Sequence record: OR538032.1
Strand: one strand, 5' to 3'
DNA length: 64,000 nt
Shown here: in pieces, positions 1 through 64,000 of the stretch
Numbering within the stretch: position 1 is the first letter of the stretch
Layout of the letters: every line of letters starts with the position of its first letter
Position numbers and translations under genes: made by a program
The notes under the pieces: generated by a model
Told to the model about the DNA's origin: nothing
What the model saw: the letters and a program-made list of their open reading frames with translations, nothing else
The model's database searches: none

Positions 1-5
1 AAATT

Positions 6-887
6 ATGCAGGTAAGATGGACAGAAATGTTTTACAGCATTCAAGGCGAAGGGAAATACACTGGTCAAGCTAGTTTATTCTTTCGCTTCTGGGGTTGTAA
101 CTTAGAATGTCACGGCTTCGGGCAAGAAGATCCGACGAATAAAGATACATGGGTATTAGACTTCAAAGACTACGACCCGAAAGCTAACAACGTGACTTCA
201 GTCGAAGAACTGCCTGTATGGACTCGTGGATGTGACTCTTCTTACACGTGGGCTAAAAAGTATGCTCATCTTGCTTCAAAGTCTGAAGTTGCAGACGTAT
301 GCGAAGCAATGCTTGAGAAACTGCCTAATCGAGTTTGGGGAGATATTCATTGGGTAATTACAGGTGGTGAGCCGATGATGAATCAAGCTCAAATCATCGA
401 AATGATGAATTACTTCATCAAAATTGACAATTATCCAAAACATGTCACGATTGAAACTAATGGTACGCGAGAACTCAAGCCAGAATTTGCAGAGCGTTGG
501 GCGCTAATTCAGTGGAATACGCATCGTAATGTTCACTTGAGTTTCAGCGTGTCGGCTAAGTTGTACAACGTAACGGGCGAAGTGCATGAAAAAGCAATCA
601 AGCCAAAAGTTGTCAACAAGTATGCACGCATCGGAGAAGTCTGGCTCAAGCCAGTCGTCGTAGACAAGGAAGCGTGTTGGGACGAGCTTGATGCTGTGAT
701 CGCACAGTTCAAAGCAGAACGCAACTTACACAACGTTCCAGTGTATATCATGCCATGTGGTGCTACTCAAGAAGAGCAAGAGCAAGATGGTTATATGGCG
801 TCAATCGCAGGGAAAGCATTGGCGCGTGGTTACAACGTTTCTGTACGAACACACGTATGGATTTGGGGTAACGCGGTGGGCACGTAA
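6..887 (+). CDS. queE: 7-carboxy-7-deazaguanine synthase QueE (radical SAM)
   Basis: EMFYSIQGEG N-terminus, RFWGCNLEC...RGCDS Fe-S motif with insertion, ITGGEP, IETNGT, C-terminal RTHVWIWGN. Confidence 0.9.
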   Translation: MQVRWTEMFYSIQGEGKYTGQASLFFRFWGCNLECHGFGQEDPTNKDTWVLDFKDYDPKANNVTSVEELPVWTRGCDSSYTWAKKYAHLASKSEVADVCEAMLEKLPNRVWGDIHWVITGGEPMMNQAQIIEMMNYFIKIDNYPKHVTIETNGTRELKPEFAERWALIQWNTHRNVHLSFSVSAKLYNVTGEVHEKAIKPKVVNKYARIGEVWLKPVVVDKEACWDELDAVIAQFKAERNLHNVPVYIMPCGATQEEQEQDGYMASIAGKALARGYNVSVRTHVWIWGNAVGT

Positions 888-922
888 GTGCCCTTTTATT
901 CCCTTTGAAGTGAGAAATTATT

Positions 923-1177
923 ATGATTCTATTTGGTCACGTGGTTGGTACAATCGGTATGATTCTAATCTGTCTAGCATTCTGGATGGTGACGAGTGAA
1001 AAATATAAGCCTACCGATGATAAGTACTTGTGGACTAATATGTCGGGTGCTATACTGCTTACGATTAGCTTGCTAATCAACTTCAATCTCGGTAGCTTCA
1101 TGATTGAGCTATTCTGGATTTACATTAGCGGCACCGCGCTATACAAGAACTACAAATTGCGAAAAAACGCTAAATAG
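923..1177 (+). CDS. small membrane protein (about 3 TM segments)
   Basis: 84-aa hydrophobic ORF in ORF track. Confidence 0.6.
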   Translation: MILFGHVVGTIGMILICLAFWMVTSEKYKPTDDKYLWTNMSGAILLTISLLINFNLGSFMIELFWIYISGTALYKNYKLRKNAK

Positions 1178-1180
1178 TAG

Positions 1181-1208
1181 TTGATAAGCTTGTCGATTCG
1201 TGTATAAT
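1181..1208 (+). promoter_or_regulatory. sigma70-type early promoter
   Basis: TTGATA-N16-TATAAT with extended -10 TG. Confidence 0.65.
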
Positions 1209-1242
1209 CAACTGCGAATCGACAAACAAACTGGAGAATCTA

Positions 1243-1401
1243 ATGTCTAAAAATAAAAAGCCAAGCAATAAGCCACAAAACTTCGTTGCAAAGCACATGA
1301 ATACTTTCAATCATGCTTCAGTTGAAGAAGATAGAAAGAAGAAATCAAAGCGTTTAACTAAGCGCAAAATGAAACACAAAGGGAAAGCCTATGATGAATG
1401 A
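1243..1401 (+). CDS. small basic hypothetical protein (52 aa, MSKNKKPSNKPQNFVAKH...)
   Basis: GGAG RBS then ATG at 1243, TGA at 1399-1401; below ORF-track cutoff, translated by hand. Confidence 0.7.
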   Translation: MSKNKKPSNKPQNFVAKHMNTFNHASVEEDRKKKSKRLTKRKMKHKGKAYDE

Positions 1402-1690
1402 TGTTTTAGCTGGTATACCCATGCCGCCTCAGAAACCCAAGTTCATCCCAGAATCTGACGACCATCAATTCTTTCACGATTGTGCTGGGTTTGATTGGTT
1501 CTATCAATTCAGTGATGATCACAGCGTATATCTTCGCGGTGAACGTGAATTGTCTAAGCTAAAGTCGCGAATGACAAACGAACGCAGAAATAAAATCTAT
1601 GAAGCGTGGTGTCAGTATATGTTCAGCGGTCCCAATTTCGGGCTAGAGCAACACCCTGAACCAAAGTGGGAAGATTTTAAAGATGCATAA
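1391..1690 (+). CDS. hypothetical protein
   Basis: 99-aa ORF overlapping neighbours in operon fashion. Confidence 0.7.
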   Translation: MMNDVLAGIPMPPQKPKFIPESDDHQFFHDCAGFDWFYQFSDDHSVYLRGERELSKLKSRMTNERRNKIYEAWCQYMFSGPNFGLEQHPEPKWEDFKDA

Positions 1691-1952
1691 AGATGTACTC
1701 GGCAATGTAATCGAAATGAAAGATATTGTGTTTCGTCTTTCGAAAGAGAGATTATGCGTCGAACCGTGCATCGTAACCGGGTTTACACAGTACAAAGTGC
1801 TGTTAAATGATGGTCTTCAATGCGACCCAAATCGTGTCGTCGTTGTGACCGAACAAATTCAAAATAACGGTATCGACTTGTGGTCAAACACACTCGAATT
1901 CAAATATCGTGAGTATATCATCAAAGGCTATAAACGCCTGCAAAATAAGTGA
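1683..1952 (+). CDS. hypothetical protein
   Basis: 89-aa ORF, coupled to upstream stop. Confidence 0.7.
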   Translation: MHKDVLGNVIEMKDIVFRLSKERLCVEPCIVTGFTQYKVLLNDGLQCDPNRVVVVTEQIQNNGIDLWSNTLEFKYREYIIKGYKRLQNK

Positions 1953-1959
1953 GAAAAAC

Positions 1960-2232
1960 ATGACATTCTTTCAAAAACTAGTAGCAATCTTCACCAACAC
2001 TCCTCGTCCAACAGAAGACATTCTGGAAGACATGAATCAGAAAGCGAACGAACTTCGCGCACGTGCTCAATTTGACCAAGAACAAATTGAAGCAAACGAA
2101 GCTGAAGAGCGTCGCGCACGTGAAGAAGTAGAGCGTCGTGCGCAAGAACTAGCAGCGCGAAATGCCGTTCATGCGCAGTCTAAAGAGCGTGCAGAACGTG
2201 TTGCGAAGCGAGTTGAAGAATTCACTGCGTAA
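1960..2232 (+). CDS. coiled-coil hypothetical protein
   Basis: GAGA RBS before ATG 1960; Glu/Arg/Ala-rich helical sequence. Confidence 0.7.
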   Translation: MTFFQKLVAIFTNTPRPTEDILEDMNQKANELRARAQFDQEQIEANEAEERRAREEVERRAQELAARNAVHAQSKERAERVAKRVEEFTA

Positions 2233-2259
2233 TGTTCTAGAAACGTAACATAATCCCTA

Positions 2260-2310
2260 AAAAGCCCCGTTAATGTACTCATTCAGTAACATTATCACGG
2301 GGCTTTTTTG
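2260..2310 (+). terminator. rho-independent terminator with extended stem
   Basis: AAAAGCCCCGT-TAATGT...ACATTA-TC-ACGGGGC-TTTTTT. Confidence 0.8.
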
Positions 2311-2317
2311 TGTCTGT

Positions 2318-2325
2318 CATAAATA
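2318..2325 (+). promoter_or_regulatory. T4-type late promoter variant
   Basis: CATAAATA about 20 nt upstream of ATG 2347. Confidence 0.6.
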
Positions 2326-2346
2326 CAAATAAAATGTGAGGATGCA

Positions 2347-3465
2347 ATGAAAAATCTAAAATCTTTTATGGAAGAACTTCAATCATTGAACGAAGTCTTC
2401 ATTCGTGGCGGTCGACCACGAAACGGGTCTAAGGTTCTTGCGAACGGCAAGAACATTTGGGTATGGAATAGCGATAGAGAGTTCGAACGCCTAGCGCCAT
2501 TTATCAATCGCGAACTCGGAACCGACTTTGAAGAAGAGTACGATCTAGACTCTTGGTACGAAGAGGGCGCACAAGCGGTATACGCGACGATTGAAAACGG
2601 CAAGCTAGATATGCAAGGGCAATCATCTTATCGCCCGTCTGTAGCGTCTGACACGCTTCGCAAGACTATTAAAGCCCTTAACCTGAACGGCGTGACTCGT
2701 CGAACGCAATCATTTAACCCTGATTACGATGAAGTTGAGCACGATTTCGAGACCGACCGTCGAGAATTCAACAAGAAACTGTCTCAGAAGACGTTCTATC
2801 ACGGTACATCGACAACGTTCATCGAATCAATGTTGAAATTTGGTCTGAAACCGAATCCGAATGAAACTCAATTCGATAATATTGAACATGCTGATAAAGT
2901 CTTTATTACAACAGAACTTGACAAAGCAATGTTCCACGCGACACACTCAGCGAACCGAAACAACTCGTTCCCTGTGATTATCGAGCTACGCATTCCAGAC
3001 GAAAGCAAGCTTGTATCTGACTATGACGTTGTAATTGATGTTCTGGGCGCTAATTCAGAAGAAGCATCCGAGCTTGGGTATGCTGACATCTTCTATCAAA
3101 TGCCACATTCGCGTGGTGACGGTACGAAGTATCACCGAGACGACATCGAAAGTCGATTTGGTAAACGTCTAGGCGGATTGAGTACTCGCATCGGTATCTT
3201 CGGGTACAAAGGTCGAATCCCTGCAAGTCATTTCAATTTCATCTACGCTGACGGTGACGTGATCGAAGAGTCAATGCCAGAAATGTATTGGGAAATGGAC
3301 GGCGAATTCGACATGGCAGAAATGCGTACTGAATCAGTCAACCATCGTTCGTTCGACTACTGGGATCAATTCAAACCCACTAAATTCATTGCTCACTTCG
3401 AAGAACTTTGGGATGATCTCAAAGATGAATACGAAGACGAGGAAGAAGACGAAGATTGGGACTAA
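2347..3465 (+). CDS. ADP-ribosyltransferase-fold (Tpt1/PARP-like) protein with capsid-targeting-like N-terminus
   Basis: FYHGTS...KFGLKP, VFITT...A, PVIIELRIP motifs; N-terminus MKNLKSFMEELQSLNE; acidic tail. Confidence 0.6.
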   Translation: MKNLKSFMEELQSLNEVFIRGGRPRNGSKVLANGKNIWVWNSDREFERLAPFINRELGTDFEEEYDLDSWYEEGAQAVYATIENGKLDMQGQSSYRPSVASDTLRKTIKALNLNGVTRRTQSFNPDYDEVEHDFETDRREFNKKLSQKTFYHGTSTTFIESMLKFGLKPNPNETQFDNIEHADKVFITTELDKAMFHATHSANRNNSFPVIIELRIPDESKLVSDYDVVIDVLGANSEEASELGYADIFYQMPHSRGDGTKYHRDDIESRFGKRLGGLSTRIGIFGYKGRIPASHFNFIYADGDVIEESMPEMYWEMDGEFDMAEMRTESVNHRSFDYWDQFKPTKFIAHFEELWDDLKDEYEDEEEDEDWD

Positions 3466-3470
3466 ATACT

Positions 3471-3497
3471 AGGGAGCAATAACGCTCCCTTTTTTTA
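3471..3497 (+). terminator. rho-independent terminator
   Basis: AGGGAGC-AATAAC-GCTCCCT-TTTTTT. Confidence 0.8.
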
Positions 3498-3507
3498 GGA
3501 CTGAATC

Positions 3508-3993
3508 ATGTATAAATGTAAACATTTCAAAATCCAAGAGCTTGTAACTCCACAAATGCACGCTGCATGGGGTGAAAGATGTTGGTCACTTTTCGACGAC
3601 CGTCTATTACGCACGCTAGACGCGCTCAGAGAACGTTTCGGTCCCTGCACCATAAACGATTGGAGTTGGGGCGGATCGTTCAAATACAGCGGTTTCAGAG
3701 ACGAAAACTTCTACGGATCGACACAAAAGTACCTTGATAGCCGTTCTCAGCACAAATACGGTCGTGCAGCCGACTGCAAATTCAGAAATCACACCGCAGA
3801 TCAAGTGCGTAAATACATCTTAGAGAACCCAGAAGAATTCCCTTATGTGAAATTCATTGAATGTAGCCCGCTTGCAAACGGAACATCTATGTCATGGGTT
3901 CACATCGACGTACGTAACAGCGAAGATGTTCAATGTTGGTCTCCAAAAGAAGGCTTTATTGATGCTGGCGAAGTAATCCGCAGAAAACTTTAG
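3508..3993 (+). CDS. peptidase M15-family endolysin
   Basis: SQHKYGRAAD and WVHIDVR Zn-binding motifs. Confidence 0.85.
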   Translation: MYKCKHFKIQELVTPQMHAAWGERCWSLFDDRLLRTLDALRERFGPCTINDWSWGGSFKYSGFRDENFYGSTQKYLDSRSQHKYGRAADCKFRNHTADQVRKYILENPEEFPYVKFIECSPLANGTSMSWVHIDVRNSEDVQCWSPKEGFIDAGEVIRRKL

Positions 3994-4057
3994 TTTATCT
4001 GCCGATACATTGCCGTTACTATAAATCTGTCAAACAACACAACAAAAGGTCTACTAC

Positions 4058-4765
4058 ATGGGCAAAAAGAAGAACTCTGAAGAACGCACACTACAACGCA
4101 TTGAGTTACTGACCTTCAACCAAGAGCAATACGCGGCTGCATTGCAGGAAGAAGTCGGTGAAGACGGCTCAGGTGCATTTGTATTTGCGATTGGTTCTGC
4201 GGGTACAGGTAAGACATGGCTTGCAACGACTCTAGGTGCAGACATGTACTCAGCTTTTGACTACACCGAATTCATCATCTTGAAGCCGACGCTTTCATGC
4301 GGTGAAGAACTCGGTTACTTACCCGGTACTCTTGAAGAAAAGATGGAACCTTGGATTCAAACAGTAACGCAGCCATTGAAAGACCGACTAGGCGCAGATA
4401 AATTCAAATGCGACTGGAACAAACGCATTCACGCTGAACCTATTCAATTCGTTCGAGGCAAGACATTCGACAACTGTTTCATCGTCGTCGATGAAGCTCA
4501 GAACTTAACTAAAACTGAAATTCAGACCATCATGACTCGTATCGGCGAGAATACGAAAATGGTTTTCTGCGGCGACTTGAAACAAGACGACCATAAGATG
4601 ATCTATCGTACTGGTCAGAAAGAAATCAGTGGTCTAGCGTGGATGGTAAATGAAATTCGTAATCAGCAACGCTCAGGCATCGAGATTATTGAGTTCACAA
4701 ACAAGGACGTAGTTCGTTCTGGTGCTTGTAAGCTTGCTCTTGACATCATCGACAAGGCTCAATAA
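4058..4765 (+). CDS. phoH: PhoH-like ATPase
   Basis: GSAGTGKT, ELGYLPGTLEEKMEPW, FVRGKTF, VDEAQN, FCGD. Confidence 0.95.
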   Translation: MGKKKNSEERTLQRIELLTFNQEQYAAALQEEVGEDGSGAFVFAIGSAGTGKTWLATTLGADMYSAFDYTEFIILKPTLSCGEELGYLPGTLEEKMEPWIQTVTQPLKDRLGADKFKCDWNKRIHAEPIQFVRGKTFDNCFIVVDEAQNLTKTEIQTIMTRIGENTKMVFCGDLKQDDHKMIYRTGQKEISGLAWMVNEIRNQQRSGIEIIEFTNKDVVRSGACKLALDIIDKAQ

Positions 4766-5073
4766 TGGGAAAAATGATTGTAAATCAGACTGTGAAAATC
4801 ACTGATACAGGCAATTTCAATACACTAGTCAAGCACTGGTATTCAGTCGGCGGAACTAACGATTCGGTTGAGCTTCAATTAGAAGTCGGCGAAATCGTTA
4901 ACATCAAGTCGTTCCAAGACCCAACAGTTCCTGGTGGCGTGTATTCTCACATCACAAAAACTTCGAAACATTACACGAACGTGCTAGGCGTTTTAATTCA
5001 AGACCGTAATTCACCGGATTACGACATGAAGAAAGACCGACATAGAATTCAGGTAACTTCGAAACTCAATTAA
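4765..5073 (+). CDS. hypothetical protein
   Basis: TAATG coupling to phoH; terminator at 5075-5100. Confidence 0.7.
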   Translation: MGKMIVNQTVKITDTGNFNTLVKHWYSVGGTNDSVELQLEVGEIVNIKSFQDPTVPGGVYSHITKTSKHYTNVLGVLIQDRNSPDYDMKKDRHRIQVTSKLN

Positions 5074-5147
5074 CAAAGCGCCTCCGGGCGCTTTTTTTGT
5101 TTAGAACTCCCTAAACTTACATTAAAATATCTAGACGGGAGGTGTCG

Positions 5148-5363
5148 ATGAAAGACAAGCAACAATTGAAAGTTCGATGTTCTATTCATATCGCAGAACA
5201 ACTAATGCAGTTACCCGAATTTCGTGACATGTCGGTTACGAAAATCTTCCAAACACTATCTACAGATTATCTCAACAAGAGTGCGTTTCAGCACGTCGGG
5301 GCGATTAATGGAAAGAGCAGAAATCATCATTCCTACGAAAAGTGTAAGGAATGCGGGGTATGA
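5148..5363 (+). CDS. small hypothetical protein (possible DNA-binding)
   Basis: GGGAGG RBS before ATG 5148. Confidence 0.55.
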   Translation: MKDKQQLKVRCSIHIAEQLMQLPEFRDMSVTKIFQTLSTDYLNKSAFQHVGAINGKSRNHHSYEKCKECGV

Positions 5364-6039
5364 GTTCGAAGTGATCGATACTAGCAAACTCGATCACTAT
5401 CACGTGCGCTGTGTTACAAACACACTGTACGATAATAGAATCAAAGGGTCAAAACTAGATGGGTTCAGAGCAGAAATTACGCTAATGGACGCGGAATCAC
5501 TAGTTTTTTTAAACTCGATGAATCTATATGCTAACTTCACTGAATCTAACAGAGCAAACAACGGCATGAAGCGTATCAAATCGGCAAGATACGACTATCA
5601 TCATTATTATCAGCAACAAGAAGATTGGTTCAAATCAATATTACGTCAACACAAAATCAAAGTGAAATATCCAAACGGAGAGACTCGCGAGAAATTACCG
5701 ATGTTCTACACGTGCGGATTGCGACTTTCGAACGTTCGACGTTCAGCGGATAAAGCATGTGCAATGCTCGTTCTAGATGAGAATCAAAAGCCGAAGCTGT
5801 ATGCATTTGCAATAGGTAAACTTAGGTATGTTGTAGACGCTTATGACAAGACCGCTAACCTAAACTGTCCAGCGCAGATCGGGAAGAAGACGGTTGACGT
5901 TATTGAGTGTTTAGACTATAATGATGAAGACGATTGGAATGATGAAAATGAACTCGAAGAAGTTCACAAAAAGATTGTTATTCCAGATGTATCCGATTTA
6001 GATAAAGTATTAATGTCGTTAGACGAAGAAGAGTTTTAA
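5308..6039 (+). CDS. hypothetical protein, acidic C-terminus
   Basis: long ORF 5224-6039; ATG 5308 is the likely start. Confidence 0.7.
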   Translation: MERAEIIIPTKSVRNAGYEFEVIDTSKLDHYHVRCVTNTLYDNRIKGSKLDGFRAEITLMDAESLVFLNSMNLYANFTESNRANNGMKRIKSARYDYHHYYQQQEDWFKSILRQHKIKVKYPNGETREKLPMFYTCGLRLSNVRRSADKACAMLVLDENQKPKLYAFAIGKLRYVVDAYDKTANLNCPAQIGKKTVDVIECLDYNDEDDWNDENELEEVHKKIVIPDVSDLDKVLMSLDEEEF

Positions 6040-6042
6040 TTT

Positions 6043-6342
6043 ATGAAAGAAGTATCAACAACAACTTACAAAAGCACTCCAGAACTGGCTCTTGATATTG
6101 CAGCATATGCATCACTGTTAGTCAAGATGGGATATGATGAGTGTGTCACAAATCAGAAACTCTTTGTTGAAATGTGCAATGAAGCAGGATTTAGAACCAC
6201 AACGGGCAAAGAATTCACGCAGATGTCTTTTCGACAAATGTTTGCTCGTCTTCCGCAAGGGACTAAGCGCGAAGTTCGTGAATCGTTCTCGTGGGGTAAT
6301 GTCCCGCAAGGTGAATCAATTTTAGAAAGCATTTATGTTTAA
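6043..6342 (+). CDS. hypothetical protein; weak resemblance to serine-recombinase DNA-binding motif
   Basis: CNEAGFRTTTGKEFTQMSFRQMF resembles LN..G..T..G..W motif. Confidence 0.55.
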   Translation: MKEVSTTTYKSTPELALDIAAYASLLVKMGYDECVTNQKLFVEMCNEAGFRTTTGKEFTQMSFRQMFARLPQGTKREVRESFSWGNVPQGESILESIYV

Positions 6343-6350
6343 GGTAAATT

Positions 6351-6647
6351 ATGAATTTTGGAAATGCACTTGAATCTTTAAAAGCCGGTCGAAAAATATC
6401 ACGCGAAGGTTGGAATGGTAAGGGTATGTTTATCGTTCTTATGCCAGCACTTTACTTGCCGCCTTTTAGCACGCAAGACACAATGCGAAAAGTCAATGAT
6501 CGAACTGCAAAACACATCGGCGAAGATACGCCATTAGACAGTCAACCGTATATTGCAATGTTCACGGCTGAACAGAAATGGCAACCTGGGTGGGTAGCGT
6601 CTCAAGCTGATATTTTAGCTGAAGATTGGGTCGTTCACGACGAATAA
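6351..6647 (+). CDS. DUF2829 / Tad2-like anti-defence signal sponge
   Basis: MNFGNALESLKAGRKISREGWNGKGMFI...PYIAM...WVASQADILAEDW family signature. Confidence 0.85.
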   Translation: MNFGNALESLKAGRKISREGWNGKGMFIVLMPALYLPPFSTQDTMRKVNDRTAKHIGEDTPLDSQPYIAMFTAEQKWQPGWVASQADILAEDWVVHDE

Positions 6648-6649
6648 AG

Positions 6650-6686
6650 AAAAGGGAGAGTACAACTGTTACTCTCCCTTTTTTTG
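6650..6686. terminator. bidirectional terminator between convergent genes
   Basis: A-tract-GGGAGAG...CTCTCCC-T-tract. Confidence 0.75.
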
Positions 6687-6687
6687 G

Positions 6688-7263
6688 TCACTGTACTTTC
6701 TTAGTTCGCTTGTCAATCTCGTTAACTTTACTTTCAAGATTGTCAATACGAGTATTAAGCATTTCTCCATCTTTCCCCGTAAAGCGGTCAGTTGAATCAA
6801 TGTTAATCAATGTCTCGACTCTGGCTAAATCAGTCTCAATCTTAGAGTAACGTGAATGGGTACCGTCTATCTTAGTAATAATGGCGTTCTGAGTGTTTTT
6901 AATACTCTCCACTGAGTTTACTAGATTTTTGTCGCCCAACTCTGACGCACTCCTCAATGCTCTTACTTCGCTCTCAAGACTACCATAGTTTACAAGCACT
7001 TGATCTTGCTTTTTAACGATAAGAGCTTGCGCTCCTTCTAAGCCAATCAGTTGTTGTGCCTGCGTTGCGTTTGTTAGTTTGATGTCAGTTATTTCTTGCA
7101 TGATTTTAGCGTTTTGAGCAACTGCGGTTTTACCTTGTTCTTGGACAACTTGTAATGCTTCCTGCATACTACCGTAGTTTGTCGCCACGCTCATTGAGGT
7201 GATAGCCAGAGGGATAAGAATAGTACCTATAACAGCTAACAAAAATTGCGCCATTTTACTCAT
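6688..7263 (-). CDS. N-terminal TM plus coiled-coil late protein (holin- or spanin-like position)
   Basis: one hydrophobic segment then heptads; own TATAAATA; follows gene 37-like. Confidence 0.6.
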   Translation of the reverse strand: MSKMAQFLLAVIGTILIPLAITSMSVATNYGSMQEALQVVQEQGKTAVAQNAKIMQEITDIKLTNATQAQQLIGLEGAQALIVKKQDQVLVNYGSLESEVRALRSASELGDKNLVNSVESIKNTQNAIITKIDGTHSRYSKIETDLARVETLINIDSTDRFTGKDGEMLNTRIDNLESKVNEIDKRTKKVQ

Positions 7264-7310
7264 AGTATTGGTTCCTATGTTGGGTTATCTTATTCTCTGA
7301 CTGTCAGGTG

Positions 7311-7318
7311 TATTTATA
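7311..7318 (-). promoter_or_regulatory. T4 late promoter
   Basis: TATAAATA overlapping the upstream fibre stop codon. Confidence 0.75.
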
Positions 7319-10300
7319 AACGAAGCAACTTCTTCCACCATGGGCGTTTAAGCTCGTGTACTTCGTTCTGAAGCGTGTCTACTTTTGCATTAAGCTCTTT
7401 GATAGCTTCAATCAAAAGACCGTTCATATTGCCGTACGCGACTGATAGAATACGTTCTTCGTCGTCACTTTCCACCACTGCTTCTGGCAGTACTTTTTCC
7501 ACTTCTTGCGCAATCACACCCGTCTCACGAATATATTCGTCAGAATCGAATGAACTACGCTTGTCATATGTATACCCGTTTAATTCACCTACTTTATTGA
7601 GTGCATTATCAATAAGCTTGATGTTTTTCTTCAAACGTCGGTCTGAGTACGCTGTCACGTTACCCGGAGCAGTGAAGTTACCAGTTGAATACTGGAATGA
7701 CCATTGCTTAGTCGTTGAGCTATTCAGCGACGAAACGATCTGAGCCGTATGCGCGCCAGAAGAACTCAAAATAGCACCGAATGAGTGCTGATAACGACCA
7801 CCCGAGTGGTTAATATCACCTTTCATAAAAGCATGATATTCACTAGTACCCGAACTTGATTTGTAGTGATAAAATGGAGCTTGTGACGTGTAATGCGAAG
7901 CATATGCATAAGATGCCGCAGATCCGTAAGCCGTCATCCTACCCGTAGACAACAATGCACTTTGAACTGTTACATCAGTAAAGTCATTCCCATAGTTGAC
8001 AATCAAGTTTGACGTTGTACCTACTAATGCTCGCTTATCACGAATCTTGAAATCTTGACCGCCATTTGAGCTAATCAAAGAAGACCCGAGATAGGTTGCT
8101 GTGGTAGCAGTCGTAGCCGATGTCGCCGTCGTAGCGTTGCCACTCAGAGAACCCACGAATGTCGGCGCTGTTACACTATGCGCAAACACCGCAGTTCCGT
8201 TTTCGTTCAACCTGAAATCATCAGATGCACTACCGTTGTATCTAAACGCCATGACGCCGTTTTGATGGTCAAGCTGCCAGTAGTTATCGCTGTACGTACT
8301 GTCCATCAAGTTCAACTGAACGTTTGTGTGTCGAATCGTCAACTGTCCATTGATCGTATCCCCTGCTTTGCTAACCGCACCAATTTCAGCCAATGACCAT
8401 GCAACGTTAGCAGATCCGTTTACTGATTTGCCAGTATTACCGATTGTCAATGTACGAGCATTAGCCCACGTCGTCGCTGTACTTGCATTCCCACTCAGTG
8501 GGCCTACAAAGCTACCACTCATAGTCCCGCCGATAACTGATATATTACCAGACGAATTGCAGTCTAGGCGAATGTCATAATCAGCCGTGCTATTAGTCGT
8601 GTGGAAATCAATATATCTCGCAACTTCAAGCACACCAGCAGATGTAACTTTTGCTAGGTATTTGTTAACAATCCCTGCGAATGTTTGAGTTGTCGAGAAC
8701 TCGGAATTTTGTGCAAATCGAGCATCGGATTCAGATTCAGTGTAGTACCGACCATCGTGAGTATGAGAGTCATTTGCCACAGTAACTGTCATTGTCGCAT
8801 TTGAGCTACCGTCAAACGAAACTGCGCCACTTACATCGCCGTTTAGCGTCAGCGTACGAGCAGTAGTCCATTTGTCAGCATTTGGATGATAACCGTCATG
8901 AAACACATTGTTGCTTCCGTATTTCAAAACCCCATCAACTGAAGACAATACCCCGTCAATACCCCAGAAATTTGAGTGATAGTTGCCGCCCGTATTGACA
9001 AACTCATGGTAAACTTCAACAGTATAGTTCGATGTGTGCCATGTCGAAACAGCAGGATCGCCATCTACATCAATGAAGAAATTGATTCTATTACTACTTG
9101 CCGCAGATTGAGTAGTATTAACAACCGTCCATGCACCGTTGATATTAGTGAATGTCGCGCTAGATGCCGAGTCAGTAGTTCCAGTGCCCGTAATTACAGC
9201 TCGTACACGGATAGAACCTTGCGTAATCGCAGCCCCATTTTGGTCTAACAACTTAGCAGGAGCATTGATGTTTACTGCATAGTCTCGGCGATACTTGTAC
9301 ATCCCTCCGTAGAAATCACCCGTGATCTCTTTAGCTGTCCATGTTACATTACTCGTACCATCTACTGACTTACCAGTGTTACCGATTGTCAACGTCCTTG
9401 CAGTTGTCCATTTATCAGCATTCGGGTGATAAGCATCGTGAAACACACGTTGGTTTACTTTCGCGAAAATCTCACCTTCAACTTCAAGACCAGCAGGTGA
9501 AGCAACACCGCCATTCTGACGCAGAATCAATGCCTGACCATTACCACCAGCCGTGTTAATATCACCGTCAGTGATCTCGTGAATTAGCTCAAGGTTTTGA
9601 CCAGCACCTGTAATCCAGTTGATACCTGAATTGTTGTTTGCGTAATCAGTTTCATTGAAACTCAAACGCCCAGATGCTTTGCTGATTGCCACGTTACCAG
9701 TGAATGTGTCACCTGCCACGTTTGCAAATCGAGCATCAGATTCAGTCTCAGTGTAGTAACGCCCGTCGTGTGTATGTGAATCGTTCGCTACAGTAGCTGT
9801 AACGGTCACAGTTGCATTAGCCGACCCATCTATAGTCATAGACGCAGAACCGCTCACATCGCCCGTTAGAGTCGTTGTTAGAGTGCGTGCAGTTGTCCAC
9901 TTATCAGCATTTGGGTGATAGGCGTCGTGAAACACATTGTTATCTTTGTACTTGATCGCAGTTGTATTAACAACAAACCCACTTGCAGTCGCTGAACCGA
10001 CTTGCAACGTACCATCAGTACGAACTAGAGACGAGCCGAAGTATACGCCAGATGTAAATGCAGCTTGGTCATTGATTCTCAACCATGTATCGAACCCGCG
10101 AATTGCAGTTTTCGCGTTGATGTCAATGTTCTCAATGCCGAAGTTTGCTGCCGTTGCATCAATACGAAATCGAGTTGTCGCTGTATCATTTTCACGTAAA
10201 CTAAAATTGCCACCGTCGTTGATCAAATACCAACGTTTTGTACCGTCATTATCTTGAAGCAACAAACGAGGCGAAGCACCACGAATTTCAATTTCATTCG

Positions 10301-10571
10301 CCGTGTTTGTCAGTTTACCCGTCATCGTATCGCCGATCTTTTGAACGTAGCCACCGCCCGCAATCGGGGCAAATCGAGCATCAGATTCAGCTTTTGTAAA
10401 TGCAGAAGTCGTCCCACCGTTACCTAGTTCGCCTGGCAGTGGTGTGTCGTGTTCTGTGTAAATTTTGTAGCCTTGGTAGCGGATAGTCTCGCCTTGCGGG
10501 TCAAAGCGAAGATTTCCCCCGTGCCAGACTATATTACCACCAATTGCGGTAGTTGATCTTAGTTCTGCCAT
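7314..10571 (-). CDS. 37: long tail fibre distal subunit (gp37-like) with S74 intramolecular chaperone
   Basis: repeated YHPNADKWTTARTL and DSHTHDGRYYTE modules; YSDRRLKKNI...GYTY...GVIAQEV C-terminus. Confidence 0.85.
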   Translation of the reverse strand: MAELRSTTAIGGNIVWHGGNLRFDPQGETIRYQGYKIYTEHDTPLPGELGNGGTTSAFTKAESDARFAPIAGGGYVQKIGDTMTGKLTNTANEIEIRGASPRLLLQDNDGTKRWYLINDGGNFSLRENDTATTRFRIDATAANFGIENIDINAKTAIRGFDTWLRINDQAAFTSGVYFGSSLVRTDGTLQVGSATASGFVVNTTAIKYKDNNVFHDAYHPNADKWTTARTLTTTLTGDVSGSASMTIDGSANATVTVTATVANDSHTHDGRYYTETESDARFANVAGDTFTGNVAISKASGRLSFNETDYANNNSGINWITGAGQNLELIHEITDGDINTAGGNGQALILRQNGGVASPAGLEVEGEIFAKVNQRVFHDAYHPNADKWTTARTLTIGNTGKSVDGTSNVTWTAKEITGDFYGGMYKYRRDYAVNINAPAKLLDQNGAAITQGSIRVRAVITGTGTTDSASSATFTNINGAWTVVNTTQSAASSNRINFFIDVDGDPAVSTWHTSNYTVEVYHEFVNTGGNYHSNFWGIDGVLSSVDGVLKYGSNNVFHDGYHPNADKWTTARTLTLNGDVSGAVSFDGSSNATMTVTVANDSHTHDGRYYTESESDARFAQNSEFSTTQTFAGIVNKYLAKVTSAGVLEVARYIDFHTTNSTADYDIRLDCNSSGNISVIGGTMSGSFVGPLSGNASTATTWANARTLTIGNTGKSVNGSANVAWSLAEIGAVSKAGDTINGQLTIRHTNVQLNLMDSTYSDNYWQLDHQNGVMAFRYNGSASDDFRLNENGTAVFAHSVTAPTFVGSLSGNATTATSATTATTATYLGSSLISSNGGQDFKIRDKRALVGTTSNLIVNYGNDFTDVTVQSALLSTGRMTAYGSAASYAYASHYTSQAPFYHYKSSSGTSEYHAFMKGDINHSGGRYQHSFGAILSSSGAHTAQIVSSLNSSTTKQWSFQYSTGNFTAPGNVTAYSDRRLKKNIKLIDNALNKVGELNGYTYDKRSSFDSDEYIRETGVIAQEVEKVLPEAVVESDDEERILSVAYGNMNGLLIEAIKELNAKVDTLQNEVHELKRPWWKKLLRL

Positions 10572-10616
10572 GTTATTCTCTCATTGAGTACGTTTATCAT
10601 GTATTTATGAAGATAC

Positions 10617-10643
10617 AAAAAAAGCTCCCGAAGGAGCTTTTAT
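10617..10643 (-). terminator. terminator between the two fibre genes
   Basis: AAAAAAGCTCC-CGAA-GGAGCTTTT; late promoter variant CATAAATA at 10602-10609 follows. Confidence 0.8.
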
Positions 10644-13600
10644 TAACTTAGTAGTGCTTCTAGTCTAGCGATTCGTTCTTCAAGAGCTTCGCGTTTGCGC
10701 TTCTCTTCTTTAATACCCTCAATCAATAGACCAACCATGTTTCCATATGCAACTGCATAGTGACCGTCAGCATCGCCACCTGATTCAACAACAGCTTCTG
10801 GTAGAACTTCAAGAACTTCTTGAGCAATCACACCAGTTTGTCGTGGACATTCAACGTCTGTACGATCATATGTATAACCGTTCAGGCGGTCAATCTTCTC
10901 AAGCGGATTTGTGATTCGCTCAACGTTAGTCTTGACTCGCGCATCCGAGTATGCTGTAATATTACCAGCAGATTGAATGCTTTGGTAGTAGTAGAAACCA
11001 CTCGTCGCATCAGTTGAGTTATGAATCCATGATGTATTACGAGCACCGAAATGCCATGTCTTGCCGTTGTCAGAACGGAAAACCCAGCTTCCTTCGTTTG
11101 CCGAGTTTTGCATATAACGTGTCGTATCGCCACCCAATGCAATGACGTTCTTAACCATCAGGTTACCACCAGTCGTCAACGACATTGCACCATCAGTTGC
11201 TGCGTCACCCTCATCACGCCACAAGAATCCACGATCCGTATCGTTGTTCATTGTGAACGTCATTGCGTAGTCATTCAACCAACCAAAGGATTGTGCGCTT
11301 GCCATGCCGATTGTATATGAACCACTAGACCACACTCGAATCTTATCATAAGAAGAAACACCAGTTGAGATCAATGTCCCATTGACTGTGAAGCTCCCAT
11401 CAGAATGAGTATGATTATGTGAATCATCAGCAACCGCAACAGATAATGTAACGTTTGCACTACCGTCGATTGAAGCTGAACCACTTACATCACCATTCAG
11501 TGTCAGAGTACGAGCAGTAGTCCATTTATCAGCATTCGGGTGATAGTCATCCATGAAAATTCGCTGCGTACTTTCCCACGATGTCGAAAGACCACGTCGG
11601 AAATACAGTTCATTATCAGAAAGAGTATTACTACCACTTATCAATTGCCATACTTGATACGCATCACTCCAACCTTTAACAGTCAACGCAGAGTACCAAC
11701 TTGGAAGCCCACTCGGTCTGTCTAAGTTCGTGAATTGTGCCGATACTGTGCGATCCGGCAAATCATTCGGGACGACTGACGCTGCTCTAGTGTCTTGAAT
11801 TGAAATCGAATTATGTGTGTGCGAATCATTGATAACAGTAGCAACTAAAGTTACGTCCGAACTACCATTAATCGAAACCGAACCTGATAGATCCCCTGAT
11901 AGTGCCAATGTACGAGCATTAGCCCATGTCGTCGCTGTACTTGCATTACCACTCAATGCCCCGATGAATGTCGGTGCTGTGATATTGACAGTCGATGTAA
12001 TTGAAGTACTCTTAACTGAAAATTGTTTATTGTCAGCTAGTATACCACCGACGCCAAGAACAACCTCACCTGCCGCATTTGAGTTGTGCAAATACACCGC
12101 ACTGCGGTTACCAATCAAGCCAAATTTATCAACCTTAACCGTTTCAGATGCAGGAGCAGTATTACCAACAGAGTCAGTGATGAACAATGATGAACTCATC
12201 GTATCACCAGTTTTCTGCACGTAGCCACCACCCGCAATAGGCGCGAATCTTGCGTCGGCTTCAGTCTCGGTGTAGTAACGACCATCGTGCGTATGTGAGT
12301 CATTAGCAACCACAACAGACAAAGTAACGTTTGAGCTACCGTCGATTGAAGCTGAACCGCTCACGTCGCCATTCAATGTCAACGTTCTTGCAGTTGTCCA
12401 CTTATCAGCATTCGGGTGATATTCATCATCGAAAATCTTCATCCACGCTGAACTAACACCAGACTCTCGACGCTTCCACCATAGGCGATTACTATTCTGA
12501 CCCATTGCAAGAGTCATTGCATAACCGTTACCGTTGTTGTGCTCAGTATGAACGCCCCACATCCAACCAGTCTCTTCAGCAGGCGTACCAGTTATCGAAC
12601 TATTAACATCAATGAAGCCGCTTCGCTGATAATCATCAATGTCACCAGACGCCAATTGCATCGAGCCGATTTTACCCGCAGATGTCCCACCGAAGCCGTA
12701 AACAACGTTACTAGACTGAGCTTGAGTAGTAGGCACGTTCAAGTAACCAGTCATCGTATCGCCAGTCGCGTTTACGAAACGAGCATCAGATTCTGCTTCG
12801 GTGTAGTAACGACCATCGTGAGTATGAGAGTCGTCAGCAACTGTAACTGCGAGTGAAATATTCGAGCTACCATCAAACGAAACTGATCCACTAACATCAC
12901 CAGATAACGTTAACGTTCTTGCAGTTGTCCACTTATCGGCTTCTGGGTGATAGTCAGTATGGTACATGTAAACCCAGTCTTCCCACACGTCTGCGTATCT
13001 CGTACGAAGTGCAATTGTACCTGAGTTACCGCTTATACCATATGGATAAGCTACTTGAGTCGCGTTAGTAGTCGATCCATATGTCATTGTCTGAGCATAC
13101 CAGTAACCAGTAAACCCAACAGGTCGATTTAGACCTTGTGACAACTTGTTGTAAAATCCACCACGATAAAGAGTATCCCAGTCCACTGTAGTATCAACAC
13201 CCGATAGAGTACGCCCCGTAGCGATATACTCTGGGTTACTCGCGCTCAGACCGACTTCAGCGTATGTCGTATGATTCGGGACAACTGTACTAATCGTGAC
13301 GTTTGAACTACCATCAATTGAAACTGAACCAGTTACTTCGCCCGATAGAGTAAGCGTTCTTGCAGTCGTCCATTTATCGGCATTTGGGTGATAGTTGTCT
13401 GCAAAAATTCGCTGCGTTGTGTTTAGATACCCAATACCGTTGATAACAACGTTGTTGTTTGATCTAGAACCGTACATGACAACCGATTCAGAATTCGATT
13501 CACGTCTGATAATCTGCCATTGATTGACATCACCATCATAGTGATAACGCACACCGTGATTTCCGTTGTCTTCCGTTAGATATAGACTTGCATCGGTGTT

Positions 13601-13843
13601 TGCGGTACTGCTCAAATGCAATTGCGCAGTCGATTTAGCGATTTGCAAATCGCCACTCATGACATCACCAGCACGTTTAACAACAGACTCGGTTAAATCT
13701 GTATGAGGGTCTGGCTTGTCATTTTCTGTATAAAGTTTGTAGCCATTGTAAAGTACTGTTTCTCCTTGCGGATCGAAACGCAAATTACCGCCATGCCAAA
13801 CTATGTTACCGCCAATCGCGGTTGTTGAACGTAATTCTGCCAT
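10643..13843 (-). CDS. 37: second long tail fibre distal subunit paralog with S74 chaperone
   Basis: identical N-terminus MAELRSTTAIGGNIVWHGGNLRFDPQGET, same repeats, YSDARVKTNV S74 domain. Confidence 0.85.
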   Translation of the reverse strand: MAELRSTTAIGGNIVWHGGNLRFDPQGETVLYNGYKLYTENDKPDPHTDLTESVVKRAGDVMSGDLQIAKSTAQLHLSSTANTDASLYLTEDNGNHGVRYHYDGDVNQWQIIRRESNSESVVMYGSRSNNNVVINGIGYLNTTQRIFADNYHPNADKWTTARTLTLSGEVTGSVSIDGSSNVTISTVVPNHTTYAEVGLSASNPEYIATGRTLSGVDTTVDWDTLYRGGFYNKLSQGLNRPVGFTGYWYAQTMTYGSTTNATQVAYPYGISGNSGTIALRTRYADVWEDWVYMYHTDYHPEADKWTTARTLTLSGDVSGSVSFDGSSNISLAVTVADDSHTHDGRYYTEAESDARFVNATGDTMTGYLNVPTTQAQSSNVVYGFGGTSAGKIGSMQLASGDIDDYQRSGFIDVNSSITGTPAEETGWMWGVHTEHNNGNGYAMTLAMGQNSNRLWWKRRESGVSSAWMKIFDDEYHPNADKWTTARTLTLNGDVSGSASIDGSSNVTLSVVVANDSHTHDGRYYTETEADARFAPIAGGGYVQKTGDTMSSSLFITDSVGNTAPASETVKVDKFGLIGNRSAVYLHNSNAAGEVVLGVGGILADNKQFSVKSTSITSTVNITAPTFIGALSGNASTATTWANARTLALSGDLSGSVSINGSSDVTLVATVINDSHTHNSISIQDTRAASVVPNDLPDRTVSAQFTNLDRPSGLPSWYSALTVKGWSDAYQVWQLISGSNTLSDNELYFRRGLSTSWESTQRIFMDDYHPNADKWTTARTLTLNGDVSGSASIDGSANVTLSVAVADDSHNHTHSDGSFTVNGTLISTGVSSYDKIRVWSSGSYTIGMASAQSFGWLNDYAMTFTMNNDTDRGFLWRDEGDAATDGAMSLTTGGNLMVKNVIALGGDTTRYMQNSANEGSWVFRSDNGKTWHFGARNTSWIHNSTDATSGFYYYQSIQSAGNITAYSDARVKTNVERITNPLEKIDRLNGYTYDRTDVECPRQTGVIAQEVLEVLPEAVVESGGDADGHYAVAYGNMVGLLIEGIKEEKRKREALEERIARLEALLS

Positions 13844-13907
13844 TAGTTTCATTCCATTTATTGAAATTTTTCATATGACAGTATTTATTATGCCGTAAAA
13901 AAGGGCG

Positions 13908-14438
13908 CTATTTGCGCCCTTTACGATTTGCCTTATTTGCTTTTCTTTTTGCTCTACGCAACTCTTTGCGTTTTGCGATTTTGTCTGCACGTCTAACTGC
14001 ATCATAATCCGCAGCACACGACGCAGCAAACGCATCAGGCTTGAAAACGGGTTCTTGACCCACGTATCCCAAGATAGTGCCCTTAGCTTCGTTATACGCA
14101 ACGTGTGAACGATGGGATGGGTCTGGGTTGATGTCAACGTGAACTTCAAACCCACGAGTACCACACATTGGCTTAACACGCAGGGCGGTTTCACCTGCTT
14201 TATAGACTTCATTCATCAAACGACTACGAATACCATCTTTACAAGACATGTACGCTGGTTCAGTTTCGATAGATTTGAATACTTGAGCGCCTTTACTACC
14301 CTCAAGGTGAATGATGATTACAGTAGCGTAACTAATCATATCACTCTTACGCTTGCTATCACACCCAACATAAATCGTACTGTTCGGATGACTGTTATTG
14401 ATAGCTGTTTCAATTGCTTCCCAATCGAACATTTTCAC
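13908..14438 (-). CDS. RNase H-like protein, YkuK family
   Basis: YVGCDS, RLMNEV, EVHVDIN, FKPDAFAASCAAD. Confidence 0.8.
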   Translation of the reverse strand: MKMFDWEAIETAINNSHPNSTIYVGCDSKRKSDMISYATVIIIHLEGSKGAQVFKSIETEPAYMSCKDGIRSRLMNEVYKAGETALRVKPMCGTRGFEVHVDINPDPSHRSHVAYNEAKGTILGYVGQEPVFKPDAFAASCAADYDAVRRADKIAKRKELRRAKRKANKANRKGRK

Positions 14439-14482
14439 CTCTGTACAAAAAAGGGCAGCACAATGCCGCCCTTATCACTTAT

Positions 14483-15919
14483 TTAAAAGCTGTAGCGATC
14501 AACGCCTACAGTTTTCAGCATGATCTTGACTGGCTCAAGCTCACCACCTAACAGTGAAGTCAGGATAGATGGGCTACAACCCGATACCAGTGCAGTACCC
14601 GCTTCGCCAGCTTTAACCGGAACGTTGCCAAGACGACCACGAATGTTCCAGAAGACTAGTTGTGGCATTTCATAGCCAGCACGTGCGTACATAGCTTTGA
14701 TTGCGTCGAAGTTTGCACGTTCGCCGCGACCGTACCAGCCACCACCAGTATTTGCTTGGTCGAATTCCATGTCGCTCATGATAAGCAACTTAGTTGGCAT
14801 TTCTTCTTGTGAAAGATTTGCACGTTTTGCACGTTCTAACAGAACGTTGAAGCACTTACCGATGTTTGTGCTCATGTCTTCGCCTGAGCGATTCATGTTG
14901 TCAAGACGCTCTTTTAGTGAGCTACCGCGCAACTGGTGGAAGTGCGGATCGCTTGAGAACGAAATGAACTGATCTTTGAAGATGCCTTCATTGCGTTCAG
15001 CAACATAGATGCCAAGAGACATTGCAACTTGCTTACAAGTCACACCCGAACGATCTGTACCTGCGTTGATTGGCGTGCTCATAGAGCCAGATACGTCAAC
15101 AACAGGGATGATGCGCTCATCAGAGCCTTCCATGTAGTTCGGCAGAGCTTTCCATTGCTCGTTCGCTACAGACGCATTGCCATGACTAACGCTCTTAACG
15201 ACATCATATGGGAACAATGCACCAGCGTTGATCTTCGCTTCACCTTTTTGAAGTGACTCGATGTAGCTTGTGTAACGAGCAGAAGCGTTACGACCGAATG
15301 CTTGTTGATAACGAGCAGACGCTACAGATGGCAACTTACCAAAGTCGATTGCATCCCATTCTTGAGCACACATCTTCTGTTCAACAGTGTCAGACAAAAG
15401 TGCTAGAATCTTACGCCACTGCTTCGCAGTTACACCAAGAGACTTGATTGTGCGCTTGAACACATGACCGTTTTTGCTGTTTTCACGTGGGAACCACTTA
15501 GCAGCAAGACCGTTCTTGTCGTTTACAATCGCGTTTGACCACAATGTGATCGCGTCTTTCTCAAGACTTGTACCGAACGCAGAAATCAAGTCGTCGAAAC
15601 GACCTAGTTCTGGAATTTTCGACATTACAGCACGAGCTACGTCAGGCTGCTCATTACAAAGTTTAGTGAATAGAGTACGGAAAGTACCACGTTCACCCGC
15701 ACCACCGCGAACATCACGAGACCATAAAAGAATGCGTGTCGCTAGTTCGGGGTTTTCTGCAAACGCACGACCGAACAGTGTTTTAGACTGATCGTTACCA
15801 CGCATAGCAGCAATACCGAAGAACAAGTTTAGACACTCGTTACCTGAAGTGCTGTGAGTAACTGCACCGTTTGCTGTACGTGAATCGTTTGATTGCATAG
15901 CGTTCATAAATGCTGACAT
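14483..15919 (-). CDS. DUF2828 protein (TROVE/Ro60-like helical domain plus vWA)
   Basis: TANGAVTHSTSG, RDVRGGAGER, LAAKWFPRE; vWA MIDAS DVSGS, SDMEFD, VFWNI. Confidence 0.85.
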   Translation of the reverse strand: MSAFMNAMQSNDSRTANGAVTHSTSGNECLNLFFGIAAMRGNDQSKTLFGRAFAENPELATRILLWSRDVRGGAGERGTFRTLFTKLCNEQPDVARAVMSKIPELGRFDDLISAFGTSLEKDAITLWSNAIVNDKNGLAAKWFPRENSKNGHVFKRTIKSLGVTAKQWRKILALLSDTVEQKMCAQEWDAIDFGKLPSVASARYQQAFGRNASARYTSYIESLQKGEAKINAGALFPYDVVKSVSHGNASVANEQWKALPNYMEGSDERIIPVVDVSGSMSTPINAGTDRSGVTCKQVAMSLGIYVAERNEGIFKDQFISFSSDPHFHQLRGSSLKERLDNMNRSGEDMSTNIGKCFNVLLERAKRANLSQEEMPTKLLIMSDMEFDQANTGGGWYGRGERANFDAIKAMYARAGYEMPQLVFWNIRGRLGNVPVKAGEAGTALVSGCSPSILTSLLGGELEPVKIMLKTVGVDRYSF

Positions 15920-15967
15920 TGTTTATTCCTCATATTAAATTGCTGTAAAATGTCGTTTTGATGTGAT

Positions 15968-15996
15968 GATTATACACGGATTTGAACCCGTGTAAA
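15968..15996 (-). promoter_or_regulatory. T4-type early promoter for the DUF2828 gene
   Basis: GTTTAC-N17-TATAAT with TG and upstream A-tract. Confidence 0.8.
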
Positions 15997-16010
15997 CACT
16001 TTTTTCAATT

Positions 16011-16325
16011 TTATCGAAAATTCATTCGTGTGAGATTCGTACCGTTTTCGTAAATCTCAACGAGAACACGACCGCCCGTTTCGTAAGACGTGCGAAGAGA
16101 ACGATAACCATGCTCTTCGAAGAATGTACGAATAATAGTCGCACCACGCTTGTCTTTATCAGCAGCGTGAATAGGCACTTTCACGATGATAGGGAAACTA
16201 GACCCCGACTCAACTGCGTGCATGAATTCTTTCTCACATTCGCTCGTGTAATGCTCGGTAAGAATTCGTTTTTCTTCTGCTTCACGAGCGTGAATTTGTT
16301 GTTTGAGTTCATTATGATTAATCAT
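16011..16325 (-). CDS. hypothetical protein
   Basis: 104-aa ORF, coupled start/stop. Confidence 0.7.
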   Translation of the reverse strand: MINHNELKQQIHAREAEEKRILTEHYTSECEKEFMHAVESGSSFPIIVKVPIHAADKDKRGATIIRTFFEEHGYRSLRTSYETGGRVLVEIYENGTNLTRMNFR

Positions 16326-16657
16326 TGAAACCCCGCTTGTTTGTTTTCTCGAATTGTCAATTTGACAAAAGAATATGAGTAATCTCTCATATCACGCGGA
16401 TCGCCAGAGTAATGTCCGAACTGTGCGTCGAAGTTATGAAAACCCTCGCGTCGCATGACGCCTTTGATGAGAGACATCATTTCATCACAACATTCATTGC
16501 GGTCAACATTCACCTGAATCGTGATTGGAAACTGAAACCCAGCAACGCCACCGATTTTACGTTCGATTGCTTTGCGCATTTCAACTACGAAGAGTTCTTC
16601 ACGAGTTGAGCGATTCTGTTTGACTTTTTGAATTAATGTATCGTATAAATTACCCAT
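16322..16657 (-). CDS. hypothetical protein
   Basis: AGGA RBS before ATG 16657. Confidence 0.7.
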   Translation of the reverse strand: MGNLYDTLIQKVKQNRSTREELFVVEMRKAIERKIGGVAGFQFPITIQVNVDRNECCDEMMSLIKGVMRREGFHNFDAQFGHYSGDPRDMRDYSYSFVKLTIRENKQAGFQ

Positions 16658-17024
16658 CAATATATTCCTTAATCGGCTTAGAAAAGTGACGAATACAAGA
16701 ACTGTCAAGTCGTTTACGACCATCACCATCTATGTCTGGTAGCGTGTAATCGTCATTAAACGGCTGACCGCTTTCTTTCGCAATCTCATAGGAATCGGCT
16801 CGATTGAAGTATTCACCACAATAGTTGATAAAACCTTGACCGCGATCACCGAGTTCGTTTCGATGTTCATATGTACAACCTAGTTCTTTCAATAACTTAA
16901 AGACTGATTGCATGTTTCGACCGAAATGGCAGCTATCAGCAACAACAATGTCTCGCTGTTCGCCGTTCGGTAGCGTTACTCGAATTGCATTAGCAGCAGA
17001 CGATATTACATTGACGTGCGACAT
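16650..17024 (-). CDS. conserved phage hypothetical protein
   Basis: GFINYCGEYFNRADSYEIA motif. Confidence 0.7.
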   Translation of the reverse strand: MSHVNVISSAANAIRVTLPNGEQRDIVVADSCHFGRNMQSVFKLLKELGCTYEHRNELGDRGQGFINYCGEYFNRADSYEIAKESGQPFNDDYTLPDIDGDGRKRLDSSCIRHFSKPIKEYIDG

Positions 17025-17362
17025 GTATCGTACCTCATAAAAATTGAACCAACGCGCTTATACTGACCAGAGTGAGAAAGCAACAGAGCCATTTTACTAT
17101 GACCAACAGGATTGCTTGTCACTAGAACAACAGTGCGCGGAAAATTACGATGATCAATCGCATGAGAGAGAATATCGTATCCCTCTCTACCAACATCATC
17201 ACCTAGATCGTTATCCATGAATAGCGTGATGTCAGTTAGATTTGTGTGCTTGACGAAATTCATACCGTCTTCGAATGTTCGAAGTACGAGTTTTTCATCA
17301 TCACGTACGTAATCTGACGTGAACTTATTAATATCACGCAGATCATCAATCATAACGTACAT
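17006..17362 (-). CDS. cyclic-phosphate-processing receiver-like domain protein
   Basis: MIDDLR, LFMDNDLGD, EGYDIL, VTSNPVG. Confidence 0.7.
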   Translation of the reverse strand: MYVMIDDLRDINKFTSDYVRDDEKLVLRTFEDGMNFVKHTNLTDITLFMDNDLGDDVGREGYDILSHAIDHRNFPRTVVLVTSNPVGHSKMALLLSHSGQYKRVGSIFMRYDTCRTSM

Positions 17363-17424
17363 AATATTTCTCTTTCGTTAGTGTTGATAAATACATCATA
17401 CAGGTTCAACAAACGGAAGTCAAC

Positions 17425-17796
17425 ATGAACGACGAAAAAATTATTTCTTTTGATGAATATCTAAATGAAGGGTGGTTTGAAAGGCAATGGGCTAGATATA
17501 AGGCAGGTGAAGATGCACGCAGCATAAAGAAACTAGCTAAGATGCATACCAAGCTTCTGCACATCGAACAGAAAGCAAAGCAAAACAAATACCGATACGA
17601 AGCCGTACGGTTCAACTACGAACACATCAAAATGAATGTGCTCGATGCCAAGAAGATAATTAACAAGCTGCGATACAAGAAAGGAATTAGTCAAGAGCTA
17701 GTTCAGGCAATGGATAAACTAGACATTGAACTCGATAGACTCAACGACTTTGCCGTTGAGGGATTGCATGAGCTAATGATTCAACATAAGCTATAA
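17425..17796 (+). CDS. late protein, putative internal head protein
   Basis: GATAAATA at 17386-17393; N-terminus KIISFDEYLNE. Confidence 0.6.
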   Translation: MNDEKIISFDEYLNEGWFERQWARYKAGEDARSIKKLAKMHTKLLHIEQKAKQNKYRYEAVRFNYEHIKMNVLDAKKIINKLRYKKGISQELVQAMDKLDIELDRLNDFAVEGLHELMIQHKL

Positions 17797-17827
17797 AAGA
17801 AAAGCCCCGTTTTTGGGGCTTTTTTGT

Positions 17828-18040
17828 TTAATGTGAGTGGCGTAACTTCTTTTCGATCATTCGATCTACAATCGTGGAGTACATAAGATGCTCTTTGTAG
17901 TATTTCTCATCAACTCGGTTGCACTGGAATTGTCGAAAATCTTTGCGTAAGCGGGCAATGAATTTATTAAGTGCTTTGCGCACTTTGCAAACTTCAGACA
18001 GTTCCATGCTTTTTAGTGTATCTTCAGAAAGTATTTCCAT
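17828..18040 (-). CDS. hypothetical protein
   Basis: GAGG RBS, 70 aa. Confidence 0.65.
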   Translation of the reverse strand: MEILSEDTLKSMELSEVCKVRKALNKFIARLRKDFRQFQCNRVDEKYYKEHLMYSTIVDRMIEKKLRHSH

Positions 18041-18069
18041 GATTGTTCACCTCTTAGTTAATAGAATAC

Positions 18070-18114
18070 GGGAGACACGGGAATCGAACCCATTGCCTTG
18101 ACCACATATCTCCC
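18070..18114 (-). ncRNA. 45-nt anticodon-less tRNA-like element
   Basis: GGGAGAT/GTCTCCC acceptor plus ATGGG-TTCGATT-CCCGT T-arm with 14-nt linker. Confidence 0.6.
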
Positions 18115-18138
18115 ACTGAGAGTTACGCCAATCTGAGG

Positions 18139-18369
18139 TTAGTGTGCTAGACGCATCAAACGGCGCATACGTTCGCGTTCAGATAAATCTTCCAAATTTT
18201 CTTGTTTCACCTCTTTGATTTCTTCTTCGGGTTCTTCAGCTTCCTTTTTGATTTTTTCAGCATCGGGACCGATGTTTTTCCAAAGCGAAGCATTTCGCCA
18301 GTTATCGTTAAAACCATTACCTAAACCGCGCCCTTCACGCGCATGAGATTTTTGATGAATGTTTTTCAT
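18139..18369 (-). CDS. charged hypothetical late protein
   Basis: 76-aa ORF, TAATG coupling. Confidence 0.65.
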   Translation of the reverse strand: MKNIHQKSHAREGRGLGNGFNDNWRNASLWKNIGPDAEKIKKEAEEPEEEIKEVKQENLEDLSERERMRRLMRLAH

Positions 18370-18575
18370 TATTCGTTAGATTTCTTTGTTACTTGTCTTG
18401 CTATGCCAACAGCAGCAGCACCAGCAGCTACTTTAGCACCTGTTTTTGCCGCCTTACCGGCTTTTTTAGCGCCCGACTTGATACGATCTTTTACAGAACG
18501 TTTCTTTTTCTTTTTGTCTTCTGGGCGCGACTCTTCGATTTCTGACATGAATTTGTCAAAGGTTTTCTCACTCAT
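18369..18575 (-). CDS. Lys/Ala-rich small late protein, putative internal head protein
   Basis: CTAAATA at 18606-18612, GGAG RBS; N-terminus MSEKTFDKFMSEIEE. Confidence 0.65.
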   Translation of the reverse strand: MSEKTFDKFMSEIEESRPEDKKKKKRSVKDRIKSGAKKAGKAAKTGAKVAAGAAAVGIARQVTKKSNE

Positions 18576-18612
18576 GACCTATCTCCAGTTAATTGAGTTC
18601 ATTTGTATTTAG

Positions 18613-18990
18613 TCATGAGAAAATGTGTTTTCGGCTCAACTGCACATCAAATTCATTTTCGAAGCGACAGCGTTCAGTCCCGTAAAGTACATCATCAAGC
18701 GTGAATCGTTTTCGCTTTCGTGTGTGAAGGTTCATATAACGCTCTAGAGCAGTGTCTGAGTCGAATTCAATACGTTCACAACGTCTTTGTTCGGATGTCT
18801 GTGAATAATCGCTTACAGTGCGATACAGAAACAATCCGCGTACCACTACTGCGTTAAGTGTATTTGAACTTTTGATTGTCACGCCGTCAATATTTTCATA
18901 ACGACTCAAGGTAAAGATTATCTCTGAGTCTGGCATTTCAGCGACGCGCTTCATTTTGGATATTGATGTTCGTTTGTTTGATTTGTACAT
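18613..18990 (-). CDS. hypothetical protein
   Basis: GAGG RBS before ATG 18990; promoter TTTATA-N17-TACAGT upstream. Confidence 0.65.
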   Translation of the reverse strand: MYKSNKRTSISKMKRVAEMPDSEIIFTLSRYENIDGVTIKSSNTLNAVVVRGLFLYRTVSDYSQTSEQRRCERIEFDSDTALERYMNLHTRKRKRFTLDDVLYGTERCRFENEFDVQLSRKHIFS

Positions 18991-19038
18991 AGTTATCACC
19001 TCATAATGACTGTACATGATTTATCATGCGCTATAAAC

Positions 19039-19062
19039 AAAAAAACCTGCTCAAGGCAGGTT
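19039..19062 (-). terminator. terminator ending the tRNA/ncRNA operon
   Basis: AACCTGCC-TTGA-GCAGG-T7. Confidence 0.75.
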
Positions 19063-19074
19063 CTAATGTGCAAT

Positions 19075-19325
19075 ACACAGACATTCGAGAAGTGTTTTAT
19101 CGTCTTTGCTTAAATCTCAATTGACTATCTCGATGTTTCTCATCGAGAAAATACCCATGATTCGGCATGAGACCTATTTCGTTTTACAGTACGAACACCG
19201 TCTTAATGGTCATTTCCTACCACGAGAATGCGACAGGCTCACGTCATCACTGAGAAAGCAGCTAGTGCGCCTCATTACTATTAAAGTTTGCTTCTTTGAT
19301 TAGTAATATTGCTGTACAATGTCTT
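19075..19325 (-). ncRNA. about 250-nt structured ncRNA carrying the CWGCA motif (paralog 1)
   Basis: terminal stem AGACATT/AATGTCT; 3' block homologous to 21350-21566. Confidence 0.7.
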
Positions 19326-19335
19326 ATTGCGAATT

Positions 19336-19424
19336 TGGCGGAGATACTGGGAATCGAACCCAGAGAACGCTATTAACGTCCGACACCTTAGCAGGGTGCT
19401 GTCATACCTTTAGACCATATCTCC
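19336..19424 (-). tRNA. tRNA-Ser(GCT)
   Basis: cloverleaf, long variable arm, encoded CCA. Confidence 0.9.
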
Positions 19425-19429
19425 GTAGA

Positions 19430-19609
19430 TCATTTCTTACCACGCTCTGCTTTGCTAATCTCGACAGCAGCGATTTGCGCGTTGGCTTCTTTCTCAGTGT
19501 CATGAGTACCAAGTACTCGACCTTTAGATGAAAGAGCAACCCATTTGTCGCCACGCTTCTCGACTTTCTCAACAAGCTTGTGGTATTCATCAAACGTTTT
19601 AAGTTTCAT
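19430..19609 (-). CDS. 59-aa late protein MKLKTFDEYHKLVE..., putative internal head protein
   Basis: perfect TATAAATA at 19635-19642, GAGGGA RBS; translated by hand. Confidence 0.75.
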   Translation of the reverse strand: MKLKTFDEYHKLVEKVEKRGDKWVALSSKGRVLGTHDTEKEANAQIAAVEISKAERGKK

Positions 19610-19865
19610 TTGTCATCCCTCAGTTAGTTTATTGTATTTATAACTGAACGACTTTTAAACAGTGGCATGCTGCTCTCATGCTCAGACACATATTTGCTCT
19701 TATTGCAGGCGTGTGCCACGCGCAGCGCAGATCCCTTTTGATAATTTAATGACCAGCGGGACTCTTAGCAGGTCTTACACATAGCCTTTCAGCTATATCT
19801 TCTTTTAAGACCATAGTGTCGTACGGTCTAATCACTCTCTTTCGATTCGCGTTGCTAAGTGAATT

Positions 19866-19942
19866 TGGTGCCCAACCCGAGATTCGAACTCGGATCATCT
19901 AGTGTTTGAAACTAGCGCCTCTGCCAATTGGACTAGTTGGGC
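19866..19942 (-). tRNA. tRNA-Leu(CAA), short variable arm
   Basis: cloverleaf, CCA. Confidence 0.9.
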
Positions 19943-20057
19943 TTGAATGAGCTGCCGCAACTCTTTAATCCCTAACGCCTGTCAGCTTTCGCCCGGCTGA
20001 GACCGTTTTCAACGGCGGTAGTCTAGCTTCGTGTAGAACGCGGCTTATGCTAGAGTT

Positions 20058-20134
20058 TGGTACGCACGGGCGGATTCGAACCGCCATCCCTGAGATTTTA
20101 AGCCTCATGCCTCTGCCAATTGGACCACGTGCGC
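20058..20134 (-). tRNA. tRNA-Leu(TAA), short variable arm
   Basis: cloverleaf, CCA. Confidence 0.9.
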
Positions 20135-20136
20135 AG

Positions 20137-20210
20137 TGGAGCCCGAACAGAGAATCGAACTCTGACCGCGGGATTTGCAATCCCTCATACTTCCATTATA
20201 CGATTCGGGC
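20137..20210 (-). tRNA. tRNA-Cys(GCA)
   Basis: cloverleaf, U73, CCA. Confidence 0.9.
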
Positions 20211-20313
20211 AATTTGTTAGTGCATTGCATGGACTACTGGCGATCTTAATGGGTATCTCAAGCATTCAGAATTCCCATGCGCTACTACAATGCTTTTTTC
20301 GCTAAATGCACTT

Positions 20314-20390
20314 TGGGGTGACAGACGGGGATCGAACCCGCATCTTCCGGAATCACAACCCGGGGGTATTTCCACTTCACCCACTGCCAC
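20314..20390 (-). tRNA. tRNA-His(GTG)
   Basis: cloverleaf, C73, CCA. Confidence 0.9.
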
Positions 20391-20444
20391 ACCAAAGTAC
20401 ACTTTGGGATGTTTACGACATCAAACGAATGCGCTCCCTGTGCA

Positions 20445-20684
20445 TTAATCAGTTTTCTTTAAGTAGATACTATCAGGCGATAGCTCTCTCGTAAACATAT
20501 TTTTGAAATAAATTTCGATGTCATCAGAAGTTGTTGAAGACTCAATTTCAAGAGCACGTTCTAAAATCTTACCGCGTTTATAACCAGCGCGCCAACAGTC
20601 AAACATAAGTCTGTCCATGCGTTTCAGTTTTTCAATTTGGTTTTGATTTACGTATTCGTGAGTTTCAAGTAATACAGGCGTCAT
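20445..20684 (-). CDS. hypothetical protein in tRNA cluster
   Basis: 79-aa ORF filling the inter-tRNA gap. Confidence 0.6.
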   Translation of the reverse strand: MTPVLLETHEYVNQNQIEKLKRMDRLMFDCWRAGYKRGKILERALEIESSTTSDDIEIYFKNMFTRELSPDSIYLKKTD

Positions 20685-20707
20685 AATTTATTTCTCATCA
20701 TAAAGAA

Positions 20708-20781
20708 TGGTAGTCCCTAGTGGAATCGAGCCACTTCTTTCTCTGTGTAAAAGAGACGTACTGCCATTATACTAAGGGACC
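20708..20781 (-). tRNA. tRNA-Val(TAC)
   Basis: cloverleaf; C in place of T54. Confidence 0.85.
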
Positions 20782-20786
20782 AAAAT

Positions 20787-20860
20787 TGGAGCGGGTACAC
20801 GGACTCGAACCGAGACGAACGACTTGGAAGGACGTCATGCTACCATTACATCATACCCGC
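20787..20860 (-). tRNA. tRNA-Gly(TCC)
   Basis: cloverleaf, U73, CCA. Confidence 0.9.
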
Positions 20861-21047
20861 ATTGTTAATCTGAAGCGTCGAACAAATCACGTATTGCACG
20901 CAGATTCGTAAGCTCTACAGTAAGTGTTCTTATAAAGAACGGGTTGGTCTCTTTCGCGAGACGATTTTCAACACAGCGAATCTTATCGCGTATGTTGCCC
21001 TTGCTTAGTGTAAAGTAGTCATGCTTCTTATCCTCTTTGCTTGAATT

Positions 21048-21123
21048 TGGTGGAGACACCGATACTCGAAATCGGATCTAATGGCTTATGAGACCATTGC
21101 TCTACCACTTGAGCTACATCTCC
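21048..21123 (-). tRNA. tRNA-Met(CAT), elongator type
   Basis: cloverleaf, CCA. Confidence 0.85.
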
Positions 21124-21134
21124 AAAATCAGTAA

Positions 21135-21348
21135 TTAACTCATTTAATCGCACACGGGCTGACACCATATATTCATGGTCTGAGCGAGGAACCACATAGT
21201 GGGTACTGTCACCTCATCTTAGTTTTGATTGTTTTACATGACGATAACTAGAAACGTTCATAATAATGCCACGCGATACTTCCTGTATCACGGCTAACTG
21301 AGTTAGCAAACTTGCCTTGCGGCTGTAGTGTCGTTTCCGACGAATTAA
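21135..21348 (-). ncRNA. about 214-nt structured ncRNA with GNRA hairpins
   Basis: closing stem TTAATTCGT/ATGAGTTAA; GTCG-GAAA-CGAC, GCC-GCAA-GGC and other hairpins. Confidence 0.55.
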
Positions 21349-21349
21349 G

Positions 21350-21566
21350 TACAGACAATACCGAAGTGTTTTTCGTCTTTTGCATTAATCGGAGTTGACT
21401 AGCTTATTGATTCTCAACAAGCAAATATCGTCTGTTTCAGCGACGCGCCTATCTGACTATTTCTAGGCAGAGAGAATCTTTCCTTTCAAGCTGCGCCGAA
21501 GCACTGCCCAGGTTAAGATCATTACCATTTTTAAGTAATTTTCAATTGTTTGCTGTATATTGTCTC
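21350..21566 (-). ncRNA. about 215-nt structured ncRNA carrying the CWGCA motif (paralog 2)
   Basis: terminal stem AGACAATA/TATTGTCT; 3' block homologous to 19075-19325. Confidence 0.7.
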
Positions 21567-21626
21567 TCTACCATACTCATGATATGCCGAAGCAAAGTAT
21601 CATTCGCCGCATGATAGAGCTTAATT

Positions 21627-21702
21627 TGGCACGCCGTATGAGATTCGAACTCATAACCCCATCCTTAGAAGGGACGTGCTCTTCCAATTGAGCTAACAGC
21701 GC
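21627..21702 (-). tRNA. tRNA-Arg(TCT)
   Basis: cloverleaf, CCA. Confidence 0.9.
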
Positions 21703-21778
21703 ATTAAAAGAATTCGATCCATGAGCTATTGCGCAGACGATGGTAGTAAAGAGACTCTGCACTCATGTGATCGAAATT

Positions 21779-21853
21779 TGGTGGACACGCAGGGAGTCGA
21801 ACCCTATCTTCCTCATTGCAAGTGAGGCGCTTTCCCAATTAAGCTAACGGCCC
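21779..21853 (-). tRNA. tRNA-Ala(TGC)
   Basis: G3-U70, anticodon TGC; irregular acceptor stem. Confidence 0.8.
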
Positions 21854-21864
21854 AATGTTCGTTT

Positions 21865-22074
21865 TTACAACTGTGTGATTGAGATATGATCCCAGCCGTA
21901 TAAACCTTCAAGTTCTTCAATAGGCTCACAAACAATGTCAGAAATATATTCAGCAACTTTTGCTTCAATTTCTTCATCAGATAGCTTTTCATCAATTGCA
22001 AAAGCATCTTCATTATTGTTGCCACCGAAATAGCCACCAATGTCATATTCACACCATACTGAAATATAGTTCAT
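21865..22074 (-). CDS. acidic hypothetical protein (69 aa)
   Basis: GAGA RBS before ATG 22074. Confidence 0.6.
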   Translation of the reverse strand: MNYISVWCEYDIGGYFGGNNNEDAFAIDEKLSDEEIEAKVAEYISDIVCEPIEELEGLYGWDHISITQL

Positions 22075-22098
22075 GTTATTCTCACAGTTGTTTGAAAA

Positions 22099-22174
22099 TG
22101 GTGCCCTGACACGGATTTGAACCGCGAACCTGCTCATTACAAGTGAGCTGCACTGCCAATTGTGCTATCAGGGC
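22099..22174 (-). tRNA. tRNA-Thr(TGT)
   Basis: cloverleaf, CCA. Confidence 0.9.
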
Positions 22175-22180
22175 GTTACT

Positions 22181-22293
22181 GAGTGTTATTACTTGCGTCG
22201 TCCAGACCAGAGATACCAACTCTGAAAGGGAATCGAACCCCAAACATTTCTTTTCGTAAGAAGAATATTAGTAATTGTTTGCTGAAAACACTC
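22181..22293 (-). ncRNA. circularly permuted tRNA-like RNA (YrlA/Y-RNA-like architecture)
   Basis: terminal stems with bulged TTCAGCAAACA, internal T-arm GGGG-TTCGATT-CCC, loop-closed acceptor-like stem. Confidence 0.7.
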
Positions 22294-22302
22294 TTCGGTA
22301 TT

Positions 22303-22376
22303 TGGCAGGGGATAACGGATTCGAACCGGTACTGCGTGAGTCAAAGTCACGTATGCTGCCTTTACATCAATCCCCT
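22303..22376 (-). tRNA. tRNA-Gln(TTG)
   Basis: cloverleaf, G73, CCA. Confidence 0.9.
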
Positions 22377-22395
22377 ATTATTCTTAAATTATCTT

Positions 22396-22471
22396 TGGCG
22401 GAACCGACGGGTTTCGAACCCGCTACCTTCTCCGTGACAGGGAGACATGCAACCACTTACACCTCGGCTCC
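22396..22471 (-). tRNA. tRNA-Asp(GTC)
   Basis: cloverleaf, G73, CCA. Confidence 0.9.
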
Positions 22472-22694
22472 CCAAAGACAACTTAATAGTTGCTTTGTGC
22501 TCGTGCAAACCAAACACTAGCTGAACGACTTCTTGATTTCTTAGTTTTACTACACATTCCCTCGCTAAAGGGCATCATCGTTCTTGTTTTTAACAAATGC
22601 TATGAAAGTGAGATCTTGCTATGCAGGAGGTTTCAAATCTCTGCACACAAGCAGACATCGCAACCAACGCTCTCAAACATTGTCATGGTCAAAC

Positions 22695-22769
22695 TGGCGC
22701 TCCGTGTAGGACTCGAACCTACAGCCTTTCGGTTAACAGCCGATTGCTCCACCATTGAGCTAACGAAGC
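22695..22769 (-). tRNA. tRNA-Asn(GTT)
   Basis: cloverleaf, G73, CCA. Confidence 0.9.
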
Positions 22770-22772
22770 GTA

Positions 22773-23150
22773 TTATTTATTCGATGCGTGTTCTTCTCTG
22801 TGGCAATTCGCACATAACATGATGCATTTATCAAGCTCTGGGACAATTCTCTCCCATCGTTTGCAACCGCCACTAGCAATGCCAAAGTCTTTCCCATTCG
22901 GGTCTGTATGATGAAACTCTAATGCTTCAATGCACTTATCATACCCACATCGTTCACAGCAACCACCTTTATATTCAACCGCCCTCAATTTAGTACGGCG
23001 TCTATATGATACCACTGCTTCTTTATTCTTTTGTTTTCTCTCGTCATCTGTTCGAAATTTCAATTTCTTACCGTTGTATAAACCAGCACATCGACGACTA
23101 CAGAATTTATTGTTGTGTGTTTCTGCACCACACTCTAAGCATTTATTCAT
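22773..23150 (-). CDS. HNH endonuclease (homing-endonuclease-like)
   Basis: CLECG...FCSRRC zinc motif; CERCG...EFHH...LCANCHREEH. Confidence 0.85.
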   Translation of the reverse strand: MNKCLECGAETHNNKFCSRRCAGLYNGKKLKFRTDDERKQKNKEAVVSYRRRTKLRAVEYKGGCCERCGYDKCIEALEFHHTDPNGKDFGIASGGCKRWERIVPELDKCIMLCANCHREEHASNK

Positions 23151-23290
23151 CTGAATTACTCAATTAATAGTTAATAAAGTAACCCAAAGGAGAGTATAGC
23201 CCGCCACATTCGTAAGTGAATGACTCTATTACTACTTAGCAATTACATTCAAGCGTTACCAAGAACCATGCCACGTAGCTTTAAATTAAA

Positions 23291-23349
23291 CAGCAATCCT
23301 TTTCTCTTTTTCCAAATAAAAGTTTTGTATTGTTTGCTGAAAGATTGCT
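23291..23349 (-). ncRNA. short hairpin RNA carrying the CWGCA motif
   Basis: AGCAATCTTT/AAGGATTGCT stem, CAGCAAACAAT bulge. Confidence 0.55.
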
Positions 23350-23355
23350 TAATTC

Positions 23356-23429
23356 TGGCAGGGACATAGAGATTCGAACTCTAACGAACGGGTTTGGAAT
23401 CCGTCATGCTGCCGTTACATCATGTCCCT
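23356..23429 (-). tRNA. tRNA-Trp(CCA)
   Basis: cloverleaf, G73, CCA. Confidence 0.9.
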
Positions 23430-23435
23430 AAAATT

Positions 23436-23509
23436 TGGTAGCCCCAGACAGACTCGAACTGTCAACGTGCGATTATCGGTCGCGTGTTTTACCGTTAAAC
23501 TATGGAGCT
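23436..23509 (-). tRNA. tRNA-Ile(GAT)
   Basis: cloverleaf; C at position 33. Confidence 0.85.
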
Positions 23510-23573
23510 AAAGTGAGCACATTTCAGTGCTCGTGTTAATCGGTTAAGTGACTAAACTTCCCGGTTAACTAAT

Positions 23574-23672
23574 TGGCGGAAGACTAGGGATTCGAACCCT
23601 AACATCACCTCCCGGTGACCGACGGTTTTCAAGACCGTTGCCGCTACCCAGAATCTTTCGGCTAAGCCTTCC
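23574..23672 (-). tRNA. tRNA-Ser(TGA), enlarged D-loop
   Basis: long variable arm, G73, CCA; 99 nt. Confidence 0.85.
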
Positions 23673-23679
23673 ATTAATT

Positions 23680-23756
23680 TGGTTGCGTGGGGCTGGATTC
23701 GAACCAGCGTTCTCCGGCTTATGAGACCGACGAGATGACCACTTCTCTACCCCGCA
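23680..23756 (-). tRNA. tRNA-Met(CAT), initiator-like
   Basis: TGCGGGG acceptor with bulge, fMet-like D arm, CAT anticodon. Confidence 0.75.
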
Positions 23757-23764
23757 ATTATTCA

Positions 23765-23853
23765 ACAGCTTGCGTTCTTTGGTCTGTTTATCGCTGTCTG
23801 AACTGAGTTCGCCGAGCGATCAATAGATTAAGTTAAATTGCAGTATGCAAGCT
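23765..23853 (-). ncRNA. about 87-nt RNA carrying the CWGCA motif
   Basis: AGCTTGC/GCAAGCT stem followed by ATACTGCAA; inner ATCGCT/AGCGAT stem. Confidence 0.6.
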
Positions 23854-23858
23854 AAATT

Positions 23859-23944
23859 TGGTGGAGCGTAGAGGAATCGAACCTCTCTTCCCATTACGGG
23901 ACACGGATTTACAGTCCGCTGCGCCACCTTGGCGCATACGCTCC
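23859..23944 (-). tRNA. tRNA-Tyr(GTA)
   Basis: long variable arm, CCA. Confidence 0.9.
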
Positions 23945-23950
23945 GGAATT

Positions 23951-24024
23951 TGGTACTCGATACGGGAGTCGAACCCGTCCTACTTCCTTGAAAGGGAAGT
24001 GACCTACCGATAGTCGAATCGAGC
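23951..24024 (-). tRNA. tRNA-Glu(TTC)
   Basis: cloverleaf, CCA. Confidence 0.9.
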
Positions 24025-24087
24025 ATTAAATTGTATATTGATTTGCAAGCTAATCAACTCGCAAAGCGATACACAATGTATCTAATT

Positions 24088-24164
24088 TGGTACGCCGCCC
24101 TGGACTCGAACCAGACACCTGAGAGTTAAAAGCTCCCTGCTCTTCCATGATGAGCTACCGACGC
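24088..24164 (-). tRNA. tRNA-Lys(TTT)
   Basis: cloverleaf, CCA. Confidence 0.9.
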
Positions 24165-24175
24165 ATTATAAAATC

Positions 24176-24250
24176 TGGTGGGTCGCAAGAGATTCGAACT
24201 CTCACCGTTCTGGTTAAAAGCCAGATGTACTACCGTTATACGAACGACCC
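24176..24250 (-). tRNA. tRNA-Lys(TTT), second divergent copy
   Basis: cloverleaf, CCA. Confidence 0.9.
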
Positions 24251-24256
24251 AGAATG

Positions 24257-24331
24257 TGGTGCACCCCCTCGGAATCGAACCGAGCACTGCGGGACTTCAA
24301 TCCGCCGCTTTTCCTGATAAGCTAAGGGTGC
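24257..24331 (-). tRNA. tRNA-Phe(GAA)
   Basis: cloverleaf, CCA. Confidence 0.9.
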
Positions 24332-24341
24332 ATGGTACGCA

Positions 24342-24418
24342 TGGTACGCATGAAGAGATTCGAACTCTTAACTTCTGGCTTCTAAGACCAGTGCCTCTGC
24401 CAATTGGGCTACATGCGC
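24342..24418 (-). tRNA. tRNA-Leu(TAG), short variable arm
   Basis: cloverleaf, CCA. Confidence 0.9.
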
Positions 24419-24454
24419 ATTATTCGTTTTTGAACGTTACTTCGTTCTTCTTCA

Positions 24455-24650
24455 TTGTACATGATGTTTATATCGTTGTAAACATCGTTTTTGAAAAATT
24501 TTCATTCAGTTTTGAATGAGATTTCGCTTTTCTCTATTGTACATGATGTTTTCGTCATTGTAAACATCTTTCTGAATTTATTTTGAAGAACTTAACGTTT
24601 TCATTTTTCTATGTGTTAATCTTAACACTCGCTCAAGACATCTTAAACAC
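24455..24650 (-). promoter_or_regulatory. three tandem early promoters driving the downstream tRNA block
   Basis: two near-duplicate TTTACA-N17-TACAAT and one TTTAAG-N17-TAAGAT. Confidence 0.7.
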
Positions 24651-24728
24651 TAATTTGTGAAAAAGTTCGTTAAATTCTATCATCACGACAGTACTTAACG
24701 AGATACGGTCCTAAGCGTATCATATCAA

Positions 24729-24856
24729 TTCAGAATGGTGAGACTTGAACTCACTTCGAGTAATAGCGTAAACTAACAGTTGTTGCCAGAGGCTATCAAT
24801 TATTCTCTACCGAGTATGTTGCAACTCTGCATTTCCCCATTTCTAGGCATTCTGAA
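24729..24856 (-). ncRNA. 128-nt RNA with tRNA-like acceptor and T-arm and expanded interior
   Basis: TTCAGAATG/CATTCTGAA stem; GTGAG-TTCAAGT-CTCAC; no CCA. Confidence 0.6.
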
Positions 24857-24859
24857 ATA

Positions 24860-24935
24860 TGGCACCCAATACAAGATTCGAACTTGTAACCTTCGCCTTC
24901 GTAGGGCGCTGCTCTTCCAATTGAGCTAATCGGGC
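24860..24935 (-). tRNA. tRNA-Arg(ACG)
   Basis: cloverleaf, CCA. Confidence 0.9.
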
Positions 24936-24943
24936 ATTAAAAC

Positions 24944-25020
24944 TGGTCCGTGACAAGCGATTCGAACGCTTAACTTCTCCGCCCCAAACGGAGTACTCTA
25001 CCAGATTGAGCTAGTCACGG
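24944..25020 (-). tRNA. tRNA-Pro(TGG)
   Basis: C1-G72, G37, CCA. Confidence 0.9.
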
Positions 25021-25029
25021 ATTTTAAAT

Positions 25030-25103
25030 TGGTCGGGACGAAGAGACTCGAACTCTTACCACATGCTCCCAAAGCATGAACGCTGCCTTTACGCCACGTC
25101 CCG
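25030..25103 (-). tRNA. tRNA-Pro(TGG), second divergent copy
   Basis: C1-G72, CCA. Confidence 0.9.
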
Positions 25104-25471
25104 TTTGTTCTTTAACTTTGTTTATCATACTCTGCTTTCAAAGTACGTTAAACAAAATTTTTTGATTTCCTTCGCCCATAAAAAAGGACGCTACGTGCGT
25201 CCTCAAGTATACTTCTATGTTATACTATTGGACTACGTTTGTGGAGACCACTCTTGTTTCGCACACGGATTCGCTAGATACACGAATTCTGAGCGCAGAA
25301 AATCGCTGCGTAAAATCATATCAGAATGTGTATTCGAATGTGTCATGGAAACTCTCTAAACGTTAAAAATAAAAATGTTTTTGTTTGTATAATAGTACTT
25401 ATAACACCAAATTTGACGATTTGCGGTATTTTCGCAGAAAATTGAAAAAAATTCAACTTTCTGCGATTTTC

Positions 25472-25705
25472 TTATCGACCTAGGTGTTTTCGCTTGTTCA
25501 TTTCAACGAGAATTTCATCGTTGTAATGGCGGTTCAGTTCAACATACTTCTTGTGTTGTTCTGAAGTCAACTCGTTAGTGTCATTCAGATGCTTCAAGAA
25601 CCCAAGAGGCTTGCGAAACGACTTGCGATATTCGTTCAGACGCTCGTCCGTTAGATTATGCAGTTGTTTCGGAGTCAGTAACGTTTTATTGATGTCAAAA
25701 CTCAT
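25472..25705 (-). CDS. hypothetical protein
   Basis: GAGG RBS before ATG 25705. Confidence 0.65.
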   Translation of the reverse strand: MSFDINKTLLTPKQLHNLTDERLNEYRKSFRKPLGFLKHLNDTNELTSEQHKKYVELNRHYNDEILVEMNKRKHLGR

Positions 25706-25729
25706 GTTGTACCTCACTTGTTATTAAAA

Positions 25730-25845
25730 TGGTAGTCGGGGCTGGATTCGAACCAGCGACCACGTGCTTAACAGGCAATTGAAGGAGTGCTGGAGCGATA
25801 CTTGTCAGTATCATTCTTCGTGCTCTACCACTGAGCTACCCGACT
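25730..25845 (-). ncRNA. tRNA-Asn(GTT) scaffold with 41-nt motif insertion in the anticodon stem
   Basis: deleting 25778-25818 gives a regular 75-nt cloverleaf with CCA. Confidence 0.8.
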
Positions 25846-25850
25846 ATGAA

Positions 25851-26372
25851 TTATTTAACTTTGAACTTCAAATTACGCCAGTCAAAGTTTCGTTTGTTCT
25901 TTGTGTTGTAGAACGTGCCCCAATCAATAGCAATCGGACAGTTCTTACTACCTACACGAGCGATAAATACATCGTGAGTCTCGCTGTAACGCTCTCTAAG
26001 CTCCTTTAAACGCTTATCGTAGTTAGCGATATACTCAGCACACGCTTTGTTGTAAGCTGCTTTAGAGAAGCGTTCGTTACTCGAAAATACATTACCTAGA
26101 TAAGGTCGAATAACACGAACTCGTTCTTTAGACCAACCCATACTAAAGCTGTTTTCAATCTCACCTGAGATTTCACCAGTCTTCTTACATCTAGCAAGAA
26201 TGACCCAGCAACGTTCACGCCGAAAATCTTTTCGTACATACACGTTAACGTGCTTGTCAATGTACTCTTGATAACGAGCGTTATACTCAGCACGCAGTTT
26301 ATTGCGCACTTCAGGCGACATTGCAGCTCGTTCTTCTTTCGAAAACGCTTGTGCAAATTTCAATGGTTTCAT
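25851..26372 (-). CDS. basic hypothetical protein (173 aa)
   Basis: GAGGA RBS before ATG 26372. Confidence 0.7.
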   Translation of the reverse strand: MKPLKFAQAFSKEERAAMSPEVRNKLRAEYNARYQEYIDKHVNVYVRKDFRRERCWVILARCKKTGEISGEIENSFSMGWSKERVRVIRPYLGNVFSSNERFSKAAYNKACAEYIANYDKRLKELRERYSETHDVFIARVGSKNCPIAIDWGTFYNTKNKRNFDWRNLKFKVK

Positions 26373-26385
26373 TATAATTTCCTCT

Positions 26386-26625
26386 TGGCGCCGCTCGTGT
26401 GAATCGAACACACGTCAAACACAACACCTCGTCCACCCAATTAGAGTTTCGAAGTAAGAGCTAATCAGCATTTCGGAGCAATCGAGCGTTATTTCTACGA
26501 GTGAGCTTTCGACAACTCACACGCACTTTCTACTCGGTCCCAGTGATTCGGTACCAACGCAGGTTGCGAACCTACGTCTGCACTAATGTTGGGAAAACAC
26601 TGCGTATTGTACACCAGTTAGCGGC
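26386..26625 (-). ncRNA. 240-nt RNA with a tmRNA-like tRNA-like domain
   Basis: GCCGCT/AGCGGC acceptor, G73-CCA, GAC-GTGTG-TTCGATT-CACAC, P2-like ACAATAC/GTGTTGT. Confidence 0.7.
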
Positions 26626-26628
26626 ATT

Positions 26629-26859
26629 TTAAAGATAGCTATCAAAGACAGCATCATCAACTTCTTCAATATTGATGTCAGCGTAACATTCGTTCGCAAT
26701 TGCTTGAATCTCACCTATTGAAACTGTACCTGAGTACAAAACAACAGCATCATTCGGAATCACGACATCACACATGTATTTGTTAAACATTGCAGTTCTG
26801 AAATCAGAATCAACAGAGTAACCGTGCAACGACGTGATAACTAGCAATTTATGTGACAT
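26629..26859 (-). CDS. hypothetical protein
   Basis: GAGGA RBS; promoter TTGACA-N17-TAGTAT at 26890-26918. Confidence 0.7.
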   Translation of the reverse strand: MSHKLLVITSLHGYSVDSDFRTAMFNKYMCDVVIPNDAVVLYSGTVSIGEIQAIANECYADINIEEVDDAVFDSYL

Positions 26860-26938
26860 AATGTTTTCCTCGTGTAGTTGATAATGTGTATACTACACGT
26901 TGATGAAACGCATGTCAACAACTTTTTCAAATTATTTT

Positions 26939-27015
26939 TGGTAGCCCCTCTCGGATTCGAACCGAGAACCTGACGATTATGAGTCGTCTGCTACTACCGT
27001 TACAGCTAAGGGGCT
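26939..27015 (-). tRNA. tRNA-Ile2(CAT, lysidine type) or tRNA-Met
   Basis: AGCCCCT acceptor and GACGA-CTCATAA-TCGTC arm resemble ileX. Confidence 0.8.
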
Positions 27016-27382
27016 ATCGTTCTAGAAATCTACCAACTTTAGCAGCGAAGATGTTTGCTTCTTCGGCAATCAAAGCAGTTGATTTTATTTGATGAAAAGC
27101 GTCTTGTTGATGCAGAACATCTAGTTTACCAGCGCATTTCATCAGTTCTTTTACTGATTGCATAATCTCAATGTTATCAAGCTGACTAGCATCAGGGTGA
27201 TAATTGAGACTATCTAAGACAGGGAGTACTTGTTGATAGTAACCCATGCCGATGAAGTTTATCATAAGTCTGTATTGCATTTCAACAGCAAATGTACAAT
27301 ATTTTCGAAGATTGCGCTTTACAATCTCACAACGATGCAATATACAATCAAGCTCGTCATTTATGTCATCAAACTTATTCAT
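27014..27382 (-). CDS. hypothetical protein
   Basis: GAGG RBS before ATG 27382. Confidence 0.6.
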   Translation of the reverse strand: MNKFDDINDELDCILHRCEIVKRNLRKYCTFAVEMQYRLMINFIGMGYYQQVLPVLDSLNYHPDASQLDNIEIMQSVKELMKCAGKLDVLHQQDAFHQIKSTALIAEEANIFAAKVGRFLER

Positions 27383-27395
27383 AAAACCTCGAAAG

Positions 27396-27517
27396 TGGTG
27401 GAGAGTACGGGATTCGAACCACGTGACCAAAAGATTTACCTAGTTAGGGTTTGCAGCATGAATGCTTATCAGAATTCTTTAACATTCTTTTGCTCTACCA
27501 GACTGAGCTAACTCTCC
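27396..27517 (-). ncRNA. tRNA-scaffolded RNA A (motif module in place of anticodon loop)
   Basis: GGAGAGT/ACTCTCC-ACCA, D arm, T arm, about 50-nt insert. Confidence 0.75.
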
Positions 27518-27523
27518 AGAATT

Positions 27524-27641
27524 TGAGGGTGAAGTACAGGACTCGAACCTGCGACCTCCGGCGTGCATAAAATGCAGCATGAAATCTTAACAGACTTCTA
27601 TTGTTTAGACCGGCATTCTAACCAACTGAACTAACTTCACC
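27524..27641 (-). ncRNA. tRNA-Asp-like scaffolded RNA B
   Basis: GTTCAGTTGGTTAGAATGCCGG...CACGCCGGAGGTCGCAGGTTCGAGTCC with insert in the anticodon loop. Confidence 0.75.
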
Positions 27642-27649
27642 ATAAAAAC

Positions 27650-27782
27650 ATATTGAGCAGGGTGCAGGACTCGAACCTGCGTCACGATCTTGAAATGATA
27701 TGCGAATTGATTGCAGAATACAAACTTAACAGCTTGCGTTTATGCTACGTGTGCTAGCCACTACACCAACCCTGCTCAATAT
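27650..27782 (-). ncRNA. tRNA-scaffolded RNA C with 14-bp terminal stem
   Basis: ATATTGAGCAGGGT inverted repeat, D and T arms, motif insert. Confidence 0.75.
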
Positions 27783-28032
27783 GTTCTTGGGCGTGCTTAC
27801 GCAGATCGATTCTTCACTACGTAAGCACAAAATCCTCTAGTTTATATTTGCCTTAGCTAATCACAACACAATCTGGAATCGTGCGCTTTAATTACGGGAT
27901 GAATGACCCGTTCGCATGTGATTAGCGTAGAACAGCTACGCACCGTTTCTTCTTCAATGTCCAAGGCAAAGAGGACTATGAATACTAGTGCGAGAAGATA
28001 TACAATCAAATTGCTCACCTCGCTTAATAAGT

Positions 28033-28179
28033 GAGAGTACATTGGTCGAGTGTAACGGAATCGAACCGTTCCCACGATCTCCCTATGATATGCGTAAATT
28101 GGTTGCTGAATATAATCATGTCTGATTACAGTATGCTACGTGTGCTGCCACTACACCAACACTCGACCAATGTACTCTC
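28033..28179 (-). ncRNA. tRNA-scaffolded RNA D with 21-bp terminal stem, paralog of C
   Basis: GAGAGTACATTGGTCGAGTGT perfect inverted repeat, D and T arms, motif insert. Confidence 0.75.
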
Positions 28180-28180
28180 G

Positions 28181-28332
28181 ATATTTTAAATGTGCGCTAC
28201 TTGCACGCCGACTGAGCGAATTTTAACTCAGCTAGTTTTTGATTGAGACCTCGTCCGCTAAGACTATTCCCTACACGCCAGAACTTATACTGGCTCTATG
28301 TATTCATTGCGGCTAACGCACATTTAAAATAT
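28181..28332 (-). ncRNA. about 150-nt structured RNA with 16-bp terminal stem
   Basis: ATATTTTAAATGTGCG perfect inverted repeat plus two internal hairpins. Confidence 0.55.
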
Positions 28333-28334
28333 TA

Positions 28335-28438
28335 CTCATCTTCAGCGAAGAGACAGAAACGATGAGTCTAGTCTGTTTAATCAATGTTGTTCATCTTCAA
28401 GAAGAGGCGAGAACGATGAACTTAGCTCGCTTAATCAA
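28335..28438 (-). repeat. two 55-nt-period repeats, each a predicted H-type pseudoknot
   Basis: compensatory changes ACAGA/TCTGT vs GCGAG/CTCGC and CTCATC/GATGAG vs TTCATC/GATGAA. Confidence 0.75.
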
Positions 28439-28446
28439 CTGTGTTA

Positions 28447-28567
28447 ATCTTATCAGCTTCTCAGCGAAAGTCAACATCTTTTTCAAATATTTCATCGAGT
28501 TGAAAGTTTGTTTTCTGTCTCTCGACTCGATGAAATACATTCTACATCCTTTTCAGATGAAGTCAAC
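28447..28567 (-). promoter_or_regulatory. tandem promoters heading the RNA operon
   Basis: GTTGAC-N17-TAGAAT (28539-28567) and GTTGAC-N17-TAAGAT (28447-28475). Confidence 0.75.
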
Positions 28568-28582
28568 AACTATTTTAACTTT

Positions 28583-28837
28583 TTAAACGGAAATGATAAT
28601 GCCGCTTTCAGTCTCACCTCGTTCAAGCGCAGCGTGCTTGATCTGAAGTTGTGATACTGCTTGCTGAAGTTCAATAATAGCTTTGTCATAAAGCTTGTTG
28701 TTCTCTTTAAGCAAAGCAATTTGATCGGTCTGCATACCAATGATGTACGTTAGTAGAACAACGTTCTCATCAGTCGTCAGCGTTTCAGGCGCTTCATTGT
28801 ACTTCTTCAGCACCGCTTCGGTAGATAGATCAGTCAT
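28583..28837 (-). CDS. coiled-coil hypothetical protein
   Basis: TAATG coupling to 57B. Confidence 0.65.
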   Translation of the reverse strand: MTDLSTEAVLKKYNEAPETLTTDENVVLLTYIIGMQTDQIALLKENNKLYDKAIIELQQAVSQLQIKHAALERGETESGIIISV

Positions 28838-29285
28838 TATTAGCAACCCATTCTAGATCTAGTGGTTCGATATATTCATCGACAAGACGAACCTCTGTAT
28901 TGATGAACATAGGGGTGATTACGTCGTCATAAGACAATGTGACGTGCGGAGTATAGTCAGGGTAATCGTGAGTACCACCGATAGAGATAAGGTCTTCGTG
29001 ACGTTCTACAAGAGCAGGACATGACATCTTAGCAACGACCGCGTGTTTACCGTCTTGCGTTTTCCAACAGTCAACTTGTTCAACAGTGGCAACGAAAGTG
29101 GTATCTACAACAGGCACATCAATTTGCTTACGACTATAAAGCACAGTCACGTGAAATTTATCTGGATCTAACGGATTTTTTAGACGAAGCGTTTTTTGCA
29201 AGCGAACTAGCTCTTGCTTACTTGCTTCGTCTAATTTGATACCAACGTAAGTTCCCTGACTCTCAAGGAACTTAGATAGTTTCAT
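28830..29285 (-). CDS. 57B: gp57B / Acb1 2H-phosphoesterase (anti-CBASS nuclease)
   Basis: HVTVLYSR and YTPHVTLSY HxT motifs, WKTQDG, EYIEPLDLEW; synteny with 57A and 1. Confidence 0.9.
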   Translation of the reverse strand: MKLSKFLESQGTYVGIKLDEASKQELVRLQKTLRLKNPLDPDKFHVTVLYSRKQIDVPVVDTTFVATVEQVDCWKTQDGKHAVVAKMSCPALVERHEDLISIGGTHDYPDYTPHVTLSYDDVITPMFINTEVRLVDEYIEPLDLEWVANND

Positions 29286-29551
29286 TATTCAGCTTCTTTC
29301 TCTTTTTCGCCGTCGCCTTCTACAGGGCGTTCAGCTTTACCGGTTAGATAAGCGACTTCATCAACATAGTTCTGTAGAGAACTTGCTTTTTCTTGATCGA
29401 AGTCTAGCAGTTGAGCTAGTACACCAACGAATTGACCAAATGAATTGCGTTCAGCTTGAAGTGCTTCTTGCAAGTCAAATGTACGAACTTTCAGATCTTT
29501 GATTTGCGCTTCTTTCTGTTCGATTACTTGTTCTGGAGTTTGTTGTGACAT
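29285..29551 (-). CDS. 57A: gp57A tail fibre chaperone
   Basis: acidic coiled coil between genes 1 and 57B. Confidence 0.7.
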   Translation of the reverse strand: MSQQTPEQVIEQKEAQIKDLKVRTFDLQEALQAERNSFGQFVGVLAQLLDFDQEKASSLQNYVDEVAYLTGKAERPVEGDGEKEKEAE

Positions 29552-29560
29552 TTCTTCACC

Positions 29561-30199
29561 TTAAAATAATTTGTTGATTTGTTCATGTAGTTCTTCAAGA
29601 GAACCATTATTGTCTATTTGAATTGCGCCTTCAATAAAACCCAATTCAGTATCGCTAACGTGATTAGATGCAAGCGAACCTTCTCGGTTAACTTGAAGCA
29701 TCGTGCCACCAAGCTCTTGTACCAATTCTAATTCGTTTTGAAAACGAACATCAGTGATTATAAACACCAAATCCGGGTTTTTAAACACTAGCTCATTGTA
29801 TTTATTACGTGCGTAATTGATCCAATGTTGATCATCAAGCGAACGTGCAACGTCAGTTCCAGTCATTTGCAGTAAATCACGAATGCTGAACAGTTTCGTG
29901 TGAGGGAGCAACGTGTAGTAGACATAATCATAATCAGCGTCTACATTCGCGTACTCACAACAAGTCAAAACAAGTTCAATTGCTTCGTCGAGGGTAAATG
30001 TCGGGACTTCTCTATCAAAATTGTTTTGCCCGTCGATGTCTGCATACTCATAGCCATATTCTTTCAATCCAATGTACAAACCCTCTTTAATCGGGTCTGC
30101 AAACTTGTAAATGTAAGCATTATCACTATGAATATCTTGAATGGCTTGAGCTACAGTATCTTTGCCTGAGCGTTTTTGTCCATTTATTCCTATTATCAT
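29561..30199 (-). CDS. 1: dNMP kinase
   Basis: GQKRSGKDT, FADPIK, RDLLQMTGTD, ITDVRFQNE; promoter TTTAGA-N17-TATAAT upstream. Confidence 0.9.
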   Translation of the reverse strand: MIIGINGQKRSGKDTVAQAIQDIHSDNAYIYKFADPIKEGLYIGLKEYGYEYADIDGQNNFDREVPTFTLDEAIELVLTCCEYANVDADYDYVYYTLLPHTKLFSIRDLLQMTGTDVARSLDDQHWINYARNKYNELVFKNPDLVFIITDVRFQNELELVQELGGTMLQVNREGSLASNHVSDTELGFIEGAIQIDNNGSLEELHEQINKLF

Positions 30200-30297
30200 A
30201 ATGAGTTACCAGTCAATAGTGTGTTTCGTCTCTTGATTATACGACGAAAGTGCTATCTTCTAAACATGCACCAGCCATACTAGTTTCTCTAATATTT

Positions 30298-30385
30298 CTA
30301 ATATCCCTAACTTCACTAAAACTACTAATACTACTAAGATGATGCCCAATTTTTGGGCCTCAAATCCAAACCTGCCGCTTCGCTC
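30298..30385 (-). repeat. intergenic element copy 1 (second copy at 56300-56386)
   Basis: GAGCGAAGCGG...hairpin...TCATCTTAGTAGTATTAGT..TTTAGTGAAGTTAG. Confidence 0.8.
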
Positions 30386-30432
30386 TAGATTCAGATACAA
30401 AAAAAGCCCCGATAGGGGCTTATTGCTTGTGT

Positions 30433-30966
30433 CTAACCCATATAGGGTGTGATGACTTCTTCTTTGCCATCGACTTTATGGATCATTTCAAAGTATGAGT
30501 ATTCAAACTCAACATCACACGTTACAGTTTCAACATCACCTGCTTCAGTGTAGTTCCATTCAATAGCACTTAGAGACTTTGGAAACGCATTGACAAAGCG
30601 ATACGTTGCAACAATCTTGTCTTTGTTATTGTCTAAAACATGAAGCAACATAGTAACTGGAACAATCCCGTCACTTGTACTAGCACCAGTTGGGTTATTC
30701 ATAGTGATTAACCACTTGTATAACTCAGCATAAGTACGCATTTCTTCATCGACCAGAAACTGAATCGACAGGTCATCGTAAGATGTACCAGAACCTGCTA
30801 CATGGTTGTTAGCTAGTTTGGCATATTTGGGACCTCGTGTAATACTTGCAATTTCCATATTAACACCCGGGATAGTGGCAGTTTGAATCTGCCACTGAAA
30901 CGTTTGTGTTGCGTTGTTATCTGGGATGTCGATTCGGAAATTATTCTTCATCGTCAAGTTTTTCAT
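30433..30966 (-). CDS. 3: gp3 tail completion / tube terminator
   Basis: NNFRIDIP, TATIPGV, YDDLSIQFLVDEE, YKWL. Confidence 0.9.
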   Translation of the reverse strand: MKNLTMKNNFRIDIPDNNATQTFQWQIQTATIPGVNMEIASITRGPKYAKLANNHVAGSGTSYDDLSIQFLVDEEMRTYAELYKWLITMNNPTGASTSDGIVPVTMLLHVLDNNKDKIVATYRFVNAFPKSLSAIEWNYTEAGDVETVTCDVEFEYSYFEMIHKVDGKEEVITPYMG

Positions 30967-32936
30967 TAGTTCACGTTACCTCTTGTAGACGGAATCTTAG
31001 CTTCACCGCTTGTAGTCAATGGACGAGTGAAGTTGGTTGTATTTTGCACTGAGCTTACAGCGTTGTTGACGAAGTTCGTCCCAACTTCTTTTGTTTGCTG
31101 TGCTGCTCTGTATGCTGCTTCACGCGCTGCTACAGCTTCTAAGATTACTGAACGCTTAATCTCTTGGAATGGCTTAATCAACCCTTCTTCAATCATACGT
31201 TGTCTCTCAGCAGCAACGATAGCGTCTTCTTGCATTTGCTTCTTCTCAACTTCAGCCGCTAGGAACTTGTCTAGGGATTCAGTTGAACTTGCTAATGACT
31301 CGACAGGTCGTTTGATTGCATCGGCAGCGTTCTTAGCACCGTCTATAACCGCTTGTGCTGTATTCTTAGCACCGTCTACGATCATATCCCCTGCTTTCCC
31401 TAGATAGTCAGTTTGATAGCGTGCATTGAGTCTGTCCTTGACTTCAGCCTTGCTTGCGTCAATACGCGCTCGGTTGCCTTCGATGTCTGCGCCAGCAATG
31501 AACTTCTCCATGCCTTCTGACTTCAGAAAATCAGGTAGTGCATTTAATGCATTCACGACGAACTCTTTAACGTTTAACATTAGGTCATCTATTGCTAACA
31601 TAAGAAGTCTGAATGAGTCAGGAATTGATAGCCAACTTGCAATGATCTTATTAACCGCATTGACATACATTTGAAACGCACTTCTAACGAAAGAAGTTAC
31701 TTTCTCGAAGCCAGATACGATTCCCTCAACTGCGCCTTCTGGTACAGCGTCTTTGATGTTTTCACCAACGATTCCAAACCATTCACCAATCCCTCGAACC
31801 ATATCCGTGAACCAGTTCGAGATTATACTGAATAGCATTGCTCGTTTTTCGGGGTCGCTAAAAATGTTCTTCAGTGCGGCGAAGATTCTGTCTAGCTCTT
31901 CTTCGAAGATTTTGTAAATACCATAACCTGCAACCATTGCAACTAGAGCCGCTGGGTTTAGCATTATCGCAACCATTCTACCTAGACCTAAGAATAATTG
32001 ACGAACAACAGTCCACATCCACCCTTTTATAGTGCCGCTCATATCAGTAGCAAGAGCTTGAACTATATTACCTGTTCCTTTACTAAACTTACCGAACCCT
32101 AGAAGAATGTTAGATGCGATTTTACCGAGCGTTCCGAATTTCGTTGCAGTCGAAGCAGCCATTGCCATTGATGTACTGAATGTTACCAATTGACCGCCTA
32201 ACATTACTAACCCAACACCGACAAGTCTGAATAATTTAGCAATCCAGCCTAGTTTTTCACCAGCAAGGTGATTCGCGATACGTCGCAGATCACTAGCTTG
32301 ATTGCGCTGAACTTTCATATTCTCTTTGTAGCGTAGTTGTTCAGTCTTACGATTGCGAGTTTCGGTAACGACTTGATACGCGAAAATTTTCTTGTACAAT
32401 GCGCTTATAAAGCCCACAGTCAACGGAGCGTTGTTACCCGCACCGTTCTGTAGAAAACTGTTTAAATCGTCGGCAGCCGTCTTCTGAAGCCCTATAACGC
32501 GCTTCATGTCGTTGACTCTAAAGATCAGACGTTCAAACCAACGATTAAAGCCCTCCTGCATACGTGCGAACTGCATTTTTGCAGTTAAGCGCATTTCTTG
32601 AATGCCACGATCAATACGAGACAAATGTCCTTTAAAGTCAAGAGTAGTCTTGATAATATCCGTTAGTGATATAATCGAAGCACGAACTTTATTGGAAGTT
32701 TGCTCAAAGTTTTCGATAACGCGCTGAAACAGATTCTTTTGCTGCGCCACCGCCTTTTCGTTTGTTTTAAACACCGACTGCATAGTTTCGAGCATAGACG
32801 TGGTCGTAATATCAATGTTGTTGATATGACGAGCGACACGCTGCATCGTATAAACTTCAGGTCGGTCTTCTTGTTGGAGAATGATATGATCTAATCTTCC
32901 GATTATCTCATTCATTTTCTTGTCGTCAGCCGCCAT
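30966..32936 (-). CDS. tail length determinator / hub subunit (gp29-like)
   Basis: 656-aa helical protein with hydrophobic core, next to 51 and 26. Confidence 0.6.
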   Translation of the reverse strand: MAADDKKMNEIIGRLDHIILQQEDRPEVYTMQRVARHINNIDITTTSMLETMQSVFKTNEKAVAQQKNLFQRVIENFEQTSNKVRASIISLTDIIKTTLDFKGHLSRIDRGIQEMRLTAKMQFARMQEGFNRWFERLIFRVNDMKRVIGLQKTAADDLNSFLQNGAGNNAPLTVGFISALYKKIFAYQVVTETRNRKTEQLRYKENMKVQRNQASDLRRIANHLAGEKLGWIAKLFRLVGVGLVMLGGQLVTFSTSMAMAASTATKFGTLGKIASNILLGFGKFSKGTGNIVQALATDMSGTIKGWMWTVVRQLFLGLGRMVAIMLNPAALVAMVAGYGIYKIFEEELDRIFAALKNIFSDPEKRAMLFSIISNWFTDMVRGIGEWFGIVGENIKDAVPEGAVEGIVSGFEKVTSFVRSAFQMYVNAVNKIIASWLSIPDSFRLLMLAIDDLMLNVKEFVVNALNALPDFLKSEGMEKFIAGADIEGNRARIDASKAEVKDRLNARYQTDYLGKAGDMIVDGAKNTAQAVIDGAKNAADAIKRPVESLASSTESLDKFLAAEVEKKQMQEDAIVAAERQRMIEEGLIKPFQEIKRSVILEAVAAREAAYRAAQQTKEVGTNFVNNAVSSVQNTTNFTRPLTTSGEAKIPSTRGNVN

Positions 32937-33103
32937 TATTGTTGTTCCTTATTCTTTTCTTGAATGTAATGTATAAGCTGTGCGGCATAGATTTCACGCT
33001 CGAATAGAACCATCGTTTCTAAGTCGTGAAGAGAAAAATTGCCATGAGTGATCATGGCAAAGTTTTCCTTGTAATACTCTTCAAGTGAGTATCTACCGAG
33101 CAT
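32936..33103 (-). CDS. 51: gp51 baseplate hub assembly catalyst (55 aa)
   Basis: YSLEEYYKENFAM...FSLHDLETMVLFEREIY; TAATG overlaps; translated by hand. Confidence 0.8.
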   Translation of the reverse strand: MLGRYSLEEYYKENFAMITHGNFSLHDLETMVLFEREIYAAQLIHYIQEKNKEQQ

Positions 33104-33948
33104 TATACGAAAAAATCTTCGATGCCTCTTAGCGTAACTTTCTCGTGATTACCACACTTAGGACATTTCACGTCAACGTATGTCGTGATGCGTGGAACTG
33201 AATCGACGAATGTCTGAACTTTTTTGAATGCTGCCGTATCAAGTTCGCCCATGATGTTCACAAGCTGCCCTTGCTCTTCAAGTTCTTCTTTGGTGTAAAC
33301 AGTATCACCAACATGAACTTCTTTAATTGATTCAACCGCAATATTGAACAGACCTTGTGGTGTATTCGGGTCGTTGTTCTCATACACTCGAATTGTCGGG
33401 TGTTGGAGTTTGATAACAACTTTTGGGTTGACTCGAACTGTATCTTCACCTGTAAATTCAGGCACGAAAGCAGCTTTCAAGTCGATGTTGGTTCTGATAC
33501 GCTCACCGCATAAGTGCTTCTCAGGTGCAAACACTGCTTCAATCGCTTCTTCGTTTGATTGATTCATAATCTCGGCAAAAATATCATCAGCAGATTTAGC
33601 CAGTTCAGCCTCTTCTTCAGAAAGCTTTTGAAGTTCTTCTTCGGACTTCGGAGCACAGCAGTTGTATTCTGCTTGAATGTTAGTCACACCGTTACTGTTC
33701 ATATACATATGCAGAAACAGATACTCAGAGTCACCAACCGTCAGGTCATCCATTTTGATGTCAGATACAATGCAGTTTTCAAGACACTGTTCGATTGCGT
33801 CAATCTTCTCATCAGATTCATTTGCGATAAGCAATGCTTTATGCTCTTTTGCAAGCATTGCACGCAGTTTAATTTCTTCACCAGTTGATGGTAGTTTTAC
33901 AGTATATTGTGGCGCAGCAAGTACGCTAATATCAAATGCTTTAGTCAT
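33103..33948 (-). CDS. 26: gp26 baseplate hub subunit
   Basis: YTVKLPSTGEEIKLRAMLAKEHKALL, C-terminal CPKCG. Confidence 0.85.
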   Translation of the reverse strand: MTKAFDISVLAAPQYTVKLPSTGEEIKLRAMLAKEHKALLIANESDEKIDAIEQCLENCIVSDIKMDDLTVGDSEYLFLHMYMNSNGVTNIQAEYNCCAPKSEEELQKLSEEEAELAKSADDIFAEIMNQSNEEAIEAVFAPEKHLCGERIRTNIDLKAAFVPEFTGEDTVRVNPKVVIKLQHPTIRVYENNDPNTPQGLFNIAVESIKEVHVGDTVYTKEELEEQGQLVNIMGELDTAAFKKVQTFVDSVPRITTYVDVKCPKCGNHEKVTLRGIEDFFV

Positions 33949-33959
33949 GATGTTTTACC

Positions 33960-34706
33960 TTAGAATAGACCTGAAATGGCTTCAGCGCCTGTATTGAAAA
34001 AGCTGTTATATGTTTTCTCGAAGTTTTGAGTAATACCCAGTTTATCCGAGATTGTGCTTGATAGATCTTCAGTCATGTATGTTGCGCTTTCGTAAACAAA
34101 CTCGACTTCGAATTCAGCCACTGCGTTGTTATTCTCGTATCCTAACTGAACCCCACCTACTCGAATTGGATACGCATTCTTCAAGCTAGTCATCGTAACC
34201 ATTTCTGCGTTACGATTGTATGTGTAAATCTCAATTGTTCGAGCATAGTTCGAGAAGAAACCGACTTGAGCAGAATCATTCGAATAAATCTGCTTAAACC
34301 AACCAAGTAACATTTTACGTTCTGGGTGTGTTGGTGACAGATACAATGACATGGTCACTGTTTCGTCGGTTTTCGCTTTTACTACGTGATGTGGCTTACG
34401 TCGAGTTTTATCTACGTCAGTTTCGTATGACGACCCTGGGATATTAACTGATTTCACCATCATTCCGATGTTTCGTTCGAACTCAAACCCTGAGCCGAAA
34501 AGAGAAGCAGTTGACGCAAGGGCATCTTGTACCCCTACGCCTTTGATGTCTGAAAAGTCAGCATTCAAAAATGACTCGCCTGTATTCATCAACTGCTTTG
34601 CTGTATCTTGTAGCGATGCAAATCGCACCGCATACAAGTTTTGTCTGGCTAAGTCGTTCTTTGTAATTTGAGATAAGAACTTCTTAACATCTATTCCGAT
34701 TGCCAT
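33960..34706 (-). CDS. 54: gp54 baseplate tail tube initiator
   Basis: DLARQNLYAVRF, MVKSVNIPG, tube-like fold motifs. Confidence 0.75.
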   Translation of the reverse strand: MAIGIDVKKFLSQITKNDLARQNLYAVRFASLQDTAKQLMNTGESFLNADFSDIKGVGVQDALASTASLFGSGFEFERNIGMMVKSVNIPGSSYETDVDKTRRKPHHVVKAKTDETVTMSLYLSPTHPERKMLLGWFKQIYSNDSAQVGFFSNYARTIEIYTYNRNAEMVTMTSLKNAYPIRVGGVQLGYENNNAVAEFEVEFVYESATYMTEDLSSTISDKLGITQNFEKTYNSFFNTGAEAISGLF

Positions 34707-34709
34707 TCG

Positions 34710-35306
34710 TTATCTCCTTCTATAACGATCATCGTAAGCACGAACAGCAGAAATGTTGCGACCATTTTTAGCAACGAATTGTTGCAATGGCATGTGAATA
34801 ACGTTGTACCAGTCATGTGGCTTGACTTCTTCAAGCGACCCTTTAATTCGCTTGAGAATGTATAATTTCACCATATGTTTACTGAACTTGATGTTTTTCA
34901 CTCGACCCCAATCGATCATTAATCGTGTGGAGTTGCTCACTGTTTTCGTGTTAGCATATCTAAGTAATGTGGTTAAAAATTTCTCGCGATCTTTGGGTGG
35001 GATGTAATGCAAGTTCAAGCCTAGCATATAGCCTTTTTGTTGCCCCAAGCAGATGATGCACGGAAATTTATCCCAGTATGGTAACTGGTGTTTAGTTTTT
35101 GCGTCGTACGCGAAAACATACATGTTGCCTTTGTGAGGAACTTGCACTTTTCGACTACGAATTGCATCATGAACGCGCTTTTTGAACCACGCCAGTGATT
35201 TGCGCTGATTCTTTGCAATTGGAGTACGACCAAGCTCGTGTGTTTGAGCTTTGAAGCTGTCAAGAAGACTCTCTTTTTTCTTCTTTGCTCTTTCTGGTCT
35301 AGCCAT
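34710..35306 (-). CDS. 2: gp2 DNA end protector
   Basis: MYVFAYDAK, LPYWDKFP, LGLNLHYIPP. Confidence 0.9.
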   Translation of the reverse strand: MARPERAKKKKESLLDSFKAQTHELGRTPIAKNQRKSLAWFKKRVHDAIRSRKVQVPHKGNMYVFAYDAKTKHQLPYWDKFPCIICLGQQKGYMLGLNLHYIPPKDREKFLTTLLRYANTKTVSNSTRLMIDWGRVKNIKFSKHMVKLYILKRIKGSLEEVKPHDWYNVIHMPLQQFVAKNGRNISAVRAYDDRYRRR

Positions 35307-35761
35307 TACACTCTCAGTCCTATTAGTTTACGAAGTCCGACTTCAGTCAAGACTTTGAATTGCCATCCCTTCTGCTTTGCGAATTTAATCGCAGCAGCCC
35401 ACTTATCTTGGTTTACTTGATACGTATATATCTCTTTCAGTAAACGCTTCTTAGCTTTTTCAGTAAGTCTCTGTGGTTTCTCGGGTGGCAACGTTTCTTT
35501 GTTGGGTTTGATCTCGAATATGAATTCTCGACCGTCACTGAACTTCACGTAAAAGTCCATGAAATATCTACGTTTTTTCCCACCGTCAGCAGAACTAACA
35601 TAAGGGATAACGATTTCTTCAGAGTTCCAGCGAACTACATGCGGGTTGTTGTCACACCAGCGCATGAAAGACAATTCCCATGAGCTTCTGTACTCAATTT
35701 TCTGATAGTTGCCTTTGTATTTCGATTTGTTTGTTGGAACGTATTTGCCAGAATATGCCAT
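35306..35761 (-). CDS. 4: gp4 head completion protein
   Basis: MAYSGKY.P.NKSKYKG, YRSSWE, RYFMDF. Confidence 0.9.
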   Translation of the reverse strand: MAYSGKYVPTNKSKYKGNYQKIEYRSSWELSFMRWCDNNPHVVRWNSEEIVIPYVSSADGGKKRRYFMDFYVKFSDGREFIFEIKPNKETLPPEKPQRLTEKAKKRLLKEIYTYQVNQDKWAAAIKFAKQKGWQFKVLTEVGLRKLIGLRV

Positions 35762-35779
35762 AAAACGCCTCCTTTCATT

Positions 35780-35801
35780 TATTTAGTATCGAGTCTAAAT
35801 A
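35780..35801. promoter_or_regulatory. divergent late promoter variants (genes 4 and 48)
   Basis: CTAAATA on both strands. Confidence 0.6.
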
Positions 35802-35827
35802 CAGATATATTTTAAAGGAGATCTAAC

Positions 35828-36967
35828 ATGGGATTTTTAAGTTACGTCGGTCTTAACGGAAAACAAAGTGATACTCTTGATCGTGTACTGTCTTTTGATG
35901 GGGGCGTTGAAAGTAGCACAACTGAGATTACCCAAGACACAGATCAGGGCAGAGTTAGCACGTCTAATATAGTTGCACTGACATATCCGCCCAATCTTGG
36001 CGCGAGATCTGGACACTCGAACTTTTTTATTTTTCGAGCGTATGACTTGGCTAGCACAACAAAGCAACATTACACTGACATGCGGCAGTCATTCACAGCA
36101 TCATCGAAAGAATCTAAGCAGGCGTCTGAAATTCCTAGTGAGTTGATGGCAACTATGGCTCTTTACGCGCCAAACTTAGTTGAAGAAGTTTCGCATGAAT
36201 ATGACAAAACACCGACTTCAGTTTTAAATGACTTCTTAGCCGCAGCCGCTACAGCAGCCGGTGCAGATACTGTTTCTCAGGGTGTGGAAGCGGGTAAGAA
36301 AGCCGTAGCAACCGCAGCCGGTGCTACGTTAGCACAGATCAAGCGTTCATTCATTCAATCAAATGCTGCCGGTCAGCTTGAGAAGAACAGCAGCGTAGTT
36401 ACGGATAACGTTACTGTAACTGCATACAAAGGGACCGCTCAACGTCAGCAAACATTGATGTATCAATTTCACCCGAAATCACTAGATGAACTGAAGATCG
36501 TCGGTGAGGTCATTAAAACATTCTATCGACTTTCTCTACCAGTGAAAGGTCAGATTAGTTCTGATTTGCTAGATACTGGTAATGCTGCATTAGGTTCAGG
36601 GTTTTCAAATGGCTTTGCGAAGTATGCAACGCTATTGAAAACGCCGCCAGTGTGGATGATTGAAGAAGTTTCAGATGTTGACGCGACACGATACACCCCG
36701 CGATTCGTTTTCGGACCTGCGGGTATCACGTCAGTGAAATTAAACAGAACACCAGATCAGTATTGGCGCACATTTCGCGGTACAGCAGGCGACCCAGCAG
36801 GTATTGAACTTGAAGTAACGTTCACTGAGCTTATCCCTATGGATCGTGCAATGTACGAGCGAGATCAAGCAAGTAGCATTCGTGGTTACGACAATGGTAC
36901 CACTACTGCAAGTGGTAACCGTAATGATTCTGGTTCATTCTTTGGTGATATTGGGAGTTTATTCTAA
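35828..36967 (+). CDS. 48: gp48 baseplate tail tube cap
   Basis: LTYPPNL, YQFHPKS..E, ELEVTFTEL; synteny. Confidence 0.75.
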   Translation: MGFLSYVGLNGKQSDTLDRVLSFDGGVESSTTEITQDTDQGRVSTSNIVALTYPPNLGARSGHSNFFIFRAYDLASTTKQHYTDMRQSFTASSKESKQASEIPSELMATMALYAPNLVEEVSHEYDKTPTSVLNDFLAAAATAAGADTVSQGVEAGKKAVATAAGATLAQIKRSFIQSNAAGQLEKNSSVVTDNVTVTAYKGTAQRQQTLMYQFHPKSLDELKIVGEVIKTFYRLSLPVKGQISSDLLDTGNAALGSGFSNGFAKYATLLKTPPVWMIEEVSDVDATRYTPRFVFGPAGITSVKLNRTPDQYWRTFRGTAGDPAGIELEVTFTELIPMDRAMYERDQASSIRGYDNGTTTASGNRNDSGSFFGDIGSLF

Positions 36968-37545
36968 TGATTTTCGCGATATTTGACAAGACTGAATATC
37001 TTGGTGTTGAAACTGCGAATATTTTCAAGAATTTGAATTATTATCATAAGCAGATCATCCCATCATTCACGACTATTCAGTACAAAATCAGGGGCGACTA
37101 TCGCCCTGAACAGATTGCATATGAACTGTATGGCGATACGTCGTTATACTGGTTGATTATGCTTCTAAACGAACGAGTTGACCCTTTTTATGATTGGGTT
37201 CAGCCCAACGAATCGGTTTCTGAGAACGCTATTTATCGTTATCAGTTTATTGGCGGCAACGAGCAAGTTCATCATCACGTAGATGAGCAAGGTCGATGGT
37301 GGTATGACGTGGTCGAAGACCCAGAAAATCCTCGAAATTGGTACAATAAATTCGATTGGGAAAACAACGCGCCTGAAGAAGGGCAGGAAGATTATCGTGA
37401 GCTTCTATATCACGGCGTGATGATCCCTGTTTCCGTTGACGAATATGAATTCAACCGAAACGAAGAAAATCGCGTAATCAATGTACTATCGAGGGATGAT
37501 GTTAGTACTTACATTAGCACATTCATGAAATTAGCAGGGGTATAA
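36967..37545 (+). CDS. 53: gp53 baseplate wedge subunit
   Basis: RPEQIAYELYGDTSLYWLIMLLN LysM-like motif. Confidence 0.9.
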   Translation: MIFAIFDKTEYLGVETANIFKNLNYYHKQIIPSFTTIQYKIRGDYRPEQIAYELYGDTSLYWLIMLLNERVDPFYDWVQPNESVSENAIYRYQFIGGNEQVHHHVDEQGRWWYDVVEDPENPRNWYNKFDWENNAPEEGQEDYRELLYHGVMIPVSVDEYEFNRNEENRVINVLSRDDVSTYISTFMKLAGV

Positions 37546-37546
37546 C

Positions 37547-38818
37547 ATGTTTGAAATGCGCTCCGCTAACCCAATTGAGAACTTTGTGGTTAGCAAGATT
37601 CACATACGCGGTCTTGATTTTGCAGCGTCGGTGGAGAATGAAATCACACACATGGAAATTTATGAATCGCTTAACGGGTTGGTTTCTGGCATGTTCATGT
37701 TCAAGGATTCGATTGGCGTCGTTGACACAATTCGAATGACTGGGTTTGAAGCAATTGACGTTGAATTTGCGTCGTATGTCGGGGAGCAAGCAAACCGAGT
37801 CTATCAAAAATCATTTCGTGCAACGGGTATTTCTAGAATGCCCGCACGTACTGGTGGGTTTGAGACTGTATTGGTGCGTTTCACAAATAACTTACTGACT
37901 CTTAACGATTACGTTAAACGACCTTATGTATTCAAGAAGACTAGTATTTCGAATATCATAAAAGCGATTTTGGATAATCTGGGCGATGAGAAGCCAGAAT
38001 ATGAAATTGAAACGTCTTTATATCAACGTGATTTTGTGACGAAGATTGGTAAACCGTACGACATTATTAAAAGTATCGTCGATCATGCTAGTACAGACGT
38101 GAATAACAGTTGTAAATTCATGTTCTATGAAGACCGCGACTCAGTTAAATTCGCATCACTTGGGTCAATTCGTGACAAAGAATATGAATACATCATCCGT
38201 AAGGGTGCTGATACGGGCGATGGTAAATGGACTTCTGGCAACACGAATACAATTACAGCATTGCGGGTTGTGGTGAAGGAACAATCTAATATGCACGAGA
38301 TTTCTAGTGGTTTATTCGGATCTAGAACATATTCGCATAGTTTAATTCGGAAGAAATTGACTACAAAAGATGTTCGTAGAAATGATTATATTGCTCAAGT
38401 TGGAATTTTGAATGACCGCGCTCATATGTACACTAATGAACTTGAGTTTGCAAGCGAAGTTCCTGAAACTGAGCAGCCATTAAACAGCATTCAGCTACTC
38501 CCGAACGATGGTTTTTACGAACATGACAACAAACACCCACTGGGGTCTATTCACGGCGTATCTCTTATGGAGGAGACGTATTTGAAAGCTAAACAGATCA
38601 TCGTTGAAATACCCGGGAACACTAACATCACGGTTGGTGACGTTGTATTTCTTGATTATCACGCGGTGACTGGTGAGAATCATTCTAGTTTAGACGCATC
38701 GGGTCGTTGGATTGTTCATGAGTTGAAGCACCGTGTTGAACCCAACTCATTTATAACTACTCTTGAATTGTCTAGTGATTCATCGGTTAATATCGCAATT
38801 GCGGGGAGCAAGAAATAA
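37547..38818 (+). CDS. baseplate hub subunit (gp27-like)
   Basis: 423 aa between 53 and 5; IPGNTNITVGD motif. Confidence 0.6.
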   Translation: MFEMRSANPIENFVVSKIHIRGLDFAASVENEITHMEIYESLNGLVSGMFMFKDSIGVVDTIRMTGFEAIDVEFASYVGEQANRVYQKSFRATGISRMPARTGGFETVLVRFTNNLLTLNDYVKRPYVFKKTSISNIIKAILDNLGDEKPEYEIETSLYQRDFVTKIGKPYDIIKSIVDHASTDVNNSCKFMFYEDRDSVKFASLGSIRDKEYEYIIRKGADTGDGKWTSGNTNTITALRVVVKEQSNMHEISSGLFGSRTYSHSLIRKKLTTKDVRRNDYIAQVGILNDRAHMYTNELEFASEVPETEQPLNSIQLLPNDGFYEHDNKHPLGSIHGVSLMEETYLKAKQIIVEIPGNTNITVGDVVFLDYHAVTGENHSSLDASGRWIVHELKHRVEPNSFITTLELSSDSSVNIAIAGSKK

Positions 38819-40083
38819 TGTTTATGGGATTAGATGGGTTTGAGTGGTGGACTGGCGTTGTCGAAGATCGAACAACCGACCCACTCAAACTTGGTAGAAT
38901 TAAAGTTCGAATGATTGGTCTGCACCCAGATAAGAAAAGTTCAGAACAAGGTATTCGAACTGAAGAACTGCTTTGGGTTCATCCCATGCAGTCTCTTGAT
39001 AATGCAGCAATGAACGGAATCGGGAATGCTCCTATAGGCGTCGTTGAGGGAACGTGGGTTTTTGGTTTCTTCAGAGACAAGTTGCGTCAAGATGCAGTCG
39101 CCATGGGTGTATTGCCCGGGATTCCCGAAGATTTGCCGAACGGTAGCGTTGGGTTTAATGACCCGAATGAGAAATATCCGTTAGCAGATAAGCTTAATGA
39201 GCCAGATACAAACCGTCTAGCTCGTAATGACGTTGATCCTGACGTATATGACGAAAGTCAATCTCAGACTGCGTTTGATAACGGTGAAGCGCCTTATGTA
39301 TATCGACCGCACCCGATCATTGCAAGTAAAAGAGCGGCTGAAGAGAAAGAAATCCCACTTGCTGGTTACAATGCAGAGGGTCCGAAGTACGATGAGAAAG
39401 GCACGCCGTATGCAGCACAGTATCCGTACAATCATGTTCGTGAATCAGAATCAGGACACATTCATGAGATTGATGACACAGAGGGAGCAGAGCGTCTTCA
39501 TACGTATCACAGAACTGGAACGTTTGAAGAAATTCACCCAGATGGTAGTCGAGTGACAAAGATTATAGGCGATGATTTTGAGATTGTACATAAGAATCAA
39601 AATGTGTACATCAAAGGCAACTTGAATATCACCGTTGTTGGCGACGCGACTTTTTACTGTCAGCAAAACGTTACTCAACAGATTGACGGGGACTTGAAAC
39701 AGCACGTCAAGGGTAATGTTGATCAGCACGTCGAAATGAACGTGACTCAAACAGTTGACAAAGACGTTACGCAAGTCGTTCATCAGAACGTTACACAAAC
39801 CGTCGATATGAATGTCACTCAGACAGTGCATCAGAACGTTACACAGACGGTTGACGGGGATGTTAATCAAACTGTGGGCGGTAACGTTCAAAGTAACGTC
39901 ACGGGCGATTACACGCAGAATATCAGCGGTAATTACACAATCACAGTGGGCGGTTCTATGTCTGAAAGTGTTAGTTCATCGTATACTCGTTCAGCAGCAT
40001 CAATAAGTGATGATGGTGGTGGCGCAACTTTGAATTTAGCAGGTTCAGCAGCATTGGACGGCACAACAGTAAGTCTAGGTTAA
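38818..40083 (+). CDS. 5: gp5 baseplate spike without lysozyme domain
   Basis: WWTGVVEDR.DP..LGR OB fold, YPYNHV.ESESGH, 8-aa VxxxVTQT beta-helix repeats. Confidence 0.9.
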   Translation: MFMGLDGFEWWTGVVEDRTTDPLKLGRIKVRMIGLHPDKKSSEQGIRTEELLWVHPMQSLDNAAMNGIGNAPIGVVEGTWVFGFFRDKLRQDAVAMGVLPGIPEDLPNGSVGFNDPNEKYPLADKLNEPDTNRLARNDVDPDVYDESQSQTAFDNGEAPYVYRPHPIIASKRAAEEKEIPLAGYNAEGPKYDEKGTPYAAQYPYNHVRESESGHIHEIDDTEGAERLHTYHRTGTFEEIHPDGSRVTKIIGDDFEIVHKNQNVYIKGNLNITVVGDATFYCQQNVTQQIDGDLKQHVKGNVDQHVEMNVTQTVDKDVTQVVHQNVTQTVDMNVTQTVHQNVTQTVDGDVNQTVGGNVQSNVTGDYTQNISGNYTITVGGSMSESVSSSYTRSAASISDDGGGATLNLAGSAALDGTTVSLG

Positions 40084-40087
40084 TTGA

Positions 40088-40573
40088 ATGGCTAGTATTA
40101 CACCAACAACATTGCCAATCATTGCAGAGGGTGAGAACGTCGATGTGACGTTCTTCGCTGTTATGGATGAAGGCGAAACATTGGTTGACATAAACATCAC
40201 GAATTTTATACCAAATACGGGCATCACGATTGAGGGTGCTCGTTATTACGGTCAGTATCAGGATTCGTTTGATTTGGGACCAAGTGGCTTGAAGTATCGC
40301 GACACGCGAGACAATAGCTATCATGAAGTGAGTAAATTCAGTGATTTGCCAGCGAATCCGGCTCATGGTCACGTGTATCGCTTCGAAGCGCCTAGTCCGC
40401 TGTCAACTGATTACACATACGAAGTCACAGTCAATTACGAGTATGAAGATCCACTTGTGCCTGGTGTTATCGAAGAGCGTCAGCTAATCGAAACGTTCAG
40501 TCAGACCGTAAAGGGTAAATGGGATAATTGGGCACAGCAACTTAGAGATTATATAGCAGCGGGAGGTAATTAA
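40088..40573 (+). CDS. gp5.1-like protein
   Basis: position between 5 and PAAR gene. Confidence 0.6.
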   Translation: MASITPTTLPIIAEGENVDVTFFAVMDEGETLVDINITNFIPNTGITIEGARYYGQYQDSFDLGPSGLKYRDTRDNSYHEVSKFSDLPANPAHGHVYRFEAPSPLSTDYTYEVTVNYEYEDPLVPGVIEERQLIETFSQTVKGKWDNWAQQLRDYIAAGGN

Positions 40574-40869
40574 TGCCAGCTTTAGCAGGGGCAGACGAAC
40601 CGACTACTGGTCACGGAACATATCCACCGACAGTAGTAACAGGGGGTAGCGGGAGAGTTACAGTACAAGGCAAACCTGCGTTATCAAAAGATAACATGGT
40701 TCATGTTACGCATTGTAACACAGTTCCGAATCATGATTGTCACGCCGGTAGTGCAGCAACGTTTAGTCCGAAAGTGTTTATTGAGGGGAGTAATGCAATC
40801 CGTATCGGCGACACATTGACGTGCGGCGATACGGTAGCAGGTGGTGCGGGGAAGGTTACTAGTTCGTAG
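40573..40869 (+). CDS. 5.4: PAAR spike-tip protein gp5.4
   Basis: TTGHGTYPP, HTHC..., KVFIEG, RIGD.L.CG. Confidence 0.85.
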   Translation: MPALAGADEPTTGHGTYPPTVVTGGSGRVTVQGKPALSKDNMVHVTHCNTVPNHDCHAGSAATFSPKVFIEGSNAIRIGDTLTCGDTVAGGAGKVTSS

Positions 40870-41218
40870 CGTTGTGCGATTTGATTCGCTCTTCACTATT
40901 CAGAGTCGTAACGTCAACTTCTTCAGCTTTGAATGAATTATCGACCATTTTTGGTGCTTCGACAGTCGTCATTGGATCGACTTTGTATTTTGCAGTGTCG
41001 TTTACGACTTCGGTCGCTGTAGGGCGTGTGATTGGTGATGTGAACACTTTAAACGCACCAGCAGCAAGTGTCAGAACTAGAGCTACTGCAATGATTTTGC
41101 CGTAAGGTAGTTTCAAATCAAACTTGAAGATCTTTGACAAGATGAACGCAACAAGCAAGATTAGCAGTAATGAAACGAATACGCCAACGACTGGTGCGAG
41201 AACTAATAAAAATTCCAT
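40859..41218 (-). CDS. two-TM membrane protein
   Basis: hydrophobic N-terminal half. Confidence 0.7.
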   Translation of the reverse strand: MEFLLVLAPVVGVFVSLLLILLVAFILSKIFKFDLKLPYGKIIAVALVLTLAAGAFKVFTSPITRPTATEVVNDTAKYKVDPMTTVEAPKMVDNSFKAEEVDVTTLNSEERIKSHNATN

Positions 41219-41272
41219 TGTATTTTCCTATTTCGTGTGAAACAAAGGGGCGACATAGCCGCCCCGTTTTGA

Positions 41273-42148
41273 TTATTTAATCGGAGTTTGCACTGCGATT
41301 TTGTCAAGCATTTCGGTAGGTACGAATACCTTGTTGTTTGATTTCGCAAGCTCACGTAGAGTTTTTTGCTCTTCTAGGAAGCGTACGTTGTTGTTCATCA
41401 GCTTGTCAGCAACCAGTTTCTTGGTTTCTGCTTCGTACAGTTCGATTTCGCGTTGACGTTTTGAAACTTCTTCACGAGTCGCAATCTGTAGCAGGTCAAG
41501 TTTACGTTGTGCTTTTACAGTATCTTCTTGCTGACGACGTTCAGCCGATGCTTCTTGCGCAGCAGTAATCGTTTTAGGGTAAACTACGTCAGTAACACCC
41601 ACGACTTTAAGAACGAATGGCGTATCTTTCAGTTCTTGATTAAGACGCTGTTTCACGAACTGGTTAAGCTTTTCACGGTTAGATGCGACTTCCGAAATGC
41701 TGTATTCAGCAATGATTGACGGAATAATCGTGTTCAGTTTAGCTCGTGCATAACGAACGAACACATCTTGCTGTGAAATCACACCTAATTGATCAGTCTG
41801 CGATTTGAACGGCACCTTCGCAAAAACGAAGTTGTATTTCGCAGGATCGACCGCCATGGTCATTTCAACGTCGTACTTCAGCATTAGTTCGTCTTTCGGC
41901 ATGAAAGTGTCAAACTTCATTTCGTAGAAGCTGTCAGATACATCAAGCAGTACTAGACGATCTGGGTAGCGCCATGCCCAATCAAGACGGAACTTAGATG
42001 GTTGACGTGGCTCTTGAGTCAAATCGAAGCCGTCTTTAGTCTGAATCTTACCAACGAAGCCGGTTGGGATTTCAGCAGGAGTACCACAGCCAGTTAGTGC
42101 GAAGCCCAGTGCTGCTACTGAAAGAAGTTTAGCGATATTTTTAAACAT
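41273..42148 (-). CDS. SPFH/band-7 family lipoprotein
   Basis: lipobox LTGC, IPTGFVG, coiled-coil tail; TTGACA-N17 promoters upstream. Confidence 0.75.
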   Translation of the reverse strand: MFKNIAKLLSVAALGFALTGCGTPAEIPTGFVGKIQTKDGFDLTQEPRQPSKFRLDWAWRYPDRLVLLDVSDSFYEMKFDTFMPKDELMLKYDVEMTMAVDPAKYNFVFAKVPFKSQTDQLGVISQQDVFVRYARAKLNTIIPSIIAEYSISEVASNREKLNQFVKQRLNQELKDTPFVLKVVGVTDVVYPKTITAAQEASAERRQQEDTVKAQRKLDLLQIATREEVSKRQREIELYEAETKKLVADKLMNNNVRFLEEQKTLRELAKSNNKVFVPTEMLDKIAVQTPIK

Positions 42149-42302
42149 GTTTTGCTCTCTTAGTTAAGTTGACGATGTGAATGATACGTTGTGTAGTTCA
42201 GCATGTCAAGTTGTTTTTCACAAATTTCTCATTTTGTTTGTGCGCTTCGTTGCGCTGAGGAGTACATAGTAGGCAAAACAAATACCCCTGTCAACACTTT
42301 TC

Positions 42303-42310
42303 TATAAATA
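42303..42310 (+). promoter_or_regulatory. T4 late promoter
   Basis: TATAAATA. Confidence 0.8.
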
Positions 42311-42333
42311 AATTTAAAATTCGGAGAAAATCT

Positions 42334-42753
42334 ATGGCAATTGCAGAGTTGAACACTCTAAAGCCAGGGAGTTACTACTTCAGTGACATCCCAGCAAATT
42401 TCGGCAAGAGTGTTGTAAACAATGACTTGAGCGCATCATATGACTTGAAAGCAATACAAGAATCAATCATCGGAATCGTGAGTACAAAGAAAGGCGAGCG
42501 ACCTTTCAATCCCGAATTCGGATGTGACATCAGCAATCAGCTATTTGAAAATATTTCGCCTGCAAGTGCGTTTGCAATCAAATACAGTATTGAGAACGCG
42601 ATTTCTAAATGGGAACCGCGTGTGGTGATTCAAAAGATTGAAGTTCTACCGCTTTATGACAAGAACACATACGAAATTGTGGTTCAGTATCATCTACGCA
42701 CCAACTTTGATCGACTGTTTGCGCTTAAAACAAGACTTGTGAATCGTCTTTAA
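42334..42753 (+). CDS. 25: gp25 baseplate wedge subunit
   Basis: KGERPFNPEFGC, WEPRV. Confidence 0.9.
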   Translation: MAIAELNTLKPGSYYFSDIPANFGKSVVNNDLSASYDLKAIQESIIGIVSTKKGERPFNPEFGCDISNQLFENISPASAFAIKYSIENAISKWEPRVVIQKIEVLPLYDKNTYEIVVQYHLRTNFDRLFALKTRLVNRL

Positions 42754-42837
42754 TGAACAGCCCGCCATTGTGCGGGCTTTTTTGTGCATTAAATATAAGA
42801 AACGAAATTTACATAATTTTACCAACAGGGGAATAAC

Positions 42838-44796
42838 ATGACAACTAACTCGAATTTGCCTGTTAGTTCTGGCTCGTTTGAGACAATCAAACAAGACCTT
42901 ATTCAATATCTGAAAGGTCAAGACGAGTTCAAGGATTACGACTTTAAAGGTAGTCGCCTGAACGTACTAACAGATTTGCTTGCATACAACACAATGTATC
43001 TTCAGCACTACTCGAATGCAGCACTATTCGAGGGATTTATTCGCACTGCACAGAAACACAGCAGTGTGGTTCAGCACGCTCAAGATATGGGTTATGCTCC
43101 AAGCTCTTTGTCGGCAGCAACACATACTATCGGTATCAAAGCGTATCACGCTGAAAACCCAGTTGAGATCACATTAGGTACAGGTACTCGATTCAGCGCA
43201 GATGTTGATGGTGTTGATTACTACAGCTACATCGTATGGGAACCTCATATTCTAATCGGTGCGAAACAAGACCCGCTTGATCCTGCGAGTCCCTTAGTGT
43301 ATCAAGACCAGATTGATTTGGTTCAAGGAACACTAGGTCGCTATGAAACGATTTTCAGTGAAAGTGAGTCGATTACGATCAAAGACCCGGATTTAGACAG
43401 AAATTATGTTCGTGTGTTCGTAGATAATGCAGAATGGACTAACTGGACTGACAAATCAATCGTGAACGTAACTGGTGGCTCGAATGTATTCTATCTTCGC
43501 GAAACAGTAGACGGGTACACTGAGGTTTACTTCGGCGAGGGTGTTCTGACTGATTTTACCGAGAACGCAGGTGCATACAATCCCGGTTATATCGGTGGTT
43601 TGCGACCAATTGAAGGTCAGCGCATTCGTGTTCAATACGTGAAAACATCGGGACCGCTTGCGAACGGTTCACAACGTTTCACATGGGCAGATGACATCCC
43701 GAATTTCCAATTGGATGACAAGAACATCGACGACAATCCGAATAACGATGAGAACTTCGTGGGATCTATCGGCGGTGGCTATGCTGAAGGCACAGAACGT
43801 ATTAGAGAACTCGCACCGATTTTCCGCGAGTCGCAACGTCGATGCGTGACTAAACTTGACTATGAAACGTTCGTTTCTCAGAAGTTCGGTAATATCGTTC
43901 AGGCTGTTCAAGCGTTCGGTAGCTCAGACAAGCCGGGATATGTGTTCATTTCGATTAAACCGAAAAGCGGATTGACTCTGCCTCAAGTTGCTCGTAATGA
44001 CATCGAAGAATATCTGAAAGAATTTAATATTGTAACAGTAACACCTAAAGTTGTTGACCCAGATTACTTGTACATCAAGCACAATCTGAGAATCAACTAC
44101 CGTACCGGTTCATTGGCTGAGGGTGCTGACTATCTGAAAGCTCAGATCATCAATGCGATTTCAGATTACTACTACAATGAAGTGGAGATTTTCAACGCAT
44201 CGTTTCACGTGTCAAAGATGTTGAGCTACGTAGATGACGCGCACCCGTCTATTCTAGGTTCACGCTGTGACATCAGCTTGATTCGCGAATTGACCAACTT
44301 TGCACAAACTCCTATGAGTGGCTACAGTTTCTTGAACCCAATTACACCAGCAACTGTGAAGTCCGAAGACATCACGTTTACCCCGGGTAATTACAAAGTT
44401 CAAATGAGAACAACTGAAGCTCGTACTGCGCCGACACAAGAAGATATTGGTACAATTCTATTGGGTCCATTTGCAGCAGGTGACATCACAGCGCCAGTTG
44501 ACCCAGAGACTGGCTTGCCAACTGGCGCATACACAGACAACGACTTTGATCGCGAAGTAATTGGCGGTCGCAGTCTATATTACCGTGTAGGTACAATTAA
44601 CTACGCATCAGGCATGATGGACTATGACTTCATCAACTTGGGTATCAACTCATCAGATTGGGATGTTACTGGCAACCTGATCGTGTCAGCAACGCCAACA
44701 CGTGTGAATATATACACAGATGACGGTAGCTTGATTGTATATGAGAACGAGCTGCGTCCTCAATACACAGACATCGTCCTAGAGGGTATTTCTTAA
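42838..44796 (+). CDS. 6: gp6 baseplate wedge subunit
   Basis: FKDYDFKGS.LNVL.D.LAYNT, RCVTKLDYE. Confidence 0.9.
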   Translation: MTTNSNLPVSSGSFETIKQDLIQYLKGQDEFKDYDFKGSRLNVLTDLLAYNTMYLQHYSNAALFEGFIRTAQKHSSVVQHAQDMGYAPSSLSAATHTIGIKAYHAENPVEITLGTGTRFSADVDGVDYYSYIVWEPHILIGAKQDPLDPASPLVYQDQIDLVQGTLGRYETIFSESESITIKDPDLDRNYVRVFVDNAEWTNWTDKSIVNVTGGSNVFYLRETVDGYTEVYFGEGVLTDFTENAGAYNPGYIGGLRPIEGQRIRVQYVKTSGPLANGSQRFTWADDIPNFQLDDKNIDDNPNNDENFVGSIGGGYAEGTERIRELAPIFRESQRRCVTKLDYETFVSQKFGNIVQAVQAFGSSDKPGYVFISIKPKSGLTLPQVARNDIEEYLKEFNIVTVTPKVVDPDYLYIKHNLRINYRTGSLAEGADYLKAQIINAISDYYYNEVEIFNASFHVSKMLSYVDDAHPSILGSRCDISLIRELTNFAQTPMSGYSFLNPITPATVKSEDITFTPGNYKVQMRTTEARTAPTQEDIGTILLGPFAAGDITAPVDPETGLPTGAYTDNDFDREVIGGRSLYYRVGTINYASGMMDYDFINLGINSSDWDVTGNLIVSATPTRVNIYTDDGSLIVYENELRPQYTDIVLEGIS

Positions 44797-47700
44797 TGGC
44801 AAATGTATTACAGGCACCGCCAATTATGGAAGTGTCGATTAACAAATTGACACGAAACTATGCTGAACTTTCGTGGACAACCGTGGGTGAGAATTTCCGT
44901 TATGAAATTCACGTGCGCTCGGCGGTCAGTGCTGAACTGCTTTTAACGCAGCCTTTCGCGCCGTTATACCCAAACCCGTTCACGGCTGAAACACGTCTGT
45001 TTACAAACATTAACGAATCAGTGCGCTACTATCAGTGGCGCATTCGTTCAGTTTATCAAGGATTTAATCCGAGTGAATGGATTCAGTCAGACATCGGTTA
45101 CACGTCTGAAACAAACGATTACGATATTGTCACGCAAGACGAATTCACGCCTGCTAGTTCATTTATAGAAGCGCGTCTTAACAACGATAACGATCAGTAT
45201 CTTAACAGCCGCAACCAGTTGCAAGCAACCTTAGTAAGACCAGGGTTTGAATTTGACCCAAATATGTTCAATGCTGATTCAGCCGCGTATTGGTTCGTTA
45301 CTAACCCAGGATTTAGCGCAAATTACGGGAAAGTGCCGTCAGTTTGTCAGAGCAATAGTCGAGTGATCCCGTCGGTGATCGACGATGTGATATATGCATT
45401 CGAGCGTTGGCAACAAGTTTGTAAAGTATCAAACGACGGTGGGAAAACATGGCAGACATACAAGGCAACCAACTCGCGTCTAGGTAGCCCTGTGTACGAC
45501 TGTATCTGTAAGCAGTCTAACACGTTTAGTTATCTTCTAGGGTACGATTACCTTATTCAGGGCGTTTCGTCTACTGACGTTGATTACTCGCATGATAACG
45601 GACTGGAATACTCACACGCTTCGGTTGATCTTACGTTCGATAAACTAGACTTTGACTTGGGTTTTGGTTTTGATGTTGAGCGTTTCAAAGATCTTGCTAT
45701 TTTACCACCACAAGTGCGTCATAAAGCAGATGCGTTCGGGGTTGATGATGTAATGACCGTTGTAACATACGGAAACACATACGTATGGCACAACAATAGA
45801 ATCCCGCGTATTTTCGACAACGTTCAATCTGACCTATACGGTGAACGTATTTTCGAAACAGTAGGTGAGCTTGACAATGAGCCGGTCTATTTCGAAGCTC
45901 GTATTGTTCAGAACGATATTAGTCGCCCAGATTTCGACGAAAATACTGCCGATGTTTGCGTGAAAAAGATTCAGTACTTTGATGATCCTGAGCAAGGTCT
46001 TGATTATCAAGATGGTCACATGTATGCGCTGGTTATAGGTGAGTGGGAGCATGATAGTAACGGCAAACGAATCGGAACTTCTGATCCAAATGAGATTCGC
46101 GGCGTATATCGTCTGAATCGCACCGCTATCATGAACGGCGACATCGTTGTAGGCTATTCAGGTCTATCTTGGGAGCGCGTATACGGTAATATTGCTGAAG
46201 AGCGTTTGCTGCTAAACGAACGTTCGGTTATTTCTCGCGATAACACTCATCTAATCGTTGGGCATGACTTGACAAAGAACTATGGTGAAGAAGGCAACCC
46301 TGCTTATGATAATCGTCAAGAATCTAGCGGCGCGCCTGGCAACTATCACTCAACTCTCGGTAGCAATTACGGCACAGTCGATGACCCGTACCTAGTTGCA
46401 GACAACGATGAAGTTGACGAAGCAGTTCGCATGTTTACTAAGCCGTTCTTTACGACTTATGTTAAGCCGATGACTCAGATTATCGCAACGAAAGACGGGA
46501 ATACGTGGGATTATAAGCCACAAGATTACTACGGTTCAGCGCACTTTAACTGGATGCAGCGTGCAGAAACGCGAGATTGGAAATCGTGGGCAAACGAAAT
46601 CATGTACTACAAGAAAGAGTCTATCTTCCGCCATGATTTTGCTGATCTTGATGATGTTCGTTGGAAAGAAACGTTTAACGAAGGCGAATACACATTTGAA
46701 GCACCGAACTTATCTATTTTCGGTTTCAATGGGTATGCGGCAGGTGCAATCATTCACTCAAAGAATGATAACAAAGTGATTGGTTACTACAAGTTCCCTT
46801 ATCGCGTTGACATCACCGCACCGATTCGTTGGTCGCCAGAGCGTCGTGTGATAACTGCTAGTCTGTCAAATTACACACCTGTAATCATCGAGCCGCCAGC
46901 AGAAGATCCAACGACTATGCTCGATCCTACGTTGACGCCACTGATTTACAAAATGATGCCAGAAAACTACTTAGATGCAGACGGATTTTACAAGCAATTC
47001 GCGAAGCACTACTTGGATTTCATCAGTAAAGGCGACGGAACAGCGTATAATAACGTGTACAACTTGCTGAACAGCAAAAACCCGTTAGATGACCATTACA
47101 CTGAATACTTGCACAAGCTTGTATATGAGCGAAATCGTATCTTAGAGCCAGAGAAGCGCGACGCAGTTGTTAAGTTCTTCTTAGCACGCAGAGCAGACTT
47201 TTACAGCACGAAGGGTATTTTGGACTCATACAAGTTTCTGTTCAAGTTACTGTACAACGAAGATGTTGAAGTTGAGATTGAATCGCTTAACACATTTGAG
47301 TATGCAATTGTGGTGAATTCAAATGATGTAACAGATGATATTGTCGGTCGACGTATCTACTCAGGTACAGGCAATGCGGATGTTACGTATATCTCTAGAC
47401 ATTACATTGAGGGTAAACGTTACTGGAAATTGACGTTGAACAACTTAATCGGTGAATTGAACATCGGTGATGTTTTGTCAATTGACGGTCTGGATTTTAC
47501 CGCTACCGCGATCACTCGCGTACAAGGTGAACGAATCGACTACGACTCAAACGAGTTCTTAGATCGAAGCAAGTCATACTACGTGATGAAATTGCGTTCT
47601 GAAATGCAATTGAGTCAGTACAAAGATGATGTAATTCGATTTGTGCATCCAATTGGATTTGGGTTTTTGGGTATTACGCTACTAACCGTACTGATCAATC

Positions 47701-48293
47701 ATGGTATCTCAGTAGAGCACCATGAAACAATCGTTGATTCGTATCGTTTGATTAGATACGACAATGGTATCGGTCTAAACTTCACAGAAGAAACGTCATT
47801 ACTTGACATGTATGAAGAGCGTGTTTACAACTCGTTCGGTGAGCTTCAAGTGAAGCCGCATCCGTTAGCTCTTGAAAATCCGTTAGACCATGTGATTCAT
47901 GATCGTATTCTGAACACGCAAGGCGTGACAATCACAGAATACAACGACTACTGGCGTAATGATCGCGTAATCGCCCTTGACGAATCGGTTGCGATTGATG
48001 AGCAACGATATATAGAGACAGATACGGGTGATATTAATGACATTTGGGGTGGGAAACAGCGCGTTCTTAACCCGAATTACAACCCAACTGCGAAAATTCA
48101 ACCAGCAGACGCGAACAACTCAGAGCAATGGGGAATGACGCCGTACGAACGTGCGCCTGCATTCATGTTTGACTGGTCGACAGGGGCAACGAGTATTTCA
48201 GATATGTACGAGGATACTGACTACAGACTGAAAGACAACGTAGGTAACCCATACGACCCAGAAACGCCGACTCAAAAACAAATAGGTGAATAA
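44796..48293 (+). CDS. 7: gp7 baseplate wedge initiator
   Basis: FYSTKG..SYKFLFKLLYNE, FVHPIGFG; synteny. Confidence 0.85.
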   Translation: MANVLQAPPIMEVSINKLTRNYAELSWTTVGENFRYEIHVRSAVSAELLLTQPFAPLYPNPFTAETRLFTNINESVRYYQWRIRSVYQGFNPSEWIQSDIGYTSETNDYDIVTQDEFTPASSFIEARLNNDNDQYLNSRNQLQATLVRPGFEFDPNMFNADSAAYWFVTNPGFSANYGKVPSVCQSNSRVIPSVIDDVIYAFERWQQVCKVSNDGGKTWQTYKATNSRLGSPVYDCICKQSNTFSYLLGYDYLIQGVSSTDVDYSHDNGLEYSHASVDLTFDKLDFDLGFGFDVERFKDLAILPPQVRHKADAFGVDDVMTVVTYGNTYVWHNNRIPRIFDNVQSDLYGERIFETVGELDNEPVYFEARIVQNDISRPDFDENTADVCVKKIQYFDDPEQGLDYQDGHMYALVIGEWEHDSNGKRIGTSDPNEIRGVYRLNRTAIMNGDIVVGYSGLSWERVYGNIAEERLLLNERSVISRDNTHLIVGHDLTKNYGEEGNPAYDNRQESSGAPGNYHSTLGSNYGTVDDPYLVADNDEVDEAVRMFTKPFFTTYVKPMTQIIATKDGNTWDYKPQDYYGSAHFNWMQRAETRDWKSWANEIMYYKKESIFRHDFADLDDVRWKETFNEGEYTFEAPNLSIFGFNGYAAGAIIHSKNDNKVIGYYKFPYRVDITAPIRWSPERRVITASLSNYTPVIIEPPAEDPTTMLDPTLTPLIYKMMPENYLDADGFYKQFAKHYLDFISKGDGTAYNNVYNLLNSKNPLDDHYTEYLHKLVYERNRILEPEKRDAVVKFFLARRADFYSTKGILDSYKFLFKLLYNEDVEVEIESLNTFEYAIVVNSNDVTDDIVGRRIYSGTGNADVTYISRHYIEGKRYWKLTLNNLIGELNIGDVLSIDGLDFTATAITRVQGERIDYDSNEFLDRSKSYYVMKLRSEMQLSQYKDDVIRFVHPIGFGFLGITLLTVLINHGISVEHHETIVDSYRLIRYDNGIGLNFTEETSLLDMYEERVYNSFGELQVKPHPLALENPLDHVIHDRILNTQGVTITEYNDYWRNDRVIALDESVAIDEQRYIETDTGDINDIWGGKQRVLNPNYNPTAKIQPADANNSEQWGMTPYERAPAFMFDWSTGATSISDMYEDTDYRLKDNVGNPYDPETPTQKQIGE

Positions 48294-49317
48294 AGTGGCA
48301 AAAATTTACAGATCAACAATCACAACAGAATATCGAGTTAACAACTTGATGAACTTCTACGAAAACGTAGGTGATGAAGACGACAAGAACACAATTTACC
48401 TTATGTTCGGTCGTAATGAGCCTTGGTCAGATCGCGAAGATGAAATAAACTTCGCGCCACCTTACCCGAACGACAGCCCAGACGGAAAAGCCGACGTTTG
48501 GGCGCGTGCGCTCGGTCTGATCAAGATTCCAAAATCACAGCTTCGCCCTGTTCTTCCTCGTAAGGACTGGGGCGACCCTGATTTGAATAACTCGCTTCGA
48601 TTCACATTCGGTGATATTGTAACAGTTAACACTATGCCGATCAATAGTCACCCAAGTGCATTGAACGGCTACATGGTTTATCGTTGCATAGACATCCCAG
48701 AAACAGACCCGAACAACACAAACATTCGCGGTACGTGTTCGATTGCGACAGTAACGAACAAAAATGACTGTGTAGCAGTCGGCGGTGAATGGAATGCACC
48801 GTCATCACCAGGTAACCAAGAAAACATCCCACACGGCACAGGGAATGCAATCGAAACAGGTGATGGGTACGTATGGGAATATCTTTACACTATTCCACCG
48901 AGTGAAGTTCTTACGAACGTAACTCAAGAATACATCGTTTGCCCGTTCCCTGAAGACATTATCGCTGATCGTGTTGCATGGGGTCTAGATCAGAACATCG
49001 TTTTCAATGAAAACTACGATGAGACGATTTACAGTGTAGGCGCAGTGCAGTTGCGTTTTCGAGCTAAACTAGCAGGTGCAGACTTCATTCACTTGTTTGG
49101 TCCCGGCAATCAGGGCTATCGCCAGATTTCGCTGGTTCAAAACCCGTTGCTAGTTCGAGAAGAAGGCGCAACGTCGGATACGAAAGCGACTGAAACACGT
49201 TATGACCCACACGAGATTCAAGCAGGGACTGGTCAGATAATTTACATGGAAAATCGCCAGCCGATTCGTAAAACACTTGACCAAGTAGAAGAGTTCAACT
49301 TGATCTACAACTTCTAA
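48286..49317 (+). CDS. 8: gp8 baseplate wedge subunit
   Basis: GDGYVWEYLYTIP, ENRQPI.K..DQ.EE. Confidence 0.9.
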   Translation: MNKVAKIYRSTITTEYRVNNLMNFYENVGDEDDKNTIYLMFGRNEPWSDREDEINFAPPYPNDSPDGKADVWARALGLIKIPKSQLRPVLPRKDWGDPDLNNSLRFTFGDIVTVNTMPINSHPSALNGYMVYRCIDIPETDPNNTNIRGTCSIATVTNKNDCVAVGGEWNAPSSPGNQENIPHGTGNAIETGDGYVWEYLYTIPPSEVLTNVTQEYIVCPFPEDIIADRVAWGLDQNIVFNENYDETIYSVGAVQLRFRAKLAGADFIHLFGPGNQGYRQISLVQNPLLVREEGATSDTKATETRYDPHEIQAGTGQIIYMENRQPIRKTLDQVEEFNLIYNF

Positions 49318-49372
49318 TAAATAAAGTAAACAACTCATTAGGCGCGTGTTCGCGCCTTTCTTGGAGATTAAG

Positions 49373-50329
49373 ATGGGACGACAAAGATTAGAAACTGGTA
49401 CTGCGGGTTCGGTTGGTACTGGTGATACAATTCACAACGGTGGTAATAAGCTGCGTGACAACTCTGACGAGTTCTACCACATTAACGCAGACTTTGAACT
49501 AACTGAAGCAGGTGAAAACTATATCCCTGCTTACAATGACACGTCGCCACGCCCTTTTGCAGGTGGCTATTGGCAGAGAATTCCGCCAAGCTCAACTGCG
49601 GGTGGTTCAGGTGGTCCGAACAACACTAACTTGCTAACATCAATCATTACTGGTGGTAAGTATGACATTGACACGTCAGCACTAGGCGGCGGGGCATCAA
49701 TGACATTAAACTTGCCGAAAATCGGTACAACAGCGGGTATGGCAAAGCGCGGTGAGAGAATTGAATTTCAAAACACGACTGCGACTCTAGACACAAACCC
49801 GATTGTTATCGCACCATCAGCAGGTGATGCAATTGTTGGTGCGACTGAACTAAACGGCACACAAATCGTTCGTAACAATTACTGCCACATAATCTGTACA
49901 GTAATTGATGATGGTACTGGTCTAGCAGGCACACCTCAGTGGGGTATTAAAATCATCCCAATTTTAGGTGACTTCGGTGCGCCAGTTAACGACACGATTT
50001 ACACAATCCCAGAGACAGTGACAGTCACAATGCCGCTATTTGATACTTTATCGTATGCAGCGTGTAAGTTGATGGTTTACGCAGAAAACAGCGACCCAGC
50101 TCAGGGTGGTGCGGTTACTCGTCGTATGTCATCAGAATTGTTGCTGCTAAATAATGTAACAGACGTTTATATTGATGAATACTCAGTAATCAATACAGAC
50201 AAAGATTTCGGTAACTTGGTTCTAATTGAACCGCGAGTTGATAACGGAACAATCGTTCTCGATATTACATCAAATGACGATAACGTGTCAATTTCAATCA
50301 AATCTATCGAAACAATCAGACTATCGTAA
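49373..50329 (+). CDS. 9: gp9 long tail fibre connector
   Basis: GTGDTIHNGGNKL N-terminus; GGAG RBS. Confidence 0.8.
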   Translation: MGRQRLETGTAGSVGTGDTIHNGGNKLRDNSDEFYHINADFELTEAGENYIPAYNDTSPRPFAGGYWQRIPPSSTAGGSGGPNNTNLLTSIITGGKYDIDTSALGGGASMTLNLPKIGTTAGMAKRGERIEFQNTTATLDTNPIVIAPSAGDAIVGATELNGTQIVRNNYCHIICTVIDDGTGLAGTPQWGIKIIPILGDFGAPVNDTIYTIPETVTVTMPLFDTLSYAACKLMVYAENSDPAQGGAVTRRMSSELLLLNNVTDVYIDEYSVINTDKDFGNLVLIEPRVDNGTIVLDITSNDDNVSISIKSIETIRLS

Positions 50330-50338
50330 GGGACAATA

Positions 50339-52585
50339 ATGAAACAGACGATCAACGTCGGGCAAATTGTTGATGACGGTACTGGTGATTACCTACGACA
50401 AGGTGGCATTAAGACCCGTGACAATTTCGACGAAATATACAGTCACTTAGGCGACGGTAGCAGACTCTATGCTGCCGGTGCTTGGCGCAATTGGAAATTT
50501 GCTTCTACATATCTAAACGGTGATACATCGTACAACCCTGCTAACGCTGAACTGTATTTCGACGAGAACGGCGATGGTCAGGGTCCTGAACTACATACGA
50601 ATTTCGGCGAGTCATGGACAGTCGATACGTCGCTTGGTGCAGTCGATGTGTATCTCCCAAGTGGTGTTGAAGAAGCAGACTACGGTAAAGCGATTCGCGT
50701 TCGTGATGTTAAGGGTACATGGGACAAACAGCTTGTAACAATATACCCAGATTCGAAAGACTCAATCAAACGTGTTGCAGGTTCAACTCAGAACGAACTA
50801 GGCTCAGGTGCTGAATTCAGCAACGCATATCAAGATCTTGAGCTAGTGTTTACGCCACCCCGCCATTGGGAATATGTTGCTCAGAAATACGTAAACGGGC
50901 TGACATTTGGCGATGTTCCGAGCGTATTACGTCGTGCAATTATTGCACGTCAAGATCAGCGTGATTTCAACATGTCACTTGAATTGAATGGTGGCGTGTA
51001 CAACCAAGCTGCGGTTGAAGTATATCGCCGCGGTAACTTGCTGTACTTCGGAAACGACCTGAATGACTTCAGTGACTACGGCTCAGTTCCGCTTCACACA
51101 GTCGAACCGTGGGTTGCTAATAACCCTGAAACGTATTACGTAGGTGACTTAGTTCGAGGGGACGTGGTTACAGGTCGTGATGACCGAGTATGGCAGTGTA
51201 TTGTTGAACACAACAGCATCGGTACGTGGGAAGAGAACAACTGGGCAGAATTTGCAGATTTTCCTGATTATCAACCACATGCAGGTTCAACTGCATATTC
51301 AGTAGGTGATGTGGTTACTCAAGTTGTAGGCGGTTTTGTTCAAACATTTGAATGCTTGATTTCACACACATCAGCGGCGGGTACAACTGACTTAACTACT
51401 GATAATCGCTGGAAGCAATTGACAAATGACGACTTAGCACCACTTGATGGTCGTACAATCCGTCTTCGATTGCCTGCAAATGAAGCAGACCCGGTCGCAA
51501 TGGTCACTTATTTGAGTGACGTATCGAGCTTCCGTAGCAGTTATGTTCTGAAGTCAATCAAAGTGATTGATGAAAATAACTATGGCGTTCAAGAATCACC
51601 GGGCGCGGTTGTTAAAAAAGATTTCGTACCGGGAATGCAAGTTACACTATCAGATTTTGGTCTTCCTGAATATACTCAGTTCAATACAGAAACTCTTGAA
51701 GTTCTCCTGAACGGTACTCAGTTGACAAAATCAAACACTGCGGGTAATGGTGACAGTCAGAACGGCGGTGATTATGATTATGACTACATTCAAGATGCTG
51801 AAGGGCGCTGGAATACAATCGTGTTTGCAGAAGCATTAGCTGATAGTGATGTAATCACAGTCAGATGGTACGATAACGTAATCGGAACGCTTTTGACGTG
51901 GGATGAAGGCGATGACAACTTGCAAGAGCGTACACGTGAGATTTTCGTTTCTCGTGACGACTGGGCAGACGTTCGTCGATTCAACAAGATCATTTACACT
52001 GATCCACAAAACCCGTCTGCGGCTGTTACTGAAGTTCTACCGGACCCAGAGACATTTGCACCGGGCGGAACGCTAGTTTCGTTATTTGAAAGTATCTTCC
52101 CGATTGGCTCAGTGTATACGAATGCAAACAACCCGAACAACCCCGCCGATTACATGGGATTCGGTACTTGGGTTCGCTATGCGCCAGGTCGTACAATCGT
52201 GGGATGGAACCCAAATGATGATGGGAAATTCCATCGAAACAATAACAACGAAAACATTGTTCAAGCAGGTGGTACAGGCGGTTCGATTGGTGTGACTCTT
52301 ACTAAAGAGAACATCCCTGAGCTAATAAGTACAACAAACCCTGACTACAACAGTGAAGGCGAACGCGACATTGGAAATGTCAACGAGCAATATAGCTTAG
52401 TTGCGCGTTCAGCAACATCGGGTGGTGACATTAACTTGAACGGCTGTCTTGGTGATCCAGAGAACACAGTTCCTCTAGCTTACTACAAAGAAGAGCCAAT
52501 CAAAGTCAACCACGGTCAAATCGCACAAGCAGTTGACGTAACTCAGCCATACATCACTGCATACACTTGGTTAAGGACTGCATAA
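50339..52585 (+). CDS. 10: gp10 baseplate wedge / tail pin
   Basis: DDGTGDYLRQGG.K; FPIGSVY...QPYITAYTWLRTA. Confidence 0.9.
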   Translation: MKQTINVGQIVDDGTGDYLRQGGIKTRDNFDEIYSHLGDGSRLYAAGAWRNWKFASTYLNGDTSYNPANAELYFDENGDGQGPELHTNFGESWTVDTSLGAVDVYLPSGVEEADYGKAIRVRDVKGTWDKQLVTIYPDSKDSIKRVAGSTQNELGSGAEFSNAYQDLELVFTPPRHWEYVAQKYVNGLTFGDVPSVLRRAIIARQDQRDFNMSLELNGGVYNQAAVEVYRRGNLLYFGNDLNDFSDYGSVPLHTVEPWVANNPETYYVGDLVRGDVVTGRDDRVWQCIVEHNSIGTWEENNWAEFADFPDYQPHAGSTAYSVGDVVTQVVGGFVQTFECLISHTSAAGTTDLTTDNRWKQLTNDDLAPLDGRTIRLRLPANEADPVAMVTYLSDVSSFRSSYVLKSIKVIDENNYGVQESPGAVVKKDFVPGMQVTLSDFGLPEYTQFNTETLEVLLNGTQLTKSNTAGNGDSQNGGDYDYDYIQDAEGRWNTIVFAEALADSDVITVRWYDNVIGTLLTWDEGDDNLQERTREIFVSRDDWADVRRFNKIIYTDPQNPSAAVTEVLPDPETFAPGGTLVSLFESIFPIGSVYTNANNPNNPADYMGFGTWVRYAPGRTIVGWNPNDDGKFHRNNNNENIVQAGGTGGSIGVTLTKENIPELISTTNPDYNSEGERDIGNVNEQYSLVARSATSGGDINLNGCLGDPENTVPLAYYKEEPIKVNHGQIAQAVDVTQPYITAYTWLRTA

Positions 52586-53271
52586 TGACAACTAAAGCAA
52601 GACATGCGTCACGAGTGTGGAGCAATGACTCGCGCATGAAGATTTTCGATCAAACAGCAATTGACGACTCGGGTTTATTCCCGGGTGGTCGCTTCAATTT
52701 CCGCGGTGCGGTATTAGGCGATTCAACAATTGACGAAATTCAAGAAGGCGCGTGGGACCCGAACGTTCAAGCTGCGATCATGCAGCTTGCAATGGCAGCA
52801 ATTTTGCCAGTCGGTACTATTATCTCGTCAACAGACGCAACGAACCCGTTTAACACGAACCAGTTCAACGAAACAATTACATTCACTGGGACTTCGGCAG
52901 TTGATAACATCAGCTTATATGGCGTTTCAGTGCAGTTGACTGTAGGCGATTCGGATAATGACATTGCAGAAAAAGTTTTCACGGCTCTGCACGCATCGAA
53001 TCTGTTTGACACTGTTCCGACAGATCACGTCGCACCGTCAAACACGTTTCTATTGAAGCACCGCAGTTCTAGACCGCACAATCCTGCGTACTCAACGACG
53101 TTTGAAGACATTTTAGACCCAGAAGGTAGTCCAACTGGGATTCAAGCTAAAAGCGTCGTCACGGGTTCGTCAGACGGTCAGAAGAGCTTAGGTTACGGGG
53201 AATGGGAATTGTATCACACTGATACAACAACATTCACTGATACTGTATATTACTACAGAAGGATTGCATAA
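52585..53271 (+). CDS. 11: gp11 short tail fibre connector
   Basis: synteny 10-11-12; TAATG coupling. Confidence 0.75.
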   Translation: MTTKARHASRVWSNDSRMKIFDQTAIDDSGLFPGGRFNFRGAVLGDSTIDEIQEGAWDPNVQAAIMQLAMAAILPVGTIISSTDATNPFNTNQFNETITFTGTSAVDNISLYGVSVQLTVGDSDNDIAEKVFTALHASNLFDTVPTDHVAPSNTFLLKHRSSRPHNPAYSTTFEDILDPEGSPTGIQAKSVVTGSSDGQKSLGYGEWELYHTDTTTFTDTVYYYRRIA

Positions 53272-54809
53272 TGTCAGGAACAAACATATTCACGCACGCG
53301 AGTGACGAGGCAAAATATGTTTACCTGCAACCGTTCACTTCTCCCGGTTCAGCTTTTGAAGCGGGAGGAGATGTTCAGAGTATTTTGGAGCAAATTGATC
53401 CAAGCGCATTGCTACCACTGCCGCCGTTACCTTATGCAACTCCGACTGAGGACGGTGCAGTTGAGTACTCGACTCAAGCAGAAGCTAATGCACTTGATGA
53501 TTTATTGACTGTTCTTACACCCGAAACATTAGACGGTGTTGATCAGTTTGTATCACCAGCAACCGATACTCAGCTAGGTAACTTACTTGAATTACGTTCA
53601 AGTGATTTGACTCGAACATATGCATCGTCAGATGCTAGTCGTTTGCTTTCATATCGTCGTCTTGAAGAAATGATGACGACTAGAAATGCACTTGCCGATG
53701 ACACAACTAATGAATCTCAGGGGTTTGCTCAGTTTGCAACTCTAGCTGAATCATTAGCATACAACCCATCACGCATAATCTCGCCTATGCGAACGTGGAA
53801 CTTGATTAAAAAAGAAATTCCAAACCCGTGGGCGCAAGCAACCGAGACATCAACCGGTGTCGTTAGAACAGTAGCACCGAGTGATTCATTGAAATCAGAT
53901 GCTTCTATCGCGATTAGTGTCAAAGGGTTGAATCATGTATCAGCAACAACTTCAAAGCGAGGTGCGTTTAAGTTAACACAAAACAACTATGATCGCAATG
54001 CAAGTGATGCAAACGAATATGCAATAACTCCCGGTACAATTGATAATTTATTGGCTACGAGTGATAAGGTCGGATTCTTTCAACTCCCTGCTACGTTCAC
54101 AAACGACTCAACTCAAGCAACTAGTGCGGCATTAGGCTACGAACTTGCAAATAAACTGGGTCCAGATGGTGGTACGATTACAGGTACGCTTCAATGTGAC
54201 AACATTTACAGTAATATTGTTACGAGACAAAAGCAATACAGCTATGGCGGCTCATATTACGTTAATGTAAGAGAAACGCGAGAAGTATTCCCGAACAATC
54301 AACTTGACGCTAAAATCGGCTTAGCAGGTCGACCAGTCGGGAGCATTTTCCATTGTACCGAAAATGTAGACCCGAATGTTGTATTTGGGGGCGTGTGGTA
54401 TAGAATCAGAGCAGGTCAAACAATGATTGGTCAAGGCACGGGCGACGATGGCGTGCGTCGTCGTTACTTCTCGGCAGGGACATATCGCGATGACGACCGA
54501 GTTACATTGTACGAGCGCCATTTGCCTAGTCATAGTCACAAAAGCTGGGGTGAAACATACTCGGGTTCTAAATCTGCATGTGTTAAGTACGGTACATATC
54601 GAAACCCGTATGGCGTGACGTATTACTGTAAAGAATACAGCTACGTTGATTATTGGAGATTTGGTAAATCTGGCTCTCGCAATAATATAGGCATGGGTTC
54701 TACTGACCGAGATAATTACATGTATTACACATCACCGGTAGGTGGCGGTCAAGCTCATGAAAACATGATGCCATTCTATCCCGTTTATATTTGGAGACGA
54801 GTTAAATGA
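53271..54809 (+). CDS. 12: short tail fibre (gp12-like) paralog 1
   Basis: ATxxxxG repeats, RPVGSIF, LPSHSH, HENMMPF. Confidence 0.75.
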   Translation: MSGTNIFTHASDEAKYVYLQPFTSPGSAFEAGGDVQSILEQIDPSALLPLPPLPYATPTEDGAVEYSTQAEANALDDLLTVLTPETLDGVDQFVSPATDTQLGNLLELRSSDLTRTYASSDASRLLSYRRLEEMMTTRNALADDTTNESQGFAQFATLAESLAYNPSRIISPMRTWNLIKKEIPNPWAQATETSTGVVRTVAPSDSLKSDASIAISVKGLNHVSATTSKRGAFKLTQNNYDRNASDANEYAITPGTIDNLLATSDKVGFFQLPATFTNDSTQATSAALGYELANKLGPDGGTITGTLQCDNIYSNIVTRQKQYSYGGSYYVNVRETREVFPNNQLDAKIGLAGRPVGSIFHCTENVDPNVVFGGVWYRIRAGQTMIGQGTGDDGVRRRYFSAGTYRDDDRVTLYERHLPSHSHKSWGETYSGSKSACVKYGTYRNPYGVTYYCKEYSYVDYWRFGKSGSRNNIGMGSTDRDNYMYYTSPVGGGQAHENMMPFYPVYIWRRVK

Positions 54810-56227
54810 GTAAAGGAACTCAAATTTTCAATCACGTGATTGATGATGCGGGTACGGTTACAGTTGAAGTCGCTGGTACTGCCTTTGACGGGCAGACTGG
54901 CGGCAACGATGATCTTCAGACGTGCCTTGAATTGATTCAAGATCACGCTGTTCAGCCGTTACCTGATTATCCAGTCGCGTCAACGACTGTGGCTGGTATT
55001 ACGAAATTAAGTGATGAAGCCGCTGTAGTTGACCCGCTAAACACAGATAGCGCGGTTACGCCAAGTTCGCTTGATTATTGGATGCAAAATCACGCAACTG
55101 CGACTGAATTGCAGTATGGTTTCGTAAAGCTGATAACCGAAAGCACAATCGACACAGTAGCACCGTCAGACCCCGTAGAAGCTGCACAAAAGCACGCATT
55201 CACGTTAAAAACGCTGAACTACGCCCTTAACACTCGATTTTACGCGACTGAATCTGATCCGGGTGCTGTGCGTCTCGCGACGAATGCGCAAGCAACGACA
55301 ACAGGCACACTTTCAACGACTGTAGCAATGACGCCGCAGCGAGTTAAAGAAATGCTTGATGTATGGGCAAACACAACTGCATCAGACGCATCCGAAACTA
55401 CAAAGGGGTTGATTCGACTAGCGAATGGGACTGAAGTCAACAGTACATTAGCGACTGAAGATAACTTGGCAATTTCGCCATATCGCTTTAACTTTAGAAC
55501 AGCAACTACGACTCGTAAGGCAGGGTTTTATCTACCCGACGCTACAGTTGCCAACGCTCGTGCGTCGAACGAACATGCAGTTACAGTGGGCACATTGAAT
55601 CTATTCAGTGCAAATAGTTCTCGTGTGGGTGTTGCTAAAATAGCAAACAATCTGACGACGAATGATCCGTTACAAGCTCTAAGCGCAGCAATGGGTTATA
55701 AGTTGAACAACGAGAAGATTGGCGATGCAGGCGGTACAGTCACGGGTACTCTGAAGATCAACAATGTTCAGTCAGTTGGCGGAACTCAGTTGATGACTAA
55801 TGGTCTAATTGAATCACAAGCAATGCTTAATATGTATCCAGTCGGTTCAGTTTACATGTCGTTAGTATCAACATCACCTGCTACACTTTTCGGTGGTACA
55901 TGGGCTAGATTGGCACAAGGTCGTGTTCTTGTTTCAGAGGGTTCATATGGCGGGAGAACTTTTGCAGTTCGTCAGACTGGCGGTGAGTATGAGGTTCAGC
56001 TAACTGAAGCAACAATACCAGCTCATAAACACGCTGGTTGGGGTGAACATTACGACGGTAACGGTATCGGGTTTGGCGTTGCGAAGCAATACGGGCGTAA
56101 TAACCCAGGTTCTCGTAGAACAGACAGTGACAACTATCTATACTACACGTCACCGGTCGGTGGTAACCAAGCACACAACAACGTACAGCCATACTATACT
56201 GTTTACATGTGGGAAAGAACTGCATAA
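54806..56227 (+). CDS. 12: short tail fibre (gp12-like) paralog 2
   Basis: ASETTKGLIRLA repeats, YPVGSVY, IPAHKH, HNNVQPY. Confidence 0.8.
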   Translation: MSKGTQIFNHVIDDAGTVTVEVAGTAFDGQTGGNDDLQTCLELIQDHAVQPLPDYPVASTTVAGITKLSDEAAVVDPLNTDSAVTPSSLDYWMQNHATATELQYGFVKLITESTIDTVAPSDPVEAAQKHAFTLKTLNYALNTRFYATESDPGAVRLATNAQATTTGTLSTTVAMTPQRVKEMLDVWANTTASDASETTKGLIRLANGTEVNSTLATEDNLAISPYRFNFRTATTTRKAGFYLPDATVANARASNEHAVTVGTLNLFSANSSRVGVAKIANNLTTNDPLQALSAAMGYKLNNEKIGDAGGTVTGTLKINNVQSVGGTQLMTNGLIESQAMLNMYPVGSVYMSLVSTSPATLFGGTWARLAQGRVLVSEGSYGGRTFAVRQTGGEYEVQLTEATIPAHKHAGWGEHYDGNGIGFGVAKQYGRNNPGSRRTDSDNYLYYTSPVGGNQAHNNVQPYYTVYMWERTA

Positions 56228-56299
56228 AGACAAGCATAGTATAACGCATATGTCAATGTGAATAAACGGGTGAGATTGATTTCTCACCCTTTTTTGTAT

Positions 56300-56386
56300 G
56301 AGCGAAGCGGTAGAAACGGATCGAGGCGGAAAAATTCCGTCTCATCTTAGTAGTATTAGTGGTTTTAGTGAAGTTAGAGATATTAG
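56300..56386 (+). repeat. intergenic element copy 2
   Basis: homologous to reverse complement of 30298-30385. Confidence 0.8.
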
Positions 56387-56478
56387 TATGATTAGTATTA
56401 AATACTTGTTTAAACCCATGAATGTGCCTGCTATTATAAACGCATAAAGACATCTCCCTCCTTGATCCTTTGTATTGC

Positions 56479-56486
56479 TATAAATA
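56479..56486 (+). promoter_or_regulatory. T4 late promoter
   Basis: TATAAATA. Confidence 0.8.
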
Positions 56487-56525
56487 GTAGTAAGCTATGT
56501 TCATTTACAATACAAGGGAACAAAA

Positions 56526-58205
56526 ATGACAATTCAAAAGCCTATCATTACAGAGCTTAGATATGTAAATGGTCAACCAGATCCTTCTCAACGTCCCGAT
56601 CAAACTCGAATTAACTGGGCTAAGAATGGTGAAAGCATCAATGGTGCTTCTGGTGACACGGTTTCTGACGGTGTGCTAAACCGCGCAGGAGTACAGATCC
56701 AAGAAAACGTTCTGAACACACATTATAATACAAAAGCACAGCAAACGACAATCGAAGAACTTGTCGATACCGTAAACGAACTGACGGGTGGTGGCGACGC
56801 AAACCTTGGTGCTCGTGTTTCTCAGACTGAATTCGATATTGATGTTCTTGAAAATCAAGTAGATGATCTTCAAGACAATGTTGGTGTACCGTCTACTATT
56901 GATGTTATGGCAACCGGTTTATATCGTCGCGCTGAAGACATCGAAGCTGATATTGGTGTTCGTAACCCAAATGACATCCCAAATGACGTTGAGAATAATG
57001 ACACGATTCGTAAAGACTTGTATTTCATCAAACGTCGTATCGGTAACGACCGTAACTACGATGTCAACGGGAATTCATCTCCGAGTACAAACCCAACTGG
57101 TATGAAATATCAGATTGAAGATTTGTACAACAAAACTGCAACGATCAATGCTGAAATTGGTGAAAACACAATCCCGTTGACAATCAATGGTCGTCTGTAT
57201 GAGTTGGAGCAAAACTCACAAGTTGGTGACGTTGCTGAACTTCGTAGCGAAATCGGCGATTCTCAAGATGCAGATCCTGCTCGTACGATTTATTTGCGCC
57301 TTGACGACGCAGAGAGTGCGATTAGTGACAACTCATCAGACATAAATTTGTTGCAACAAGAAATCGAAACTCCAACAACTGGTCTAATTGATCGCGTTTC
57401 GGCTAATGAAACTGCAATTTCAGACGGTCAGACTCAAATCACGGCTAATGCTCAGTCAATTAATGACATTACAACTGACCTTGGCTCGTACTCAGTAGGT
57501 GACGTGTATGCAGGTACGGTTAAAGCTCGTCTATCGACGTTTAACGACGACATTTCTAATCTATGGAGCCGTTTAGGGGCTACTGACGCAGAGACTGGCA
57601 CAGTGTCGTACAGAGTGGCAGGATTAGAGGCTAGTCTAGGGGATCGCGATAGTCCGGTTGAATTCACAGCGTGGTACACTATTCAAGAAAACCGTGGTCT
57701 GATTGACTCAGCTCAGTCGGATGTTGATGGTCTATTGACTGTAGTCGGTCAGAGTGATACTGAAGTGGGTACTTTGCGTGCTCGTGTTCTTGAGCTTGAA
57801 GCCAACTTGGATTATGCAATGTTGACTTCAGACACGCCAAACACGGCATCGTTGACAACAACACCGACAGACATGTTCAGTTTATTCAACGTTGAATCAG
57901 ACGTAAGTGGTTTCACATACACAGGTGGTGTTTTGACTAGAACTGGTCTTGGTATTAAAAAGCCGATCATGTTGAACTGGGTAGTTGTTTCGCCAACTAC
58001 AACAACACTTACGATTAAGATTGATATTGTCAATCCGTCTGGTAGTGTTACTATTGAAAAAACACGTACGCTTCGTGCAGGTGCAGTTACGCCGATCAAT
58101 ATTGTTCACGTTGCTGACATTGAAGACACTGGTGACATTAGTATTCTTGCTAGTACTGCGGCAAACGTTACGATTGAACACGAATCGTTCTTCATGCAAC
58201 TATAA
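56526..58205 (+). CDS. wac: fibritin (whisker)
   Basis: RINWAKNGE.INGA, LNRAGVQIQEN, segmented coiled coil. Confidence 0.85.
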   Translation: MTIQKPIITELRYVNGQPDPSQRPDQTRINWAKNGESINGASGDTVSDGVLNRAGVQIQENVLNTHYNTKAQQTTIEELVDTVNELTGGGDANLGARVSQTEFDIDVLENQVDDLQDNVGVPSTIDVMATGLYRRAEDIEADIGVRNPNDIPNDVENNDTIRKDLYFIKRRIGNDRNYDVNGNSSPSTNPTGMKYQIEDLYNKTATINAEIGENTIPLTINGRLYELEQNSQVGDVAELRSEIGDSQDADPARTIYLRLDDAESAISDNSSDINLLQQEIETPTTGLIDRVSANETAISDGQTQITANAQSINDITTDLGSYSVGDVYAGTVKARLSTFNDDISNLWSRLGATDAETGTVSYRVAGLEASLGDRDSPVEFTAWYTIQENRGLIDSAQSDVDGLLTVVGQSDTEVGTLRARVLELEANLDYAMLTSDTPNTASLTTTPTDMFSLFNVESDVSGFTYTGGVLTRTGLGIKKPIMLNWVVVSPTTTTLTIKIDIVNPSGSVTIEKTRTLRAGAVTPINIVHVADIEDTGDISILASTAANVTIEHESFFMQL

Positions 58206-58215
58206 GGGGTAATTT

Positions 58216-59139
58216 ATGCAAGCGTATAACGCCACATCGCCTCGTGAAATGAAAGATTTGATTTTAAGGCGCCTAGGTGCGCCTATTGTCAACGTCGAAG
58301 TATCTGAAGATCAGGTATACGACTGTATTTCTCGTGCGCTTGAATTATACATTGAGTATCACCCAGACGGTGTTAATAAAACGTATTCTATCATTTCATT
58401 ATCTGAAGAGCAAGCTCAGACAGGCATCATCGACTTGGATATCCCTGCGACTGCTATCACTAAGATTTTGCGTGCAGAAAGTTCGTTTTTCACTATGGAT
58501 GGTAATGCTACTTACTCATGGTTTAGTGATTTTCTACAAGGTCTAGCTGGCGGTCCCGGTGCGGGGTCGTGTAACTCATATCATCAGGGGATGTTAGGTC
58601 AAGGTAGTCTAAGTGACTACTGGAACTTGATGTCATACAAAAATATGTTGACTGACTTGTTATCACCTGAATACGATTATTGGTATAATGGCGTAAACAA
58701 GCAGCTTCGTATCAATGCAAACTTGAGTGCAGGTGAGCTTATTGTAGTTGAAGCATTTGTTCCTAGTGCGTTGTTGGTTTCTGAATCGGCAACTGGTATT
58801 ATTGGTAACAAAGCAGCTACTATCGGCTCATATGAAGATACGACTGCACAAGAGCGTTGGGATGACCCATACAGCATTCTTCGTCAGAACAACACAATCG
58901 GTAACCCGAACCAATTCGCTGAACAAAATGCTTATTCAGTTCGCTGGGTTAAAGACATGGCAACCGCTATGACTAAGCAAATGAACGGCATTATCTTGAA
59001 GAAACATCAAGGGTTGCAATTGCCAGGTGGAATTACAATTGATGGTAAGGAAATTTACGATGAGGCAACTCAAGAGATTGAGAGGCTACGTGAAGAGCTA
59101 ATGTCATTGACTGTTCCACTAGGCGTATTCATGGGGTGA
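58216..59139 (+). CDS. 13: gp13 neck protein
   Basis: LRRLGAPIVNVEV, LPGGITIDG. Confidence 0.9.
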   Translation: MQAYNATSPREMKDLILRRLGAPIVNVEVSEDQVYDCISRALELYIEYHPDGVNKTYSIISLSEEQAQTGIIDLDIPATAITKILRAESSFFTMDGNATYSWFSDFLQGLAGGPGAGSCNSYHQGMLGQGSLSDYWNLMSYKNMLTDLLSPEYDYWYNGVNKQLRINANLSAGELIVVEAFVPSALLVSESATGIIGNKAATIGSYEDTTAQERWDDPYSILRQNNTIGNPNQFAEQNAYSVRWVKDMATAMTKQMNGIILKKHQGLQLPGGITIDGKEIYDEATQEIERLREELMSLTVPLGVFMG

Positions 59140-59142
59140 TTT

Positions 59143-59979
59143 ATGGGAGCATACGACACTAATACGGGTGGTATGTTCGCTAAGTTAGAAAGTCAAAAAG
59201 GGTATGATCAGATTTACAACAATCACTTGGTCAACCCTTATTTTAACTGGGTGAATCATACTAATGAGCAGAATCTAACGGACATGCTCGTAGCAGAATC
59301 AATCATCAACCGAGGGGTTGAATGTGTGTATCTGCGAAGAGAAATGGAAAAGGTCGATCTTGTGTTCGGCGAAGACCCAATGAGTAAATTCACTCAGAAC
59401 TTTCGAATGTCTCTTTACGTCGAATCATTTGAAGGGTGGGATGGTGACGGCGATTGGTACAGTAAATTCGGATTTCAAGTGAATGATGAAATGAACGTCT
59501 GTATCAACCCGAAATTGTTCGCTCAACAAGGCGACGGTAAGCAGCCGTTAATGGGTGATTTAATTTACTTCCCTCTTGCAAATAGTCTTTTTGAGATTAG
59601 TTGGATTGAGCGCGAAGACCCTTGGTATATGAACGGTGTTCTACCTATGCGCAAGATGAAAATGACTAAATTCGTTTACTCCGGTGAAGAAATTAATCTT
59701 GAGAAGCCAGAGGCAGTCATTGATTCAATTGACGATATTCTAAACTTTGGAGAAGATACTGACGAAATGATTGACATTGACAAAATCAATGCACTTGACG
59801 GGCGTTGGGATATTGGTATCGAACAAGGTGCTGAAATTACTCAAATCGAAGATGAAGTTGACAAGTTCTATGAGTCTGAGCAAGTCGTGCCTAGCGGCAG
59901 TGACGTTCAGCCTACAGACCCGCGCAACGCAACGATTGGTTTCAATGTAAATAACAGTAATCCATTCGACAGTTTTTAA
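59143..59979 (+). CDS. 14: gp14 neck protein
   Basis: LVAESI...G, VFGED, GDLIYFP. Confidence 0.9.
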   Translation: MGAYDTNTGGMFAKLESQKGYDQIYNNHLVNPYFNWVNHTNEQNLTDMLVAESIINRGVECVYLRREMEKVDLVFGEDPMSKFTQNFRMSLYVESFEGWDGDGDWYSKFGFQVNDEMNVCINPKLFAQQGDGKQPLMGDLIYFPLANSLFEISWIEREDPWYMNGVLPMRKMKMTKFVYSGEEINLEKPEAVIDSIDDILNFGEDTDEMIDIDKINALDGRWDIGIEQGAEITQIEDEVDKFYESEQVVPSGSDVQPTDPRNATIGFNVNNSNPFDSF

Positions 59980-59988
59980 GGGGGCATC

Positions 59989-61341
59989 GTGAAAGGGTAT
60001 TTCTATCACAGATCGATACGAAAATACGTTCTCTTGATGGGAAACTTGTTCTCTAACATATACGTGTCTCGCGGAGACGGGTATAGAAAGGTGCCAATTA
60101 CAGTTTCATCAAAGGAGCACTTTGTTGCATCTTTGAACAGTCAAGAGCTTAACGGCGACGGTAGCGTGGCAAATGTAGCTACGCTGCTACCAAGAATTGG
60201 CTTGGACATGGTTTCGTGTACGTATGACGCTACTCGAAAGACAAACATTGCAAATCGTAAGCTGACACGTGACTTTACGGGAGACCGACCTAAGTCGAAC
60301 AAGTTGTTTAACCCTGTCCCTTACGACTTCGAATTTGAAGTGAGCGTTTATACGCGACATCAGGATGATGCATTTCAGATTATAGAACAAATACTACCAT
60401 ACTTTCAACCTCAGTTCAATACAATGATCAAAGAGCTTGATGAAAATGAAGTTGTGGTAGACCAGCGTGATATTCCGATCATCTTAGAATCGGCTGTTCC
60501 TGAGACAACGTTCGAGGGTGCGGCTGGTGATATGAGACACATCGAATGGACGCTTAACTTGCGAATGAAAGGTTGGCTATATCCGCCTACAAACGCACAG
60601 TTTGGTGAAATCAGAACGATTTACCTAAACTTTCAAGATGAAGAACAAACGATCATTCACGCAGAGCGCGAAGCGGTTACAAGCTCTTACGACATTCTTT
60701 GGAAAGTTCGCTCAGAGGTTGAAGCACTTACTACGTTCGGATGGCGTCATAGCGTTGATAGTCTATACGGTCTTGTATGGAACACACGTGGCGATATTGT
60801 CAGCGATCTTGAAATTGACTGGAATCGTCGATTCAGCATCACAGATGCATTGCAAATTGATTGGTCAACACGTTCAAGCGCGAGTTCTGAGCTATTGGTT
60901 GATTGGAATATTCGTGATGTCGTCGGTCGAGACTACGATGTTGACTGGTACAACCGTCAGATCATTGAAAGCACATACGACTCGCCTTGGGGCGTATCAC
61001 CAATTGCTTCTAATGAACTGGCAATCGACTGGGATACACGTGAGTTTGTTGAACTCAACACCGACATTCAGTGGTCAGAGGGTGCAATTGCTGAAAGTAG
61101 CTTAGATGTTGATTGGAATCGTTCTCAATATGTTGAAGCAGTGTCAGACATAGATTGGTCGACTCGCGCAGTCGTAACATCGGTCAATGACATAGATTGG
61201 TCAACACGTTCTGAACTATCGGCATCTACTGATATTAACTACAACATGTCTTCACAAGTAACAAGCAGCTACGAAATGTACTACCTACCGGGTGAACTTG
61301 CTTGGAACTTCACTGACGTGACGTACAACATTGAAAACTAA
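59989..61341 (+). CDS. 15: gp15 tail sheath stabilizer with C-terminal repeat extension
   Basis: YFYHRSIRKY, PVPYDF, EQILPYFQP; 14-aa IDWxTR repeats. Confidence 0.9.
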   Translation: MKGYFYHRSIRKYVLLMGNLFSNIYVSRGDGYRKVPITVSSKEHFVASLNSQELNGDGSVANVATLLPRIGLDMVSCTYDATRKTNIANRKLTRDFTGDRPKSNKLFNPVPYDFEFEVSVYTRHQDDAFQIIEQILPYFQPQFNTMIKELDENEVVVDQRDIPIILESAVPETTFEGAAGDMRHIEWTLNLRMKGWLYPPTNAQFGEIRTIYLNFQDEEQTIIHAEREAVTSSYDILWKVRSEVEALTTFGWRHSVDSLYGLVWNTRGDIVSDLEIDWNRRFSITDALQIDWSTRSSASSELLVDWNIRDVVGRDYDVDWYNRQIIESTYDSPWGVSPIASNELAIDWDTREFVELNTDIQWSEGAIAESSLDVDWNRSQYVEAVSDIDWSTRAVVTSVNDIDWSTRSELSASTDINYNMSSQVTSSYEMYYLPGELAWNFTDVTYNIEN

Positions 61342-61395
61342 TACGTATGGTCTTCTAAATATGAAGACCATCCTTATCTTTTTGGAGAGCTAACA

Positions 61396-61944
61396 ATGCC
61401 TATCGTAACAGGTGATTTGAAATTTAAGAAAAGTCTGCACGTAGTTGCAGCGGGACCGGGTAACGGCAATACGCATGATCTAGAAATTGATTCACTTGGT
61501 GGCGGTATTAGTGCTACTGAATTAGTGTCTGGTGAATTGCACGGTCTTTTTGATGCTGTGCCGTCAGCGGAAGCAGCATCAGGACGTGTTGAGTATCGTT
61601 TGATTTACGTACAGAACACACACGCTACATTGACACTGTATGATGCGAAAGTATTCATCTTTGCAAATACAGCATCGCCAGATTCAACAATCGAAATCGG
61701 TCTGGACCCTGTAGCAGGCAATGGCGTTGACTCGCTGATCTTGCTAGATGATGAAGTTGACTCAGGTAATGAATTGTCTGCGGTAGTATTCGGTGAACAT
61801 TCTGATTTCGCATCAGGTCTAGACATCGGTAATCTACAAGCAGGTGAACAACGCGCCGTTTGGGTTCGTCGTACAATCAGTCCGGGTGCAGCGGCAGCGG
61901 CAGAAACTGCAACAATATCATTGCGCGGTGACACTGACGCTTAA
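61396..61944 (+). CDS. beta-rich virion-associated hypothetical protein
   Basis: LFDAV...EA..G.VEYR.IYV.N, VWVRRTI motifs; between 15 and 16. Confidence 0.7.
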   Translation: MPIVTGDLKFKKSLHVVAAGPGNGNTHDLEIDSLGGGISATELVSGELHGLFDAVPSAEAASGRVEYRLIYVQNTHATLTLYDAKVFIFANTASPDSTIEIGLDPVAGNGVDSLILLDDEVDSGNELSAVVFGEHSDFASGLDIGNLQAGEQRAVWVRRTISPGAAAAAETATISLRGDTDA

Positions 61945-62055
61945 ATGCTTATTTTAACGCTGTGTGCAGCTCGTACGCAGCGTTTGTCTATTTTATTGAG
62001 TGTTTGTACTCATATTATTGAAAAGACGCTCACAGAGCGTTTTAGAGAGGAACGT

Positions 62056-64000
<1,945 letters not shown>

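Follow-up and report, generated by a model that had tools for sequence, protein, structure and literature searches.

A conserved, structured RNA gene with a tRNA-like handle in the tRNA cluster of KVP40-like vibriophages

The tRNA cluster of KVP40-type vibriophages contains a conserved, structured RNA gene that was previously unannotated. We describe it from a window of 64,000 nucleotides (nt), the whole stretch of DNA analyzed (record OR538032.1), which belongs to a KVP40-type Vibrio phage (across the query, 100% identity with phage PG216 and 98% with KVP40). The gene specifies a predicted 240-nt RNA on the minus strand and occupies the gap between a 76-amino-acid (aa) gene (stop codon at 26631-26629) and a 173-aa gene (ATG at 26372-26370). 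Its full-length CM match scores 265.9 bits, and literature searches found no description of it. The two ends of the RNA come together as a tRNA-like handle, and a body of three nested helical domains (A, B, and E) with invariant loops is carried on a long helix, P2. The features are as follows, with positions in the window.

26890..26918, minus strand: sigma-70-like promoter match TTGACA-17-TAGTAT (consensus scan, 10/12; a match of this kind is no proof of function)
26386..26625, minus strand: whole RNA, 240 nt, with G1 at 26625 and the 3' CCA at 26388-26386 (from the sequence and the CM match)
26620..26625, minus strand: acceptor stem, 5' strand GCCGCU; 6/6 pairs, 100% paired, 4/6 compensatory
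26610..26619, minus strand: linker AACUGGUGUA in place of a D arm; stemless, with an invariant GG (26615-26614)
26600..26609, minus strand: P2 helix, 5' strand, nt 17-26; pairs with 26424-26416 over 9 bp (100% paired, 3 compensatory)
26538..26594, minus strand: domain A, nt 32-88; 19 pairs, 12 compensatory
26483..26536, minus strand: domain B, nt 90-143; basal helix B1 and a hairpin with 10/11 pairs compensatory
26437..26468, minus strand: domain E, nt 158-189; helix CUGAUUAG/CUAAUUGG
26416..26424, minus strand: P2 helix, 3' strand, nt 202-210
26396..26414, minus strand: T arm; stem of 5-6 bp and loop UUCGAUU, 5/6 pairs compensatory
26386..26395, minus strand: acceptor 3' strand AGCGGC (26395-26390), discriminator G (26389), and encoded CCA (26388-26386)
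26370..26385, minus strand: Shine-Dalgarno AGAGG and ATG (26372-26370) of the next gene, beginning one base past the CCA
25851..26372, minus strand: downstream gene, 173 aa, PHROG 15953, function not assigned; syntenic neighbor of the RNA
25204-25184: terminator-like hairpin

Evidence that this interval encodes a conserved RNA fold comes from its relatives. BLAST placed the interval in 49 phage records, all of them from Vibrio phages. We distinguished 12 copies in ∼8 lineages, down to ∼70% identity and all KVP40/nt-1-like: the carriers are KVP40, phi-pp2, ValKK3/phi-ST2/VH7D, F86, D482/6E35, 1.081.O, QD01, VS1, and nt-1, and the twelfth distinct copy comes from two ENA metagenome contigs (L016 and L017) that hold it in identical form. 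In motif scans of IMG/VR, JGI metagenome, and GTDB genome sequences, the only matches were KVP40, VH7D, and chance hits in coding DNA, and a family-model search yielded nothing new beyond the known copies. Apart from the two ENA contigs, the family appears to be restricted to KVP40/nt-1-like vibriophages. Folded as a single sequence, the RNA has a minimum free energy z-score of -2.8 relative to shuffles, and for 11 sequences RNAalifold predicted a nested fold in which 36 pairs are compensatory. In a refined count over 62 pairs and 678 pair cells from a model-based alignment of 11 distinct sequences, which was fitted to the tested fold and hence favors it, standard pairs filled 94.7% of the cells, compared with 37 to 43% when the 3' partners were slid by 1 to 3 columns. 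Changes on both sides were seen in 37/62 pairs, none of 500 shuffles reached the observed value in any of five measures, and an independent MAFFT alignment gave the same helices. All of the handle helices, and likewise those of domains A and B, are supported by covariation.

The acceptor stem, T arm, and linker make up the handle, and P2 leaves its elbow. The original prediction, made from the letters of the window, had named most of these parts, and several stand as described: the 6-bp acceptor GCCGCU/AGCGGC is present on the minus strand; the P2-like helix ACAAUAC/GUGUUGU is present and lengthens to 9 bp with one bulged U; the D-loop-like linker (ACUGGUGUA in the window RNA) has no D stem and has an invariant GG; G3-U70 is absent, pair 3-70 being an invariant C-G across the lineages; and the CCA directly abuts AGAGGAAAUUAUA-AUG of the next gene, which starts 14 nt after it. 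Other predicted parts are true of the window but do not extend to the family. G73 with an encoded CCA is one of them: five lineages have G as the discriminator, two have A, and three have C, and CCA is encoded in the KVP40/ValKK3 clade only, with ACA or ACG following the discriminator in the other lineages. Likewise, the GAC immediately 5' of the T arm (GUGUG-UUCGAUU-CACAC in the window) is clade specific, being GAA or GUA elsewhere, and the interior hairpin loop UUCGCAA is UUAAUUA in F86 and 1.081.O.

What the lineages do share is the geometry of a tRNA end. The acceptor sequence itself covaries, as in GCCGCU/AGCGGC in the window versus GGCGGG/CCCGCC in QD01, and pairs 2-71, 5-68, and 6-67 (alignment columns 2/242, 6/239, and 7/238) differ between lineages. 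Nucleotides A(-2), U(-1) (26626), and G1 are invariant, as are G53-C61 of the T arm and G11, G12, and G14 of the linker, for which no pairing partner was found. The T loop reads GUUCGAUUC, or GUUCGAGUC in 1.081.O. In all lineages, the acceptor and T stems add up to 12 stacked layers (computed for six lineages and counted by eye on the alignment for the other five), split as 6+6, as 7+5, or with one or two noncanonical junction layers. The RNA has no tRNA cloverleaf, lacking both a D stem and an anticodon arm, and the tRNA searches of ARAGORN and Rfam were silent on it; at gathering scores, no Rfam family and no ARAGORN call fell on the 240-nt RNA. The family model, in turn, matches ordinary tRNAs at 15 to 18 bits via the handle alone.

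A separate tRNA-like minihelix of 47 nt lies outside the tRNA cluster at 18113-18067 (minus strand), between a stop codon and the next ribosome-binding site. It consists of an acceptor GGGAGAU/GUCUCCC and a T arm with loop UUCGAUU and has no other arms; the family model scores it weakly, at 12.2 bits. It may be an RNase P punctuation site.

Within the body, invariant loops sit beside helices that change sequence freely. Domain A is closed by UCCCA/UGGGA, which becomes CCCGA/UCGGG in F86; it has the invariant internal loops ACAUUA and GAAUCAC and ends in a freely covarying distal hairpin of 7 to 8 bp with a 7-nt loop. Domain B has the A-rich internal loops AGAAA and GAAAUAA and the invariant hairpin loop GUCGAA (26513-26508), and its basal helix B1 is kept in all lineages with differing sequences (CGAG/CUCG, UUGUC/GACAA, GGGG/CCCC, and UAGAG/CUUUA). 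Domain E presents a nearly invariant 16-nt loop, CUCUUACUUCGAAACU (26460-26445), on a helix of 8 bp (nt 158-165 with 182-189); this helix is fully paired (100%) and shows two compensatory and two one-sided changes. RNAalifold proposed an alternative fold for this domain, consisting of two small hairpins with zero compensatory changes in the most conserved stretch. The energies of the two folds lie within a few kcal/mol of each other, and a conformational switch in domain E is possible on these modeled folds. One candidate pairing of a loop with downstream bases is made of invariant bases only; the consensus fold otherwise consists of nested domains. When the window was searched for the complement of the 16-nt loop, the only other match had 3 mismatches, which is within chance expectation.

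The RNA is set in a cluster of tRNA genes on the minus strand, of which ARAGORN counts 27 and Rfam 30. A tRNA-Met gene lies directly upstream of the RNA in F86, D482, 1.081.O, and an ENA contig, with a spacing of 15 nt in L016. The sigma-70-like match lies upstream of both the 76-aa gene and the RNA, and with the terminator-like hairpin at 25204-25184, the 240-nt RNA would arise within a polycistronic transcript and would need excision. The KVP40 RefSeq record has no RNA feature in the interval, and the start of KVP40.0317 has been extended into it. Starts for the downstream protein are called inside the RNA in L001 (3289-3849, KVP40.0317), L002 (1661-2278, F86_0307), and L016 (3001-3633), at GTG or ATG codons 5' of the true ATG; in phi-pp2 and phi-ST2, the protein begins at the ATG 3' of the RNA. 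N-termini of this protein that reach into the RNA are very likely artifacts. Upstream of the cluster, a gene 57B homologue (L016 624-1079 and L001 310-765) carries the RefSeq label RNA ligase and has a Pfam Acb1 domain (anti-CBASS nuclease) among its precomputed matches. KVP40-type phages have also been reported, in the phi-pp2 paper, to encode a tRNA nucleotidyltransferase (PMC3468402).

Five tRNA genes of the window carry insertions in or after the anticodon loop (27640-27528, 27517-27399, 25845-25733, ∼27777-27655, and ∼28164-28041, minus strand). Three of them score 50 to 52 bits in Rfam, ARAGORN misses them, and three are labeled tRNA-Pseudo in KVP40. The genes are conserved in F86, D482, 1.081.O, phi-ST2, and a distant metagenome contig (L018 438-556). 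Their insertions share a covarying hairpin of ∼7 bp with a GNNA tetraloop (GAUA, GUUA, GACA, or GUCA), followed by a YNGCA motif, and these tRNAs may be spliced or may be kept as decoys. A module common to the insertions and the 240-nt RNA was considered and rejected, the GCU-GAUU-AGC likeness being too weak. A further gene at 21853-21782 (minus strand) resembles tRNA-Ala(UGC), with G3-U70, A73, and CCA and with three mismatched lower-acceptor pairs; it scores 44.9 bits in Rfam, drew no ARAGORN call, and would be the set's only alanine tRNA.

The junction at the 3' end, comprising the RNA end, AGAGG, a spacer, and ATG, is kept in all lineages, including those in which a different 69-aa gene lies downstream. 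The 173-aa protein has only 8 homologues, and a PDB fold search with its AlphaFold2 model, which is confident (pLDDT of 84), gave no match (best E = 1.4); the protein therefore offers no functional clue. A Colicin_D identity, raised by a weak Pfam match (E = 0.068), was rejected because the fold search with this confident model did not support it. Distant homologues of the protein (L018 and L019; 42 to 45% identity) have other structured leaders upstream. The L018 leader (720-856) retains GCAGUGU..AACAU together with a T arm and the 3' strand of an acceptor, which lie ahead of the same ribosome-binding site; a 5' acceptor strand was looked for in it and was not found. The L019 leader (1234-1420) is ∼190 nt long and is closed by GUGGGG/CCCCAC, without a T loop. 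The family model matched neither leader.

Several explanations compete for this RNA. One, put forward in the original prediction, is that it is a chargeable RNA or an SmpB or ribosome-rescue mimic: the handle would be charged with an amino acid other than alanine and, together with SmpB or a phage factor, would enter the ribosome, resulting in ribosome rescue, tagging or blocking, or sequestration of SmpB. The structural part of that prediction was right. The handle lacks alanine identity and has the topology of a tmRNA-style tRNA-like domain (acceptor, T arm, and a GG linker that forms no D stem), a long helix departs 1 to 2 nt before the T stem as in tmRNA, CCA is encoded in the window RNA, and the fold, whose loss in relatives had been named beforehand as grounds for refutation, is conserved with covariation. 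The functional part did not find support. ARAGORN found no tmRNA, and at E < 10, Rfam gave a lone 13-bit fragment match to the beta-proteobacterial tmRNA model that covers the T arm and the 3' acceptor strand and overruns into the 3' flank, so that neither of the proposed checks detects the RNA as tmRNA. The invariant C3-G70 is accompanied by a discriminator that may be G, A, or C and by varying acceptor pairs, with no conserved identity set, and neither CCA nor the GAC motif is conserved; because the discriminator and pairs 2-71, 5-68, and 6-67 vary, a conserved aminoacylation identity is unlikely. The near-invariant 16-nt loop is readable in principle, in short frames that start at GCU (GUU in 1.081.O) and that have a stop triplet just upstream in all lineages (by inspection), but these frames vary in length and end (ALTSKL, ALTSKLLSG, VLTSKP, and 15 residues in F86), and their variable sites are nonsynonymous. 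Translation of all frames of the 12 copies found no conserved internal frame with a resume codon, tag, and stop, which bears out the statement in the same prediction that there is no typical tag, and no tmRNA-type pseudoknots were found in the consensus fold. Since alanine identity, tag frame, and recognition by detectors all fail, membership in the tmRNA class fails on three tested defining features. At the level of sequence, nothing shows a tmRNA-like working of the RNA, and we consider a charged handle acting in the ribosome very unlikely.

The conservation might also reflect a role in cis, with the tRNA-like end serving as a punctuation or processing site in the mRNA and the body controlling the stability or translation of the next gene. 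We regard this as unlikely, but it retains weight because the junction is so strikingly conserved, even before the different 69-aa gene. The T arm and 3' acceptor strand of L018, whose protein is 43% identical to the downstream protein, precede the same ribosome-binding site, the minihelix at 18113-18067 likewise lies 5' of a ribosome-binding site, and CUCUU of the invariant loop can pair with the AAGAG stretch of the Shine-Dalgarno sequence. However, the Shine-Dalgarno sequence is unpaired with the body in minimum-energy folds of the RNA plus trailer, for both the window and QD01; in the QD01 clade, the Shine-Dalgarno sequence is GGAGAA and the loop shows no compensating change; and a covarying three-domain body of 180 nt far exceeds the needs of a processing site. 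It is highly improbable that the conservation is that of a small protein gene, namely an 18-codon frame running from AUG 26471 to UGA 26415 and giving MLISSYFETLIGWTRCCV. Its AUG is invariant, or GUG in two lineages, and third positions hold 6/8 variable columns of codons 2 to 12 (counted by eye), but these third positions coincide exactly with the covarying partners in helix E, and 20 consecutive bases of the region are invariant at all codon positions. Moreover, a 1-nt insertion shifts the frame in F86, the stop is absent in 1.081.O, QD01, VS1, and nt-1, where the frame continues through the T arm, and no Shine-Dalgarno sequence precedes the AUG. Finally, the interval could be an intron-interrupted tRNA gene or a decayed tRNA pseudogene without function, to which we assign the slightest of probabilities. 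The RNA does sit among tRNA genes, five of its neighbors bear insertions (44 to 54 nt in the three aligned by Rfam), and its linker, GGUGUA, looks like the first part of the D arm in two of these insertion-bearing genes. Yet excising everything inside P2 still leaves neither a D stem nor an anticodon arm, no Intron_gpI match to indicate a group I intron appeared even at E < 10, and compensatory evolution with invariant loops over ∼30% divergence is not expected of a pseudogene.

The explanation that we favor, with confidence about evenly balanced, combines tRNA-like processing via the handle with a stable RNA that acts through contacts of its invariant loops. The 240-nt RNA would be transcribed within the polycistronic message of the tRNA cluster, and its ends would fold so that the acceptor stacks on the T arm in 12 layers and the T loop and GG linker form a tRNA-type elbow. 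In tRNA, RNase P and the CCA-adding enzyme read features of this type, namely, the stack, T loop, GG, and U(-1). The match of the 12-layer stack, T loop, invariant GG, and U(-1) to what these enzymes recognize supports tRNA-like processing, as does the location in a tRNA array, where the RNA would be treated like any other member. Host RNase P would thus cut at G1 because of the tRNA-like ends, and the 3' end would be trimmed and would bear a CCA that is encoded in the KVP40 clade and added by the CCA-adding enzyme elsewhere. The cuts that free the RNA would also separate the upstream from the downstream cistron. Once freed, the RNA would work through its body, three domains on P2, in which invariant loops and internal loops would bind a protein or RNA partner; GUCGAA, CUCUUACUUCGAAACU, and the internal loops of domain A, which are invariant or nearly so beside covarying stems, point to such contact surfaces. 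The handle alone would suffice as a processing signal, which leaves room for a cis role of the body.

To an extension of this proposal, in which the RNA would function as a tRNA mimic and interact with the machinery of translation or of tRNA surveillance, perhaps with the two folds of domain E as a switch, we give a low probability. In one variant, the handle would be charged and would bring the body to the ribosome in a tmRNA-like manner, with a non-alanine identity that changes between lineages; in the other, the RNA and the five neighboring insertion-bearing tRNA genes would serve together as decoys against host tRNA-cutting defenses.

The KVP40 genome has served as a phage reference since 2003, and a 240-nt gene has been missing from its annotation, with several gene callers extending the start of the next protein into the RNA. 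The analysis adds a new, well-supported RNA family with a tRNA-like handle, and if the handle does more than steer processing, the family would represent a new viral use of tRNA mimicry.

Several known RNAs share parts of this architecture. Like tmRNA (SsrA), the vibriophage RNA has an acceptor and T arm, a linker that bears GG but forms no D stem, a long helix that departs from the elbow, and a large insert that separates the two halves; unlike tmRNA, it has no G3-U70, conserved A73, or conserved tag frame, its consensus fold shows no ring of pseudoknots, and its acceptor/T stack is 6+6 in several lineages rather than 7+5. The bacterial Y-RNA-like YrlA is also a noncoding RNA with a tRNA-mimicking module, but the ends of YrlA form a Ro-binding stem and its tRNA-like part is internal; the Rfam YrlA model gave no match on 26386-26625, with weak matches to neighboring true tRNAs only. 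In mascRNA/MALAT1 and the tRNA-miRNA transcripts of gammaherpesvirus 68, a nondecoding tRNA-like fold recruits tRNA-processing enzymes and sets RNA ends. The tRNA-like handle may be an analogous processing signal, although these eukaryotic and animal-virus examples have a complete cloverleaf-like fold and the body of the vibriophage RNA is inserted within the handle rather than placed beside it.

The stable RNAs C and D of phage T4, whose role is not known (PMC3014915), offer a further comparison. Their genes, too, lie within a T4-type phage's tRNA cluster, in the same neighborhood, where genes 1, 57A, and 57B are followed by the tRNAs. Close to the 3' end of RNA C (species 1 RNA) lies a canonical T arm, CCGGG-UUCGAAU-CCCGG, and its interior folds into additional hairpins rather than a cloverleaf, so that a terminal stem, a T arm, and a non-cloverleaf interior are common to both. 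The T4 RNAs are shorter (139 and 119 nt versus 240 nt), and the body of the vibriophage RNA comprises three domains on a long P2. The family model gave no match to T4 70908-71171, i.e., no detectable homology to RNAs C and D. By this comparison, the 240-nt RNA would be a larger analogue of T4 RNA C and not a homologue, and RNAs C and D, a 50-year-old puzzle, would gain a larger, richly covarying counterpart in which the invariant loops are clear targets for mutation.

Follow-up and report, generated by a model that had tools for sequence, protein, structure and literature searches.

Phage KVP40 and its relatives carry genes that are shaped like tRNAs and that have been annotated either as tRNA pseudogenes or as tRNAs with introns. 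Are these decayed tRNAs, tRNAs that still decode, or RNAs with a function of their own? We addressed this question in a window of 64,000 nucleotides, positions 62001 to 126000 of Vibrio phage PG216 (OR538032.1), a relative of KVP40, in which two such genes, henceforth RNA A and RNA B, lie side by side. The 2.7 kb around A and B share 95% identity with KVP40. All RNA genes of the region are on the minus strand, and ARAGORN detected 27 ordinary tRNAs in the window, at 19.3-27.0 kb, while calling neither A nor B.

The initial annotation had placed two adjacent pseudo-tRNAs at this site, both keeping the acceptor, D and T arms and both having a shared insert in place of the anticodon loop. Two minus-strand elements do lie there, and the three arms are borne out by matches to the Rfam tRNA model (RF00005, gathering score 29) of 51.9 bits for A (27399-27517) and 52.4 bits for B (27528-27640), relative to which the anticodon region holds an insertion of 46 nt in A and 44 nt in B. 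The two insertions share an ungapped core of 27 nt with 23 of 27 positions identical (AGAAtTCTGaTAAGcaTTCATGCTGCA in A, AGAAgTCTGtTAAGatTTCATGCTGCA in B; local score 34 versus a maximum of 27 in 5000 shuffles), and the 3' ends read ACUCUCC-A-CCA in A and ACUUCAC-C-CUCA in B, as had been described. The insert is therefore shared, but it does not replace the anticodon loop: it is a hairpin followed by a single-stranded motif within the anticodon arm, and on its 5' side A retains seven nucleotides, AUGUUAA, that look like an anticodon loop. The description of B as tRNA-Asp-like gained no specific support from the phage's own tRNAs, since its identity to tRNA-Asp (0.66) equals that to tRNA-Pro, -His and -Gly; the D arm of B does probably resemble that of bacterial tRNA-Asp.

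Five tRNA-shaped genes with a shared module

A and B are not the only carriers of the insert. Five tRNA-shaped genes in the window (A, B, C, D and E) contain the same module, and R1, a covariance model built from 78 sequences, recognizes exactly these five members in the window (81.6-105.2 bits), with ordinary tRNAs reaching at most 44 bits. The five genes and their modules are:

27396-27517, minus strand: RNA A, tRNA-Pseudo-4 of KVP40 (Rfam tRNA 51.9 bits; R1 93.1 bits; orthologue alignment)
27451-27477, minus strand: module in A, composed of the hairpin GAAUUC-UGAUAA-GCAUUC (27477-27460), one spacer base and UGCUGCAA (27458-27451)
27524-27640, minus strand: RNA B, tRNA-Pseudo-5 of KVP40 (Rfam tRNA 52.4 bits; R1 81.6 bits; orthologues)
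27572-27598, minus strand: module in B, composed of the hairpin GAAGUC-UGUUAA-GAUUUC (27598-27581), one spacer base and UGCUGCAU (27579-27572)
25730-25845, minus strand: RNA C, tRNA-Pseudo-3 of KVP40 (Rfam tRNA 49.8 bits at 25733-25845; R1 101.4 bits)
25787-25813, minus strand: module in C
27648-27787 (core 27653-27775), minus strand: RNA D, without annotation in KVP40 (R1 105.2 bits; fold z-score -6.0)
27712-27738, minus strand: module in D
28035-28177 (core 28043-28165), minus strand: RNA E, without annotation in KVP40 (R1 93.3 bits; fold z-score -5.5)
28104-28130, minus strand: module in E, with the loop variant C-A-GACA-U-G

RNA A is built from an acceptor stem (GGAGAGU/ACUCUCC), a D arm, a T arm with one bulged U and an encoded A-CCA end, and its anticodon stem (AAAGA/UCUUU) encloses the AUGUUAA heptamer, the module and a small second hairpin. 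RNA B has the acceptor stem GUGAAGU/ACUUCAC, the anticodon stem CCGGU/GCCGG and the 3' end C-CUCA, and is without a 7-nt anticodon loop. In C the anticodon arm, with the anticodon GUU, is intact except that the module interrupts its 5' strand (CG-insert-UGC-CUGUUAA-GCACG), and in D it precedes an anticodon-like hairpin, AUC-AUUUCAA-GAU (CG-insert-AUC-AUUUCAA-GAUCG). The acceptor stem of D grows to about 15 bp through pairing of flanking sequence, and the terminal stem of E comprises about 17 bp. RNA E is 98-100% identical in KVP40, nt-1 and most other close relatives, and 79-86% identical in F86 and D482. In other records the genes corresponding to KVP40 Pseudo-3, -4 and -5 are labelled as intron-containing tRNA-Asn, -Phe, -Val or -Ile.

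The family extends well beyond the KVP40 group. Searching IMG/VR with a DNA pattern composed of the module and the T-loop returned 93 stretches, about 60 of which have good stems in tRNA-shaped genes built on several tRNA scaffolds. Aeromonas phage Aeh1 belongs to this set of about 60 unrelated phage contigs with module and tRNA body, as do jumbo-phage contigs that reach about 390 kb in length. Apart from tRNA, Rfam holds no family for RNAs of this type. We conclude that A-E are a distinct RNA family, apart from ordinary tRNAs.

Anatomy and conservation of the module

The module has the same anatomy in all five RNAs: a hairpin of 6-8 bp in the anticodon arm, capped by C-U-[GNNA]-A-G, then one base and a single-stranded octamer, U-N-C-N-G-C-A-A. 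The orthologues gathered in 14 related phages fall into five families (A-E), in all of which the spacing is fixed as a 6-nt strand, C-U-G-N-N-A-A-G, the complementary strand, one base and U-N-C-N-G-C-A-(A). Among 30 distinct module sequences, 84% of the cells of the hairpin stem hold standard pairs and 53 cells show a change on both sides. The covariation score of the stem is 0.607, compared with 0.18 for shuffled sequences (0 of 500 reached 0.607) and no more than 0.13 after sliding the partners against each other. RNAalifold, applied to 78 sequences, recovered the acceptor, the D stem, the module hairpin and the T stem, with compensatory changes in 21 of 22 pairs. Since it also added a U-A pair inside the hairpin loop, we read the cap as a tetraloop, GNNA, on top of the closing pairs U-A and C-G.

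Sequence conservation is concentrated in the cap and the octamer. Over the 78 sequences, which come from many phages, the G of the loop and the U, the C and the GCA of the octamer are invariant (G48, U60, C62, G64, C65 and A66 in the numbering of A). In module numbering, C8, U9, G10, A13, A14 and G15 are invariant or nearly so, and U22, C24, G26, C27 and A28 are invariant. The tRNA body is likewise maintained by paired changes, as in the T stem of A orthologues, where GGUGG/CCAUC, AGUGG/CCACU and ACG(U)GG/CCCGU replace each other. Compensatory changes of this kind show that A-E are not decaying pseudogenes. The proposal that A and B are selected RNAs rather than products of independent decay, which was to be judged by conservation among KVP40-like genomes, is thus upheld by an insert kept in the orthologues of 14 related phages and by covariation of the hairpin, acceptor, D and T stems.

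The placement of the module is less uniform than its structure. In C, D, E and most of the relatives in other phages the 5' strand of the anticodon stem harbours the module and a normal-looking anticodon hairpin comes next, and the insertion point varies, falling after nt 27, 28, 29 or 38. By a strict test, the anticodon hairpin 3' of the module is kept in 40 of the 78 members but not in the families of A and B: within the 46-51 nt that their anticodon stems enclose in the window, we found no 5-bp stem with a 7-nt loop (U33, R37). Among the D orthologues the loop has 7 or 8 nt and the 'anticodons' differ (UUC, UCU and UCA) while the module is conserved, which argues against decoding as the selected function.

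Several other readings of the structure were considered and set aside. Minimum free energy folds of A and B were uninformative (z-scores -1.2 and -2.6), with the cloverleaf partly broken. For the A orthologues alone RNAalifold proposed an alternative pairing, GAAUGUU/AAGCAUUC, which we dropped in favour of the hairpin because it is broken in the 1.081.O orthologue, whereas the hairpin is supported across families. The UGAYAA loop might have presented an Asp codon or mimicked an anticodon loop, but its two central bases vary freely and it is best read as the GNNA tetraloop. A kissing interaction was also looked for, and the hairpin loop and the anticodon-like loop showed no complementarity.

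Genomic link between the module and DUF2828

A link of these RNAs to a DUF2828 protein had been suggested at the outset, and comparative genomics supports it by the commonest neighbour family, by the octamer UNCNGCAA flanking the DUF2828 gene and by the predicted fold of the protein. Of the proteins encoded in the window, DUF2828 is the commonest neighbour of module RNAs in IMG/VR loci (18 loci), and it also ranks first in an unbiased all-against-all clustering; gene and RNA often share a strand, 0.1-1.5 kb apart. The third commonest neighbour in other phages is an RNaseH_like family (10 IMG/VR loci), and the order RNaseH-like, RNA, DUF2828 recurs. The corresponding features of the window are:

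14483-15919, minus strand: protein of 478 aa with DUF2828 and DUF7788 (Pfam 1e-45 and 6e-29; PHROG 850, 'RNA-binding protein')
15940-15947, minus strand: UACAGCAA motif in the DUF2828 5' UTR, shortly ahead of the GAGGA Shine-Dalgarno sequence and with its end 20 nt from the AUG
13908-14432, minus strand: RNaseH_like protein (PF04308; Pfam 5.8e-17), directly downstream of DUF2828

In this phage A-E are 10-13 kb away from DUF2828, on the opposite side of the tRNA cluster. The DUF2828 gene is found in or beside a tRNA cluster in five distant phages (a mycobacteriophage, a Felixounavirus and phages of Listeria, Campylobacter and Klebsiella). Since DUF2828 adjoins tRNA clusters in many phages and the module RNAs also live in tRNA regions, part of their proximity could reflect this shared residence, and proximity alone is weak evidence.

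The presence of the octamer at the flanks of DUF2828 itself is the stronger argument. As a reciprocal test, 80 loci centred on DUF2828 were fetched and 76 of them scored for the octamer. In 52 of the 76 loci the first 150 nt past the DUF2828 stop codon contain the sequence [U/A]NCNGCAA, compared with 9.4% expected, the loci not all being phylogenetically independent. The motif is short; it is usually found at +14 to +35, often in two copies. By the strict module pattern and R1, full tRNA-shaped members lie within 6 kb in only 2 of the 80 DUF2828 loci; these searches missed the association, which the octamer alone made clear. The octamer is also found ahead of DUF2828, in the 5' UTR of KVP40-like phages (UUUUACAGCAAUUUAAUAUGAGGAAUAAACAAUG in the window) and likewise in VH7D (L110, at -29) and four other lineages.

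The elements downstream of DUF2828 are RNAs of about 60-200 nt in which the strand preceding the octamer has its pairing partner far away, with UG after that partner, and often with a long terminal stem outside. They appear to be the same module with its loop opened, in a Y-RNA-like wiring. A test for a partner strand followed by UG gave 63% versus 34%, which is supportive, not decisive, and the longest-stem statistic was weak (10.4 versus 9.1 in shuffles) because the sequences are AT-rich. Sub-threshold YrlA matches directly follow DUF2828 in mycobacteriophage MsGreen and Klebsiella phage KP2025, each of them preceded by the octamer.

What kind of protein would such RNAs meet? The AF2 model of the DUF2828 protein (pLDDT 77.6, with 42 homologues as input) has as its top Foldseek matches the Ro60/TROVE structures 9kop, 9l5y, 2i91 and 9nep (E 3e-8 to 3e-6), with TM 0.55-0.61 over the full length, about 500-580 columns; the matched structures include the Ro60 proteins of Thermus phage phiLo and of Xenopus. 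The protein thus models as a Ro60-like HEAT-repeat ring with a C-terminal vWA domain. A fold search was needed to see this likeness, since a sequence search of the PDB gave designed armadillo repeats only; the protein has no match to Pfam TROVE either. Mycobacteriophage homologues are annotated as 'Ro-like RNA binding protein'. The DUF2828 family comprises 710 phage records and thousands of metagenomic proteins, and eukaryotic members exist, with examples in plants.

Known RNAs, alternative explanations and a proposed function

The Ro60 proteins of bacteria and phages bind Y RNAs encoded next to them, and one group of these, the YrlA RNAs, combines a Ro60-binding helix with a tRNA mimic (PMC4201824, PMC12135203). 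A-E resemble YrlA (RF02553) as non-coding RNAs of phages linked to a Ro60-type ring protein (YrlA occurs in phages and bacteria), and as tRNA mimics with T arm, D arm and acceptor in which a protein-docking module, a candidate one in A-E, takes the place of the anticodon arm. They differ by a circular permutation. YrlA has its two ends paired in the Ro60-binding stem and a loop on the acceptor, whereas the 5' and 3' ends of A and B meet in the acceptor stem and a loop caps the candidate docking helix; the terminal stems of D and E (15-17 bp) extend the acceptor, unlike the Ro60-binding stem of YrlA. The docking sequence, too, is different (a stem plus UNCNGCAA), and the protein belongs to the DUF2828 family, not to Pfam TROVE. 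YrlA is encoded next to a Ro60 orthologue; the distance to the Ro60-like DUF2828 gene is 10-13 kb here and 0.1-1.5 kb for family members in other phages. The YrlA model matched the window once, with 31.0 bits at 27468-27587, versus a gathering score of 69. This match joins the 3' half of B to the 5' half of A, and since it spans the B/A junction and the YrlA authors flagged dimeric tRNAs as potential high scorers of their model, we treat it as a dimeric-tRNA artefact. By score and by topology, A-E are not members of the Rfam YrlA family.

Small stable RNAs are also known from the tRNA cluster of another T4-type phage, T4 itself. Species 1 and 2 of T4 (rnaC and rnaD) lie in roughly syntenic positions near genes 1, 57A and 57B, and rnaC has a T-arm-like hairpin. 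Neither rnaC nor rnaD matches R1 or contains a recognizable stem plus UNCNGCAA module.

The likeness to tRNA itself is the most obvious, comprising acceptor, D and T arms with conserved tRNA nucleotides and, in A, an encoded CCA. The difference lies in the anticodon arm, which holds 44-46 extra nt, with the loop displaced in A and no usable loop in B. Could A-E be tRNA genes with a new, short, protein-dependent intron, from which the module is excised and the halves are rejoined by RNA-repair enzymes of the phage, giving functional products, for instance Asn-GUU in the case of A and C and Glu-UUC in that of D? In C, D, E and many members from IMG/VR, deleting the insert does restore a perfect anticodon stem of 5 bp with a loop of 7 nt that has U33 and R37, and the tRNAscan-based annotation of phi-Grn1 and phi-ST2 gives intron-containing tRNA-Asn, -Phe, -Cys, -Val and -Ile. 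Enzymes of RNA-end processing are at hand as well: gp57B, a 2H phosphoesterase, is encoded nearby (28830-29285), metallophosphoesterase and DSP-phosphatase families occur in other loci, and RtcB lies near DUF2828 in a Listeria phage. Yet B cannot yield an anticodon loop, and the D orthologues keep the module while their loops vary between 7 and 8 nt and their 'anticodons' among UUC, UCU and UCA. Ordinary tRNAs for Asn, Glu and Asp are encoded by the phage anyway. The insertion point shifts (after nt 27, 28, 29 or 38), away from the canonical 37/38 position of tRNA introns, and an intron would not explain why stem and octamer also occur outside tRNAs, after DUF2828 and in its 5' UTR. Taking as a group I intron an insert of about 200 nt or more in the anticodon loop, with a P1-P9 core, the inserts of A and B (44-46 nt) are far too short, and they match no intron in Rfam. 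We therefore regard splicing as an unlikely explanation for the family.

Phage tRNAs counter tRNA-cleaving defences, and A-E might accordingly be decoys or baits that act independently of DUF2828, their tRNA-like body, or the hairpin with its likeness to an anticodon loop, soaking up or sensing the tRNA-targeting defence nucleases of the host. Their position in the phage tRNA cluster would fit such a role, as would the authentic-looking anticodon arms of many members, notably with G-U-N (Tyr, Asn, Asp, His), UUC or UCC. A decoy leaves the invariant octamer and its presence at DUF2828 genes unexplained, however, and A and B have no usable anticodon loop to offer. On these grounds a decoy role apart from DUF2828 seems improbable to us; the two ideas are not exclusive, and acting as a decoy could be the effector function, the actual job, of a DUF2828 ribonucleoprotein (RNP).

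We give still less weight to the view that a mobile element spreads among phage tRNA genes by way of homing endonucleases and that the module, with no RNA function of its own, is its footprint or target. Its presence on many tRNA scaffolds at slightly different positions is what such spreading might leave, and frequent neighbours include a NUMOD3-type endonuclease-like family (16 loci) and HNH families (7 and 6 loci), but homing endonuclease genes are common in phage tRNA clusters anyway (segB of T4). The structure-preserving covariation together with an invariant single-stranded octamer points to selection at the RNA level, the positions of the module are stable among orthologues within the KVP40 group, and the link to DUF2828 UTRs would go unexplained. 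Least credible of all is that A-E are decaying tRNA pseudogenes whose shared insert is the remnant of a single insertion copied by gene duplication: although KVP40 annotation names them tRNA-Pseudo-3, -4 and -5, ARAGORN makes no call and B is without CCA and anticodon loop, decay is already contradicted by the covariation, every stem being maintained by compensatory changes, by the 98-100% identity of E and C in the closest relatives (KVP40, nt-1, CZ01, QD01 and others; about 80-96% for A, B and D) and by the module's presence on unrelated tRNA scaffolds in distant phage lineages.

The explanation we favour, with a probability of roughly 60%, is that A-E are functional non-coding RNAs, neither decayed nor decoding tRNAs, and Y-RNA-like putative partners of the Ro60-like DUF2828 protein. 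DUF2828 is the most likely partner because the hairpin plus UNCNGCAA module tracks it across many phages. The module would dock to the DUF2828 ring, and the RNAs would act as Y-RNA-like adaptors in an RNP, the tRNA-like body serving as effector or tether that may show a tRNA mimic to tRNA-handling or RNA-degrading enzymes. By analogy, the bacterial Rsr-YrlA-PNPase assembly could be the template for such a scheme. The copy of the octamer in the DUF2828 5' UTR further suggests translational autoregulation, in which the protein would repress its own translation and the RNAs would titrate the protein. A counterpoint to the RNP is that about half of the family has a clean anticodon arm, for which a pure docking scaffold has no obvious need. 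From the comparisons above, A-E are best filed, provisionally, as a new, permuted variant of the Y-RNA-like tRNA mimics tied to the Ro60-like protein family.

A resemblance to a eukaryotic RNA class deserves mention as a lead, not a finding. We know of no function assigned since 2004 to the abundant Class I RNAs of dictyostelids. These RNAs begin with 5' AAG and end with 3' CUGU around a covarying terminal stem of 6 bp, whose first G has the C of CUGU as its partner, and carry an unpaired CCUUACAGCAA adjoining the 5' strand (PMC7919456, PMC5054030); they have been searched for with the pattern GTTGRCCTTACAGCAA...GTCAACTG (PMC5054030). The phage module, strand-C-UG-NN-AA-G-strand-N-UNCNGCAA, corresponds to the Class I element with both of its ends joined in a loop: if the phage hairpin is cut between the two variable loop bases, the order becomes AAG, strand, spacer, UNCNGCAA, the remainder, strand and CUG, as in Class I. 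The covarying 6-bp stem, the AAG and CUG(U) ends and the CCUUACAGCAA beside the 5' strand are thus all present in the phage module, in permuted form.

Some of the short elements after DUF2828 have the Class I family (RF01414) as their best Rfam match, over the full length of the model, with 25.0 bits in KP2025 and 26.1 bits in locus L132, both short of the 41.5 bits set as gathering score. RF01414 does not match A and B, since their module is permuted. A 68-kb Rfam scan returned no Class I matches, such matches arising in small search spaces only. The phage module has one base fewer between stem and octamer than Class I RNAs, which are eukaryotic, about 60 nt long and reported as unique to Dictyostelia, with the RRM protein Rnp1A as their known direct binder. 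The literature surveyed (the KVP40 genome paper and Avesson et al. 2011 lying outside its scope) draws no link among DUF2828, the KVP40 pseudo-tRNAs and Class I RNAs. As a tentative possibility, a stem with (C)UG...AAG and UNCNGCAA could be a universal ligand of DUF2828-type Ro60-like proteins that predates the divide between phages and eukaryotes, with Class I RNAs carrying the same element. Phages would then use it in three wirings, namely within a tRNA body (A-E), in a YrlA-like permuted mimic and as a bare RNA of about 60 nt after DUF2828.

Genes that have been annotated for twenty years as tRNA pseudogenes or odd intron tRNAs thereby join in one defined RNA family, for which a candidate protein partner is at hand, and the uncharacterized, abundant DUF2828 family gains a candidate RNA ligand with a simple signature, a stem plus UNCNGCAA. 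Side by side with YrlA, the same two modules, a tRNA mimic and a putative docking helix, would be found in two circular permutations. Should the universal-ligand idea be true, Class I RNAs would be Y-RNA-like partners of a eukaryotic DUF2828 protein. If the resemblance is real, an orphan class of eukaryotic RNAs would be tied to Ro60-like biology, and its function would become directly testable.

Further members of the A/B RNA family

RNAs A and B, tRNA-shaped genes with a hairpin and octamer module in the anticodon arm, belong to a family with three more members in the window, two of which lack annotation in KVP40. Strong inverted repeats and promoter-like sites lie near D and E:

25730-25845, minus strand: RNA C
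27648-27787, minus strand: RNA D, not annotated in KVP40
28035-28177, minus strand: RNA E, not annotated in KVP40
27783-27835 and 27880-27945: inverted repeats, D-E interval
28180-28330: inverted repeats, upstream of E
28474-28447 and 28566-28539, minus strand: promoter-like sites

The terminal stems of D and E span 15-17 bp. Among the closest relatives (KVP40, nt-1, CZ01, QD01 and others), E and C are 98-100% identical, and A, B and D about 80-96%. The inverted repeats, exemplified by GTGCTTACG...CGTAAGCAC, may be additional structured RNAs, or processing sites, of the same transcript.

'Hypothetical protein' CDSs overlie these RNA genes in several GenBank records, including those of QD01 (2998-3261 of locus L014) and of F86, D482 and D479 (L005, L006 and L007, respectively), and Klebsiella phage KP2025 carries an annotated 'tRNA-Arg' of 432 nt that overlaps the start of DUF2828, the Ro60-like protein gene (2405-2836 of locus L194). 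We consider all of these to be probable annotation artefacts, probably caused by the RNAs themselves.

Other genes in the window

The window holds two other genes listed as pseudo-tRNAs in KVP40, and some genes around the RNA region have an RNA-repair or conflict flavour:

21782-21853, minus strand: KVP40 tRNA-Pseudo-1, tRNA-like (Rfam 44.9 bits, no ARAGORN call)
23863-23943, minus strand: tRNA-Tyr, Pseudo-2 in the KVP40 listing (only 35.7 bits)
28830-29285, minus strand: gp57B, 2H phosphoesterase, annotated as 'RNA ligase'
13908-14432, minus strand: RNaseH_like PF04308 protein, adjoining DUF2828
41273-42148, minus strand: SPFH/Band-7 protein
2347-3465, plus strand: weak PARP-like match (E 1e-4, short of the cut-off)

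RNAs flanking DUF2828 in other phages

Short RNAs lie directly 3' of DUF2828 (L132 7432-7489; L194 4051-4104), and many of the DUF2828-centred loci L111-L189 have one at +14 to +35 past the stop codon. They resemble Dictyostelium Class I RNAs in the order AAG, 6-bp stem, UACAGCAA, closing strand and then UG, and their top Rfam match is RF01414, the model for that class, at 25-26 bits (gathering score 41.5).

Several marine phage contigs carry a second conserved RNA just 5' of DUF2828, with the order GGAGGGGAAAG(U/C)AAAAACUCGCC..., hairpin, UUCCGCAA, ...CCAAACC..., a T-arm-like GGUUCGAnUCC and then a tRNA-like 5' part, whose ...AAAAAUGAUUCUGAUAAAGGAA merges into the DUF2828 ribosome-binding site:

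L143 about 3200-3340; L171 about 1470-1600; L178 about 5730-5860
L185 about 5690-5810; L140 about 250-390

A separate family consists of long (97-151 nt) tRNA-Leu-like genes (AGUCCUGUGGCGGAAUUGGUAGACGC...ACAGGUUCGAAUCCUGUCAGGACUACAA) with large and variable inserts, located in tRNA clusters downstream of DUF2828:

L145 9015-9147, 9357-9470, 9748-9871
L151 9357-9482, 9798-9948
L156 10860-10992, 11202-11298

The DUF2828 5' UTR

The octamer also occurs before DUF2828 itself, behind promoter-like elements:

15996-15991, minus strand: promoter-like TTTACA
15974-15969, minus strand: promoter-like TATAAT
15940-15947, minus strand: octamer UACAGCAA, 5' UTR

A Shine-Dalgarno sequence adjoins this octamer, and the start codon follows 20 nt downstream. 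The octamer may be a site of DUF2828 autoregulation.

Follow-up and report, generated by a model that had tools for sequence, protein, structure and literature searches.

Two adjacent 54-nt units were identified on the minus strand of a KVP40-like Vibrio phage, where its tRNA-gene region begins. Each is almost certainly an RNA element of the transcribed strand that folds as an H-type pseudoknot with a sequence-invariant core. An earlier note on this DNA had proposed two tandem pseudoknots with compensatory changes right after the proximal promoter, and this is borne out by a comparison of 18 distinct units drawn from three lineages, namely the KVP40-like phages, Vibrio phage D479 and a marine metagenome element. 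The units are members of a small RNA family that had not been described before; its structure is of a familiar kind and its known distribution is narrow. Its members are found singly or in pairs immediately after strong early promoters, with tRNA or tRNA-like genes immediately downstream.

Phage tRNA clusters are now viewed as counter-measures to host defences. To our knowledge, the transcription, protection and processing of long untranslated tRNA units are barely known outside T4. The compact motif described here, which is proven by covariation and has an invariant core, heads stable-RNA units in two unrelated marine virus groups, and the partner of the 54-nt RNA can be sought directly.

The window (the whole 64-kb stretch of DNA that was analysed) is, by its sequence, that of a KVP40-like Vibrio phage (Schizotequatrovirus, T4-like). 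The 801 bases around the feature show 97-99% identity to the Vibrio phages V09, KVP40 and phi-pp2 and 80-93% identity to about 35 further Vibrio phages. Gene 1, gene 57A, gene 57B and a small ORF lie upstream of the pseudoknot leader on the minus strand. Downstream of it lies the tRNA region, which contains 27 ordinary tRNA genes (27015 to 19336) and several odd ones. In a comparison among relatives, the leader was conserved at least as well as the adjoining genes. Gene 57B (28830-29285, minus strand), located two genes upstream of the leader, is a counter-defence gene of the Acb1 type (Pfam Acb1, anti-CBASS protein, E 1.7e-46), which is labelled 'RNA ligase' or hypothetical in sequence records.

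Structure and covariation of the pseudoknot units

Each unit consists of an 8-nt flank, the 5' strand of helix S1 (5 nt), loop L1 (4 nt), the 5' strand of helix S2 (7 nt), loop L2 (3 nt), the 3' strand of S1, loop L3 (11-12 nt) and the 3' strand of S2. The strand order S1 5', S2 5', S1 3', S2 3' is that of an H-type pseudoknot, with 5 bp in S1 and 7 bp in S2. Unit A begins 2-3 nt downstream of the predicted start of promoter P2. The measured period of the units is 54 nt and not 55 nt as had been stated. The S2 helix of the earlier note is present, and at 7 bp it is one pair longer than was proposed; the extra pair covaries as well, being G-C in unit A and A-U in unit B. The two units are 71% alike, and both sides have changed in four of the five S1 pairs and in two of the seven S2 pairs, in agreement with the claim that both helices covary between the copies. 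The coordinates of the units and of the neighbouring features are given in Table 1.

Table 1. Coordinates of the pseudoknot units, promoters and adjoining structured RNAs in the window
Feature	Position	Strand	Description
Promoter P1	28566-28539	(-)	TTGACT, 16 nt, TAGAAT; A-rich stretch upstream; 10/12 matches
Hairpin	28537-28488	(-)	19 pairs; at or just after the P1 transcription start
Promoter P2	28474-28447	(-)	TTGACT, 16 nt, TAAGAT; TG before -10
Unit A	28438-28389	(-)	covariance-model score 69 bits
Unit A flank	28438-28431	(-)	TTGATTAA
Unit A S1	28430-28426 with 28411-28407	(-)	GCGAG with CTCGC
Unit A S2	28421-28415 with 28395-28389	(-)	GTTCATC with GATGAAC
Unit A loops	28425-28422 (L1); 28414-28412 (L2); 28406-28396 (L3)	(-)	
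Unit B	28384-28334	(-)	covariance-model score 81 bits
Unit B flank	28384-28377	(-)	
Unit B S1	28376-28372 with 28357-28353	(-)	ACAGA with TCTGT
Unit B S2	28367-28361 with 28340-28334	(-)	ACTCATC with GATGAGT
Unit B loops	28371-28368 (L1); 28360-28358 (L2); 28352-28341 (L3)	(-)	
E2	28332-28181	(-)	152-nt structured RNA, 19-24-pair closing stem
E3	28179-28033	(-)	tRNA-like gene in a perfect 21-pair leader/trailer stem, z = -7.2

The pattern of letters shared by the two units has two matches in the window and none in 100 shuffles. A pairing descriptor was run over 1.2 Mb of DNA, in which over 100 sequences match part of the pattern by chance, and it picked out only these units and their homologues. 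The single-helix stabilities are -4.9 (A) and -2.3 (B) kcal/mol for S1 and -7.7 (A) and -8.0 (B) kcal/mol for S2. Nested folding, which cannot score knots, does not mark out the region (z = 0.09). Because nested folding is blind to knots, the structural case rests on the comparison with relatives.

The region was compared in KVP40, VS1, ValKK3, nt-1, CZ01, K566, D482, F86 and 1.081.O. The first alignment contained 16 distinct units, and standard pairs were found in 189 of 189 helix cells, with double changes in 7 of the 12 pairs; when the strands were slid by 1-3 columns, pairing was 25-55%. In the full set of 18 distinct units, all 213 helix cells pair (213/213), as against 25-57% in the slid controls. 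Compensatory double changes are present in 8 of the 12 pairs of this set, and as many as four pair types are seen at a single position. The two units of D479 were found with the covariance model and played no part in the definition of the structure, and they still pair fully. G-U pairs in S1 arise only if the minus strand is taken as the RNA.

The sequence-invariant core comprises 21 of the 55 alignment columns. These include the last three pairs of S2, the 3-nt junction, four bases of L3 and the three bases before the 3' strand of S2, and parts of the 5' flank are also invariant. A covariance model built from the 16-unit alignment scored the true units at 65-81 bits in the KVP40-like set and at 37-81 bits when the D479 units were included. 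The next-best scores were 13 bits in the 64-kb window and 15 bits in related loci, and the background did not exceed 16 bits. No third copy was found in the 64-kb window by search with this model.

The probability that the region holds no RNA element, and is instead an opposite-strand coding ORF or a DNA-level repeat, is negligible. The ORF concerned, KVP40.0320 (74 aa, 28362-28586, plus strand), is annotated in KVP40 and is without a Pfam match. It is not maintained in the relatives: ValKK3 and CZ01 have no such stop-free stretch, VS1 and nt-1 have a shortened one, and the indels between relatives are not multiples of three. The broken reading frame, together with compensatory changes and strand-specific G-U pairs that indicate an RNA, refutes the coding reading.

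Occurrence of the motif and comparison with known RNA families

Vibrio phage D479, the 57B protein of which is 54% identical, contains two units scoring 48 and 37 bits. Each of these is located behind its own promoter-like site, the second of which was called by the promoter scan 9 nt upstream of its unit, and no more than about 20 nt beyond the units lies a tRNA-like gene that has a long stem and an insertion. Phage 1.081.O contains a single unit (L004 1199-1252) in which S1 resembles that of unit B and S2 that of unit A. This hybrid may be the product of a deletion by recombination between two units, or it may represent an ancestral single copy. With the covariance model, no unit was detected downstream of 57B in Aeromonas phage phiAS4, Acinetobacter phage phi1_092060 or Escherichia phage AnYang; the motif is missing at this locus from these three other T4-like genera. 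The model also found no unit in positions 1-50000 of KVP40, where the best score was 14.5 bits. Pattern scans of viral contigs returned the motif only from KVP40 and VH7D. Matches of a looser pattern in coding DNA were rejected as chance by the pairing descriptor and the covariance model.

A pattern scan of metagenomes detected the motif in two Tara Oceans contigs (L135 and L136), and a scan of 185,579 species genomes detected the same marine element in one contig (L137) binned as a Chloroflexota MAG. The marine element has a single unit, 12 nt upstream of a tRNA-Asn(GUU) gene. It keeps the same core, and no other DNA or protein similarity to the window was found, which suggests that the motif is modular and host-directed. 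Nearly all proteins of the element are orphans, the exceptions being a NinI-like phosphatase and a methyltransferase-like protein. Despite its binning with a Chloroflexota MAG, the 75-kb marine contig has the appearance of a virus or mobile element. It also contains a 120-nt direct repeat with a perfect TATAAT (L135 8826-9310, minus strand; the same in L136 and L137). An A-tract and TTGTAT lie upstream of the TATAAT, and the promoter scan makes no call there. After the repeat come a structured leader (~150 nt, z = -3.0), the motif and the tRNA-Asn gene, in this order. By eye, this leader appears to form a second, unrelated compact pseudoknot.

No Rfam 15 family was found for the knots in gathering or E-value mode; beyond tmRNA, the searches returned only snoRNA- and miRNA-like noise. 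A description of the motif was not found in literature searches. That the units are a piece or derivative of tmRNA, in which PK2-PK4 are tandem pseudoknots, is extremely unlikely. The two have in common tandem knots of about 50 nt within a stable RNA associated with tRNA, and positions 191-290 of the Rfam tmRNA model (RF00023) align locally to 28434-28333 on the minus strand. This alignment scores 11.7 bits in the 161-nt search and 15.3 bits (E 6e-4) in the 0.9-kb search, the latter far under the gathering score of 47. The 90%-identical units of K566 and the marine unit gave no match in equally small searches, and no match covered the knots of six relatives in a 15-kb search. ARAGORN finds no tmRNA, and there is no blastn match in E. 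coli genomes. The knots also differ from tmRNA in lacking a tag reading frame, a 5' acceptor strand upstream and the tRNA-like domain arrangement formed from the 5' and 3' ends. The tmRNA reading is largely refuted by the failure of the match in relatives, ARAGORN and blastn against E. coli genomes.

A small-molecule riboswitch, with the units as tandem aptamers built on an H-type knot like that of preQ1 or SAM-II, is very improbable indeed. None of the Rfam riboswitch models, a search suggested in the earlier note, matched at E<=10, and this includes the preQ1-I/II/III, SAM-II/V, fluoride and guanidine-III families. The fold is compact, the core is invariant and tandem aptamers exist; the marine motif, moreover, precedes tRNA-Asn(GUU), a queuosine-family tRNA. 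However, no terminator or ribosome-binding site follows any unit, which leaves no expression platform. The first unit of D479 is followed by another promoter, and the other units are followed by a unit, a long stem or a tRNA.

The earlier note had also raised a type III antitoxin mimic, that is, a pseudo-ToxI-like RNA neutralising a host endoribonuclease of the ToxN/AbiQ type. The units share with the type III antitoxins (ToxI, AntiQ, CptI and TenpI) the arrangement of tandem pseudoknot-forming repeats with conserved single-stranded tails, and ToxI-like repeats are known in phages (PMC5086642). A type III locus consists of one promoter, a tandem repeat array, a Rho-independent terminator and a toxin gene; the repeats of the ToxIN family are 34-36 nt long and occur in several copies upstream of the terminator and toxin gene (PMC5086642). 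Here, in contrast, the units are 54 nt long and diverged, the copies being only 71% alike, and one relative has a single unit. Unit B is followed by structured RNAs and tRNA-like genes, with no terminator and no toxin gene, and the ORFs downstream of the leader have no Pfam or PADLOC match. Searches of 161 nt and 901 nt with Rfam, which was to be checked for ToxI, CptI and TenpI, matched no antitoxin family at E<=10, and the same was true of the relatives. Type III loci are sporadic in occurrence, whereas the core seen here recurs in phages of many Vibrio species and in the marine element, which is unrelated. When the 185,579 bacterial species genomes were scanned with a strict motif, no bacterial counterpart for a phage RNA to mimic was found. 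On the evidence of sequence, the antitoxin reading is not supported by the layout of the locus, the family searches or the search for a host counterpart, and is very unlikely.

The gene 32 leader of T4 and T2 provides another H-type pseudoknot at the 5' end of an early T4-family transcript. The transcript that contains the gene 32 knot is very stable, and the knot is bound specifically by protein (PMC3014915). Like the phage units, the gene 32 knot adjoins UUAA-containing A/U-rich single strands. It differs from them in that it precedes a protein-coding gene, nucleates autoregulatory binding and has other loop sizes, and no sequence similarity was found between the two. Identity with the gene 32 operator was rejected, as the gene 32 leader of KVP40 is 56 nt long and has no match to the model.

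Promoters and possible functions of the leader

Two promoters located ahead of the units, P1 and P2, are predicted from their sequence to be strong early promoters of the sigma-70 type. The hexamers of P1 are unchanged in 10 relatives while its spacer is variable, and P2 is kept in all relatives. The P1 region duplicates the P2 region at a spacing of 92 nt. Judged from spacing, transcription from P2 should start near 28440. The upstream hairpin begins 2 nt past the -10 hexamer of P1, and the P1 transcript should therefore start within its 5' arm.

The existence of this hairpin had been recognised in the earlier note; it has 19 pairs in place of the 12 bp given there. In an alignment of 8 relatives, 94.6% of its cells pair, compared with 31-48% in slid controls, and changes from G-C to G-U fit an RNA only if it is read from the minus strand. 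The loop had been described as complementary to one unit, and in the window it is complementary to unit B over 11 nt. The complementarity extends over 11-12 nt in KVP40, VS1, nt-1 and CZ01 but over only 4-6 nt in ValKK3, K566, D482, F86 and 1.081.O, so that pairing between the loop and unit B is not a conserved interaction. In phage D479, a pseudoknot unit is found at the position of the hairpin. The outer stem of the hairpin repeats letters of S2, from which it may be a relative of the pseudoknot unit.

The '9-kb operon' that had been assumed to follow the leader consists of several transcription units, as indicated by internal promoter-like sites and a good terminator. The internal promoter-like sites lie at 26918, 24564 and 24482, the last two in tandem; terminators that score as good are found at 25204-25184 and 19064-19042. 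The knots head the first unit (~28440 to ~25184), which contains E2 and all five of the tRNA-like genes that bear insertions. Every early promoter of the tRNA cluster has a stable structure directly after its start. At the second tandem pair this is a small hairpin within a few bases of each promoter, with no pseudoknot. The second tandem promoters (24564-24454, minus strand) are near-identical (TTTACA, 17 nt, TACAAT), lie 82 nt apart and are just ahead of a tRNA-Leu gene.

In the three lineages, the motif is located upstream of every stable-RNA gene in its unit, at a distance of 1-22 nt from E2, from tRNA-Asn or from a tRNA-like gene with a long stem. The sequence-specific core of the knot, its first-in-unit leader position and the adjoining predicted processing site suggest that the module functions as a cis-acting leader of an early stable-RNA transcription unit, a reading that is offered tentatively and is based on anatomy. 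The knot would be the first RNA to emerge from the polymerase and would fold compactly. It could then act on the elongation complex or on the nascent precursor, so that transcription is sustained and the precursor kept intact across a long, untranslated and highly structured stretch. Its role may be in processivity or anti-termination, in blocking the entry of 5'-end-dependent RNases, or in both, and the downstream RNAs would then be excised at the long leader/trailer stems and at the tRNA ends. The invariant core implies a specific partner, which may be the host transcription machinery. An antitermination or nuclease-blocking leader had been listed in the earlier note as an alternative to the antitoxin; it fits the anatomy better and comes near to the best explanation.

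The rrn leaders and the HK022 put RNAs are promoter-proximal and act in cis in processive antitermination. They resemble the phage leader in having tandem strong promoters and a structured leader that is transcribed first, and rrn units also contain long untranslated stable RNAs inside long leader/trailer duplexes. The likeness is one of layout only, that of a promoter-proximal leader of a long, poorly translated unit. The put RNA consists of two stem-loops and boxA is a linear site, whereas the phage motif is a knot, and the second tRNA unit is without the motif.

Several observations weaken the cis-acting reading. The second tRNA unit (24564, 24482) has no pseudoknot, which indicates that the motif is no general requirement for transcription of the tRNA cluster. 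In the P2 transcript about 10 unpaired nt precede S1, an arrangement that would serve a simple 5'-end cap poorly. The marine motif is located about 150 nt from the nearest promoter-like sequence, which is itself uncalled by the scan. No strong intrinsic terminator that would need to be read through was found between the motif and 25204. The invariant core, moreover, would fit a trans-acting protein-binding RNA equally well.

The main rival to a cis-acting leader is such a trans-acting RNA, which accounts for the core and the copy number equally well. The leader would be cut off by RNase P, III or E to give a stable small RNA, about 110 nt long with two knots in the KVP40-like phages. Its core and tails would titrate a conserved host or phage protein, the RNA serving as a decoy, a sponge, a regulator or possibly a counter-defence factor. 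In keeping with this, the nucleotides of the loops and the junction do not vary, in contrast to the stems, which covary, and the motif always adjoins a predicted processing site. The copy number of 1-2 and the extra promoters in D479 would be expected of a dosage-dependent product, and the nearby 57B (Acb1 anti-CBASS) gene points to a counter-defence neighbourhood. On the other hand, a product acting in trans does not need the fixed first-in-unit position seen in three lineages, and the strict pattern has no bacterial counterpart in the 185,579 species genomes. On balance, a processed trans-acting RNA appears somewhat unlikely.

The T4 tRNA cluster yields stable RNAs of unknown role, which also counts in favour of a trans-acting product. 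Among these, RNAs C and D (also called species 1 and 2) are small and structured but are not tRNAs; they are co-transcribed with tRNAs and released by tRNA-processing enzymes. RNAs C and D lie inside the T4 cluster and the phage knots at the head of theirs, a comparison made by description only.

A more general proposal, which is doubtful, is that the knots represent phage RNA effectors of a new class, the protein partner of which is conserved, working in one of two modes. In the first mode, a factor-independent RNA would travel on host RNA polymerase and render it resistant to termination across stable-RNA genes. In the second, an RNA freed from a tRNA-type precursor would serve as a decoy and disarm a host defence that targets RNA; such a decoy might work together with the neighbouring tRNA-like RNAs and the adjacent anti-CBASS gene.

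Structured RNAs downstream of the leader

The motif flags a block of undescribed structured RNAs, among them E2 and five tRNA-like genes that bear insertions and long processing stems, which current annotation hides under spurious ORFs or 'pseudo-tRNA' labels. E2 begins 1-2 nt after unit B. It folds with -53.4 kcal/mol (z = -6.4) and has three inner hairpins, and its long stem and an inner hairpin covary among relatives. No Rfam match was found for E2, and it is missing in D479 and in the marine element. E3 contains a tRNA-like gene (~28165-28043) with a large insertion in the anticodon arm. This gene is annotated as tRNA-OTHER (pseudo) in phi-pp2 and phi-ST2 and is called by ARAGORN with the intron option, and its acceptor and T stems covary. 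Long duplexes are RNase III substrates in rrn precursors. The duplexes that enclose E2 and E3 covary among relatives, and from their anatomy we infer RNase III-type cleavage at these sites.

The five tRNA-like genes are located on the minus strand at 28165-28043, ~27775-27655, 27640-27528, 27517-27399 and 25845-25733. They are 113-123 nt long, each with a 40-50-nt insertion in the anticodon arm, and a short sequence motif is common to at least two of the insertions. Three of the five are scored at 50-52 bits by the Rfam tRNA model, with 44-46 inserted bases. The insertion-bearing genes are missed by ARAGORN in its default mode and are given inconsistent anticodons when introns are allowed. They are annotated as pseudo or 'OTHER', yet they are conserved with covariation and are also present in D479.

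Two annotated ORFs overlap these RNAs. KVP40.0320 (plus strand) overlaps the hairpin and the pseudoknots, and KVP40.0319 (27857-28075, minus strand), which encodes a hypothetical protein, overlaps E3. Both are probably annotation artefacts over RNA genes. Sub-threshold matches to the Rfam YrlA family (28-32 bits) were obtained at 27468-27587 and at the same place in four relatives (L005, L007, L008 and L009). These matches lie at the junction of adjacent tRNA-like genes, where a T-arm is followed by the next D-arm, and probably reflect this arrangement and no true Y RNA.
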